From NCBI GenBank assembly GCA_003693705.1, contig RBZT01000278.1, forward strand, positions 69,347 to 133,346: a DNA stretch of 64,000 nt, read 5' to 3'. Source of the DNA: Polymyxa betae A26-41. Its lineage: Eukaryota > Protista > Endomyxa: Phytomyxea. Positions 1 to 64,000 of the stretch are shown here, one piece after another. The notes beneath the pieces are model-generated. The model made no database searches. It saw only the letters and a program-made list of their open reading frames with translations, and was not told the origin of the DNA. Position 1 is the first letter of the stretch; each line of letters starts with the position of its first letter. The position numbers and the translations under genes are program-made.

Positions 1-245
1 TGCAAGCATGTGTCATGCCATGGCCAGAACAACTAAATGACACCCAACTTCTATCAGACGCCTTACTATCTGCCTGGTCCTATTTGTCTGCAATGAACCA
101 ACTACAATTCGACAGATTACTCTTACACTATACAGAGAAGCATTCATTACGTCTCAAAGCCCGAAATGTTCGAATGAAACGGGATCTTGACACAGTAGAA
201 TCCCGGCTGAAAGCATATTTATCAACATTAAAAGATGAACTTTAA
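1..245 (+). CDS. 3' end of a hypothetical protein, probably entering from outside the window (C-terminal coiled coil)
   Basis: ORF 15-245 ends TAA; heptad-like LKARNVRMKRDLDTVESRLKAYL; no family recognised. Confidence 0.45.
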   Translation, partial: QACVMPWPEQLNDTQLLSDALLSAWSYLSAMNQLQFDRLLLHYTEKHSLRLKARNVRMKRDLDTVESRLKAYLSTLKDEL

Positions 246-393
246 CGACTTCAGCACAAACTGACCTACTGCTTTTACAACGTTAAGTATTCGCCATAAT
301 GTAGTGGGAGAATTTCATAAACTTTCAGAATGGGTTTATAATTGAAGGGTCATTTGTCATATGATGTTAATTGCGAAGTGTTCAGATGATTTT

Positions 394-2054
394 ATGGACC
401 CTTCATGTTTGACCTTTGATATTACTGGCCGTTTCATATCACTATTGGAATCGTCATCATGCCCCGAGCAATGCAAATTCGTCGCAGCTAAAGCTTATTT
501 ACTTCCGCTTGCAGGTTGTCGTTTCTGGGCTTTATGATGGTCATTGATAAGCGTGCTGTGCTAGGCAACCCTGATGCCTTGGTAGATCGATACGATGTCC
601 GACATTCAATGGAACCAAATCAGTTTGCAGCTATCAAACAGTTTAAGCAAAAGCGCTGTGACATGGACGTTTATCTGCAAGATGATGATGCTGAACTTTC
701 TCAGGAACAGATCGACGAAATTCAGAACGAGCGTTATACAGATTCGTTTGGTATTGTTTCAGTCACGACGTCATTATTTTTTTATGATTGTTTGCTGCAG
801 CATCGCACGACGATCAATTCGGTTCTGTCTCTAATTCTGAAGAAGAGCAAGATATTCCTTCTCACTCGGAGCCGACGCCTCCATTTATCCATCCTTCGAG
901 GATGATAATGCAGCTACAAGAAACTGCTGCAGATTCTAAAGTTGCAGACTCAGCAGAAGCCAACTTTTCTCCATCGTTTTCAGTTCCTGAACATATTACC
1001 ACGATCGTATGCTGCCATTGTCACTATTTAAACCGTAATAATTCTGTTAGCCTAGAACGTTAGATGAGCATTCTCTGATTGAGAAAACTGCAACGTTTGC
1101 TCGAACGAAAGGGCCTCAGCCTGAAATCTTGCTTAAAGTCAAACAGGTGGTTTTGCTTCTCTCAATCTCGTCACATTTGACGTGCTACAGGCCGGGAACC
1201 CAAAATTCGCATTCCTACAGCCCGATCATTGCCTTCATGAATATTATGAATATTTAAAGAGCACAGGCTTCAAACATCATGAAGCTTCTTCTGATCAGAT
1301 TGTCAACAGCGAATCAAATTCCTTGGCTCATCAAGCTGTCCTCGTTTCAAACAAGGACACGCATCAGATATCTCTTCTTGATAACGATCCTTTAACTTCT
1401 CAGATTGCTGATATTAAACGACGTCTGCTGCCTTCTACCGATGATTGTCCTATCAATATTCCTGGTCAAAAGACTCGGCTGGTTATGCAGAGGCTAACTG
1501 ATTACATCGTTCAATGCGGGATCTGGTTTGAGGCTGCTGTTCAAGAACGCCACGTTCAAGGAGACCATCTAAGCTTTCTGGAGCCTGACAATCCGTATCA
1601 CTCCTTTTACCTCAAGCTCAAACGTAATGCTGTTCTAGCTGCTGCCTCTGCAACAAGTAAGTTATCTTTAAGTGAAATATTGATTCAATGCTGATCGTTT
1701 TTGAAAGGGGTCTCTCAGGATCAGGTGAGAGTTGTGAACAGTGCTTTTAACCATCAATTTGGTTCAAAGCTATTTTAAACAGACTCGCTTCTTCTCTTAA
1801 TTCTCACTTTATTCATACCATCGTCAAAAGTGCCTGCAAATTCTGATTTCGTGTTCTTAGTTGAATCACAGGTCAATGGTCAGATCGCTGATCCATCAAG
1901 TAATTTTTGTAATGAACTTAGATCCAGAAGCAGACCACTGTCTCTCAATTACTCCAGATCAGATTCTGAATCTAGCGAAAGACCGCGTCGAAGACGGCGA
2001 TACTCGTCTGCATCTAAATCACCAGATTATTACAGGAGGCGCCGAAAGAGGTAG
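394..2054 (+). CDS. SFSWAP: SWAP/suppressor-of-white-apricot-like splicing regulator (DRY_EERY + two SURP domains + RS-like tail), multi-exon
   Basis: Spliced N-terminus MDPSCLTFDITG...LLPLAG|NPDALVDRYDVRH...EIQNERY (DRY_EERY); SURP1 IEKTATFARTKGPQPEILLKVKQ|AGNPKFAFLQPDHCLHEYY; SURP2 LSFLEPDNPYHSFY; Arg/Ser-rich end; 3' end uncertain. Confidence 0.85.
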
Positions 2055-2218
2055 AGTAATAAAATACAAAATTCAAGGACGTGAGAAGGGTGACATTCAC
2101 ATGTCCTTAGACTGAGTGTTATCTGTCAGATATTCATTTAATGATCATCACGGCTGTGTGACAAATGGGTTCCATTCTTCTATTCATTTAGCATTCATCA
2201 GAAATCCCTCCCGTAATC

Positions 2219-3427
2219 ATGAACACCACCTCGACGAATTTGACATCCGAGCATGATGCTCTGTCAGCTGTTGACATCTCCGACTTAAGTGATGCAGAGT
2301 TAGCTTCGACAATATCACATTCACCAATCATGTTTCCTGGCGACCTGTTTAATCTCTTTGAAACAGATCCTGTCCCAACGTTCAGGTTGCCGCCAACGTT
2401 CTTGCGGCAGCACTCAATGAGTTTCGAGCTTCCGACGTCACGACGCTGTTCAGTCGAATTGAATTGCGATTCTGTTCGGTTTGAATCGTTATTGTCTCCA
2501 AATGAATTTCAGCTGCCATTACAGCTAAATGCTGATTCGACACGTCGCCAATCGCTGGCGACTGAACCATCCCGAAGAGATTCGAACGACTCTCTAATTT
2601 CGTTTTGCAACGAAGCCTTCGCTGGCAATAGGGCTCAACCTGATCTCTTCGAGTTCGAGCTGCTGATGTCACCTCGAAAAGACAATCGGAAACCGAAGTC
2701 AATTGTATTGCAATCTCAAGGCGACCTTCAAGCTCGAACCAAGGCGCTGGATGCGACCTCACAACAGAATCGGTCAGTATTGCCATCATCATCTACAAAT
2801 TTAGATATTGACAATGGAGTTTGTTTGTATCGTTCGAATACATCTTTAGATATCAGATCGTCGTCTGCATCTAAGCAGTCCTCATTGGCCTCGAAATCAT
2901 CCAAAAAACGTTCTCGTGAACCAGAAGCTACGGCAACGGTAGAAAATGCTTTTGCAAATTCAGAATGGACTGAAGAAGACTTATGTTCGGATACTGTTAT
3001 AACCTGCAATATCAACAAAGAGCATTTATCTGCTCAGAAATCAGTTCATTGCACTAATGAAGTTGTATGTTCGGGTACTGCGATGACCAGCAATATCAAT
3101 ACGAAGCATGTATCAGCGGCGATTCCATCCCGGAAACGCTGTCGTGAACCAGAAGCTACGGCGACGGTAGAGAATGCTTTTACAAATTCAGAATGGACTG
3201 AAGAAGTTTTATGTTCGGATACTGTTATAACGTGCAATATCAACAAAGAACGTGTATCTGCTCAGAAATCAATTCATTGGACTAATGAAGTGTTATGTTC
3301 GGGTACTGTTATACCCTGCAGTACCAGCACAAAGCATGAACCAGCCGCAATTCCATCCCGGAAACGCTCTCTGGACCAAAATCTACAGCATCTGTGTCGA
3401 ATGTTTTCACAAATCAGATTGGGCTGA
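2219..3427 (+). CDS. Ser-rich hypothetical protein with 76-aa internal tandem repeat
   Basis: 402-aa intronless ORF; KRSREPEATATVENAF...WTEE.LCSDTVITCNINKE occurs twice. Confidence 0.65.
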   Translation: MNTTSTNLTSEHDALSAVDISDLSDAELASTISHSPIMFPGDLFNLFETDPVPTFRLPPTFLRQHSMSFELPTSRRCSVELNCDSVRFESLLSPNEFQLPLQLNADSTRRQSLATEPSRRDSNDSLISFCNEAFAGNRAQPDLFEFELLMSPRKDNRKPKSIVLQSQGDLQARTKALDATSQQNRSVLPSSSTNLDIDNGVCLYRSNTSLDIRSSSASKQSSLASKSSKKRSREPEATATVENAFANSEWTEEDLCSDTVITCNINKEHLSAQKSVHCTNEVVCSGTAMTSNINTKHVSAAIPSRKRCREPEATATVENAFTNSEWTEEVLCSDTVITCNINKERVSAQKSIHWTNEVLCSGTVIPCSTSTKHEPAAIPSRKRSLDQNLQHLCRMFSQIRLG

Positions 3428-3530
3428 ATAAAATACACTTATCGTCTTTGAAACCATTTGGAAATCGCTCTCGTGAACCATCGACTAGAACATTGGTATC
3501 GAATGCCTCCAGGAATTCAGAATGGATCAA
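2906..3530 (+). repeat. 228-bp coding tandem repeat (2 near-perfect units plus degenerate partial copies)
   Basis: cgtgaaccagaagctacgg at 2915 and 3143 (period 228); degenerate starts at ~3362 and ~3466. Confidence 0.9.
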
Positions 3531-5681
3531 AGCAAACAGGGAAGGTATCGGAACGACAAGCTAAATCCAGAAGCCGACTCAAAGCGAAGCTTCAAGTAAC
3601 ACCAGGTTTGTTATGATTCTCTACGTTGCATTCGGCGAGGAGGAGCTACCAAACAAGTTCCAGCGCAAGATTTGTAGCAATTGACGTGGCTGAATATCGT
3701 GATATACCTTTCAATTACTCTTTAGGCTACATCGCAAGCGGATGCAGAAGAAGTGCCTTGAGACTTAAGATAATGACCAGAGCAAGATGGTCTGGGCAAA
3801 CATGTGAGAGAGAGACCTCGTAGAAACAATCAATTGCCTAACATACATGATGCATACATATCGTACATTTGCCATTTGGGTAGGCAGAGATGATGGGTCA
3901 ATGCAACAGGTCGCGTACAACTTGTATCAAGCCAAGACGAGTTCAACAATTTGATAACGGGCGACCGTTCATGTTGTCCGCTTCAGAGAATACCTTTTCT
4001 GTATGATCACATATCTCCCGGTTGGATGGCTGCTGATGGAAATCGATATTTGCTGGTACGCAACAAGGAATGAACGACGGTGAATGACATGAGGCATTCG
4101 GCAGGTGGAAATATTACTTTACTCCCCGAGTCTCTTTAGAGAAAATCCGGCCCAGCTTTGTAAAACACAGAGGAAGTCTGCTCGTAAACTCACATTTCAA
4201 ACTCATTTCAGATGCTAGATTTTTGTAGGTACGTTTCCACCTTGATTAAAGCATGGCAAAGTTTGGAAATGGAAATATCCATGAAGTTGCAGCAATCGAC
4301 TTTACAGACTCTTCTTCTGACAAAGCTAAAGCAGAACTTGGGTTTTGCATACTCTACAGTATAGGCGGTGTAAGTCAAAGATTTGGATGCAGGGCTTAGC
4401 AGATGCAGCATATACAGTGAACAGATCGATTTTCGCCAACGTCTACCTGATGCAAGCTTAAAGATTCTTAACTTCCAAAACTGCTCATTGTGCCCTGTGT
4501 AACCAGAAGCAATCACCAACGATTTTGCAACATGGAGGCAAATTCCAGATGATTTAGATTCGGAGTTACAAGTAAAATCAGAAAGTTCTGATGAAAAAAA
4601 TATATACAAAGGCCAGCATGCAAACAATTGAAGACGTAATTGGAGAAAAGGCAACCTTTTAGAATGATACTGAGTCTGGATTAATCAGGATATCTAGCAA
4701 TGCAAGGTAAGTTCAGTAAGTGGCCCATGGTTGAACTCGTTATATATGGCATAGTGGATATGTACAATACAGTGTTGAGACCACAATGGGATATTAAGCA
4801 ACAATCATATGATGAGATTCTGAAACAGCAACCTCAGCTCCGAAATCAGACTATTCATTCTTGTATCAGCATCAGAAATGTCAAAATTCGGGCTTTGTGA
4901 TGTCATATCAGTATAGAAAGCCAGTAACTACATTCAAGCTTACGTTAGAAGCTTCAGATCGAGGCAAATCAACTCACATAATCGCCGAGTTCGTAGCATG
5001 AGAACATGACATTACTGCCTTGAACATGAAGAATTGGGCAAGACGTTTGGTTTAAAGCAAGCCCTAATCGAATTCAATTCGAGGGGCCACTTACGATTCC
5101 TGTTCAAATAATACCGAAATTTTCGGCAGCTCTTTTCAGGGATGCAATAGGGACGACAAGATCATTAACGCGATTGTCATAGTTCTTGACCTGTTGAGCT
5201 CTGAAGTTATATTAACAAATACAGCATATTTGAGGATAATATTCCGAAACATTCCAGAAAGACGTCGGTTGTAAAAAGCGGATGTATTACATGAGCATCC
5301 CAGATCGTGTCAAAACACAAGACGCAGTGGTATTGGGGAAGATGCTATCAATCTGCTTTAGCTTGGTCTGTATCTGCTTGGATACTTGAGCAGAGAATCC
5401 ACTGGAACGACGACAGCACATTAAGAGCTGTACGAAGTTGAGATATTGCAGTCTGAATGTCTGATAGTCTTTTTATAGTGAGAAAAATTTACTCCGCATA
5501 CTACCGGTTAGAAACATCTTCTGATAGTCAGAAATGGATTAGGGTTGACCTATACAGAACGATTGAGTTAGAAGATGCCAATAGAAAACTGAACAACTTA
5601 ATATGGGACGAGACAGAGACTTTCTGTTATTGGCAATTTGTGGTTTATAATTAAACATTATTAGGGTTCAAACAGATGATC

Positions 5682-9989
<4,308 letters not shown>

Positions 9990-10252
9990 GGCTCTTAAAG
10001 CTCTAGGTTTCGAGCCAGAAGCTAGATTGAAACGGTACCTCCCAGTCCTAATTGAAATATCTGACCTTCCTATAAAGATTCTGAGTCAAAAAAACTCAGT
10101 TTCGTACACTGTCATTGTGGGTAAATGATACAAGAAATAAATTGAAGGGTTCTGGGTCACGTGTTGATTTAGTTATTAGCTCAACATGCGATCTAATGTA
10201 AAAACCGTATTCACTGTTATAGATTCTTATAAATCTATATAACCCAGCAAAT

Positions 10253-11343
10253 TTAAACAGAGCTTATTGACACATATTGACCAGCGACCAGTCTTTCAAA
10301 GACCTGACGCGAATCTTGATCAGCAGTCATTTTTGACACATCATCGACACTTAAGAACTGCCACAGGCAGTTGTCCAAACTGTTTGCCAGAATAATTTCA
10401 ACTTCTTGTAGAGGACACTTAGAGTGAGCTAAGACGGTGATACAGGATCCTAAATATCCTTCTTTTGGTTTGGATTTGACATTAGAACCATGTTGAACGT
10501 TTACAGCACCGATTATGTCAGGCACGATATTTAGAAATCGTTCAGCAACCCTGTTGGAACAAGTCACAAACAGATATCTACACGGAATCACAGAGCGGGA
10601 GCTCCAAATTCATACCTCTGCGAGGCGAAAGAGAGTGACTCCCCAGAGCAATAATCAGCAAACGTGGATGGAAGGCGCCAAGTATGTTCCGGCGTTTTTC
10701 TCACAACGAGAACTTTGTTATTGATTACAAGGCCAACTTGAACCGAGAGAAAATGTAGGGCAGTGGATGGCATGCTGGGCCTAAAAGATGCAGAAACTGT
10801 CTTCTCTGACATGGCATCCTTAATAACAGGTTCGATATCCATAGAAAGCAATTCAACTGATTCGGATTTCAGTTCGTCTATGGGAAACCATTTCCAATTC
10901 TTGTCATTCCATATGGTAGGAGAGCCTTCGGCTAGATCGCCAATAGCAATAAAACGAACAAAGTTACGACGTAATGATGGATAATTTTCCACAGAAGCGA
11001 TACGAACGTTAACCAGTGCAAGTTCAGTTTCCGAGAGAAAATGGCGTTTGGCCGCAGTAATTAAACACTCCCCATTCTCCACATCGCCTGAGGGGACGTA
11101 CCAGACCTTTCCAGTGTTGAAAATAGTGGATTACAAGAGCCTGCGTAAACTTACTGGATCATTTCGTGGTGGCTCTGAATTCGTAAGCAAGACTCTGTGC
11201 TTTGAATCACTAACTACAACGGCTATCATGACCGAGCTGTCATCGTAAGGAGCACCGACTTTAATAGGTTGTTTGCCGTCTTCTAGCTCTTCTTGATCAA
11301 AAAGATCGGGTGGTGTAACAAAGTCGAATGTTTCGGTCGTCAT
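10253..11343 (-). CDS. Tandem Nudix-fold protein (NUDT18-like layout) with degenerate Nudix box
   Basis: IAVVVSDSKHRVLL...WYVPSGDVENGECLITAAKRHFLSETEL; second fold KVLVVRKTPEHTWRLPS...GESLSFASQR; two short introns inferred. Confidence 0.7.
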
Positions 11344-11502
11344 GGCACGTACAAATGCCGAAAACGGTCACCGAATGAATTCCAACATGACTTGGATCGA
11401 AAATGCGCGAAGTCTCGCAAGAAAAACACAGTTTGGATTTTTTGAAATTTTCAATCCCAATATATAGACGGTACGGTAGTCCACATAATAGCAATAAAAA
11501 CC

Positions 11503-11826
11503 CTAGTGTAAGTGTATAATCCACCTCCAGAGCAGCGCCTTCTCAGCCATCTGGTTCTGGAGCCACTGTCCTAATTGCTTACGCGCGCCTTCCAATTCGG
11601 ACAGGGTCGCCTGGCCAGGCATTACAGGAACAAGCGGCGTCGTTGCATACAACGGTGGTTGAAGTAGAAAACGCGTTGTCTTCGGTTTATAAATTTCCTT
11701 GATGTTAGTCAACAGTCGGCGCTGTATCCTTTGTGCCAATGTACAACGAGCGACAAGTGCATTAAGCACTTCAGCTGCCCTTGTTATCAAATCCAGAGCT
11801 GATAGAACGCTGGCGTGGATGATCAT
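11503..11826 (-). CDS. Small hypothetical protein
   Basis: ~107-aa ORF with helical character; no family recognised. Confidence 0.35.
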   Translation of the reverse strand: MIIHASVLSALDLITRAAEVLNALVARCTLAQRIQRRLLTNIKEIYKPKTTRFLLQPPLYATTPLVPVMPGQATLSELEGARKQLGQWLQNQMAEKALLWRWIIHLH

Positions 11827-12374
11827 AATGACCTGGTTCTCAATAGTAATTTCGGAGTGTCGCCAGACAAAGAGCAAATCGCTGCAATTTCAGTATCACA
11901 GGTTAAATCTTGAAACATTTGAGTTTTGTCTCGATACTAGTATTTATTCGGAACTTAAAAAGACTTCGCTATCAATTGGACGGCTGCAACCTGAATAATA
12001 ATAAACGGTCTGGCGATGGGCAGTAGTAAATTGCCTCGTGCTTGGCCACTGCCCGCAACTACATTAGAAAAACCAACAGATTCACAAAGAGACACCATTT
12101 TATTCACATAAAAATTCCTACTGATCCACAGGCTATAGCATAGCGAAAAAAATTCTCCAGCCTAGAACCAGAAGTAGAATCGACCGCACCTGAAAATGTC
12201 CAAATAGAGAGGGGCTGCGCAGATACTGTCATTCTGTCAAGCAGTCAAGGGCTCAAGGGTTTTACTCTGTGCCCTTCTGTACATTTACAATCATTTCTCT
12301 CATTTTATTTCCTGTCTGAATCTGCGGTTATCGGTTGCCCGATCCTCCGTTTACTTCGGCATCAACTAGCTAGA

Positions 12375-12634
12375 ATGACTCGGGGTAACCAGCGTGATAT
12401 GGATCGAGTTCGAGCTCAACGACGAGCGGCTCGAGCTCCTCAGAAGAAATCTGGGAACGATCATAAAAAGAAGGCGGAAAGGTATGCTTAAGCTGTACTG
12501 CCATTGGATGTACACCTTGGACAATATTCAATAGTGATGCCGAGATTATGAGGCAAAAATCAGCTGCCTCAGCCGCAAGAAAAGCTGAGGAAGAAGCTGC
12601 CAGACTAGCAGCGGCGATGACGAAGAAGAAATGA
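12375..12634 (+). CDS. SERF: Small EDRK-rich factor (SERF/4F5 family), missing from the ORF track
   Basis: MTRGNQRDMDRVRAQRR...KKKAE|SDAEIMRQKSAASAARKAEEE...KKK*; one GT-AG intron 12482-12534. Confidence 0.92.
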
Positions 12635-12707
12635 ACAGCTTTTCACTGTACAAGCGCCTTATTAAAATGTGAACAACCCCGATCGACTACGTTGATTTCT
12701 TGCTTTA

Positions 12708-14612
12708 TTAGCTCATGAACAACCCGTCAATAAACGTCCGGGCGATTTCATCGATGATCGAAACATCAGGAAGTGTTGCTGCCATTCCATAGATTGCAGC
12801 GGCTCCATCAGAAAAATCAGTAGGGTTACTAATTACTTGCTTAACTGAGCTGCTTAGGTCATTCACGAACTTCTGAGCCATAACCCCTCGATGCATATTT
12901 GTAACACAGATATGAACGGCTGGGGGATTCTGCAAACAGTTTAAACTCCAGCCTTTCTTTGCCATGGCTTCGTTGACGTTGTATATATTCAGCGATTTTG
13001 GATCTTTAGCAGCAAAAGCGACAACACTGACTTTAGGATCACCAAGCACCATCAATTCTTGTATTTGCTGTACACCATCGATAATAACTGTTGTGGCATC
13101 CATAATATCTCGAGCGCATGTAATATAACCTTGCTGCCCTAAGGCCATCATTGTTGCCCAGGCAGCAGCTGACAGAGCGCCTGGACGTGAACCTGCTAAA
13201 GTGGGTGATGCATATATACCCCCAGTCCAATTAACCGATGAGAAATATTGGCATCGTCGTAATTCTGTGCGGTTGTACATAATGCAGGAGATCCCTTTCG
13301 GGGCGAACCCGTATTTATGCAGGTCGCAGGAAATTGAGGTTACTCCAGGCACTGAGAAATCGAAAGGTGGGACAGGCTTGCCGATCTTTTCCAAAAAAGG
13401 AATCAGATACGATCCAAGACAGCAGTCAACGTGTAATCCGATACCGTAACAGCGAGCAATTTTGGCAATGTCTTCGATTGGATCGATGATCCCATACGGA
13501 AAACAAGGGGCACTAGCCGCGATAAGAATCGTATTGGATGTGATTAGAGAGCGAATAGCAGAGACAGAAGCACGCATGGTGTTTGGTTCCAAAGGCGAAT
13601 GGATCAGCTTGATTCCGAAGTATTGTGCAGCTTTCTCGAAAGCAGCATGAATTGAGATGGGCGCTATAATTTCCGGTCTTGTGATTCCCTTTTCCATGGC
13701 ATGATCACGATAGGCTTTACAAGCGAGAAGAATTGACTCGGTTCCACCACTTGATATCGTACCACAACCTCCTTCAGGATTAGCATGGAACAACTTAAGG
13801 GTCATGGCTATAATTTCAGCCTCCATTTTCCGAACAAAGGGAAACAGATCAGGGTGTAGAGGATTCGACAATGCGAAGCGTGAGTACACTAAACTTTTTA
13901 GAAATGTGTATCAAATGAATGGCATAACAACGTACCACTGCAAGCAAAACTTGTAAGATCATCTTGCCCATGATAAATTGCTCCTGAGACCTGATAGCAT
14001 CAGTTATTAGAACGAAAAAACTCAGTCAATACGAACTTTGCCACTGTCCCATTTTCGATGTTCGATTTCGCTCCATTTATCAAGCTAAGATGTAAATTGA
14101 GTGTACAGCGAAATATATGTTGATGATACTACACCTGAGCTAATAGGAGGTCTTGATCAAAACCCTCTTCCGGTAATGTTGTATTGCTCCATTCTGACTT
14201 AGAATCTTTCTTAAGTTCGTGCTGTATTTTCTTTGCTGCTTCTGCTGTTCCTGATTCTATCTTCTGCTTTACTGAAGGAAGATGACGGATGAACTATCTT
14301 TACTTAGTCGGACTTTGGAGAAAGATATTATGAGCCTACCTTGAATATCAATTTTTTGAAAAGAGCACTAGGTTTTTTCTGCAATAATAGAAGAGCAAAA
14401 TCTCGAAACCCTCCTCGGATGTCTTGCAACTTCAAAAGAAACAGTAGAGTGAATACAGACGTCGATATCACACTAAACGCATCGAATCCCACTAATGACG
14501 AATTGATGCGATCCCTCACCCATGACCCCTGAAATACAGCCGGGACGAATTTGGCAGCCAGCAGCAGGAAGACGGCCAGGATAAGGTCGAACCTGGATAT
14601 AAGCAGTCTCAT
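12708..14612 (-). CDS. SGPL1: Sphingosine-1-phosphate lyase (PLP-dependent)
   Basis: N-terminal TM segment; SNPLHPDLFP..RKMEAE, SGGTESILLACKAYRD, HVDCCLG, SISCDLHKYGFAPKG (PLP Lys), YASPTLAGSRPG. Confidence 0.96.
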
Positions 14613-14792
14613 GATCAAAATTAACAAAGAGGTTGCTTCAAAAAGTTCGTAACATCATAGTAACAGTATTTACCTGCTAATAAAAAAGGCTCAAGCCGCA
14701 CTCAGCGATAAGAATTTATAAACGGGCTCTCTGTACTCATAAAATCTCTCTTAATTGTATTTGATCGTGAAATATTAGGGCCACGATCTTAA

Positions 14793-15077
14793 TTATTCTT
14801 CCTCCCGCTCGCCACCCGTGTCATGTTTACGAGCGCGCCCACCAGCTCGCCCGCCTTTCGACGCGATCTCCCGCACCTCCTCTTTCGGGCGATTGGCGAA
14901 GTTGCCTGGATTGACGTCTTTGCTGCCGCCCTTGTGGCCGATTTCGCTGACCTCTTCGCGAGGGCGATTCGCGAAGTTTCCTGGATTGACTTCCTTGCTG
15001 CCGCCTTTGGAACCGATCGCAGAGACCTCCTCTCGCGGGCGGTTCGCAAAGTTGCCTGGATTCGGATTCGATGTCAT
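14793..15077 (-). CDS. Con-10-like KGG-repeat stress protein, copy 1 (3 repeats)
   Basis: NPGNFANRPREEVS.IG.KGG x3; intronless, GC-rich. Confidence 0.9.
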   Translation of the reverse strand: MTSNPNPGNFANRPREEVSAIGSKGGSKEVNPGNFANRPREEVSEIGHKGGSKDVNPGNFANRPKEEVREIASKGGRAGGRARKHDTGGEREEE

Positions 15078-15082
15078 TTCGG

Positions 15083-15119
15083 AACTGAGGAACCGAGCGC
15101 GCCGATGGCGTCTTATATA
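15083..15119 (-). promoter_or_regulatory. Core promoter of KGG copy 1: TATA box plus Inr-like TCAGTT
   Basis: Minus strand TATATAAG (15112-15119) about 30 nt upstream of TCAGTT (15083-15088), just before ATG 15077. Confidence 0.6.
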
Positions 15120-16901
15120 GGCGATAGCGACTCGATCCGATGAATTTCACGAAAGGATTCATCTGCGCTCCATTACGGTTATCCAACCATTTCGTTATCG
15201 GTTATGAGCATCTCAGTGCCGATTCCGATCGAATGAATTTCCCAACAAGGTGGCTTGTGGTACCAATCCCCATTCTCGTTTAACGACCAACAGTGATTCG
15301 GAAGAGAGCGTTTGGTGGTAATTAACGATGTTTTTATGCATTCGATTTCTTTTACTTTGACAATCAAGATCCTATTCACTTCAAAGCACCATGGAGGTCC
15401 CAAACCTAATCTAAACAACCGATAACATCGATTTCCTGACAGTTACTAGAGTTTTGATTCACATCGTTATTCTGGCAAGCAGTTTATATTGTCCCTGAAA
15501 TGATTTGCGAGTCAATTAGATACTTTATAAACGTTTGCTTTTATGTAAACCAATTAATGGCATTGCGTGTTGAGAACGAATTGCCTATTAGTGAAGTAGC
15601 CATGATTTGGTGTGGCCAGATTTGTTAGCAGAAGGAGCCCACCCATACAAAACAATATGGCAGCGACTACTGGTATGAGTGAGGCTTTTTTTGTACGCCA
15701 TTTTTAAAACGCGATTCCAAAATTGACTACGGTTATCCCGCTCATCCCAGATTTTGAAACAGAATTCTGTTATTGGATTCTAACACTGATCTACTTTACG
15801 ATTTCCCATGTTTCAATCTTCAAAAAGTGACTCTTTGGCATCTAAATAAAACTAGCAGGCTCACCAATCGCGGTGAAGATGCGGAAGACCTACGAGCTCG
15901 GTTTCCACACTTGTTAGATGCCTGCATTCGTCAAGATTAACCATGGTAGCGAATGCGTTGTTCTACAAATCAGATTCAGCCCAAATTGCTGAAGATATTT
16001 GTGACTGCGACCATAGAATACCATGAATATTCACCAAATATGGATTGTATATCAGAGCAATTATTAGAATAGCATCAAATGTACTTTCAACAAAAATGAC
16101 TCGCTTGTGAAGGCATAATGTTCAGCTTAATAGAAAGTGAAAGATAATGTACAAAAACACACCTATATGGTGCCACCCATACCAAGAAATGGCATTAACA
16201 TCATCTTAAATTGTATGTTAGTAACTAGTCAAACTGATCACTTGACTTTAATCGTTTACTAACTTTAATAAGATTCCTATTAGTTTGAAACAGGTTATTA
16301 ACCAATACTTGCATTGCTTTTCCAAAGTAATGGGTAGCTCCTTTTGGTCAGCGATTCCGCTCTCATTCAGACTTAATGAAGGCCAGAAATGTTAGGGTTT
16401 TATGTTGTTGAACAAAGAACCTTTCAATGACATGACCCGTTCCTGTTAAAGATGCTATCGTAGCTCGATCTCAATCAATCCAGATTTACTCGGTTTATAT
16501 CCCAAAAGGCAGCGCCTTATGATGGATTTCGTTGGTTCTTTAATCAACAATGAAAGCTCACTGGATGACAGTAAATTCATAGTATTATTTGGTTCTAAGC
16601 ATCTGAGGTTTTACAGGGATAATATTCAAGATCCACCAACAAATTCGATAGGATTCGGTACACACCAAATAGACTGGTTTTGTGCAACCAAAGCTTCACT
16701 CACTGGTTGTGAAGATGACGTACAGTAATCGAACAATCGTCTCGATTTCACTTTCAGACGAAGCAGCTGTACGGCGGGAGAGTTAAACTCTGCAAATGAA
16801 CCAAATACTGGCTTGCTTGGTAAGCCGGATCAGAACAATATCGGAATGATTGGTTATGAAGACATTCAAATCCTGATATACCGAATTCGTCAGTTTCAAA
16901 G

Positions 16902-17162
16902 ATGACGTCTAACCAGAATCCTGGGTATATCCCAAGCGATGATGTTATAATCGGCTCCAAGAAGGCGAGCCTAGAGCCGCCCGAGCCCACCAAAGAGGAT
17001 CTACAGCGTGAGGAAGTCGCCCGAAAACGAGGCGCCAAAGAAAACAACCCAGGAAATTTCGCTAATCGACCTGTTGAAGAGGTACGCGCAGCAGCTTCTA
17101 AAGGTGGTGCTGCTGGAGGGCGCGCTCGTCATGAACATACGACCGAATTCGCAGACTACTGA
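16902..17162 (+). CDS. Con-10-like KGG-repeat stress protein, copy 2 (divergent, one intact repeat)
   Basis: MTSNQNPG...ENNPGNFANRPVEEVRAAASKGGAAGGRARH. Confidence 0.85.
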   Translation: MTSNQNPGYIPSDDVIIGSKKASLEPPEPTKEDLQREEVARKRGAKENNPGNFANRPVEEVRAAASKGGAAGGRARHEHTTEFADY

Positions 17163-17578
17163 ATTAACATCTTGAATTCCAGTCGTATGATATGAGTAAA
17201 CCAACAATATATTCAATGAGTCAGCTCTGAGCTCCAACATCATCAATTATTGTTGATCAAATCGGATCAGAGTAAAACCTAGCAAAGAGCCATTTCCGAA
17301 TTTATTCGTTATCGTCAGAATGAAATGTTGATGAAAATTTTATTTTACGCATTTGCAGAGGAAGTTTATCCTGAAAGCCAAAATTTTAGCTTTCATGGTT
17401 GTGATGAAACGCATAGCTCAATTCGATGGCGCTTCATAAGGGAAATTTTTGAATTTGAAGATTCATAGATCGGTATTCGCGATCATGATGACTGGCCTCG
17501 AATGATCCTCGAGAATGAACTTGATGGTGAATTTTTGATAAAGTGCTGGCGTCGCGTTCATCGTTTCTCATTATTCAA

Positions 17579-17893
17579 ATGACGTCCAATCCCAACCCAG
17601 GAAATTTCGCTAATCGCCCTCGTGAGGAGGTGTCGGCTATCGGCCACAAGGGCGGTAGTAAAGAGGTCAACCCAGGAAATTTCGCCAATCGCCCGCGCGA
17701 GGAAGTTAGCGCCATCGGATCCAAAGGCGGGCATAAAGGCGGCAGCAAGGACACCAATCCAGGCAACTTCGCCAACCGCCCCATTGAGGAGGTACGAGAA
17801 ATCGCTTCGAAAGGCGGGCGCAAAGGTGGGCGTGCTCGTAAACACTCGACCGGTGAAGAACGTGGTGAGGAGGAGGAAGAGGAAGAAGAATAA
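17579..17893 (+). CDS. Con-10-like KGG-repeat stress protein, copy 3 (3 repeats, poly-Glu tail)
   Basis: MTSNPNPGNFANRPREEVSAIGHKGG...; ATG at 17579; intronless. Confidence 0.9.
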   Translation: MTSNPNPGNFANRPREEVSAIGHKGGSKEVNPGNFANRPREEVSAIGSKGGHKGGSKDTNPGNFANRPIEEVREIASKGGRKGGRARKHSTGEERGEEEEEEEE

Positions 17894-18851
17894 TCTCATG
17901 ATTTTCTATCAGCTCAGCAACAAATATCTATGAAATATATATTGGGTTCTTCTAATGATTAGCTGTCGAGATCAGAAAGATGCTGTTGTAGAGCGTAGAG
18001 CCATTCGATGTCGATACAGTTTCAGCATATCCAATTGTAATGGAAACTGATTTACCTAGTGCTGAGCTTTGCAAGAAATCGACTTTATTCAGATAGCTGA
18101 CTTCCCCTCTTTGATAACCAGTAAATGAATAGTATCATTACTTCATACACATGGCGACATGGGTGACATGGCTAGCTCGCGGAACATTGTGAGCAAGCGG
18201 CAGACAATGTGTTTTATTGATGGCCGGCGCCCCTCCGGTACAGAAGCTGCTTTTACCACGGAGATACGCGGCCTCCCGATTAGTCTCGTGAGGCTCATCA
18301 AATAGCTGCGTTGCGCTGCCACGGGAAAACGCGGCCTTGAACTACGATACATTACATCCCGGTATGCCTAGGTACGTAGGTACCGTATGCAAATGGTGTT
18401 ATAAATTTATAATATGATATAATACTAAATCCAGTTCGCTTTCAGTGTTGGTAAGCTGCAACAAAGAGATCTTGTCGAAATTGCCATAGCTGTGCTGGGG
18501 ATTAGTAGCAGTCCGTTGACAGAAGGTTTCTCAGAACGCTAATAGAGAAAGACTGATGCTGGAGCCAGATATTCCTCCTTGTCAGTAGGCAAGGTTTAAC
18601 AAAAATGAATGAAAGAGTGCTCTTTAACTAAGGGGTCACCGAACCCAGTTGCCTCCATTTCCCATGCTCACCCTATGGCTCAAACTTATCACTAGAACGT
18701 TCTCTCCATCGTCCTTAGAACCTCAATGTACATGACAGAAGCTTCTCCCTTTATTTCAAAATGCTGATCATGAAGGAATGGAGGTTCGACCATGTGATAA
18801 CTGGCATGGGACTGTGAAGTGTGCAGTGCAATCTCGCTTTTGTACACTGCA

Positions 18852-19710
18852 ATGAACCAGCTCGTGATAGCAGCTATCGCCGCTTTATGCATTGCCTGGA
18901 GCTCCGTTCAGGCAGCTATGAAGCCAGAAATACTGGCCTGTGGAGAGATGGCCAGTACCAGATTGGTGAAGGGAGATCAAGCCAATATCTGTGTTAAGAT
19001 TGGTAACTATTTCATGACCTACAAAGCCCCTGTTGATCAGATGTCTTTACTTTCCACGAAAAACGGTAACTAGGTCTGAACCGAGTAGAATTCATAATGA
19101 TTTTTTATTCAGGATTTGGAGACGGCCGGTTTCAGATTGGTGATGAGAATACAACGATTCCGATCAATATTCAAGTTGGTCATATTAGCCCATATGAGGT
19201 TGACCCCACTCAGCCGCTCGATGAAGACAATCAATACCGAGCAGACAAGCATTGGATCGTTCAGGACGTCGTTGATCCAACAATACCGGATCCACCTGCA
19301 CCAATCGTGCGAGTAGTTCCATTTTTTACAGCTATTATTCAACTTTTAGAGGGACAAGTAACTGGAATCGTTTGGGATGATGGCTGTTATGGATGCAGTT
19401 CTACTGGCCCTGAATGTGTGAAAGGTAATTTTAGATTATCGTGGTTGCAAGAAACGACTTGACTGGACAAATAGGATTTTGCACTGTTCAGTACAGCAAT
19501 TGCTACGTCAACTCAACAACAGCTGACACATCGACCCTATCGGATTGTGATCCGAAGATCTACATCGGTTGGCAAGGCTCTGATGCTAATAGGAACATTA
19601 TGACCAGTTCTGAACTTGTTCCGTCCAAGTTCATTCGTTATTCTGCAGGCAATGCATTGAATAATATTAGAAGCTACACAGGAGGTCTGAAAGATCAACA
19701 AACCTTATAA
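18852..19710 (+). CDS. Secreted Cys-rich protein of unknown function (3 exons)
   Basis: Signal peptide MNQLVIAAIAALCIAWSSVQA; GIVWDDGCYGC...C...CDPKIYIGWQGSD; introns at about 19066-19112 and 19425-19474. Confidence 0.8.
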
Positions 19711-20002
19711 GTGATGAGCCAACGGCCCCTGAAACTTCGTATTCGTACATATTTACCCATAGCCTACCTCACTCAGATAATAAACCATTTAACGGGCGAA
19801 ATGTATCTAAGTTTTTCGCATTTGAATACAATGGTTTTGGTTTGCACCTTTTAACTATTGAACGATAAGCCATTCGATTCTGTCTTGAAAAGAGTTGCAG
19901 TGTTTTGGAAAAAGTTCTTGAGCGAGCGGCCTCGAGTGCTGGGTTAACATAAAGTGCGATATCGCTGGACTCTGTAAGACGTCATTCTGTACCTCACAGA
20001 AT

Positions 20003-20744
20003 ATGTTGATGTCAGATTTGGCAGTTGTCGAAGCTCGTGATGCTCAGACCCGGCATGGTTGGTCGCCCTATGTCGTAAACGGTGGTACAGCCATGGCGGT
20101 CGCTGGTGAAAATTTCTGTGTCGTCGCCTGCGATACTCGAATGTCGCTGGGTTATTCGATTATGACACGATCTGCTCCCAAGGCAACTGTCCTGACAAAT
20201 TCGACTGTTGTCGCAACTGCAGGCATGGCAGCTGATCGTGATGCTTTCCATAAATTACTGAATGCCTATCTCACCCACTATGAGCATATGTCAGACTGTT
20301 TCTTCATTAGTTATCTTATCACTAAAGTATGCTTTCAGGCATGGACATGTCATGAACACCCAATCGATTGCCCAGCTTGTCTCCACCCAGCTGTATTCTC
20401 GCCGGTTCTTTCCTTATTACACATTCAATGTGGTAGGAGGTCTTGACAAAGAGGGCAAGGGCGCCGTTTATGGTTATGATGCTATCGGGTCGTTTGAACG
20501 CATTCCCTATGGTGTTCAGGGCTCAGGATCGGCTCTTGCGACATCGATTCTGGACAACCAGATCGAATGCAAAACCCAGTTGAAGAACAAGAAAGTCCTC
20601 TCCCTAGATGAGACTGTGATTCTCGTTAAAGACGTCTTCAGTTCGATTGGAGAACGTGATATCTATACTGGTGATCAAGTCGACATTTATATAATTACCA
20701 AAGAAGGAGTCAAGCACGAGCTGTTTGAATTAAAGAAGGATTAA
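20003..20744 (+). CDS. PSMB1: 20S proteasome subunit beta type-1 (beta6/Pre7)
   Basis: WSPYVVNGGT..AVAGENFCVVACDTRMS, LYSRRFFPYYTFNVVGGLD, ERDIYTGD, ELKKD*; intron 20290-20338. Confidence 0.97.
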
Positions 20745-20777
20745 TAATCTTGAAATGTTACATACACAGCTGATAAT

Positions 20778-22378
20778 TTACTTGCTTTCATCGTCTGGTA
20801 GATGAATACCCAGACTACTAAGAAGTGTTGAAGCTGGCCCAGCTTGGCCTAACTCTGCCTTATAGGCTTCCAATATGTTCTTGACGAGATTAATATCGGC
20901 ATTGATAGGTTTCAAATCCATTTCTTGCTCCATTTGACGGTGGTACTCAGCCAACTCATCATCACTTGTCAACTCTTCGTAAAAGTCGTCACCTTCCTCC
21001 TCATCGGAATTGAAAGCGTTGAGAAATTCGGAAGTATCAAAGGATATTGGAGTGACCAGATTAGAAACGCCTTCCAAATCGGAGACATTAGACATAAACT
21101 TATGCATTCTTTGAACAATATCCTCAGCAGTACAATCTTTGCCGGAATACGATTGCATAATAGCTGTCAAATCATCCTCATTCATGTTCATCCACGTTGA
21201 CGAATCGTCATCACGAACTTGTTCGAATGGAATCATTTCAATCAATCTGACATCAACACCATCAGCCAGCTCAATCATATTGGATCCGGTGTGAACATCC
21301 TTAACGACATGATCGAGATGTTTGCCTTTTGCGAGCAGCTTCTTCTGATTTTGATACAATATTTCCAAACCTTATCGTCAATTTCAACCAAGACAAGTTT
21401 CTATGCAGAATGAGAAGACTTACCACACATAATTTTGACTCCTCTTGTAAAGCATGTTTGTTGATCTTCCGAAGACGGACGACAAACTTCGAATGACTTG
21501 GGAGTAGAAAACTGTTGAGCCTCTAGTTGGGCATAAGAGCAATGTGTAAACCTGGGTGCATGCCAAATGTAATTTTCTGGGTCCGGTGTGTATCTTAGCA
21601 TCCGAGAGCAGTGCCTTAGATCGATGGGGTCGCGAAAATAGAAACTTTCAGCAATAGCTGTGATCAGCCAAGGATGGAGATCGAGCAATTTAACGGCATC
21701 TTTATGTAACAAGCATCGGCCATAATGCTGACATGAAGATACAGCTTTTTCGTAAAAATCTCGAAGCCTCTCGTTGATCGCAGCTGTTGCTTGTGGCGAC
21801 ACGGTCTGGTTCGGATTTGACCGAACGATTTCACATGCTTCATCGAATGATTTGAACTATAATGAAGTCAGAGGGATTAGACACAGCAGGCAGGGGATGG
21901 CCCAGACCTGAAACTCCATTGGAATAATATGAACACTTCCTCGGTATATGAACGCTCGAGATTCGCAGGTCTCTGGCTTCACCCAATTAGGCAAGACATT
22001 GGCAGCCTCAATCAGCAGAAATTGTCCATCGTCATCTGTTAACCTGGCTACCAGATAATCGAAATCAAGAGATAACTGCCTGACGATATAAACAATCAAC
22101 CATTCATCTTGAATATTATCGCCAAACGAAATCGATGCTTCTGCATTCCCATCGTCATTGACTACAGAAAAATGTCAAGTCTGCATGACAACCAAATGGA
22201 AGAGCTGACCTGAGATCCGAAACGGATCCCGTTGCCAAAGATATTCTGCAGGCTGGATTTCATCGATTCTGGACTGAATGATCGGTGTAGGCGGAGCCCT
22301 GCTGAATTGTACCGAGATCGTATTAACCTGCCGATACGGAATGGGCTTGCCATGAATGCCATCTGAGCCGCCAGACAT
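20778..22378 (-). CDS. ECD: Ecdysoneless/SGT1 family protein
   Basis: YLWQRDPF, FGDNIQDEWLIVY, DDDGQFLLIEAANVLPNW, FYFRDPIDLR, YAQLEAQQF, NLVKNILEAYKAELGQAGPASTLL. Confidence 0.92.
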
Positions 22379-22461
22379 GGCCGATAATAAAAATGCACCT
22401 TCGATTTTGTAACAGCCCACGCAATTTCATGAACTAATTGCGCCAGTTGTTGAGCAGAACC

Positions 22462-22480
22462 CCCTAAACCCTAACCCTAA
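22462..22480. repeat. Short interstitial telomere-like repeat / telo-box (CCCTAAA CCCTAA CCCTAA)
   Basis: ccctaaaccctaaccctaa about 85 nt upstream of the ECD ATG. Confidence 0.7.
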
Positions 22481-23027
22481 CAGCAGCAGATAACTGCCAG
22501 AGACGCTCTTACTAAGGTTGAAAGCTGTGGGAACCTTAACAGTATTGGTATGCAGGTGATACCGAGATCAGGCCACTCTCAACTATGATCACAAAAGTTA
22601 AATTAGCAGGGATTCTTGATCGATTTGGCGTCACATTGCATGTCTGCGATGACATCGCGCCATTTCAAAGGAAAATAATTCCAGTTGATGCGATCGTTTC
22701 TGTCCATTATCAGAACTATTTGAACAATATTGCTAGATTGTCTCCAAACTGGCAAACTTGCGATTAAAAAGGTGATTAATGTCAATTTATTTTTCCACCG
22801 ACAGTGTCCAAATTGTCGTCCATGGTTCTGCATCCTGAGCTTTATCGCAATATTGTTCAATTGAATAACCCGGACGCCCTCGCGCTTCGTCTCAATATTC
22901 AAAAATGACAGAATCCGAATAATGTAGTGGAAGTCCGATCTTTTTGTAAGTGGATTGCAGTAAGAAATAGGAGCGCTTGGCCTAGTCAAGGGCCGCATAG
23001 TGGCGAGCTTTCCTGGACATTTCTGTT

Positions 23028-24565
23028 ATGCTGTTCGGCTTTCGTCTGCCGTTGACGGCGCCCGTCGCTTATCATGAAGTCTTTATGGTAGAATCCAACC
23101 AATCGAAGGTCGCCATGCGCTCTGCTGCTGCGGCTCGCGATCAGCTCGGCAATCTCTTGAGCAATATGGCTACCGCCCCAATCGGATCGGATTATAAAAC
23201 GTTGCTGGACCTGACCGATGCATATCTTCCCATGATAATAGCCATCGTTGAGCAAGTTCATAAAACTTCCAATCGAAAAATGAGTCAACGAATTGGTATG
23301 CTTGAGCTGGACGTTTCGGCAGTCGGGAGTTTAGTACTGTTTCCTCAGTTTTTAAATGGTCGAGCTGGCTATCTGAGTCGCGAGAGCTTTTGGAGATGAT
23401 GCTGTTGGAAGACGAACTTTGTTGTACCTATACTGTTCGTATTGATGATGGTCGATATATATTTAAAGTAATTCTATATCTTCAGTTATTCGCTCTTTTA
23501 CAATATAAACAAGCACATGCTATTCTGAGCGCTAAACGCGAAGTTATTGGATCAGGTGCAGATATACAAAAGCAAGCTATTGCCCAGTAAGTCCAAGTGG
23601 ATATTACTGTTTGGATAATTCAATTGTGCTCCGTCAAGTTTAAGAAAAGCTTCTTCAATTTTCGAATGGATCGCTAATACGTTGGTTCCTTTATCGTTAA
23701 TGGCTAGTGAGATCCGACCGTTGGAATGCTCCGTCAAATCCTTACAGGCACTGTCCATGTATTTACTGAACGGATACATTTTGCAGTCGATCTTATTGTT
23801 CTGGTTTAGATTGTGTTTGTGCAATTGGCAAGAGACAATTATCGAATCAGGTAAGAAAGTAAGTCTCCAATCTATAAAATCATTGTGACTTTTAGCGATT
23901 GCCGGGAATAAGCTGCCTGGAGCCGTTGCCAGACTGTTTCTCGGGGTACATACAAACGTTGTAACCGTGCTGATTCTTGTTTAATGCCATGGTATTAATT
24001 AGGTTGTTGACCAGTATGGGGCAATGCAACAAGCTATGAATGCTCTGGCCTCATCGTATCATTCGTTGGATTCGGCTTTTAAGGTTTTCCCTAGAATTCG
24101 CTCAGAGTACTGCTTAGCACAAGCTTACTACTATCTCGGGATAGAAGCCTTTGACGAGAAGTATCTAGCATCCAGTCGAATGAATCTAAACTAAATATGA
24201 TCAGTAATTATGGGAATGCTATTGCACTATTTCAAGAATCGAAAAGGATCGTCGATGAGATTCGCTTCCCTGAAGTCAATCACCCTACCATTATGGCTGC
24301 TAAAAGCGAACGGCACCAGTTCTTGGCGACTCTAAACTCTCGGCTCAATAGTCTGATCAAAGATAATTCTACCATCTACTTTGCGGTATCACTATAGTCA
24401 AAATATGTACTTTTCATTTCATTATTTAACTGCTTCCAGGTGGTCCCTGTTGTACAATCAATTGCAATGCCTTCGCCTGTTTTCATGCCTAAATGCGACA
24501 AATTCGAACCTACTGCTGCTGACTCCAAATCTTATTTCGTAATCTCTCATCCATCAATCTCGTAA
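23028..24565 (+). CDS. BRO1-domain protein (BROX/PalC-like, ESCRT-associated)
   Basis: F.WSSWL, QLRKASSIFEWI, RPLECS, CLAQAYYYLG..F...NYGNAIA, LIKDNSTIYF; multi-exon; 3' end uncertain. Confidence 0.8.
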
Positions 24566-25205
24566 CACAACTAACTTCAGACCAGGATTTGTAATTACAA
24601 AGCCAAATTCGCATCTAGAATAAACTGTCATTAGCCATTGAACTTGACGTATCAAGAAGACTTGAGAGCGTGCGGGCCGGCTGTGGAGGATCTCCGGCGT
24701 TCCTTGGCAGATTTCATTCGAAGACGCACCCTTCGGCGAATTCGATTCGATCGATGCTCATCTGGAACGTTGGACTCATCTCGGAGTGAGAGAGCTGCGG
24801 CACGACAACGAAACAATATGGCTGCCTTGCCGCAGATTCTTCAAAGTCGTCCCCTCTCCTCGCCAACATCTTCAGTTGGCTCGTTCCGCATTCTCTCGAC
24901 TCATCTTTGACTGGAGCCCCCGCGTCACCATATTGTGCAGCTGGCTCCTCTCGCAATCCTCCTACTCATCCCTAACTGGGCGCCAACATTTGTCTGCAGT
25001 TAAAACATCATAACCAGACAGCAGATATAGAGATCGACGCGACCCTCTGTCTGCCTATCCAAGTTTTTTGCTCTTTCAAAGTTCGTCTCCTATCAGGTTC
25101 CGTGAGGTGGCCCTAACCGAGCCGCACCTACCCGTTGAGCTTCGTTACATCATAGGGGAACCCCTTTAAACCATCCCCTTTTAAGTTTTTCTCATTTGTT
25201 AAACG

Positions 25206-26896
25206 ATGATGGAGGCCCGCGGTCATGACCCATTTGCAGCCATTGCTCGGTCGCCCATGGTATCCAGACGACATAATCGAGCGCTAGCTTTACAGCCGTC
25301 GTTGCCGTCTGCGATTACCCCGGATCTGGATCGACGACGTTTGATTCGGAGATTTCTCGAACAGACTCAGCATGCCCGGCGAAGGTTAGATCAGGAAGAG
25401 GCTGGAGAAGAGATGGGGCAATGGTGGGACCTGCTGCAATCGATGCCGCTAGAAGCAATCCATGAGGCCGTGATTATTCATTCGGATTTGGGCCCTATCG
25501 TATCCGATTTACTAGTCAGGCAATTCGTGGAATTTGGTCCCAATGAAAACAACTGTACCAAGCTAGTGATATCTTACGCTTCTTTCATTCACGATCTGGA
25601 TCTGATCTTTCGCTTAAGCTGTCGGCTGCATTTCCGCAAAATTCTTACACGCCTGCATGAAATTCGCGATCACCATCGTCCACCTTCGATTGAACACGCT
25701 GTTCTTGATTCACATCTGGATTTGGGCAGATCACGTGCCGTTTTGGCAACGATTTCAGCTTCTGGCAATGATCCGTTGCTCTTCACCCGGTACTGCTGGA
25801 GAATTTGGTCGGATAGCTGGCCCCAGCTGTGTCAGATTGCAGCCGTTCAGATGTATCCAGTTGGTAGTTATCACCGTTGTTTCGATTGCCACCTAAACGG
25901 TTTATTTAGGCTATTCCACCATGGATTATTCGTGACTGTTTGGGGCTTCTGCCGGATTCTTCCGGAAAACAAACCTCTGATAGCATAATCATATTTCTTC
26001 ATTACTTACATGAAATCCTGCACAGGCATCCTTCAAGCCATCAGGATGTCGATGTGACAGAGCCAGTTATTGAATTATCTCTCTGTGTATTAGATCAGCT
26101 TAGTAATAAGTCCATTACTGCAAACTGGGCTGGAGCCATTTGCGACGAAGTTATTTGGCAACCTAATCTGTTTTACTTCAACCCACATGCGGTACTTGAA
26201 CGATGCAGAAGATGTCAATCCTATCCTAGTGCGCTTTTAGCACTTTATGCATATAACCGTGATATGGCATCGACTGAAGCAGCACTCGATCTCGCATTGT
26301 CATCAAACCGAATGGATCTGCTTATGAGATTAACCAAAGTGCGCTCGTTCTCTTCTAAAGAATGGCTGTCCTTATTGGACAAATGCCCTGTATTTGGAGA
26401 TGATGAGGAATGCGTTTCATTATCTGGAGTAGTAAATCTGCTTTCAGACACAGTTGGTTCTGTGCCTTCCATTCGTTTGCTATTGCAATCAGCTCGTGCT
26501 CTTGAGTGTCTGCCGGCCTCGCACTGGTCCGAATTATTCAAATTGAGTTTAGGATCTAACAATTTAAATCGAATCAATTGCGACACATTACTCCTTATGG
26601 CTGAACATGGTGGACCACCCAATCCTGATGACTGTACCAGCTGGAAAATTACATTGAAGAATAGCGAATGTCGCCTGTGCTGGAAGGATTTGCGACCTGC
26701 TGATGAAAACGGAGTCGAGATCATCGTTTTTGGTTGCGGTCATGGATGCCATTCCGTTTGTCAGACTGCCTATCCAACATGCCCTACATGTCTGTATGAA
26801 CGAATTCTCTGCAAACCCAAACTGATTATCTCGCCTTGTCAATGGTCTGCTGAACAGAGCTTTCTTACTAGCTTACAGACGGCTACTAGCTTATGA
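25206..26896 (+). CDS. HPS5/Vps41-like helical protein with C-terminal RING-H2-type finger
   Basis: Intron ~25862-25909 joins the two ORFs; CRLCWKDL...IIVFGCGHGCHSVC...CPTC is typical of HOPS/CORVET/BLOC-2 C-termini. Confidence 0.6.
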
Positions 26897-26943
26897 AACT
26901 GCTTATATTATTTATTGTTGTTAACATATCAATCAAAGAAGGC

Positions 26944-28776
26944 TCAAAACTGCAAATTGCGTGCATTTCTTCTGGCAAGGATTTGTTGAACATGGGACTG
27001 AGCTGCTGTCGCTTTATAGTCGACAACACGAATAGGAAGATCGCTATCATCCGTAAATCTTACAGCAGACAATGCTGACAGACGGTCCCGAGCAACATAC
27101 TGTTTCGGGTCGATCTTCACTGCCTCTAAGTAATCTGATATCGCCATTGACACGTTCTACAACCAAATCGGAGTCAGAAGATTTGCCCACGCTCGCTGCT
27201 TGTAATTACCTGCATTTGTTCAAACGTTTCTGCTCGGCTAATAAAATACTGAGCAATCCGTTGCTTAGAGAGCCGGATCGCTTCAGTGAATTCTGATGCA
27301 GCTTCTGATAATGCCCTTCGATTGAAAGCATCGATGCCGAATTGAAAATGAAGTGTCGACAACTTGGTTTGTATGCGTTGGTGATCAGTACGATTTGCCG
27401 TTTGATTTACCAGCCTGACCGCCTCGTGGTAGTCCGCTGTGATTTGTCACTTCAGTTCTGTAGCAATCCAAGGAATGACTTCGACCTTGAGCGTGATTGT
27501 ATCTTTGCAGTTTCATATTGCAATCTGCCCGATTGACATAGTATTGATACTGATCAGGGTGTAGCATGATTGCATGATGTAAATGATTTATAGCTGCATC
27601 AATTCCCTGTTTATCGTATTGTTCAACTGCTAAATCATTGTGAACACGAGCCCTTTCGATGTCAATCTGCTTTGCACGGACACAGTTGGTTTCGTGTTTT
27701 CTTCCCTCTTCTAAGTCTGCAAGGGCAGAGACATGATTGCCTTGCAATTCTAGAAAGCTAGTTTATCATCAAGAACGAGGTTGTAGTGTCAATGACACTG
27801 ACGATGAATAGTAGAACGAAGGCGATAATGATGAGTGTCGCGAGATAGTTGTAGAGCCTCACCTATCAGAACCATCGCTTCCGAATATTTCCCCATCAAT
27901 ACTTCGGCTGGAAATGCATTTACAAACCTTGTCGAATATGCTATCGGAGATTACCTTTAGCATTTGTATGGAGATTGAGTGCTGCCTGATGACAATGCTC
28001 CATTACAGCACCATATCTCGGGTGACCTTTATCAACATCTCTGCAAACTACTTTGTAATCATTGATCGCATTTTTATACTGATCAATTCTGAGGTAAGTT
28101 TCAAATGGTTTGAGTGTCCATACACGTTCGAGTTTCAAATATAACTGAGTTCGCTGCAGGATCAGATCCTGAAACATGCTCTGACGAATCTCAGAGGGTA
28201 GCATTGATCCATCAATGATCTCAGTGATACATTCGACTGCCTCTTGATACTTCCCCGATTTCTTAAGGCATTGAATTCTAAATAGATCATCAGATCAATG
28301 TTGTTGCAGTGCGTTTTTAAACCTGTTCAGCCAGAAGTTGTGATTTTTTGGATTTAATCTGAGTGCTTCAGCATAATATTCGTTAGCTAAATTATAGTCC
28401 TGATCGTCATTCATAATATCGCCAAGGTTATTATATAGATCGGCCAATATCATTGCAATCGATTCATCATCAGGATGGAGTTGGGCTGCTCTTCTCAAAC
28501 AGATCACAGCTGATTTCAGATCGCCAAGGCCTATGAAGGTCATCGCTTTACCTTTATGAAATTCGGCTTCTATAATCATACTCAACATGGTGCTATATGT
28601 TATTATTGTCTTCAGACTAACCATCAGGTTCATGATAGAGCGCCTTCGTGAACAAGATCACAGCTCTATGATAATCATTAGCAATCAATGATGTCTTGGC
28701 CTGAATCGCACTAAACAACACATTGTCAGGAACCCAGAACGACAGCTGCATGATCCATTAATGCTGACAATTGCAT
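26944..28776 (-). CDS. Tetratricopeptide-repeat protein (TTC16-like), multi-exon
   Basis: Repeated TPR signatures: A...LRRAAQLHP, YAEALRLNP, HHAIMLHPDQYQYYVNRADC, DYLEAVKIDP. Confidence 0.8.
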
Positions 28777-28934
28777 TCCCGATAGAGATCGCAACGATGT
28801 CCTCGACGATATGCAGGATTGAATCGCCGTACTCGAAAAGTTTCTACTTTTTCGTGAAGTTTCAAGATGATTCTGGTAACGAACTTGTAAATATTGACAG
28901 AAAGTGTATTGTGACAAATGTTTGGAAAGTTGAT

Positions 28935-29910
28935 TTAATGATAGCGATAGAGATCTTCAACGAACTTAGCATATGTGATAACACCTTCATTACCATGATC
29001 ATGTTCAGAGAATAGAGCACGACTTTCTTTCTCTGGCATTAAGATTCCGAATCGTTCTAATGCTCGTGACCATTCCTGAAAGGTAACTTTGCCTGTATCT
29101 TCCACATCAAAATGACGAAATACTCGTGTCAAGGTCAACGCCTCGGATTCCTGTCCTTTCGTCTTCTGTCGAATCTTCTCTTTGAGAACTTGCCCAACAG
29201 ATGCTAAATAATGTGGATCAATTGGTGCAGCAGCCGCATCTGCATCTGTAATCGGTGCCACCATTCGGAACATATTATGAAGGATTTCAGCGAATTTGTG
29301 ATCATCGAGAGGTATTGTAGCACCAATATATGTAAACATATCATGAAATTGTTGAGATGTGATCTGACCACCTTCACTAAATGATTGAATCGCATCAGTA
29401 ATCTCAATCCGTATAGCTGATGCTGTCTTATCATTAGCTAACACCTTTGGGTGATGTTCCGGATGAAATCGTTCCATCAAGTCAGTAACTGCAACACGAC
29501 CATCATCATGTTTAGGCAGTGAATCAAACAGCATCTGTACGAGCTGTGATCTGAACGGATTCAATTGCCCTGTTAATGCTCTAATGAAGGCCAATATCGA
29601 GATCGACCGGTTCCTGTTCACATCGAATTTCCGATTCAACATGGTCATTTGTGGCAATGGAAGAAATAGACCAACACGTGCTAAACATTGCTCAAATTCC
29701 TATCCAGATATAGTTAGCATTGAAGGATGGCAAAGGCGGGCGGGGGTCCAGTACGGCGTAGTTCAAGAAGCCGGTCTGCGTCTCGTTATTGGCCTGCAGA
29801 ACACGTTGTAGGGCGAGAATGGCATGATGTCCCTTCTTGCATAGTTCCAGACGTAGCTTCAGGAGGATCGCATCGAATTCGATCTCGGCAGGACTTGGAC
29901 CAGCCACCAT
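28935..29910 (-). CDS. Calcyphosin-like EF-hand calcium-binding protein
   Basis: FDVNRNRSISILAFIRALTGQLNPFR, HHPKVLANDKT, FDVEDTGKVTFQEW, HDHGNEGVITYAKF. Confidence 0.85.
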
Positions 29911-30088
29911 CCCTTCAACAACCTTTCACAATAATGGAGATCCAATCAGTGAAGATATTCGTTCGGTACTGATCTCGATCCCAGCTGTGTCCTCCTATCC
30001 TGGACCGAACAAGGGGCAGGGGCCAGCATGACCAGGAGGGACCTGGCACGCCGCCATCTCCTCTTCCGAATGCGTGAACTGCCAGTCC

Positions 30089-30116
30089 AGGGTTTAGGGT
30101 TCCGGCCTGGGCCCAG
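30089..30116. promoter_or_regulatory. Telo-box-like AGGGTTTAGGGTT next to a CTGGGCCCAG palindrome in a ~250-bp divergent promoter
   Basis: Seen between calcyphosin-like ATG (29910, -) and EttA ATG (30162, +); function inferred. Confidence 0.4.
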
Positions 30117-30161
30117 CACCAGCAACCGTACTGGCCCGCGCTGTTCATTTCGCAGGCGTTG

Positions 30162-32560
30162 ATGATGACGACATTGGTTGCCTGCAGGACGAATGCGATC
30201 AGGGCAGCTGGATATTGGTATCGATCATGGCGATGGTCGTCGTCATCGTCGGCAACGTCGCCCTCGATTATCTGTACTCTGAGCGGTGTCTGCAAACGTG
30301 TCTCCCAGGATCGTGTATTGTTTGCATCTGGTATTAATGTGGCATTCTTAAAAGGTGCCAAGATTGGTATGCTTGGACCTAATGGGATTGGCAAATCATC
30401 GCTACTCAAAATCATCGCTGGTACATTCTCTGATTCATTGAATGGCTTTTCTGAACTTGTATATTATGCAGAGTTTTGTCATATTTTTCAGCGAATTCTT
30501 AACGTTTGCAGATGGGTTTCTATCGCTGTAACGATTTAGTTTGCAAAGTTCGATTGTGAAATACCGAATTTGTATGTGATAGGTTTAGATTCGAATTATG
30601 AAGGGAAGATCCATCTTGCGAAAGATCTCACGATATCATATTTAGAACAAGAACCAGATCTCGATCCCAATCTCAATGTTATTAATAATATTCGTCGTCA
30701 TCTACAGAATCATTTCGATGCTCTTGCTGAGTTTGAACATGTCTCAGCTCAATTTGCTGAACCAGATGCTGATATTGATACATTACTCGTGAAGCAATCT
30801 GCCCTACAGAATCGTATTGAAGATCATGGTCTCTCAGCACACTTCTCCATCAGATCTTTCTAAACCATTGTTACAGATTTATGGAATCTGGACCGACGTA
30901 TTATGATGGCCATGGCAGCATTAAACTGTCCGCCAGCAGATTCTCCTGTAGATTGTCTTTCTGGTGGTGAGAAACGTCGCATAGCTCTCTGTGCGATGTT
31001 ATTAAAAAGTGCCGATTTCCTGCTATTAGATGAACCTGTATGAAGACCAGAACTTAAATTGAATGATTACTGAGAAATCATGTTCAGACCAATCATTTAG
31101 ATGCTGCTTCTGTCGCCTGGCTTGAAAAGGTTTCTCAACATTTCTCGAAGCTTTTTACCCTTTTTTTCATTTTTGTTGATGTTCGATCAGTTTCTAAGAT
31201 ATTTGTTGTTCAGTATCTATCGTCATACAAAGGCGCTGTATTAGCAATTACTCATGATCGATATTTCCTTGATAATGTAGCCAGCTATATTATTGAAGCT
31301 GATGCATTAACACTTCATGCACATGCTGGAAATTATTCGCATTTCTTAGAGCGCCAGGCACAGCGTATTGCTCTCATGCAGAGAACCGCATCTGCTCGTG
31401 ATAATCAGGTTCAACGATATCGTTAAGCGAGACCGTATCTCATCGTTTTCAGATTGCGGCTGAATTGAGTTGGATTCGAAGTGGTGGACGGCAGCTGGCC
31501 AGCAAATCGCGAATGAAAGCTTTCCAAGAATTGGTTAATGATGCGAAATTGGAGGCGAAGGTTAAGAATGGGTTCGCTCGTGGCCGTCTCATTATTCCGT
31601 TTGGACGACGTCTTGGTGATAAAGTTCTCCAATGTATGAACATCAGTAAGACGTTCGCTGGACGTCAATTGATCAGCAATTTGTCGCTGTCTATCGAGCC
31701 AGGCAGTATTATCGGGGTTTAATATGCTCTCATGATGATAACGGCTTCGCTGAGCAAAGATTTTAGGTGATCGGTGCGAATGGTGCCGGTAAATCGACAT
31801 TAATTCGGATCTTGATTGGAGAGTTAAAACCAGATTCTGGGACAGTATCATTGGGACCAACTGTTCAAGTTGGTTATGTTCTACAATCTAGGCAGGAACT
31901 GAATCCTGATAACACTGTCGCACAAGAAATTGTAAGCAAGTTTATGCATTACTGGCATCAAAGTTCAGGGATGATGTTTACCGATGTTCAGAGGCAGAGA
32001 TGATTGTCTGATTTCGTTTGCTTATTTGAGGTTTTTGATAGGTCCCCGATTTCATGCCAGTTCGTGTCGGGTCAATGTCGATGCCTGCGAGGCAATACGT
32101 GGCCCAGTTTAACTTCACAGGATCAGACCAGGAGAAGCGTGTGAACCAGTTGAGCGGTGGTGAACGAAATCGGGTACATCTGGCGAAACTGCTCAGGAAT
32201 GGATGTAATCTTCTCATTCTGGGTATGTTGAGCAAGAGCTCCAATGTTAACATCTTGCTTAAGAGATGTTTTGATTAGATGAGCCTACCAATGATCTGGA
32301 CGTGGGCACACTTCGAGCATTGGAGGTTGACAATACTCTTAACTGATGCTTACATCGTATTGATCTACGTTTAGGAGGGTCTGAATGAGTTCCCAGGATG
32401 TGCCATTATTGTATCACATGATAGATGGTTCCTAGATAGAACTTGTACACATATTCTTGCATTCGAACCCGATGGCAATATTCGAATGTTTCAAGGCAAT
32501 TATACCGAATACCTTCAAGCTGCCAAGTCCAAATCTGCCTTGATTGAGCAGACTATGTGA
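30162..32560 (+). CDS. ettA: EttA/ChvD-type ABC-F ATPase with N-terminal organellar-type presequence, ~9 introns
   Basis: [120 protein letters not shown]. Confidence 0.92.
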
Positions 32561-32649
32561 CGATTATGTATTCTGAAAGAATGTAACTATCGAATTGTAA
32601 TGTACATGAATGATATCAATATAAAGATGACAACAATGTGAAATGAACA

Positions 32650-35600
32650 TTAGAGCTCCACCCGATCAGAATCGTCGTACTCGTCGATAACTTCGTTGTA
32701 TGCTGACTGGGCGGCTGATTGTGCCGACTGAATCCAAGCAACAACTCGAAGTGCGCATGCTCGTAGCACTTCAAATGCTTGATTGGCCTGCTCAGGATAG
32801 AACTGATGGAATATAACAGCAGCGACAGCAACCAGTACCGAGAATAACATGAAAACTGAGACAAATCTGCCAGATCTGCTCGATTTCTCGTTCTGAGTCT
32901 ATGACGCCGTTCATAAAACGCAAATGCTGGGAAATTTGCATCATTTACCTGAACAGTTTGGAGGAGATCCTCAAGTTCAGAGACTGCATCTGGAAGGGGA
33001 CCAGATCCAGAGCCAGCATCATTCAAAAATTTATCGATTCTGGCTCGTAATGGATCACCTGCCGGAAGCCGTACAGTAGATTCGCGAAGAAGCTCGCAGG
33101 CTTCGACCCATTTCTCATCGGAGACGACAGAATGGGCGGAAGCGAGATGCCTGGATTCAGGAATCTGCGCATTGGCATTGGAGATCTCCTGTCGAGTCTG
33201 ATGAACCTGAGTTCGAAGTCGATGAACGGTATTGAATACGCCCGAGATATTGTCACTATCCGGTTCAGCAGTGCCTTCGGGAACCCATGAACCGGACCTT
33301 CTATCGAACACGAAATCAACTTTTTCAACATGGTTGTCTAGAGGGTCAGATGATAGGAGCTTTTTCAATAGCGATTTGGATCGTGGCGGAGATTTAGCGG
33401 GAACATTTCTCGAATGACTTTGTGTTGACTGGGAGCGCAGAGGATGTTCAAACGAAGATGAGGGTTCATCACGAACATTTTGATCCAGATCTAGAAGACC
33501 ATTTTGTGCTGGTAAAGTCGGTTTCGGTGATGAACTTCGTGATCGGTTAGGGTTTGGCGATTCCGAGCCAACGGGCAATGCTGAAGACGCTGGAGGTGGA
33601 GACATACTAACAGAGCTCCTACCCACGCTTGGAGGGACGGTCGTGCTGCGAGACGGAGGAGGAGCATTGAGTACTCGACGCCCAGGAGGAGGGATTGGCC
33701 TTCTCGCCACAAGTCCTGATCCTCCAGGCAAAGGGCGGCTGGGGGCGACAGGTCCAGTCTTGCTTGGCGGTTGAAGATTTGCCTCAGCAGGCTTGACGTC
33801 AATGTCTTCACCCATGAGCAACGTTGCCGAGTTATCAACTGCCGATTTCGGGGGTGGTGTTGCAGTGGGTGCAGGCAATGGTCGAGCAGCAGCCATAGGT
33901 GGGCCTAATCTTCCAGGCCGGAAAGGACCAGAAGGCGCTCGTCTGATTGAAGCAGGAACTGGGCGAGTAGGCGGAGCCAGTCTTGGTGCTGGCCCATTTG
34001 AAGTTGCAGAGTTGGGCCGAACTGTTATCGGTGAATTAGGACGATCTGATGAGTCGGAACGAAGATTTGCGACTTCATTTGACTCTTTGTCAGTATCTGG
34101 TACATCGATATTGGATGAATTGGATTCTTGATCGATCGCCATCAATCTTGGAGACAAAACGGTTGTATTCTGTCTAGGAGACGGCGGACTGCTGGACCGG
34201 CTCGGCGTCGAGCTGGAGGGCGATGGGACAGAATGATTTTGGACTGGGTTCGAAGGCGACGGAGCGGTGCCGTTTGGCAATGGTAACCGACTCGGACCTG
34301 GAGGACCACGGCGGATCGGTTGAGGACGGAAGGGCAAAGGACGTCCAGGAGGCCCTCGAAGAGGCACTGGGCGTACTGGAGGTCGAACAGGAGCCGAGGT
34401 CTAAAGCATAAATTAGACGGTTAATGTAAAACGCATTGTACAGCGTACAGGAACATCAATAACATTCACAGGCGATTGCGTTCGGGATGTCGATTTCTCC
34501 ACATCGCCATTGGCATCGCTGCTATTAACAGCCTCTTGGTGATGAGAGACATTCACAGAAGATATAGAATCCGATGGAGGATCGTCAGATGGAGCAGCGC
34601 GTTCTGGATTCGTAGGAGGAGAAGGACGTCTAACAGGAGGTGCCATACGGCGTAACGGTACAGGACGCAATGGCGCTCGTATGGGAGGCATCGGCCCAGA
34701 TGGGCGTCCAGCCTAAGAAAGTCACAACCGTGCTTTACGAAACTTGATAAACTGATACCGGAGGGGCAGGTTCTGTATGGACTGTAAGTGGATCAGGAGC
34801 AGCACGAAAGGTAGGAGATGGCGTTGCGCTTGAGTGACGACTGAGAGCAGGGCTGAGTGCTCGCGATGACGAATGTGAATTCGTCACGCGCTCTTTTCCG
34901 ACACCATTGCTGAGCTCCTCATCGCTGCGAACATGAATCAGGTAAGTTTAGGATGGTGATATGATCAAGACATACATTGCAGGCGTAATATTAATAACAG
35001 GATTAATAGCTGCAACTCCATCAGACGTTGACCTTTCTAAGGACAATTCACGAGAGAGAGCACTCGTTGAGGCTCGACTGAGCGCAGGCTCTCCATTGAA
35101 AAGAGGCTCAATATTGGAAGTAGCAGTAGTAGAGGCGCGGCTAAGTGCAGGTGAGGCGTCTCTGGAAGGCTTATTAGAGACATTTATCTCAAGAGGAGCT
35201 TTCAGCTGAGAGAGTTCGAGCAGTCGTGATTCGGTTTCTTTGATCTTCAGGTTAAGCGTCGTATTTTCCATCCGGTATTTCTCTGCTTGATCTCGAATCT
35301 CGGCTATATTCAACCTTAATGACGAACTCTCAGCCCGTAAACCTTCGAGTTCAATATCCTAGAAAAATGAGTAGAAATCAACACATACTGAAAGAAGATA
35401 CCTTATTCTTTAACTGTTCTACAATAGCATCCATTTGTTGAGAACGATCAGATTCGGTGTCTTCCATGGCCTCAAGCAAAGCACAAACTCGGCTGTAATC
35501 ATTTTGTAGCTTATTCATTTCGCTACGTTGCGATTCTACAATTGGCATGAGATCTTCAATGGAACGAGCCTGGACTGCAAAGTGTGAGCGCTCCTCCAAA

Positions 35601-38600
35601 GACTTCGCCAAAAGCAATTTCACGTCCGTCAATTCATCTAAATCAAATTGAATTAGAATCTGCACTTAAAGAGAGAGAAAGAGCGGCAAACCTTGCAACG
35701 AGCGGAACTCATTTTTATGAGCATTCAGCGACCGAGTGAACAATTCGGAAACCTGCTTGTGACGTTTATGTTCATGCAATAGCTGCTCTTTAAGAGATCG
35801 CCGGTCTTCCTCTGATTGTTCAAACATCTGAAATCGAAGCTAAGAAGCTACATGATTGTAAGAGAAATTCCGACATGAAGCAGTCTTGCATTGTCACGAG
35901 AGCGCTTATCGTTCTCCGACATCAAATCACTGAATTTGATAGCAAGTTCAGACAGCTGCTCTTTAAGCTGATCGCATTCTGATGATCGTTCCGAAGCCAT
36001 CATCTCAAATTCATTTAGCCTCAAGCAGGCGTCTTTTAGTGCAGCATCAAGGTTAGAAACTTCATCTACAATCAAGGCATAAGGAGACGTTATCAAATTG
36101 GAAAATCCATACCTTTAGCCTCATTAAGCCTAGCTTCACTAGCTGAAGCTTTTTGTAAGCTTGCTTTTAACTTATCCAGAGATTCATCTAAAGACGTTTG
36201 AAGGCGATCTAGTTCAGCTTGCGATTGCTCAACCGATCTGGCTAGCTCTTCCTGCAATTCCTCGATTCTCTCAGCTAGGCGGGAGTTCAACAGCTAAAGA
36301 AAAGTCACCTGCTGACAAAACAAACTAAGGCACTGTATACCTCTGAATTCTCGGACTCCTTTTTGACAACTTCACGAGCGATTTCTAGGTCTGATCGCAA
36401 CCCATCGATTGTTACCTTGAGAAGTCCATTATCGCTTTCCGTCGCATCTTGCAACGAACGTAATTCAGTTAACTCTGCCTGAAGCTGCTCGAGGGAGTTC
36501 TCATGCTGAGAGGCATCGGAATCGCGCAGAATCCGAAGATTAGAAAGCTCATCACTAAGGGTAATTATCTGCTCTTCAGAATCGCGAAGTGATTCACGCA
36601 AATCATGCAGCTCCTGTTCGAGATCGCTCTTTGTTTTCTCAAGGTTTTGCAGATCAGAGAGTCGATGTCTATATTCTTCGTTCGATCTTGATAAACTTTC
36701 AATTTCATCGTTGGCAATGAGTAGTTGAGCCCTTAATTCAGCTGCTTCAGATTGTAAGACCTCTTCTGCCACTTTGCGTTGGGATTCGGATTCATCCAGC
36801 CTCTGCTCCAAGTCGGCGTTTGCCAAAACAGCCGACCTATAGTTCTCCTCAGATTCTTGCAGAGATGCGATGAGTTCTGATAGGCGTTGCTCAATATCGC
36901 GATCTTTAGTCGCAGCCAGCTCTATCCTTTTTTCTGACACTTCAAGCTCTTCTTTAAGCGAAGAAAGTTGGACTTTCAGAATTTGCTCCCTTTCCAGGAT
37001 TTCTGCGATTTCAGACTGGGAAGACGCCTGGTTGCTTAGCAGCTGCGAGTTCTGTCCTTGGACTTCTTCATATGAGCTACGCAGAGCATCTAGTTCGAAC
37101 ACCAGGCGCTCGTTGTCTTCGCGTATCGACTCGCTCGATTCCAACATCGATTCGAGTCTAGCACGAGTCTCCTGAACAGATTGTAGCTCATTGTAAAGAT
37201 CCTTTTGAGCGGATAACGAGTCTTCATATTGTTTCTGAGTACTCTGCTGCGCCTCCTGCAATGATTCCAACTGCGATTGAATATGATTGATCTTAGAATC
37301 CTTCAATTCACAAACATTCGACATCTGCGCTTCAATCTCTTCAACCTCGCGACATTTCGCCTGATATTGATCGTCGAAATTACGCAGAGACTGTTCCATA
37401 TGTTGCATGCGACCTTTTTCACGATTTAAAATAGCTATTTGCCCTTCAAGCTGCTGAGAAGAAGCTTGAGCCTTATCCAACAGTGACTGAATATCAGACA
37501 CTTTCTCGGTGAGCTCTAAGTTTTGACCTTCCAGATGCTTATTTGTCAACCGGAGATGTTCCAGTTCAGATACAGATTCTTGATTGCTGTCCCTTAACAC
37601 CATAACTTCTTGCCTGGCTTCTGCAAGTTGGCCTTGCAGATCGAGATACTCGTCTTTCAGAGACAAAAACTCATCATTGAGTTTCAAGAAATCTTGGCTT
37701 CTGTCGAGTTCAGAGATACGCTGCTGGAACTCCTTGTTCGAAAATTCAAGTTCCGAACATTTATCTTCGTAGTACTTCTGTGCCTCCAGCGCGCGAGAAA
37801 GTTCGTCGTTGGCTTGTTTGAGAGATTCAGAGGTTGATGACAGGTTATAGGACAGGTCCTCTATTTGCTGATTGTAGTATTCCTCAGTTTGTTTCGACAA
37901 GCCTTGAGCAGAGCTAAGCAAAGACTCGTTGGCATCGTTTTGTTGTTGGAGGTGCTCGAGTTGAGTTGTAAGAAGTGAAACTTGAGATTCAGCGGTAGAG
38001 AGACTCGATTTGCATGCAGCGTGTTCATTTTGTTCCACTTCGAGCTAAACACAATTAGTACTTTGAAGTTCATAAAATACGCTAACTTACAAGAGTAGAT
38101 AACTCCTTTTCTTGGTTCTGAAGTTGAGTCGAGAAATCTGCTAAGGAATTGAAATTCTGTTCAAGTTCTTTCCTGAGCGAGATTTCATGCCTAATTCGCT
38201 AACCACAATGCTCAAAATACAGTTATTTGAAAAGTAACCGACTAACTTTGTCAAATTCAGACTGCTTTTGATTAGCTTCAGCAGCCATATTGGAAATCCT
38301 GTCCTCTAGTACGGAAATGGTTTTCTGAAACGACGCAATCGTTTGGGACTCCGATGCAGGAGACTTCGAGCGCTCGGGACGGATGGCGGCAGTTTTTCGT
38401 AGGCGCGCCTGCTCTTCGGCGATTTGACGCTCAGCATCGAGAACCTGCCGTTCTTTTTCAGCAGACCTGTTTAAGTTTAATTACCAAACAATAAAACGCG
38501 GTTATGTCACCTCTTTTCCGCCTTCTGGATCAAGGCTTCAGCTTCTGCCATTCGAGGTGATTTCGGAGACGAAAGCGCTTTGAGACATGATCAGATTGTC

Positions 38601-39061
38601 ATAAAAGAATGTAATGATATCGTACCAATGGAGCCATTTGCATTTCGATTATTTGTTGAGCCTTCTCCGCTCGAGCTCGAATTACTGAAAAGAATTGGTC
38701 CATATATTCAAACAGATTGCGAATGAAACAATCCAACCTAGACTTTCTAAGAACATTCAGTAAGGAAACCCCCTGGCCGCTTTTTGATTGTAAATCCTCA
38801 GTCTGTACAAATAGTAAGTCCGAATCGGCAATCAAATATAAAACAGCGAAACCTGAAGTTTGCAAACAGGACATGAAGGTCGGGAATTTCCAGAATTGTG
38901 ACAATATTCAGCATAACCTTGAATGCATTTGGAATGTACACGAGCTGCGGGAGATCAGCTGCCACATTTCCTACGTAGATGAGCATTTTACCTTGACAAC
39001 ACGGACGCCGACCGGATTCGGAACTGGAGAGAAGTTTTCCGCAAATTGCACATAAGCTCAT
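32650..39061 (-). CDS. Very large protein: N-terminal RING-variant finger, long coiled coil, Pro-rich region, C-terminal hydrophobic anchor
   Basis: Spliced MSLCAICGKLL...RRPCCQ|ARVHSKC...SCPVCK; E/Q/L heptads 35300-38550; Pro-rich 33400-34900; FSVLVAVAAVIFHQF near the stop; single-gene model rests on phase-compatible introns. Confidence 0.65.
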
Positions 39062-39339
39062 GATCAGGACCGAGCTAGTCGAGGTCGGCCAGACGGCAGA
39101 ACCGTCCCAATAGCAGCTGGCTTTTGAATGCCAATATTCAATTGAAACGTTTGATATGAAACTCTGAAACTTTCCTTTTTTTCCCTTTGCGTGACAAGCA
39201 GGCGCAGCCCGTTCGTTAAATAATCTCCATCTGATTAGTCGACGTATCAAAATTTCACACTAAACATCGACGAGATGAAGCTGAATTAACAATGCTTATA
39301 TTTAGGTAGTTATTATCAGACCAACGAAGCAATAATTGG

Positions 39340-42300
39340 TCAAATTTCACTAAGCGGCTGTCCAGGTTCATCGTCACTGCCCTCCAAATCGATATCGCTA
39401 GAATCGCCGCCCTCATTGTCGTTTTCGTCATCCGCTTCTTCATCTTCGTCGCCCTCTTCTCCAGAAGATTCAGATTCAACATCCATAGGAGCGTCTTCGT
39501 AATCAGAAACAGGAGCAGGAGCCCTGGAGAAGCTTAACATCAAATCTTTTGCAAATTCTAAAATGCTTACGAGAATGCTGATGACTGAACACTAGTGTCA
39601 GGCTGGAATGGAGTAATAGGTTGAACAACAGCTAGTTCACATTTAAAACCGGAGACGCCTTAAGCAGAGAATCCCCAACCTGGTTGACTTGCCGATTTTT
39701 CGTTTTCAACCTTCCCGCTACGAGCAGCAGCAGATGGGTCTTCCATTAAAAGCGACATGACAAGCGGATGATTCAAACCAAACTTCTCGACTCCATTGAT
39801 GGTAGATCGTTTTCGCGTTGTGCTTCTTCGCGTATCCAGCCTATATCACGTTAATTGATTTCACAATCTATAACCAATTTGATACCTGGTTTCGATCTGT
39901 TTCCACACATGTGTCGGTTTGTCGGCTATTATTGGCTCATCGGGAAGATCAGCGCAGGTGACTTTAAATCTAACGCGCCCATCTTCTTGCAATACCTCAC
40001 AAAGATATTTACATCTCCGACTGGGATCAGAAAGCGATGGGTAATCACGTTCTGAGGAAAATTAAGACGAGGCACTGAAACCAAAGAATCTAACTAAAAC
40101 CTGATTGAAACCCGACAGGGAACACATGTTTTCCATCTCGGAAATCTCTTCCTGGAGGGACAGTTCCTAGAGATGATTGTCAGATCAGGAAGTGCCTGGA
40201 ATAATTATTTTACCCAGATTTAAAATTCGCAATGAGGACGTCACTTGAATGGGCATATTCGGGGAGCCATCAGGACCAAACGTCGGTTGGCTAGCGATTT
40301 CGCCTCCTGAGAACGCAGAAATCAATACAACCTAATGATCATCATGCAGCCAATTACTTTGGTTGGGATTTCTTGGAACATATCTTGACTTTTGGGAAGA
40401 GACATCAAATTCTAACCCATGCCGAGAGATTAATTGCTGCATAGGATCAGATCTTGTGAATAATAATGGGAGTAAATGAGACATCAGTTACCTGTGCACG
40501 CTTCACAAGAATCTTCGATTCCGAAGGTATAGATAAACCAGATGAAGCGAAAGGGAGGTCAGCATCTGCCCAAACAAGATTCCAACTGGCAATGCCATAT
40601 TTAACAACAGCCTGGAGAAGAGCATAGTCCATAACCGGGGTCCAGTGGGGAGCCCATTCATTGAATGGTGGCTCCAGCGGAGGAGAGTTTTCACATAAAG
40701 TTTCTTTATGCTGCTCTACCAGTGCTCGCAATGATTGGAATCTGATTAAAGAAATTCAGAACAGAAGAATACCAGTCAGAAAACAAATTACAAATCTATT
40801 CTTTCCCTGATTTTAACAGCGACACCGAACGAGAAGAGTAATGCTTCATCAGTAATTGGGGATGAATCTGAATATCCGTCATCTGGAGACTCTCTGTTCA
40901 CCTGTGCCAGCAATCGCTCAAAACCCATTGCTTCAAATAAACAAGACACATACAACAATACGATCGACAGCCTCCAAAAATTTCTGGTAGTACTGATCCA
41001 AGTCGTTATCCGTTTTTGATGAGAGCATGGGCTGAGTGGTTCGCAGAAGCTGCCACAAGTCAGGTCGACCTTGTGCAATGATGCCACGTTGAAACGCGGC
41101 TTGGTCCTTGCGAGTCCAGCCTAATGTGTTCTCTGTTTTAGCACCGATCTTCTTTACAGAAGCCTTCTTAGGGACAGTTTTCAACTGCATCAAACTAAGT
41201 GTAAACATAAAATCACAACCACCAAAAGAAGTTACCCTTTTGGCGTCTTCGTTGTTCAGCTCAGGGACTTCTCTTCGCTTCTTGCCACCTTTTTGGGAGC
41301 TATGCTTGCCGCGCTTTACTTTGAGTAATTCCAGTATTCGCTTCAATCTTCCAATTAATGCCAAGTGCTGAGGCCACTCAGGAAGGGAAGACTGCTGATC
41401 AGATTCGCTCTGCTGGGTAGCGTTTTCGTGAGTAGGTAACGTAGGTTGAGTTGTTTCTGGGATCGTCTGCGAAACTGCGTCTTCATCGTCGTCAAGGTCG
41501 CCTTTGGGAGCATCTGTATAGATGGTGAACAAAAATGTCGAACATAAAATTTATCATACCTAGCCTGGCAGCCCACTTTCCTTTGAAGCACAGCGACTCG
41601 TCATTCAAAATTGCATTGAACTCGCCGAATCCATGACGGTATATTCCGATGCATAGATCCAGATCCTCCTGGGTATCCCAATGCGGACCCAGCGATCTTC
41701 CTGAGTGCGATTTGGGCTTCTGTGTGAAAAAAATTGAAGCGGATTACCTTTTATTGAACCTATGCCGTCCAGAAGACGCGACTCGCCAAACAATTCAATA
41801 CAAGCTTTCAGCTCCTATACGGAAAATAAGGAGCTAACAACCGAAACTATTTGTGAGGTACGTATAAGAGTATCAACCGAGTGCTCCATTTCTTTACATT
41901 CTTTTGCAAAGACGACCAGCCTGCCGATATCGAATGAATAAAGCAAATACTATGTCAAAGTGCAAATACCTGAAAGAGATGGTTCTGGTACATCGGGACT
42001 GCAAAGCTCAATCGGAGATGAGTTCAAGATTTCAATCAGACCGGTCTTAAGAGCGGAATCATCACAGTTCTCAACGAGTTGCTGAACTAGCTGAGATGTG
42101 TAAATCTGTAAATTAGCTAGAGTGTAATCACGGTCATCAAGTGCCTCAGATAGAACATCCCATCGACCATAACTGAAAGCTCATTAATGACGCCCATCCT
42201 TAAAGATGCACAGAAGGGCATACCCATATCGCATTAATGCACATCGAACTTTTTCTCGAGACGTTCGGCTCCATTTTTTTCCAGCCGTTGATGTCATCTG

Positions 42301-42801
42301 AGTAATACGTATTCCCTGGGGTCCGTTTTTGGACAATTCACTCCCTTCGTCGTCTTCACTTGCGCTGGTTGATGTCGCGACATTTTTCGGCAGCAAAAAG
42401 TATATTAATCTAGGCCCTATCTGCATGATAATAAATAAGAATCGTTGAAGTCTAAATAGAATCCGACTTGAATGAGGGTTCTACTTCTTAGTTGAGCAGG
42501 AGGATTTGATGGGCCGACAAATTCGCCATCAACAAAAACGCCGTTCTTTGACATGCAAGACAGTTCAAACGCCTGCTTGGGCCGATTAAATTGTATACGG
42601 GCGTGGCATCTCGAACTATAATCGACTTAAATTCGCCCGATAACATTGCGATATAAAAACGAACATGTTCTTATGCTCGCCCAGAACGATGTCAGCAGAT
42701 CCGGCATGACGACCGAGCGTGACGTTGTCAGTCGTCATATAATACACAAAATTGTTGTCGCCGAGCAGCTTGGCGAAGGCGACGACCTCATTCGATGTCA
42801 T
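39340..42801 (-). CDS. FHA-domain protein fused to CHD6-9/Kismet-like C-terminal modules, no ATPase
   Basis: FHA: AFAKLLG...VTLGR...SRCHARIQFN...SKNGVFVDG...IQIG; CHD-type motifs HWDTQEDLDLCIGIYRHGFGEFNAILNDESLCF, WPQHLALIGRLKRIL, WTRKDQAAFQRGIIAQG, HWTPVMDYALLQAVVKYG..DADLPF; acidic tail. Confidence 0.8.
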
Positions 42802-44258
42802 GATTGTGACAAATCTGTGTAGGAATTCGGAGGCGGGACTGGGCCAGAAGCTGGAGGTAGCGTATATAAGGAGTGGCCTTTGCTGCGGTGCTTGCGTCCT
42901 GCCACTCTGCGAGAATCCATCTGGATCGGATCGGCGCATGTTAGGTGTTCGGATGAACCGCTTCCTATGCCTGTTTCTTGTAGCGCTCAATCCGCCCTGC
43001 AGAATGCTCTACCGTTGAGCAGCAGTTGAGTGTCACGAGCCCTGCAATGAGCGTTGGTTTTTTATCGAACTTCACATTGTCATGTATTGACTCTGGAGGT
43101 TCAACTTCCCTGCCGCTTTTGAAACTCTTATTTGACCGTGGTTAAGCTGCTCCTTCAGAAAAACAAACGGTGGGCATGTACTACCTACAGCATTGTTAAT
43201 CGGTGCAGTAGTTCTAAACAGTCCAATTTTGTTTAGATGATGCCAGCTTCGAATGTCCAACATTCAAAAAAACTGTCGGCGATGACAATTTTGTTATACG
43301 TGTATCTTCCTCAGCATAAAAGAATGACTATGTAAACTATACAGAGCTATCTGTTTAAATGCAAAAACTCACGAATCCGTGCCCGACAGCACCTGTTGCG
43401 GATGAGAATGCAATGTTAATTAAACCTTCGTTTCGAATTTATATCACACACGTCGACTTGATTCCAGCAGATCTGCAACTAAAGAATGTGATTGTGGAGT
43501 CAATTCTGATTGTTATAGAACCCCCGACATATGGCAGACTCAATAGAGGATCTTGCATTCTGCAATTAAAATCTTTATTTAATTGATGTGAAAATCGTTA
43601 GAATTCAATGCTCTGATTATTGTACTTGAAATGAGATTTAGGATTTAACACAGCTTCTCGAGCTGAATTCTTCCCATATTCGACATTTTCGACATTGATG
43701 GTAGCTGTTATTTATGAAACATAATCATTAGTCTGGCTGTCGATGTTGACCCCAAGACACGAAGCTAAGTAAAGCCTTAAGTAGATGCTTTCTGCATTCC
43801 CAGTTTAACAAAAGCAGCTTCAAATAATAACGCAAGAGCAGGGAGTTCAACCTTGTTTTCGACTTGAAAGTGAAACTGGAGATGTCGCTGTTACAGAAAT
43901 AATTCTATTTTGATTGATAGCATCATTTCAAATGTCTCGTTAGATTTAGATAGATATATATGCCCATTCTTCGGGACCAAATTGCGTCTTCCATGCGATT
44001 TCGTTGCCAGCTGAGTTGTTTGATGGATAAATGGATCCCATATTAGACCTGTTTGGAATGTTTCGTTCTTGTCAAATTTGCTGAAGCCAGTTGTCGTATG
44101 ATTCCTTTTAGTTACAGATGAAACCTCAGATTGCCCACCGATTATTACTGCACGATACCTAATCTGGAACGAATAGTTTCATTGGACGATGTTAGGTTGA
44201 TAGTCAGTTAGTGCAAAGCCAAAACCCTGATATTATTGCCTGTTGCACTTGAGCATTC

Positions 44259-45290
44259 ATGACTTGTACCTATTATATGCAGTACAGTTATGTTACCATA
44301 GGGACCTCACGGGTCGATTCTCTTACTACCTACAACACACTTCTCATTCGTCTTATCTTCATCATGATATGCCCATCGATACTTTTCCCAACACAGCCAA
44401 GAATATCCAGACCTGTCGACGTCCAGCATACGACCCATGTATCCTACGACCCAATTACCAGAGAGTATCGGGGCCTGCCTGGGCAATGGCGAGCCGAACT
44501 CAATCGGCAATTTGGGTTTGACCCCAGAACTGGTACCTTACCTTTAGACGTCGCTTTCAAACTCAAGAGTGATAGTTGAAACGGAAATGTTGCCGGAATA
44601 TGGAGCCGGTATTCCAACGGTTCTGTTAAAAATGAAAAGGTTCTTGTTGGACAATAATGCATTACAGACCGAAGGTATGCCTTTAACATAATTGTAACTG
44701 ATGTACAATTTACCAGAAGATAGGGATATTCAGATTAGCCCCTGGACCGTCAGTATGTGATCAAGCGAAAGAAGTACTTGATTCTGGAAGCATTATAGGA
44801 ATAGATGTTGACGTGGTGGTGATAGCTAACTTGATTAAAATTTATTTTAGAGAATTACCAAGTCGTATTTTACATTTTGGTTTGAGAGAAGACGTATGTA
44901 TTGTCGTTATTCAGTTTTGATACAATAGTTTCTAAATGTCCCATCTTAGATTTCGCGATGCCAAAATATTGCTGATTACAATGCTGTTGTCGATTCTCTA
45001 TCTGAGCCTTCCAGATCCTTATTGATGTGGCTGGTTGATTTGGCTGCACTATTTGCTCTTTTTCAGGATGACAACAAGTGAGGTTTTGAAATGAAAGCCT
45101 CGATCCTGCTTCTCACAGCTGCTCTTGCAGAATGTCACCGAGAAATTTCAGCATTGTCTTAGCACCGAATCTTTTTTCTAACCCAGACGACTTGGACTCC
45201 ATGTCCTCGTTGTACTTTTCTCAGAAAGTGGCCACATTCTTGGAGCAGCTGATAGAAGATCGCGCTCATCGAATGCGGAGAATAGCATGA
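44259..45290 (+). CDS. CRIB-containing RhoGAP (RopGAP-like architecture)
   Basis: CRIB ISRPVDVQHTTHVSYD...GLP; GAP IPTVLLKMK...EGIFRLAP (Arg finger), IANLIKILFRELP, NKMSPRNFSIVLAPNLF; start uncertain (may extend to ~44031). Confidence 0.85.
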
Positions 45291-45434
45291 GTATCTCTGC
45301 ACATTTGGCTCCGAACGTATAGCATCCATTGCTATGGTCTGCCTTCCGTTAGGCTTCGCTGCTGCACCAAACCATATATTTACAGCTGTGTTATTTAACT
45401 AAACTTTTTATTGAGCTCAACAGTCATTTTCAAT

Positions 45435-46612
45435 TCATCTGTTGACTGAAAGTGAGCCAGGCCTAAACTGTCGATTTCTCTGACTTTTTAGCGAATAGAG
45501 GAACTGATTGCTTGCAGCAATAGCTCCTCTGGTACTTTCATTACTGATCTGCTGACGCTTTGTCTCGATTTTCTGAAGTCAATGTTAGATCGTTTAAACT
45601 GAAAACAATCGGTGCTTACCTTCAGCTTGCTCTGATCTCTTTCTATCCGCCCGATTAACTCATTCCATGCTCGGGTTTCACTGGCGTCCAATTCAAACAG
45701 TAAAGGAGATTTATAGGCGCTGGCAGATGACCCGCATATCTGCATACTGCTATCTGTTTGATCTTCTCCATTTCTATCAGCAATTAACACATCACTTGTT
45801 GTGATCGGCAACGACATTGACGTCGCCGTCGAATGTCCTGTCTTGCTTGAAATGTCTGTTGGGATGATATTCTCTCCAGAGATCTTCAACATATCGTCTT
45901 GGTGGCGATCGTTAGCGTGGCTCCTGACATCCTTTTTGCTGATAGGTTTCGCATTCCAGCTTGGATCGTTCATCAACAATAACATGGCGTTCTTCTGACG
46001 CAACTGTGCGATCTCATTTGCCTTGGCGATCACTTCATTCTGAAACGATTCCACCAGTTTCCGTAAGCGCTTAATCGTAGAACCTTGCTCGTCTCCTTCG
46101 CCGGCCGGTTTGCCTCTCGTCTTGCCAGAGCGCGCCTCAGAACGTGTCGACGACATCGGTTCCAGAAAGCGACCCGGTTTTGTCGATTCGGTTTTGGCGA
46201 CGTCTAGTTTGGGCACTTTCACAGCAACGAAATATCTCTGTTGAGGTTTTACACCAGAGCTGATATCTAAAATTTCAGGCCCTGCTGGATGGCTTTGAAT
46301 GACGTTCATGATTCGGTCAAGCTTCGATTCCGAATCGGAGAGCTTCAGCTTCAGGTCGGCGACTTCCTGTCGCAAATTGGCGTTCTCTTTCGAGATCTTC
46401 CGCAAGGCGCGTTGCGATTCGGATGTCGACGTCGCGGCTGGCTTTCGTGACAGCTGAATAGATTTGATTTGCTGCGGATTGTCGCGATCAGGCTGTACGA
46501 CGGGGGTGTTGATTGGCGATGAAGTCGCGGATGAAGTTTCCCATGGATCTGGTGATGGAGAAAGCCCTCTCTGTAGATCACGATCTGGTAGCCGGATCGT
46601 ATGATGCAACAT
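45435..46612 (-). CDS. Hypothetical coiled-coil protein
   Basis: 374-aa ORF with two coiled coils; probable terminal intron at AAG|gtaagc giving a stop at 45435. Confidence 0.65.
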
Positions 46613-47069
46613 GTATAAAGTGAACGCCAGACGGCTCGATAGGAGTCGTACGTTGCGATTCCGATCCTGTCCAGATTTCCTCCATGTACCTTTGCGAAAT
46701 TTTTATCACGAATAACTACTGTAATAAGTTCTGAAACTACTTTCTCGTTCTCGATGATATGTTCTAATCATGTACAGTATTCAGAAAATGCCATATTTTC
46801 TATACACGATTATTTAGAAAACTCTTTCCGCTCCACATTAGGCTCAAATGGACTGTTATCGAGTCATTCGCCCAAGTTTACAAATGCAAAAAACTCAGTT
46901 TGATAAACTTCTCGAATCCGTGAACAATGATCATGTCTTATTTTTTAAAATGTGTGAGAATTAAGCATCCAAAACCGGGACAGAAACATGTCCGAAAGAA
47001 GGCGAGTTCGCAGCGAAAATTTCCACTGCGAATTTCGCTGATTAAAGCGGGATTGCGTCCCGACAGGCG

Positions 47070-47919
47070 ATGACGTCCGATAGGCCCAAGATGCAGGCCT
47101 TAACAAGGCGCCAGGCCCAGGACTTGATTCGCTTCATGCAGTCGTCTGGATTTGATGAGGCTCGTCATGCGTTCGTTGCGGTCGTGAATGGACATCACCT
47201 TTTTGATTGGTCGCAGGCTGGAGCGCGAATCGCGAGCCTATTTTGATAGCGCCTATTTCGTGTCGCTCGTTGAATCAGGGCGGATGCAGCAGCTACTGAT
47301 GGCCGATCAATATCTGTCAGCGATCGTTTCGATGTGTGCTCGACCGGCCTTGCTGCTTTCCTATCAGCTTCGCGTCCATATTTATCTTCTACATTTGCAA
47401 AGGTGAACGTGCTCGACATTCGATCTCTCTTTCTGAAAACTCTGTTCTAGGTAATAAAGCGAATGCTTTCGACGTTTTTTGATGATGCATTTTCAGCGGC
47501 GATACGACAACGGCGAGAGAATTTCTGCAGAACATTGCCGTGAATACGATTCGTTTTCACGATTCATTGTTTGGTACCGATTCAAACAGTGCAATTCAGG
47601 GACTTTCTTCAACAACGTGAAACAATCGAAAAAATTTGTTGAAATTTGACTGAGAAATTGACGATAGGACGAAAGATGCAGTGACATTGGTTCCATTGCA
47701 TTTCGAGATGTTGAAAGAACTAACGAGACGAACCGCTGCAGCGATCGTCGAGCCGGATGATGATTATATCAAGGTAATCCAGTGTTAGGGATTCTGCAAT
47801 CTGTTAGTAATGGATTTCAGGTAATGTCAGAAGGTTCTGATAGTGCCATGATGGATTCGAGATCAGATCGCGATTCAATTCGCCAGTTCCGAGGTGCCAG
47901 GAAGAATTCTTCACAATAG
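47070..47919 (+). CDS. Short LisH-CTLH protein resembling the TOPLESS N-terminal domain; 3' structure unresolved
   Basis: DLIRFMQSSGFDEARHA|LERESRAYFDSAYFVSLVESG...ADQYL...LSYQLRVHIYL aligns with LisH-CTLH consensus. Confidence 0.55.
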
Positions 47920-48223
47920 GCAGACACATTAAATAAATTTCCAGTGTCCTATCAGAATTTTTGAAATCTTGTCGATTAGCTCAGCATCATCTATCATGTA
48001 AAGTTACAACAGTCGCTCGAAGATAGAAAATCGGGAATGAGCTGAAGCAGACAACGAAAAATTCTAAAAAAAAAATCTCAAATACAGTAGCAGAAGGATA
48101 AAAAGTTGGGAGGCCGCTCTCTCTGTTGTCTTATCTGCGCCTTTATCTCGAAGTCTCAACTGATCTTATAACCTACTTTTCTTTCATTGTCTGAAGTGAT
48201 CTTCTTCGTCGCTGCCAATCATC

Positions 48224-49706
48224 ATGTCCGAGGATCGACGTGTGTCTGCTGTCAATAAGTATCGGCGTAAAGTGTTAGAGCACAGGAATATGGAGACTCG
48301 TGTTAAGAAACGTACTTACTCCCTGGCATTTTAGTCCCTATGCTATTATTGGCTTATATATATTCTAGTTAGGGACGATCTCCGAAAACAAAATGCAGAA
48401 TTTGACAAAACCGAAGATGATCTCAAAGCCATTCAAAATGTCGGCCAGATTATCGGAGAAGTGCTCAAGCAGCTAACCGAAGACAAATGTAAAAACGTTT
48501 CAGACTCGTTGTTTTAGTGATATTTATTGCTGCTTCTACAGTTATTGTGAAGGCGCTTAGCGGTCCCAGATATGTTGTCGGCTGTCGTACTGCTGTCGAT
48601 AAAGCCAAGCTGACTTCAGGAGTTCGTGTTGCTTTAGATATGACCACATTAACTATTATGCGAATGCTGCCTCGTGAGGTCGATCCTGCCGTTTTTAACA
48701 TGTTAAACGAAGATCCCGGAAATATTTCCTATAATGACGTCGGAGGGCTAAACCAACAGATTCGCGAACTTCGTGAAGGTTTGTCACTGTTTGCTCGCTT
48801 CAATATCTTTGTAATTATGCTCTTAGTTATTGAACTTCCATTAATCAATCCAGATCTGTTTATTCGTGTTGGCATTAAGCCGCCGAAGGGAGTTTTGCTT
48901 TATGGTCCGCCTGGAACGGGAAAGACCCTTTTGGCACGATGCATGGCTAAAAATATCGAGTCCAGTTTCATTAAAGTTGTTGCATCGGCTATCGTTGATA
49001 AGTATATTGGAGAAAGTGCTCGTGTAATTCGAGAGATGTTCGCCTATGCTCGTGCTCATGAACCCTGCATTATCTTTATGGATGAAATCGACGCTATCGG
49101 TGGTCGTCGTTTCTCTGAAGGAACCAGTGCAGATCGAGAAATCCAGCGAACTTTGATGGAGGTACATTCACGAGATGGGATATGCTCAGTCGTTGAACTG
49201 ACGATTTTTTTCTAGCTGCTGAACCAGTTGGATGGTTTCGATTCTCTTGGAAAAGTCAAAATGATTATGGCTACGAACCGTCCTGATTGTCTCGATCCTG
49301 CCTTGCTTCGTCCTGGTAATATCTTTATCCTTGCATTGCCCATGTGGTTCACAATCAGTTCAGGTCGCCTGGATCGAAAGATTGAAATACCATTGCCTAA
49401 TGAACAACAACGTTTGGACATTTTGAGAATTCATTCGGCTAAAGTTGCTAAGCACGGCGACATCGATTTCGAAGCTGTCATCAAGCTTACAGACGGCTTT
49501 AACGGTGCTGATCTCAGAAATGTCTGCACAGAAGCAGGTTTGTATCCTATGAGATTGACGATGTCTTTATAACCCGACGCTTCTCAGGATTATTTGCTAT
49601 TCGAGGAGACCGAGACTATGTAACTCAGGAGGATTTCATGAAGGCGGCTCGTAAAGTCGGTGATAGCAAGAAACTGGAAAGCCATTTGTCGTATGAAGCT
49701 GTCTAA
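48224..49706 (+). CDS. PSMC6: 26S proteasome AAA-ATPase subunit Rpt4 (S10B)
   Basis: [88 protein letters not shown]. Confidence 0.98.
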
Positions 49707-50131
49707 ACTAAAAACTTATGGATTTCATCCATGTTATTTACCGACTCAAATTTGTATCTGTCTAATGCAATACGGTGAAGGCATTTATAATTGCACGATC
49801 CATAACGGAGTTGCTACCAATCCATTTTTGAACCATGCATACTTTTTTAACCTGATTCGAATGCAGCATTCAGAATTCTTCAAAGAATCATCTGGATAGA
49901 TTGATGTCTAGGTGTCAATCCACAGCTCATGCATAACAACTGATAAATGATATCCAACTTCGCCAGTCTAGCCATACAATTTAGTGAAAGCAATTACAGC
50001 CAAGATGTTGATTTTTGTCAGTCTAATGAAACGAAGAGCGTCGTCTCGGCTTCGTACGGTTCAGTATATTGATCAACCAAGAGCAGACATTCTATATTAA
50101 AATCGCTAAGGTTGAAATCATCCTTGCAAGA

Positions 50132-53100
50132 TCACAGATGGTTCTCCTTATCGTACGGTGGCACTGATCTATCGGTTCTTGGTCGTTGCAAGTCATTTTT
50201 TGCAAAACTTGATTGATCACGCTGAGCGCTACTAAGTTGAGAAATCAGCATCTGAAGAACGAACAGAGCGTTACAATACCAGTTGGGGCAGGTGTTTTTA
50301 ATCAAGGCATACTCTTTAAATTTCTGGAATATGTCACCAAAACAGAGGATACTGACTATAGTCTTTCCTTACCTGCATAATCTTATTCACTTTTTTGTCG
50401 TTGTTTTTCTGCACTAAAACCAGCTTTTGGTTCGCATTTTCCAAAGCCTCAGTCTTAATTTGAACTTCATCCTTTAACTGGACGAGCTCTTTACGCAACT
50501 CATGCACTATCGGGTGTTAATAGAGGGCGAATTTTGTGCTAGAATGATACAGACCAGCAGTTGGATCACTAGCAGATGAATGGACGTTTGTGAAATCGTG
50601 AACAAGTTGCTGGTTTTCGTGAGAGAGTCGAGAGACTTTTTCTTCCAGTGAAGCATTACGTCTAGCTAACGCCGTTTCCCGAGCTTCTAATGCTTGCAAG
50701 TTGGATAAAACCTGATTCAATTCGTCGGTAAGTTGAGAGCACTTTTGTACGCGTGCGGCATTCTTGGCGCGTAAATCTGTAGATTCCTAATGACAACTTT
50801 ACAACTATGACTATAACTGAAATTACAATGAAACCTTTTGTGCCGTTTCCAATTGCAATTGAGCTGAGCGCATCTCTTCACTCTGATCTTCATATTGCTT
50901 AGTCAATGACGATAGCTGATGCATAGCAGATTTGAGCTCAACCTAGATAACCAGTTTAAACAAGAGCATAATAATGATTTCAATGACCTCAGTCTGCTGA
51001 AGCGAGGATTGCAACTGGTTAACTTCCGAGTGAAGTGAACATTCAATATTGGATAATTTCTTCAATTCAGATTTCTCGTCATTTGATGACCTAAGAAGAT
51101 TATCATAGCTATTTTGAATTTGATTATTCTGCTGCTGTAAGTTAGACAATTGCACCATAAGGTCTACGGCAATTAGGCAACAAATCGCGACAAACGAAAC
51201 CTGGATCATACCTTTGTTGAGTTCTTCTTCTCTTCTGATCTTATCCTGCAACTGAAATGATTCCTCTTTGAGGCGGAAGTGAGCCTAATCGAGATTTATA
51301 TTGGAAATCATATGATGAGGAAAGACAAATAAATCACCTGAACAGCGTTTTCTTCGGCGTCGTTGCGGCTAGACTCAGCAGTTTGCAACTTTTTCGTGAC
51401 AGAATCAAGTTCCTATGAATACATTTATCGGCAAGGCAACTGCAGCCGAACCTCCACTGATACCTGGCGCAATCTGCCGAGTTCTTCACAGCTTTCAGAA
51501 AACCTTTTCTGATCTGACTCGTAAACAGCTCGCAAGGAATCCAGTTCTTCACGCAACGATCGTATACAGTTTTCAGAGTACTCCTGTTCCTGTTTTGCTG
51601 CCGATGCTTGGTTCCGTGCAGCGTTTAATTCAAATTCACAGCGCTCCTGAATCAAACTTTTAACGGAAAACAAAAAACGGTACTGACAAGTAATACCAGC
51701 TGGGCTTGCGTAATGTTGAGCTGTTCTGTGAGCTCATTGAGCTGCCGACGATGGTCTCCTATTTGCTGCTTTGAACGTTCTTCTGCAGCTTTGAACTCTT
51801 TAACTTGTTTTTGTAGTGCAATCAAGGATTCAGAGGCGTTGCGCGCAGCTGCGACTTCCTATAAACAATGACCAGACAAATTTCAGCATATCGGTCGTTT
51901 TTACATTCTCTCTGCTTGATATTTGTCTTTCCATCGTTTTCAAATTACGTTCCGTTGCCGCTCGCTGATTCTTTAGGTCAATTATTTCCTTTTTAGAGTG
52001 CATCGATAGTTCCTCCATCGAGCGAATCTTCGATTTAAGGCGATCGATCTCAGACTCTGACCGTTTCAGTGCCTTTTCATTTGCAGAACGGAAATACTGT
52101 TCTTGCTTAGAGGCAGAGAGAGAAGCGATCTGATTACGACGTCAAGGAAACAAACAAATATTGAACAAGCGAGCAAACCTGGGCGTATTGCTGCTTAGCT
52201 TCAACCAATTCATGAGCCAGAGATTCTTTCTCCTCTTGAATCTTATCAAGTGATTCACTTAGTTCAGTTATTCGGTCTTGCATGGACGATTCTATCGACA
52301 TAAGCTGATCTCGTAAGCTATCACGTACTTCCTCAAGAGATGACAATTTCTCATCGGACTCCTATCATAGAGAGTAACTTTCAGAAATGAAGATATTAGT
52401 CCTGCAAACCTTGTGCGAAACTTCGATTTGTTGCTGGCGATCGAGAAGCAACTGTTCTGAACTTTCTAAGCGATTTTGCATTAAAGTTAATTGTTGGCTA
52501 CAATGGGCTTCAATATCGAAGCGCTTTTTTTGTTCTGATTCAATGTCGCATCGCGCTTTCTACAAATATTTAACAAGAAGAAAATCGGAAGTACCGCTCT
52601 TCAAACCTCTAATTCCTGAACAAGCTTGGAGACCTGTTCTTCAAGGACAAGTTTGTGTTCAGTTAGTTCCTGCTCGGATTTGTTTGATTTTGCGATTTCC
52701 GCAGCCATTTTGCTGTTTTCTTTTGAGGCCTATTTCAAACCATCAGGAACAATAAACATGATGCCAAGATTTATACAGTTTCAAGCCTGTCTGAAAGACT
52801 TGTTTGTATCTGTGAGGCGGCCTGGCGTTCCTGAAAAATCTTTTCTTGTAAAGCTTCGAGTTGACTTCGAGTTTTTTTGACCTCAAATTCCGACATCTGC
52901 AAGTTGGTTTCGGCTCGAGCACATCTAAACCAATCAGATTCTAGGTGCTGATATCAGTCCAAAGAGTTACCTATCGCGAATGGACTGGTTCTCCTTTTTT
53001 AAAAACTCCAGTTCTTTCAAAGTACTTTCATCAGGAACGGACTTCTCATTGTTCTGGAGCTGTTTCGCCGGCACCACGTCTTCTATTAGTGATGAAACTT

Positions 53101-55297
53101 GGACATCATCATCATTTGACACATCCTAAAAACTGGTAAGCGTAAATGGGTAGTAAACAGAAGTGGAAAAGCTAACATGCTGATGCTCTAAAACAGGCTC
53201 AAGGCTGCGTTTCATGGCACTGAAATCCTGCCGGAAAGGCGCCTGAAACATCGCAGCGTTTTGGATACTGAATGACGCTATATTGACGGTTTCAGCAACG
53301 GTCTAAAGAGCTAAACGATATTAAGTACCTGGGTCTACTGTGCGACGCCGGCGAATAGCAGATCGTTTCAAATCTTGTTTGCTCACAGAATTTGCTGTAA
53401 TGGAAGTTTGCTAAAAACTACTTAGAAGTATGTGTGAAATCAAAAAGTCAACGTACCTCGACGTTCACGTCCAGATTATTGGCATGAATGAACAGTTTGC
53501 GAAGACGCTCGAATTGAAATTGAGCCTCTTCCAGCTGACGGGTTTTGTCTTCACATTGCAGTCTCAAATCATATGACTCATCGGATCGACGAAGCCGAGA
53601 CTTCAAGCTTGCAATTTCTTTCTGTAGGCGATGGATTTGGGTCTGTTCATCGACAATCTGGAACCGAGATTTTAGGATAATCACTAGCAATTCAAGATAC
53701 AAATGTACCTCGTTTTTCTTGACCATGTTCTGGATAGTCTTAGCTCGAGATGCAAACTGAATCGTCGATATGGTTTCATCAATGTGAACAGACGCGGGCG
53801 TGACGGCACAAACAATGACAGTAAAGGAATTCCCTCCAAGAGCGGAAGCCAGAATCCTTTCAATATTATCAACCTGATGACAATGAACGTGCTATACTAC
53901 CTTGTTAGTTTCGAATCTCGAAAAGGAATGTGCCGGCTGGAATTTCCTTCACTTAACAGTCGGATACATTTTCCCAACGTCAGCAGAGACTTATTGATGT
54001 GCCCTTAATTGCAGTCATCATCAGAAAACGGGAGCAATCAAAAGGAATGAAAACAAAGAGAGACTTAGAGAATGTGAAAACCTGATGAAAATACACTGCC
54101 TAAGATTATAGAAGAATTGAACGTACCTCCTTCCTTCAGTCGCAAACCGGTCGCGCCTGTAGTTGAGACCCGTTCACTTCCTGCTAAATCGACCAAATTC
54201 AGAGAAGCAATCTGCACGCCTCCATCGACCTGGAATAAACGGTTTTCAGAAGCAACGAGAGATCAAGTGGATCAGTAACCTGATCCAGAGACTGTCCTTC
54301 GCGTTGTCGTTCGCGACTTTCAATAGCTAATCTGAAGATTGAGTGTGATCTCGAACTTTCTTCGTTCATATTTGTAGCAGCGGTTTGACGGCTTGCTTCA
54401 ATCAACATCAACAAAAAACATTTCGGGCTAAACAACAGCTACCTTGGCCCTTTAGAAGAAGGCCCATAACCTCAGCAGGAGATCTGAAACAGTAGTCTTT
54501 CAAATTTGATGGCTTGAATGATGAATTCTTACCTGACATTAACTTCTGTGAGCCGGCCTACTATGATATTGCCATCGGCGTTCTCTTGAATCTTTAGGTT
54601 TGTGTTATCAGGGTTCAGTAAATCCCGAATGACTTCGTTGCTGCATAAACCATTGGTCAATGGCTCTCAGATGCCGTAATGAACCCTACTATATCTCAAG
54701 ATGGGAGACTCGTAGCAGAAATTCCCGATCTTCATGCTACCTTGCAGCTTAGCATCATTCATAGCAAACCCTATGATTGCCCAACCTCTTGAATAAATTG
54801 GAAAATATCTGATAAAGCGAACGGAATGATTCCTGGCGATTCGCGCGTCCCCATCATGGTATGGGTCTTTCCAGACGATGTCTGTCCATAGGCAAAAATA
54901 GTCCCATTAATACCTGAAGCAAGAATATGAAATATGTCGTCTTGTTCTAGTCAGTAAGCTACCTTGCATCGAGGCATTTACTACTGAAGCTGCAATAGTC
55001 TGATAAACAGATTCTGTCGTTTGAGTTTCGTCGAAAACATGGTCGAAAGCATATTGATGCTGAGAGTTCACTTCGTCTGTTCTAATTCCAGAGTAATTGT
55101 CGATAATTTAGAAACAATCTGGCAGCCTACCGTTCTATTATCTTGCCATCAGTGACACGCCAGGCCTGGCGTGCTCCCATGAGCCGTTCGCGTTCGTTCA
55201 AAGGACGAGCTCTGATGGCGACTCGAACCGATTCATGACGAACATCAACATCGTTGACGAACAAATTGGCAGATGTCGGAGTCTGTCCATCAGACAT
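50132..55297 (-). CDS. CENPE: Kinesin-7 (CENP-E-like) motor with long coiled-coil tail
   Basis: [79 protein letters not shown]. Confidence 0.9.
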
Positions 55298-55652
55298 GAC
55301 TGTCAATAATGTGATAGAATGATGCAAAATTACTGGAAAGCAATTTGAATATCGCGCGGAGCCCGCCTTCTAAGAGTAACGAACCCTGATAACACTGCAA
55401 TCCTGCCAAAAAAACCTCTCTATAAAGTACAAGACCACACATTTCCTTTCATAATTAATGATAGTTTTATGAATTCTGCAGAATCCGTTGTTGCCATAAT
55501 TGACAATACTGTAAGAGCAATGCTATGCTCTTGGGCGTTTGGATCTTTATATTCGGTGGAAGTTCTTGCTTCTACTTCATGACTGATTCAGAATTGGTTA
55601 GCTCTCGGCTTGGGGATAACTAATAAACGTGAATTCTTTAATATTAGATATG

Positions 55653-56276
55653 TTAGATATTAACTTCACGTGGAACCCATACAGCTCGACAATGAGGGCA
55701 GCGACCTGGACTAACAGGCATTTGCCCACGAAAGGAGCCCTCCAAGCAATCCAGGCAAAGTTGCCTCCCGCATTGATTACAAGCGTGCGAACCAGATTTC
55801 GATTTGCTAGCATCGTTCCGACAGATAAGACATTCCAACGACGACAAATTGATATCTCGTGAAGGACGTTTTAATGCCTCGGCAATGCGCTCAAAATGCC
55901 CCAGCCTGGTTTGATCAGCAAGTTTCATTCCAGAAATAGGGAAATCGAACTCTTTGACATCAGCTCGAAGATCTTGATAAGCAGCAAACCATTGCCGAGC
56001 GCTGTCAGCGTGCAAACACGACACTCGGAGCCAGGTATGCCATAACCATGCAATTTTACAGGAAAGCAAACATTGAATTAAAAATTCAGTTTTAGGCTTT
56101 TTCTCGTCATGTCCCGGAAGTTCCCAGTGCACAAGGAACTGTTGAATCTCCAGCTTCAAACTTGTCCAGTGTTGAAAGGAAACAGGACCTCGGATCAGAG
56201 TTACAATCGTATTATGGAAATCTTGGAGCTTAGCACTAAAAGTGGCGAACGGCTTTTCCGTATCAGGAACTGACAT
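55653..56276 (-). CDS. RING-type zinc-finger protein (intronless)
   Basis: CLIC...ACNQCGRQLCLDC...RCPHCR at C-terminus. Confidence 0.75.
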   Translation of the reverse strand: MSVPDTEKPFATFSAKLQDFHNTIVTLIRGPVSFQHWTSLKLEIQQFLVHWELPGHDEKKPKTEFLIQCLLSCKIAWLWHTWLRVSCLHADSARQWFAAYQDLRADVKEFDFPISGMKLADQTRLGHFERIAEALKRPSRDINLSSLECLICRNDASKSKSGSHACNQCGRQLCLDCLEGSFRGQMPVSPGRCPHCRAVWVPREVNI

Positions 56277-57020
56277 GTTTGACGGCAGAGCGCTAACTAG
56301 CTGGTTGGGTACTGCAGTAGAAGTCAGGAAATGGAAAGAACGGCAGTGAGGATGTGCTCCTACCATAGCAACTCTTATTAGGTTGGGCTTCAGTATCTTG
56401 GGTGCAGAAAGCCAAGGGGCTGAATGTCCAGCTCAAGGCGAGCAATATCCTGAAATCGATTGGCATGCTTTGTCTGATACTCGGGCAGTTGTCGACTGCG
56501 ATCTGCAGATTGTCGGTGTGATTGGATTATGAAATGGATGAGAAAGTAATTGTATCAGCCATGCATGTCCAGATGGGTTCCGGTATCAAAAGGGAAAGAG
56601 GAGACCTCGTCTTTGGGACATCACACTGGGCCGCATCTATAAATAGAGCCAATCACCGGTCCGGATACTTGAGCCACTGTCAGCGACAGTTTCTTTGCGC
56701 ATGGCAACGGTATGGCAAAAACATTCAAGCCGGCGCTTTCCTTGATGACGATCAGTAATTGGAAGTCAACCAAAGGATTGCAGGGAGAAGACATTTGAGA
56801 AGCTACGAAGATGACAGCTGTCATTCTCGGGAAAAAATAGGCGGATTCAATGCAATGCTGACGCTATCGCTATCTATGCTGCATGGTCTCTGTGGTTCCT
56901 ACGATAGGCCGATCTTTCCAGAGAGAGGGCTGGAAAGACGCGACCTCCCCTTGTCAAGTGAGTATCATAAGCACAGTCAGCAAGTTTAGCTGTGCTACAT
57001 TGCCAGATGTCACACAAACA

Positions 57021-58334
57021 ATGTGGCTGCTTGCTATTGTCATCATCAGTTCAATCTCTCCATCGAGCTCAGCCGATTCGTTTGTGACCACACGTAAGAA
57101 TTGCCAATCGAATGACGAGAACAGAGTTTCACTCGAGGCAGGCCTGCGAGTGTTAACGCAGAATGTCCAGTTAACGCCAGTCGTTGGAGGGACTCTCGGC
57201 CAGCAAATTGTACGAGCCGGAAAGCTAGTTGATGCAATTTTACGAGCAAATCCACCATATGATATCATCGGTTTGCAGGAGGTATGATACTTTCTCTAAA
57301 GTAAATCGATTCATTTCCGATCCGTTTTACCGCTTAGGTGTTCATGGAGCAGCCAATGCAAGTCCTAATTGATGGTAATCATTGTTTGGCTTTGCCTGAG
57401 CTTTTTTCCGATGTGCTAAAAATCAACCAGGTTTAAAACCTCGATATCCTTCAATCCTTACTGCAATTCCTGATGGAAAGAGGCTGTTTGGAAGTGGATT
57501 GTTCTTAGCATCCAAATTTCCGATCAAACGATGGACATTTCACAAGTAAGTTTTGATTGGTAGTTGAGAAGTTGCTAATTGGATTCATTGAAGATATTCA
57601 AAATCATCAGGATTCGATGCATTACAACCCAAAGGTATTGTAATTTCTGAATTCAACGTCACGGTCAATGGTGCCGTCGCCAACTTCGTTGTTGCTCTCA
57701 CTCACCAACAAGCTGGTGGGTCGTATGACATCATGACGAGCCAACTACAGGTATGCAACTGAAATCAATGTTTAGAATTTCTGAGTAATCCATTCCAGGA
57801 AGGGGGCGATAGCTTAAACGCCTTTTTGAAAAAATCCGATGCATCAATGCAGGATTATACCACTGTCATTTACATGGGTAATAACTGATAGGATACATTT
57901 TCCTGGTAATTTTTTGACAATGATATTTAGGTGATATGAATATTGACGAATGTAAGGCTAAATTTTAACCGCTTGAGTCGAGGATTGTGATTGTAGAATG
58001 CCAGTCAGCCAGCATGATTTGTACCTCGAGATGATGAAGAGAATTGGTGTAAACGCAATGGATGTTTTTGCTGCATTGAATCCACAAGATCAAGGGTTTA
58101 CATGGCCTTTAAGACCTGCCCCTGAAAGACGTCTCGACTACATATTTGGTATACCGAGTGCCGCTAATAATCCGTATGCTCAATTCCACAATGTACTGTT
58201 TCTTTCTTTGATAATAGTACAGGTGTCATTTTGAAGATGGTTCACACTATTTAAACGCCACCGTCGACCCATTGGTATATAATAATGAAACTCTATCAGA
58301 TCATTTTGGAGTTAGTTCTCAAATTGGTATTTGA
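57021..58334 (+). CDS. Secreted EEP-superfamily phosphodiesterase, sphingomyelinase C-like, multi-exon
   Basis: Signal peptide MWLLAIVIISSISPSSSA; LRVLTQNV, DIIGLQEVF, GSGLFLASKFPI, DALQPKG, THQQAG, MGDMNI, RLDYIF, LSDHFGV. Confidence 0.85.
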
Positions 58335-58594
58335 TTCTGTATTTGTAGAAACATCTGTTTGATCTCAAGTAGAAATCCGTCTCAATGGAGAATCGTCCAA
58401 TCCGTCAGATTGTGTTCCAGATTCACCACCAGTGGGGTCAGCAGCAACGTCAAATTTCTCGCTTACATTTATCTTCCTGGTCATAACATCATTGTTTCTA
58501 TGAAAATACTTCGTTTATGAACAGCAGCGCAACAACGTTTAAGATATTGTTCATTGTTATAGATGGATAATAATTAAATAAAAGTGAGATTGAT

Positions 58595-59139
58595 CTATGA
58601 GCATTCTGTACTGCAGATTGGTTTTTCAACTGGCCGTTGTTTTTTCAGAACTCTTGCTGCCCTGGATCCATCAGCAGCGACTTCTCCTTTCGGCCTACGA
58701 ACTGCAGGTTTTCTTCGAGGTTTCGGTATTGGTTTGCAAGGTGGTTGTACACCATAGGGTTCCGCTACCTGGGCGATGACAACGTTGGAATTTGAGACGG
58801 GCATCAGTATTGGCTGATCGGTCTGGACCCGAAGCGATTTAACGATCTCTTGCCGTTGCAGATATTGGACGAGTTCTTCTCTCTCGAGAGTCGTCATGAT
58901 CATGTCGCATTCGTTAAGCGGTGTGGAATGCCCCCCATACCCAGAAATACAACGACGAATTGCATCTTTCGAACTGGGTAGACATTCATCATCGGACAGT
59001 CCCATTCCTGGTTCCCAACAATCACGCATCTATATTGCAAGGGTTGATTAAATTGAAACAACTGCTTCGAGCCGAATTTTACTTCAATGTCTGGAAGAGC
59101 GATCGATTGACCTCCACTAGGCGATTGCGAATTGTTCAT
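58595..59139 (-). CDS. Hypothetical protein with basic C-terminus (may have further 5' exons)
   Basis: Two ORFs joined by GAA|gtaaaa...tatag|ATG intron; KPRRKPAVRRPK is NLS-like. Confidence 0.5.
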
Positions 59140-60117
59140 AGGATAGACTGGGATGAGATCGTCATCTTGGTCTAAAATAATCAAAAGACCGTCGCAGCGC
59201 AACTGAAGTCAAACCTGGTGGAAATGACGACTCGGTGAACACCCATTGAATTGAGCTAAAACAAGCTGCTGGCCTCAGCTTACACTCGGCATCGCAACCG
59301 CCATCGTCATCAAGGAATTCGCACTTCCTCGCCTATTGTCGATTAACACCGGAGTTTGATGGGTTTTAATTCCAGGACCTTGGGCAGTGGGCCGAATGGA
59401 GATCTCGCCTCCATGGACGTCCGGCGGCGTCCTTCAGATCACGAAACCAACACCAGGAAGAAAATCGAAAGCTGAGGGCAGAAAGAAGGCAGTGAAACAA
59501 AGACGCAGCCCTTGAGAAGCAGAAGACTGTTGAGGCTGCGCCCGTTGACTGCGAGCGGCCTTCGCTCAAGTCGAACTGCTGCACTGTAGTTGGAGCGCGA
59601 CCCGTTCTCGTCATGGCTCCTGAACGAGTGTTGGGATCCGCTTGACCATTCTCAATCAGCACGCATTGGACGCGGTTTCCACGTCCTTGGCGCGGATTCA
59701 AATGTCGGATGGACGTGCGCGACATACAGCTATCTGCAAGCTTTGCTCATACAAATTCTTGGTCTGGCTTTGCTGAAAAAAGCAGCCTGATATTTATTGA
59801 CTTGTTGAGCGATATTCGGCTGTATTCCTGAGATAGTAAGGAATGCGATTACCGCCGTCTGGCTGTTCTTTGATATATCTGATGGAGAATGATGTCAAGC
59901 GGATTGAATCGGGAGGACAGAGAATCTCCTACCCTTTATATGCCTTGCTAATAAACAAATTGGGTATCTGGGCTGTTACTTCTGACAGCCGTTCACAATC
60001 CTGACTATCCATATGTTCCGCATTCGCTGTGATCTCCTCTTCAACATCCGATATATCGCTCGCGACCATCGCTTTTCGTCTCTGCATCCGTTCAGTATGA
60101 ACCCAGATAACAGGCCG

Positions 60118-60651
60118 TCACATAACCGGTCGTGGTTTGGCATTCTGGACGTTGAATGTGCTACCCGGGAATACCACCTGTGGTCGAACTCGGGCTCGTT
60201 TGCGGCCTGAAGGCGACGGGGACTTGGCTGCAGGTTGTGGTGACTGCAACTGCATTGACGAATCCGTCCAGAAGACTGATTTCAATTGCGGCGGCAGATC
60301 AGTAGCGACATGCACCCTGGTACTGGGCCTCCAGATAATCACCGGCGATGGGGATCTCGATCGTTCTGCAGCCGAGTCATAATCGACGCTGAGATCGTCG
60401 GATTCGGGGTATTCGTCGTCAGAAGATGATTGCGATGGGGCTGTCTCGACGATTGCTTTTGACAACGAAGCTGTCGAGCTTTCGTCAATCTGTTGGCTTT
60501 CGGCGACCTCCAGCGGTGCTTGCTCATGGTCTTCGGCATCTGAAGGCGGGCGGTTGTTAAGGTCGTCTAAAAGCGAGGCGTATTGCTGAATGTCGAAGTC
60601 GATCTGAGAGAATCTGGAGTCAGCCGGTACTGGGGTTCGAGCCTGCACCAT
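60118..60651 (-). CDS. Hypothetical acidic/Ser-rich protein (possibly spliced further to ~59930)
   Basis: GC-rich ~178-aa ORF; no family recognised. Confidence 0.45.
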   Translation of the reverse strand: MVQARTPVPADSRFSQIDFDIQQYASLLDDLNNRPPSDAEDHEQAPLEVAESQQIDESSTASLSKAIVETAPSQSSSDDEYPESDDLSVDYDSAAERSRSPSPVIIWRPSTRVHVATDLPPQLKSVFWTDSSMQLQSPQPAAKSPSPSGRKRARVRPQVVFPGSTFNVQNAKPRPVM

Positions 60652-60919
60652 TGGACGTTCTCTGAGGAAGCGCCATTTGATGCCAATGAGATTGTTGCGC
60701 CAAGCTGCCGGCGTCCTGCGACGTCGCATTTGCAACAGAATCGACGATCGATCGTATCTTCACGTACTCGCTCAGTTTCATGACTTTTACCTTTTACGAA
60801 AATATGTAACGATGAAATTTAAAAAAAAAAAATTTTTGGTCAAAAAAATATCACATAGAGAACTTTCTAGAGGCAATATTCAAGAAGGGGGTTTATCTTG
60901 GTGCAAATCGGACAGTCAT

Positions 60920-62599
60920 TTAAAGAACTACAGGCTTGAATTGTGCCACAAAGCTGGTCTCGTCTGTCTGACAGATCTCGGCCATAGCTTTAAGAAGTTC
61001 GGGTTCCTGAAAGTCGTTCTGCTTTAAACGAATCTGATACTTGAGCGCGACCTCATACGAGCCGCTCTTAGTATCAACAAGCCGGATGGGATGCTCACCG
61101 ATATCATCCAATTTGTTCAGGTCAAGATCGTATGAAACAATACTGCTGCCTTTCAGACAAACCATCTGACCGCTACCTCCTTCAATCAAATAACGTGCAG
61201 CGCCATATCCTAAAAAGTCAGAACATCAGATGTAAATTGGAGCTACTCATACCTAAGTCCCTAAGAGAGCAGCGAATTTCAGAAATAAAAACGATAAGAA
61301 AAAATGAGTCCGACCTAGCGAGGTTGATATCAGTAGAGTTGGGCGGTGCCGAACGAACTTCAGATCCGATGGCGCTTGAACAGACTGTTAGGTTGATTCC
61401 TTTCCGGGTCAGCCGCTCGCAGATTTGATCCCGAATCACTTTTGAGAACATCCCGTATCTGCAAGACAAGCATTAACCCCTTACAGATCCATCGTATAGC
61501 TATTACCCTTCAGTGACAGAGCCGAAAAGCGTTCGAACTTCAGTATCTGGCAGCTTATCAATTATTCCTTCGGTTAAGATCTGAAATCTTGGGTGAATTC
61601 GGCGAAAACCATGGAGTTCCACCAATTTACAATGACACCATAGTCGCGACCCAGCGCCAATCTCTTGATCATCGTGGATTCGATGATATCAAGAATCTTT
61701 TTGACATCGACTTCGCCCTTTGTGAATTCCTCCGGAATCAACGTCAATGTCGCAGCTGCACCCTACCCGCGAGAATCATTGAAAAAACATCCAATCTAGC
61801 GACGGAAGAATTCAAACCTTCCCAATGCCTTCCGCAAGATGACCTGCGCGTTGGCCGATGACATTGATTATGTACCAACGTCCCAGGGTTCGAGCATCAA
61901 CTCTACGCTCTAATAAGTCTTACAAAAATAAAACATCTGACAGATGCAAACTTGTAGTTCTGACAAAGTGCAACACCAGTATCCCGAGCTGTAGTAAATC
62001 CAAAAGTGATACATTCAGGAGGCATCTAAACATAAACCATTTAGCGGTGGACACCATTATATAGCACATTTGTACAGGAAGGTCATTATAAACAGTTTTG
62101 GGCGTATGAGCAATAGATAGTTCCAGTGCAGCAGCGCTGGCAGCTTGATAAACGAGATGCGACGAATACGCGGTCTCAACACCACCGATTGTCACCAGAT
62201 AGCGAACGCGCAGGAACTCAAGCGAGCGAAGGACGTTGTCTACTTCCTGGGAGGTCGATAGCTGACGCCTGTGGAGAATCAATTTCAAGAACTACAATAC
62301 CGATATGCCCGTACTTGCTGGTAAACAAAATCGAACCGGCTTGCGAATGAATCGAAGATACATTCTGGTAGTTTAAAGGCATAACACAGCCCTGGGTCTG
62401 GCCTTGCATGATACGCTTGAATCCCCATTTAATTCCAATCACATCTGAGAGTCGATTCAGCGACAGTGTGGGCAGGCAGCAGTCCCTTACCAAGGCCGTT
62501 ATTCAGCGCCTCGATAGTGACCGCAGAGATCACTGAGTTAATGCCTGGAGCGGGTGATCCAGCCACGAGGATGGCCAGGACGTTGCTGCGAATATCCAT
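60920..62599 (-). CDS. Short-clade PPi-dependent phosphofructokinase homolog with substituted catalytic motifs
   Basis: LAILVAGSPAPGINSVISAVTIEALN, GSILFTS, LVTIGGVETAYS, HTPKTVYNDLP, TFGFTTAR, VIGQRAGHL, TLIPEEF, IGSEVRSAPP. Confidence 0.88.
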
Positions 62600-62897
62600 G
62601 ACGTCTACTCTTGAAACACAGTGAACCTTATGACTTATGAGTGTAATCGAGATTCGGGCAACTTATTGGTCATATTCGCTGCGGATATGATGACATCTTT
62701 TTTGTGCGTACTCTCTGTCTACCATCGTCGTTTTTCACATTTCCTTTTTTATTGATTTTATAAACTCCTTCATAATTCTTCAAATCTACGTATCCTTTCA
62801 TTATTATTACTTAGTCAATAAATTCATCGGACCCTTTCTTTTATTCATCTATTTCGCAAGTTTCCTTAATACACACCGTTTGACTAACTTATATGAT

Positions 62898-63227
62898 ATG
62901 GATTCCCAAACAGTGCCACCTTATAGCTGTCCAAAATCCAAGAAGCTGAACGTCACTGTCTGGAGTCGATATAATGATGGCGATGACCCCTATCGTCACA
63001 GGAAAGACAAGGTTCCCTCATCATTGTCATTGCCTACGATGAACCGAAGCTTGGTGATTAATAACCCCCTTCAGCCCCAACCTATTCTTGTTGTTGCAGA
63101 CCCAGAATCAAACATCGTTTTGCTCACACTCGACGCAGCAGGAGCGGCAGTCGGACATGTAAATCGTCAAGGCCAAGCCAGTATGATGATCATTTCCAAC
63201 TCGACTTACAAGAAGATACCCGCGTAG
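62898..63227 (+). CDS. Small hypothetical protein
   Basis: 109-aa ORF divergent from the PFK-like gene; no homology recognised. Confidence 0.3.
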   Translation: MDSQTVPPYSCPKSKKLNVTVWSRYNDGDDPYRHRKDKVPSSLSLPTMNRSLVINNPLQPQPILVVADPESNIVLLTLDAAGAAVGHVNRQGQASMMIISNSTYKKIPA

Positions 63228-63572
63228 TCGAAATACTATTTGGAGCCGGTGCTATCCTGGTCAAAAGGCTTAACAGTCAAGGTCTAGTGATTTGTTTTAC
63301 CAATGTGGTTAACTAAAATTCGCTCCAGTTCCTATCACGTTCCATAAACTGCGACGACGCGCCTTTTTTTGACCAATTTTTTGTTCAATGTTCAATTAAA
63401 CGTTCAATTCCGTAAACTAGCGCATTTTTGTTTTATTTAACTTTCTGCCTGGGCATAGCGCTCCAGGATTTCGTATACCTGTTCTGTATAATGCTTGTCC
63501 TTCTTCATGTGGTAAGCAATCTCCATTGCCGAGAGGTGATCCCTGCAGAATTAATTAATAAGGATGATGGTC

Positions 63573-64000
63573 TTATGATTGAGATTTTAGGAGTACGTAC
63601 CAGTCGTAAAACCCGAATTTTGCTATTCGTACGCCCCATTTAAGAATGTCAGCTATGCTGTCGTAATCGCACTCGATTTCAGAAATCTTAGCAGCAACAG
63701 CAGATATAATTTTTTGGAGCATATGGCGTGGAGTGAAAATAACAGTCTTGCTGAAGGCTGATGATCGGTAGTCTTGGAGCTGGATCGTAGGTATCTTTTT
63801 GGAGATATCAATCATTTCAGGTTCAGCTGCCAACCATCGTGCAGCTCTTTGCAGCAGTGCACGTTGTGGCGTTAGAGGGATGTAGTATTCATCAATAAAC
63901 TCTGCTGCGATTAGACAACAGTTGCAATCCTTTTCGCAGAGAGAAACTGGAACTTCGCGTTCGTGTTCGAATAGCAGCTGCTGTCTGAATATTCCATCTT
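63573..64000 (-). CDS. 3' end of a hypothetical protein entering from beyond the window
   Basis: Frame open from the window edge (DGIFRQQLFEHEREVPVSLCEKDCNCC...) to the stop at 63573. Confidence 0.5.
   Translation of the reverse strand, partial: DGIFRQQLLFEHEREVPVSLCEKDCNCCLIAAEFIDEYYIPLTPQRALLQRAARWLAAEPEMIDISKKIPTIQLQDYRSSAFSKTVIFTPRHMLQKIISAVAAKISEIECDYDSIADILKWGVRIAKFGFYDWYVLLKSQS

What the first reader, a model, noticed from the sequence alone, without database searches (positions are those of the whole stretch)
39340..42801. FHA domain fused to the whole post-ATPase half of a CHD7/Kismet-type remodeller, with no chromodomains or SNF2 ATPase
Seen: after the FHA come, in order, WSRTSREKVRCALMRYGYGRW; HWDTQEDLDLCIGIYRHGFGEFNAILNDESLCF (~41585-41685); WPQHLALIGRLKRILE (~41335-41380); WTRKDQAAFQRGIIAQG..SSKTDNDLDQYYQKFL; PITDE..KIRERIDL; HWTPVMDYALLQAVVKYG..DADLPF. 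Known: these match the order and consensus of the SANT/SLIDE-like modules that follow the helicase in CHD6-9 (e.g. WW..D..LL.G..KHG....I..D..LCF, WP...L..RL.R, WTR.E..DF.R....G). FHA domains bind phospho-Thr. Inference: a phosphorylation-responsive chromatin adaptor, or half of a split remodeller whose ATPase is supplied in trans or which competes with full-length CHDs. I know of no described protein with this architecture.
Basis: partly seen in the sequence, partly recalled or inferred. Interest (0 to 1): 0.8.

Follow-up and report, generated by a model that had tools for sequence, protein, structure and literature searches.

The report
FHA protein with CHD remodeller tail
A real, conserved gene of the beet-root parasite Polymyxa betae joins a phospho-threonine reader (FHA) to the whole non-catalytic half of a CHD chromatin remodeller (two SANT-SLIDE units plus an FYR module) and has no motor; this domain combination is undescribed and probably acts as a phosphorylation-dependent chromatin adaptor.

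Summary
On the minus strand, 42801 to 39340, lies one intact gene: 18 exons, 17 GT-AG introns of 45-55 nt, and an 876-codon frame. No RNA reads could be laid. The splice model rests on exon-by-exon colinearity with the Plasmodiophora brassicae ortholog (56% identity).

The genome is Polymyxa betae. The protein reads: canonical FHA, two tandem SANT-SLIDE units, FYRN-FYRC, acidic tail. There is no chromodomain and no SNF2 ATPase.

The same layout occurs in uninterrupted ORFs: a Polymyxa paralog and two intronless homologs. So the FHA and CHD-like parts are not separate genes.

The closest relatives outside the family are full-length protist remodellers with chromo-SNF2-helicase, then the same modules, then FYR (profile E 9e-34). 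The post-FHA part is colinear with their whole post-ATPase half. "CHD7/Kismet-type" is only loosely right: the CHD6-9 Pfam domain is sub-threshold here and there is no BRK.

Function is inferred as a phospho-dependent chromatin adaptor. A split-remodeller reading stays open. Two Polymyxa CHD ATPases resemble the CHD-FYR group but stop matching it at the point where the FHA proteins start.

The ortholog is already in UniProt, uncharacterised, and I found no paper on it. The scan also noted this stretch in an overlapping window.

The parts
39340..42801 (-). Whole coding region: 18 exons, 17 GT-AG introns of 45-55 nt, 876 codons
   Evidence: Phase and stop check. Exon-by-exon colinearity with ortholog P0006 and with the family HMM.
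42380..42801 (-). FHA domain (exons 1, 2 and the start of exon 3). The canonical Gly-Arg, Ser-x-x-His and Asn-Gly positions are present.
   Evidence: Pfam FHA at 34.8 bits on exon 2 alone. Residues read from the exon translations. The ortholog model matches many solved FHA domains at Z 13-16, rmsd about 2 A over about 95 residues.
41560..42279 (-). SANT-SLIDE unit A (end of exon 3 to exon 7): a SANT-like helix bundle, a spacer helix, and a SLIDE-like HTH
   Evidence: Pfam HTH_CHD1_Hrp3 at 31.4 bits on exon 7. Ortholog model residues 13-270 match the human CHD1 DNA-binding domain 4b4c at Z 14.4 with 179 of 187 residues aligned.
41236..41513 (-). Exon 8: acidic stretch, a conserved Trp-Pro helix, and a lysine-rich (NLS-like) linker between the two units
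   Evidence: Colinear with CHD-FYR HMM positions 375-514 together with exon 9. Charge profile.
40492..41184 (-). SANT-SLIDE unit B (exons 9-11): a CHD6-9-type tri-helical domain followed by a second SLIDE-like HTH
   Evidence: Pfam HTH_CHD6-9 at 23.8 bits (sub-threshold) and HTH_CHD1_Hrp3 at 19.1 bits. Ortholog model residues 310-497 match yeast Chd1 DBD 3ted at Z 12.8 and the CHD4 SANT-SLIDE 8d4y at Z 10.7. A PDB profile search hits the Chd1 SLIDE at E 4.9e-6.
39680..40306 (-). FYRN-FYRC module (exons 13-16)
   Evidence: Pfam FYRN at 24.3 bits and FYRC at 3.4e-3 on exon 15. In the ortholog, FYRN scores 63.1 bits and FYRC 38.2 bits. BLASTP against the FYR region of a CHD-FYR remodeller gives E 9e-15.
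39340..39631 (-). Low-complexity, strongly acidic C-terminal tail (exons 17-18; the last exon has net charge -26 over 60 residues)
   Evidence: Charge count. Acidic tails are also present in P0003, P0005 and P0006.

Best explanation
The gene encodes an 876-residue nuclear chromatin protein that descends from a CHD-type remodeller. In it, the chromodomain-ATPase half has been replaced by an FHA domain.

Shown here:
- One intact gene with the order FHA, two tandem CHD-type SANT-SLIDE units, FYRN-FYRC, acidic tail.
- Conservation of this layout in Plasmodiophora, in a second Polymyxa paralog (without FYR) and in at least two other unidentified eukaryotes.
- Homology and colinearity of everything after the FHA with the complete post-ATPase half of full-length chromo-SNF2-(SANT-SLIDE)x2-FYR remodellers of protists.

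Inferred:
- The protein cannot move nucleosomes itself.
- It sits on nucleosomal or linker DNA, or on histones, through the SANT-SLIDE units and the basic linker.
- It uses the FHA, which keeps the canonical phospho-threonine-binding residues, to dock onto a phosphorylated partner.
- It uses the FYR module and the acidic tail for further protein or histone contacts.
- Overall it is a phosphorylation-dependent chromatin adaptor or scaffold.
For: Gene model.

Single-gene status: the paralog has a 399-aa ORF carrying FHA plus CHD modules, and the intronless homologs P0003 and P0005 do the same.

Ortholog Pfam hits: FHA 8.5e-13, HTH_CHD1_Hrp3 x2 3.7e-17, CHDCT2 1e-7, FYRN 1.8e-17, FYRC 1.6e-9.

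CHD derivation:
- The family profile finds P0010 at E 9e-34. P0010 is the C-terminal part of a 1657-aa ORF with SNF2, Helicase_C, HTH_CHD6-9 (57.9 bits), HTH_CHD1_Hrp3, FYRN and FYRC, with a Chromo ORF upstream.
- Colinear BLASTP segments link the ortholog to that ORF.
- Further full-length members exist.
- A CHD-FYR tail HMM maps the window exons colinearly at positions 131 to 927.

Fold: two SANT-SLIDE units with Z 14.4, 12.8 and 10.7 to the CHD1, Chd1 and CHD4 DNA-binding domains. The next hit is ISWI at 7.5 and generic Myb domains score 6.7 or less. The 13 best Foldseek hits are all Chd1/CHD4 DNA-binding domains. The FHA fold scores Z 13-16.

Precedent for FYR proteins as non-catalytic partners of SNF2 remodellers: the T. 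brucei ISWI subunit FYRP (PMC4646403). Atlas clusters also combine FYR with INO80E or Iec3.
Against: - No transcript evidence for this gene was obtained.
- All structure work was done on the ortholog, not on the window protein.
- DNA binding is not shown. SANT-SLIDE unit B of the ortholog is acidic (net -14, pI 4.6) and unit A is neutral. That pattern fits histone or protein binding better than the basic Chd1 DNA-binding domain.
- The FYR part was not modelled with confidence (pLDDT about 30).
- No partner, phospho-ligand or localisation is known.
Confidence: 0.6

Rival explanations
1. Split remodeller. The protein is the detached DNA-binding and regulatory half of a CHD-FYR remodeller. It works in trans with a Polymyxa CHD ATPase that lost this half, and the FHA provides phosphorylation-gated docking onto the motor subunit.
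For: Polymyxa has three chromo-SNF2 genes.
- The one on C316 is a CHD1 ortholog with its own SLIDE HTH.
- The two others (C825, C798) show no Pfam domain after Helicase_C.
- Those two match the CHD-FYR tail HMM only at positions 7-105 and 3-93. The FHA proteins start matching at about position 131.
- The C825 ATPase piece is 55% identical (about 265 bits) to CHD-FYR ATPases, against 40% (165 bits) to the organism's own CHD1.
- No full-length CHD-FYR gene was found. The only other FYRN locus is a PHD/KMT2-like gene.
- There are two tail-less CHDs and two FHA-tail paralogs.
Against: There is no physical or expression link, and the genes are on different contigs. The C825 tail is long and carries lysine-rich, AT-hook-like stretches, so it may bind DNA by itself. 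C798 keeps a weak first SANT-like match. Divergence could hide modules. The assembly is about 91% complete by CEGMA (PMC6328671). In the one case where a homolog has an SNF2 neighbour (L008), that neighbour is not CHD-type. The subfamily of C825 and C798 was judged only from pairwise scores, not from a rooted tree with CHD1, Mi-2 and CHD7 references.
Confidence: 0.22
2. Competitor or decoy. The motor-less tail occupies the same nucleosome or linker sites, or the same FYR partners, as CHD remodellers and so damps their activity.
For: It retains the substrate-binding half but no ATPase. ATPase-less isoforms acting as dominant negatives are a known principle for remodellers (my own knowledge, not tested here).
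Against: No full-length CHD-FYR remodeller that it could compete with was found in this genome. The conserved FHA and the long-term retention of two paralogs argue for a positive function of its own.
Confidence: 0.08
3. Two neighbouring genes (an FHA gene and a Myb/SANT gene) wrongly joined, or a generic Myb-repeat protein with no specific CHD ancestry.
For: No RNA evidence was obtained. The HTH_CHD6-9 hit in the window gene is below Pfam's cut-off. SANT/Myb folds are common.
Against: The FHA and the modules lie in one uninterrupted ORF in the paralog and in the intronless homologs. Exon junctions abut residue by residue on the ortholog. The profile search gives E 9e-34 to a true CHD tail, with full colinearity including FYR. 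CHD DNA-binding domains stand well above generic Myb hits in the fold search.
Confidence: 0.03

Closest known systems
Protist 'CHD-FYR' remodellers: chromo x2, SNF2, Helicase_C, two SANT-SLIDE units, FYRN-FYRC. Examples are P0011 (MMETSP0472, labelled Tiarina), the TARA scaffold ORF L012:1298-6268, and P0012-P0016 and P0021.
   Same: Everything after the ATPase is shared: the same modules in the same order, including the terminal FYR. These are the closest sequence relatives outside the FHA family (E 9e-34).
   Different: They carry chromodomains and a complete SNF2 motor, and P0021 also has PHD and bromodomains. The window protein has an FHA in that place and cannot hydrolyse ATP. In a tree of the shared half, three FHA proteins form their own well-supported group (99/97). 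The divergent paralog is unplaced.
Animal CHD6-9 / Kismet (CHD subfamily III)
   Same: A SANT-SLIDE-like region follows the motor (review PMC8559672). The Pfam CHD6-9 tri-helical domain is found above threshold in the CHD-FYR relatives (57.9 bits) and consistently below threshold in the FHA family.
   Different: There are no BRK domains, no ATPase and no chromodomains, and FYR is not a feature of CHD6-9. I could not align directly to a CHD7 sequence. None was reachable by the tools and none is in the PDB for this region.
CHD1/Chd1 and CHD4 SANT-SLIDE DNA-binding domains (PDB 4b4c, 3ted, 8d4y)
   Same: Both units share this fold (Z 10.7-14.4, 155-179 residues aligned). Sequence profile hits reach the SLIDE helix, and Pfam HTH_CHD1_Hrp3 is above its cut-off.
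   Different: The unit is duplicated in tandem. Unit B is acidic rather than basic. It is not attached to a motor.
FYR-domain accessory proteins of remodeller complexes (T. brucei ISWI partner FYRP; TBRG1/NIAM)
   Same: These are non-catalytic chromatin proteins that carry FYR. FYRP co-purifies with an SNF2 ATPase (PMC4646403). The TBRG1 FYR structure 2wzo is hit by the family profile at E 2e-3.
   Different: They have no FHA and no SANT-SLIDE units. There is no detectable orthology outside the FYR module.
FHA-bearing chromatin proteins (e.g. FOXK/Fkh forkhead factors; MCRS1 of the INO80/NSL complexes, from my own knowledge)
   Same: An N-terminal or single FHA is coupled to a DNA- or chromatin-binding part. 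FHA-forkhead proteins were the only other hits of the full-length search, through the FHA alone (P0008, P0009).
   Different: The DNA-binding part here is a CHD tail, not a forkhead. Similarity is limited to the FHA.

Membership tests
FHA domain (PF00498) | Profile match above the curated cut-off | tested here: met
   Exon 2 alone scores 34.8 bits against a cut-off of 20.7. The ortholog scores 49 bits.
FHA domain (PF00498) | Beta-sandwich FHA fold | tested here: met
   Tested on the ortholog model only: Z 13-16, rmsd 1.6-3 A over 88-105 residues, to more than 40 solved FHA domains.
FHA domain (PF00498) | Conserved phospho-threonine-contacting residues (Gly-Arg; Ser-x-x-His; Asn-Gly) | tested here: met
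   Read directly in the translations of exons 1 and 2. G27, R28, S44 and H47 are invariant in the family alignment. The Asn is lost in P0005.
FHA domain (PF00498) | Binding of phospho-threonine peptides | not testable with these tools
   Needs a peptide-binding assay.
CHD chromatin remodeller (SNF2 family) | SNF2 ATPase plus Helicase_C motor | tested here: not met
   No SNF2 or Helicase_C hit in any exon or anywhere on contig C594. The protein is therefore not a CHD remodeller, only derived from one.
CHD chromatin remodeller (SNF2 family) | Tandem chromodomains | tested here: not met
   None of the 151 Chromo matches in the genome lies on C594. None is found in the exons.
CHD-type SANT-SLIDE DNA-binding domain | SANT-SLIDE fold | tested here: met
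   Two units in the ortholog model (pLDDT 73). They match 4b4c at Z 14.4, 3ted at Z 12.8 and 8d4y at Z 10.7, well above ISWI (7.5) and generic Myb (6.7 or less). Foldseek agrees but weakly, best E 1.4e-3.
CHD-type SANT-SLIDE DNA-binding domain | Profile match to the CHD SLIDE HTH (PF23588) | tested here: met
   Exon 7 scores 31.4 bits against a cut-off of 27. The ortholog scores 62.6 bits with two stretches.
CHD-type SANT-SLIDE DNA-binding domain | Binds linker DNA | not testable with these tools
   The charge profile is ambiguous: unit A is neutral, unit B is acidic, and the linker is basic.
CHD subfamily III (CHD6-9/Kismet) | CHD6-9 tri-helical domain (PF23078) | tested here: inconclusive
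   The window exon scores 23.8 bits, below the cut-off of 27. P0003, P0006 and the paralog score 16-19 bits. The full-length relatives score 28-58 bits.
CHD subfamily III (CHD6-9/Kismet) | BRK domains | tested here: not met
   No BRK hit in any exon, ortholog or CHD-FYR relative.
FYRN/FYRC (FYR) module | Adjacent FYRN and FYRC profile matches | tested here: met
   In the window, FYRN scores 24.3 bits (cut-off 24) and FYRC is sub-threshold on one exon. In the ortholog, FYRN scores 63.1 and FYRC 38.2 bits.
FYRN/FYRC (FYR) module | FYR alpha+beta fold | tested here: inconclusive
   This region of the full-length ortholog model has pLDDT of about 30. Only a sequence-profile hit to TBRG1 2wzo at E 2e-3 was found.

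The most novel reading that the evidence does not exclude
A naturally split CHD remodeller that is reassembled on demand. In plasmodiophorids an ancestral chromo-SNF2-(SANT-SLIDE)x2-FYR enzyme was broken just after the motor. The motor half survives as a tail-less CHD (C825 and/or C798). The substrate-recognition half acquired an FHA, so that it rejoins the motor, or is targeted, only when a threonine is phosphorylated. This would make nucleosome sliding directly kinase-gated.
Probability: 0.2. Interest if true: 0.8.

Novelty: new variant of a known kind. Interest (0 to 1): 0.55.

Why it matters
CHD remodellers are understood as single polypeptides in which the C-terminal SANT-SLIDE region senses linker DNA and tunes the motor. 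Here that entire sensing half exists as a free-standing, conserved protein coupled to a phospho-reader.

This gives a natural experiment on what the CHD tail does without its motor. It also gives a possible example of remodeller subunit fission with kinase control.

The work also exposed a class of protist CHD enzymes that end in an FYR module. I could find no description of this class, and it is the evident source of the tail.

Plasmodiophorids are unculturable crop parasites whose chromatin biology is almost unknown, so a lineage-typical chromatin factor is a useful marker and entry point.

Tried and rejected
- **RNA evidence.** The run search found only DNA holders. Four RNA runs with the same species label gave no reads, so this was no test.
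- **Pfam family search for PF23078 in the own genome.** It found nothing, not even the window gene, so it was uninformative.
- **Alternative splice choices.** For the stretch 41720-41970, a 270-nt intron or the acceptor at 41720 fails on phase or size. The model with two small exons and the acceptor at 41701 fits the paralog and the ortholog. For intron 9, introns of 31 or 37 nt were rejected in favour of 52 nt. This agrees with the database fragment P0001.
- **P0002 and P0004** from the exhaustive search are bacterial low-complexity false positives.
- **P0017, P0018 and the Atlas cluster** of about 921-aa 'HTH+FYR' proteins looked like further motor-less forms. The ORF upstream of P0017 carries chromo-SNF2-Helicase_C and overlaps it in another frame with continuous HMM coordinates, so these are truncated gene calls of full-length enzymes.
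- **The SNF2 gene head-to-head with P0005** is not CHD-type.
- **The extra HTH_CHD1_Hrp3 hit on C375** is ADA2 (ZZ+SANT). The second FYRN locus on C811 is a PHD/KMT2-like gene.
- **PDB best-hit typing of the C825 ATPase** was uninformative, because CHD1 and CHD4 scored about equally and no CHD7 motor is in the PDB.
Exons were searched one by one, and the database ortholog served as the whole-protein proxy.
Full report
**What is there.** The region 39340-42801 holds a minus-strand eukaryotic gene with very short introns. I derived exon borders from GT-AG sites and frame continuity, and checked them without joining the exons. There are 18 exons and 17 introns of 45-55 nt, all GT-AG. All split codons are sense codons. 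Nothing interrupts the frame from ATG 42801 to the stop at 39342-39340. The CDS is 2631 nt, or 876 codons. Exons were searched one at a time by reference, and whole-protein work used database homologs.

**Whose genome.** The assembly has 27,085,814 bases in 1,001 contigs. This matches the published Polymyxa betae draft of 1,001 contigs and 27,085,946 bp (PMC6328671). A 206-aa database fragment that is 100% identical to exons 9-11 is filed as a 'Beta vulgaris' hypothetical protein on a 720-nt contig. It is evidently parasite contamination of the beet assembly.

**Is it one gene?** RNA reads could not settle this. The four RNA runs offered under the same species label gave no reads at all, so this was no test. 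Comparative evidence does settle it.
- The Plasmodiophora brassicae ortholog P0006 (939 aa, 'FHA domain-containing protein' in UniRef) aligns exon by exon. Seventeen of the 18 exons hit consecutive, abutting stretches at 56% identity overall.
- A second Polymyxa locus (contig C839) has a single uninterrupted 399-aa ORF that runs from the second half of an FHA domain through the CHD-like modules.
- Two homologs on intronless contigs of unidentified eukaryotes (P0003, 821 aa; P0005, 725 aa) carry the FHA and the modules in one ORF.
- A family HMM places the window exons colinearly from position 3 to 773.

The reading of two mis-joined genes is therefore excluded for practical purposes.

**Domains.**
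- *FHA.* Exon 2 alone scores 34.8 bits. The Gly-Arg, Ser-x-x-His and Asn-Gly positions are present. The ortholog model matches more than 40 solved FHA domains at Z 13-16.
- *Middle part.* Pfam finds HTH_CHD1_Hrp3 twice and HTH_CHD6-9 once. HTH_CHD6-9 is below the cut-off in the window gene (23.8 bits against 27) and in all FHA-family members. A family profile against the PDB hits the SLIDE region of yeast and human CHD1 (E 4.9e-6 to 6e-5) and the C-terminal region of CHD4.
- *Fold of the middle part.* An AlphaFold model of ortholog residues 125-625, built on a 14-row alignment, has mean pLDDT 73. It contains two separate SANT-SLIDE units. Model residues 13-270 match the human CHD1 DNA-binding domain (4b4c, Z 14.4, 179 of 187 residues). 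Residues 310-497 match the yeast Chd1 DNA-binding domain (3ted, Z 12.8) and the CHD4 SANT-SLIDE (8d4y, Z 10.7). The next hit is ISWI at 7.5, and generic Myb/SANT domains lie at 6.7 or below. The 13 best Foldseek hits are all Chd1/CHD4 DNA-binding domains, though with weak E-values.
- *C-terminal part.* After the two units come FYRN-FYRC (ortholog 63 and 38 bits; window exon 15 at 24.3 bits) and a strongly acidic tail.
- *What is absent.* No Chromo or SNF2 match lies on this contig.

**Where the tail comes from.** The exhaustive single-sequence search with exons 8-9 found only the organism's own fragment and two relatives at E 0.001 or better, so the family is small and divergent. The profile search found, besides the ortholog, P0010 at E 9e-34.

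P0010 turned out to be a truncated call of a 1657-aa ORF on a TARA Oceans scaffold. That ORF reads SNF2, Helicase_C, a SANT-like module, HTH_CHD1_Hrp3, HTH_CHD6-9 (57.9 bits), HTH_CHD1_Hrp3, FYRN, FYRC, and a Chromo ORF lies upstream. BLASTP of the ortholog against it gives three colinear segments that cover the whole post-motor half:
- 139-187 to 619-667
- 272-591 to 1001-1287 (E 9e-10)
- 657-796 to 1422-1563 (E 9e-15)

A search with that tail found more full-length enzymes of the same build. P0011 comes from an MMETSP transcriptome. P0012-16 come from marine assemblies. P0021 has extra PHD and bromodomains. An HMM of their tails maps the window exons colinearly from position 131 to 927.

The label 'CHD7/Kismet-type' should be softened to 'CHD subfamily-III-like, specifically the protist CHD-FYR class', because there is no BRK domain and FYR is not a CHD6-9 feature. 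In a tree of the shared half, P0006, P0003 and P0005 form a supported group (99/97) apart from the remodellers. The very divergent paralog is unplaced.

**Other apparent motor-less forms.** P0017, P0018 and an Atlas cluster of 237 proteins looked like further motor-less versions. They are truncated gene calls. The ORF just upstream of P0017 carries chromo-SNF2-Helicase_C and continues into it across a frame change with continuous HMM coordinates.

**How it probably works.**
- *Shown:* the architecture and its ancestry.
- *Inferred:* without a motor it cannot slide nucleosomes. The SANT-SLIDE pair and the lysine-rich linker should hold it on nucleosomal or linker DNA, or on histones. The intact FHA should dock it onto a phospho-threonine site. 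FYR and the acidic tail should provide further contacts.
- *Caveat:* unit B is acidic (net -14) and unit A neutral in the ortholog, unlike the basic Chd1 domain. Histone or protein binding is therefore as likely as DNA binding.
- *Precedent:* FYR proteins as non-catalytic remodeller partners have a precedent in the T. brucei ISWI subunit FYRP (PMC4646403). Atlas clusters also combine FYR with INO80E or Iec3.

**The split-remodeller idea.** Polymyxa has three chromo-SNF2 genes.
- C316 is a clear CHD1 ortholog (588 bits to human CHD1) with its own SLIDE HTH.
- C825 and C798 show no Pfam domain after Helicase_C.
- C825 and C798 match the CHD-FYR tail HMM only at positions 7-105 and 3-93, with a weak 154-181 match in C798. 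They stop about where the FHA proteins begin.
- The C825 motor piece is closer to CHD-FYR motors (55% identity, about 265 bits) than to the organism's own CHD1 (40%, 165 bits).
- No full-length CHD-FYR gene was found. The only other FYRN locus is a PHD/KMT2-like gene.

This pattern is what a gene fission would leave, but it is circumstantial. The C825 tail is long, Ala/Glu-rich and carries lysine-rich, AT-hook-like stretches, so it may bind DNA itself. The genes are unlinked. I have no rooted motor phylogeny. I give this reading about 0.2.

**Novelty.** The ortholog sits in public databases as an uncharacterised protein. The same stretch was also noted by the scan in an overlapping window (s1-693353). 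Full-text searches found no paper describing FHA plus CHD tail, or CHD plus FYR. I class it as a new variant of a known kind: known domains in an undescribed and evolutionarily informative combination. Interest is moderate to good, and would be higher if the split-remodeller reading proves true.

Noticed in passing
L005:5567-7715 (-) = G000:C839:505566-507714: A second, very divergent Polymyxa paralog: FHA plus both SANT-SLIDE-like units, largely in two long ORFs (399 and 198 aa). No FYR module was detected. P0005 from another eukaryote has the same FYR-less layout.
   Followed up: partly
L012:222-6268 (+) (TARA scaffold); also P0011-P0016, P0021, L013:2616-10248: A class of full-length protist CHD remodellers ending in FYRN-FYRC (chromo x2, SNF2, Helicase_C, two SANT-SLIDE units, FYR; one member with PHD and bromodomains). 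I found no description of it in the literature searched. Gene callers often cut these genes into a motor part and a tail part.
   Followed up: partly
L010:5126-6483 (-) = G000:C825, downstream of the ATPase: The Polymyxa CHD closest to the CHD-FYR motors ends its similarity right after the conserved post-helicase motif. It continues into Ala/Glu-rich low complexity and lysine-rich, AT-hook-like stretches instead of SANT-SLIDE.
   Followed up: partly
window 40492-41200 (exons 9-11): GenBank KMS93294.1, filed as a Beta vulgaris hypothetical protein on a 720-nt contig, is 100% identical to this Polymyxa gene fragment. It is parasite contamination in the sugar-beet assembly.
   Followed up: yes
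L008:1481-7178: In the unidentified eukaryote that carries P0005, the FHA-tail gene lies head-to-head, 67 nt apart, with a 1150-aa SNF2-domain gene. That gene is only about 26% identical to CHD motors, and no Helicase_C hit was reported for it, so it is not a detached CHD motor.
   Followed up: yes
window 42802-42990: An in-frame upstream ATG near 42937 would add about 45 residues. The ortholog starts at the position equivalent to ATG 42801, so the shorter start is preferred. The upstream stretch overlaps a separately noted candidate RNA (s1-693524), which I did not examine.
   Followed up: no
L016:2912-5148 (+) = G000:C811: The only other FYRN-bearing locus in the assembly is a PHD x3 / zf-HC5HC2H / FYRN gene, i.e. 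a trithorax/KMT2-like methyltransferase candidate.
   Followed up: partly
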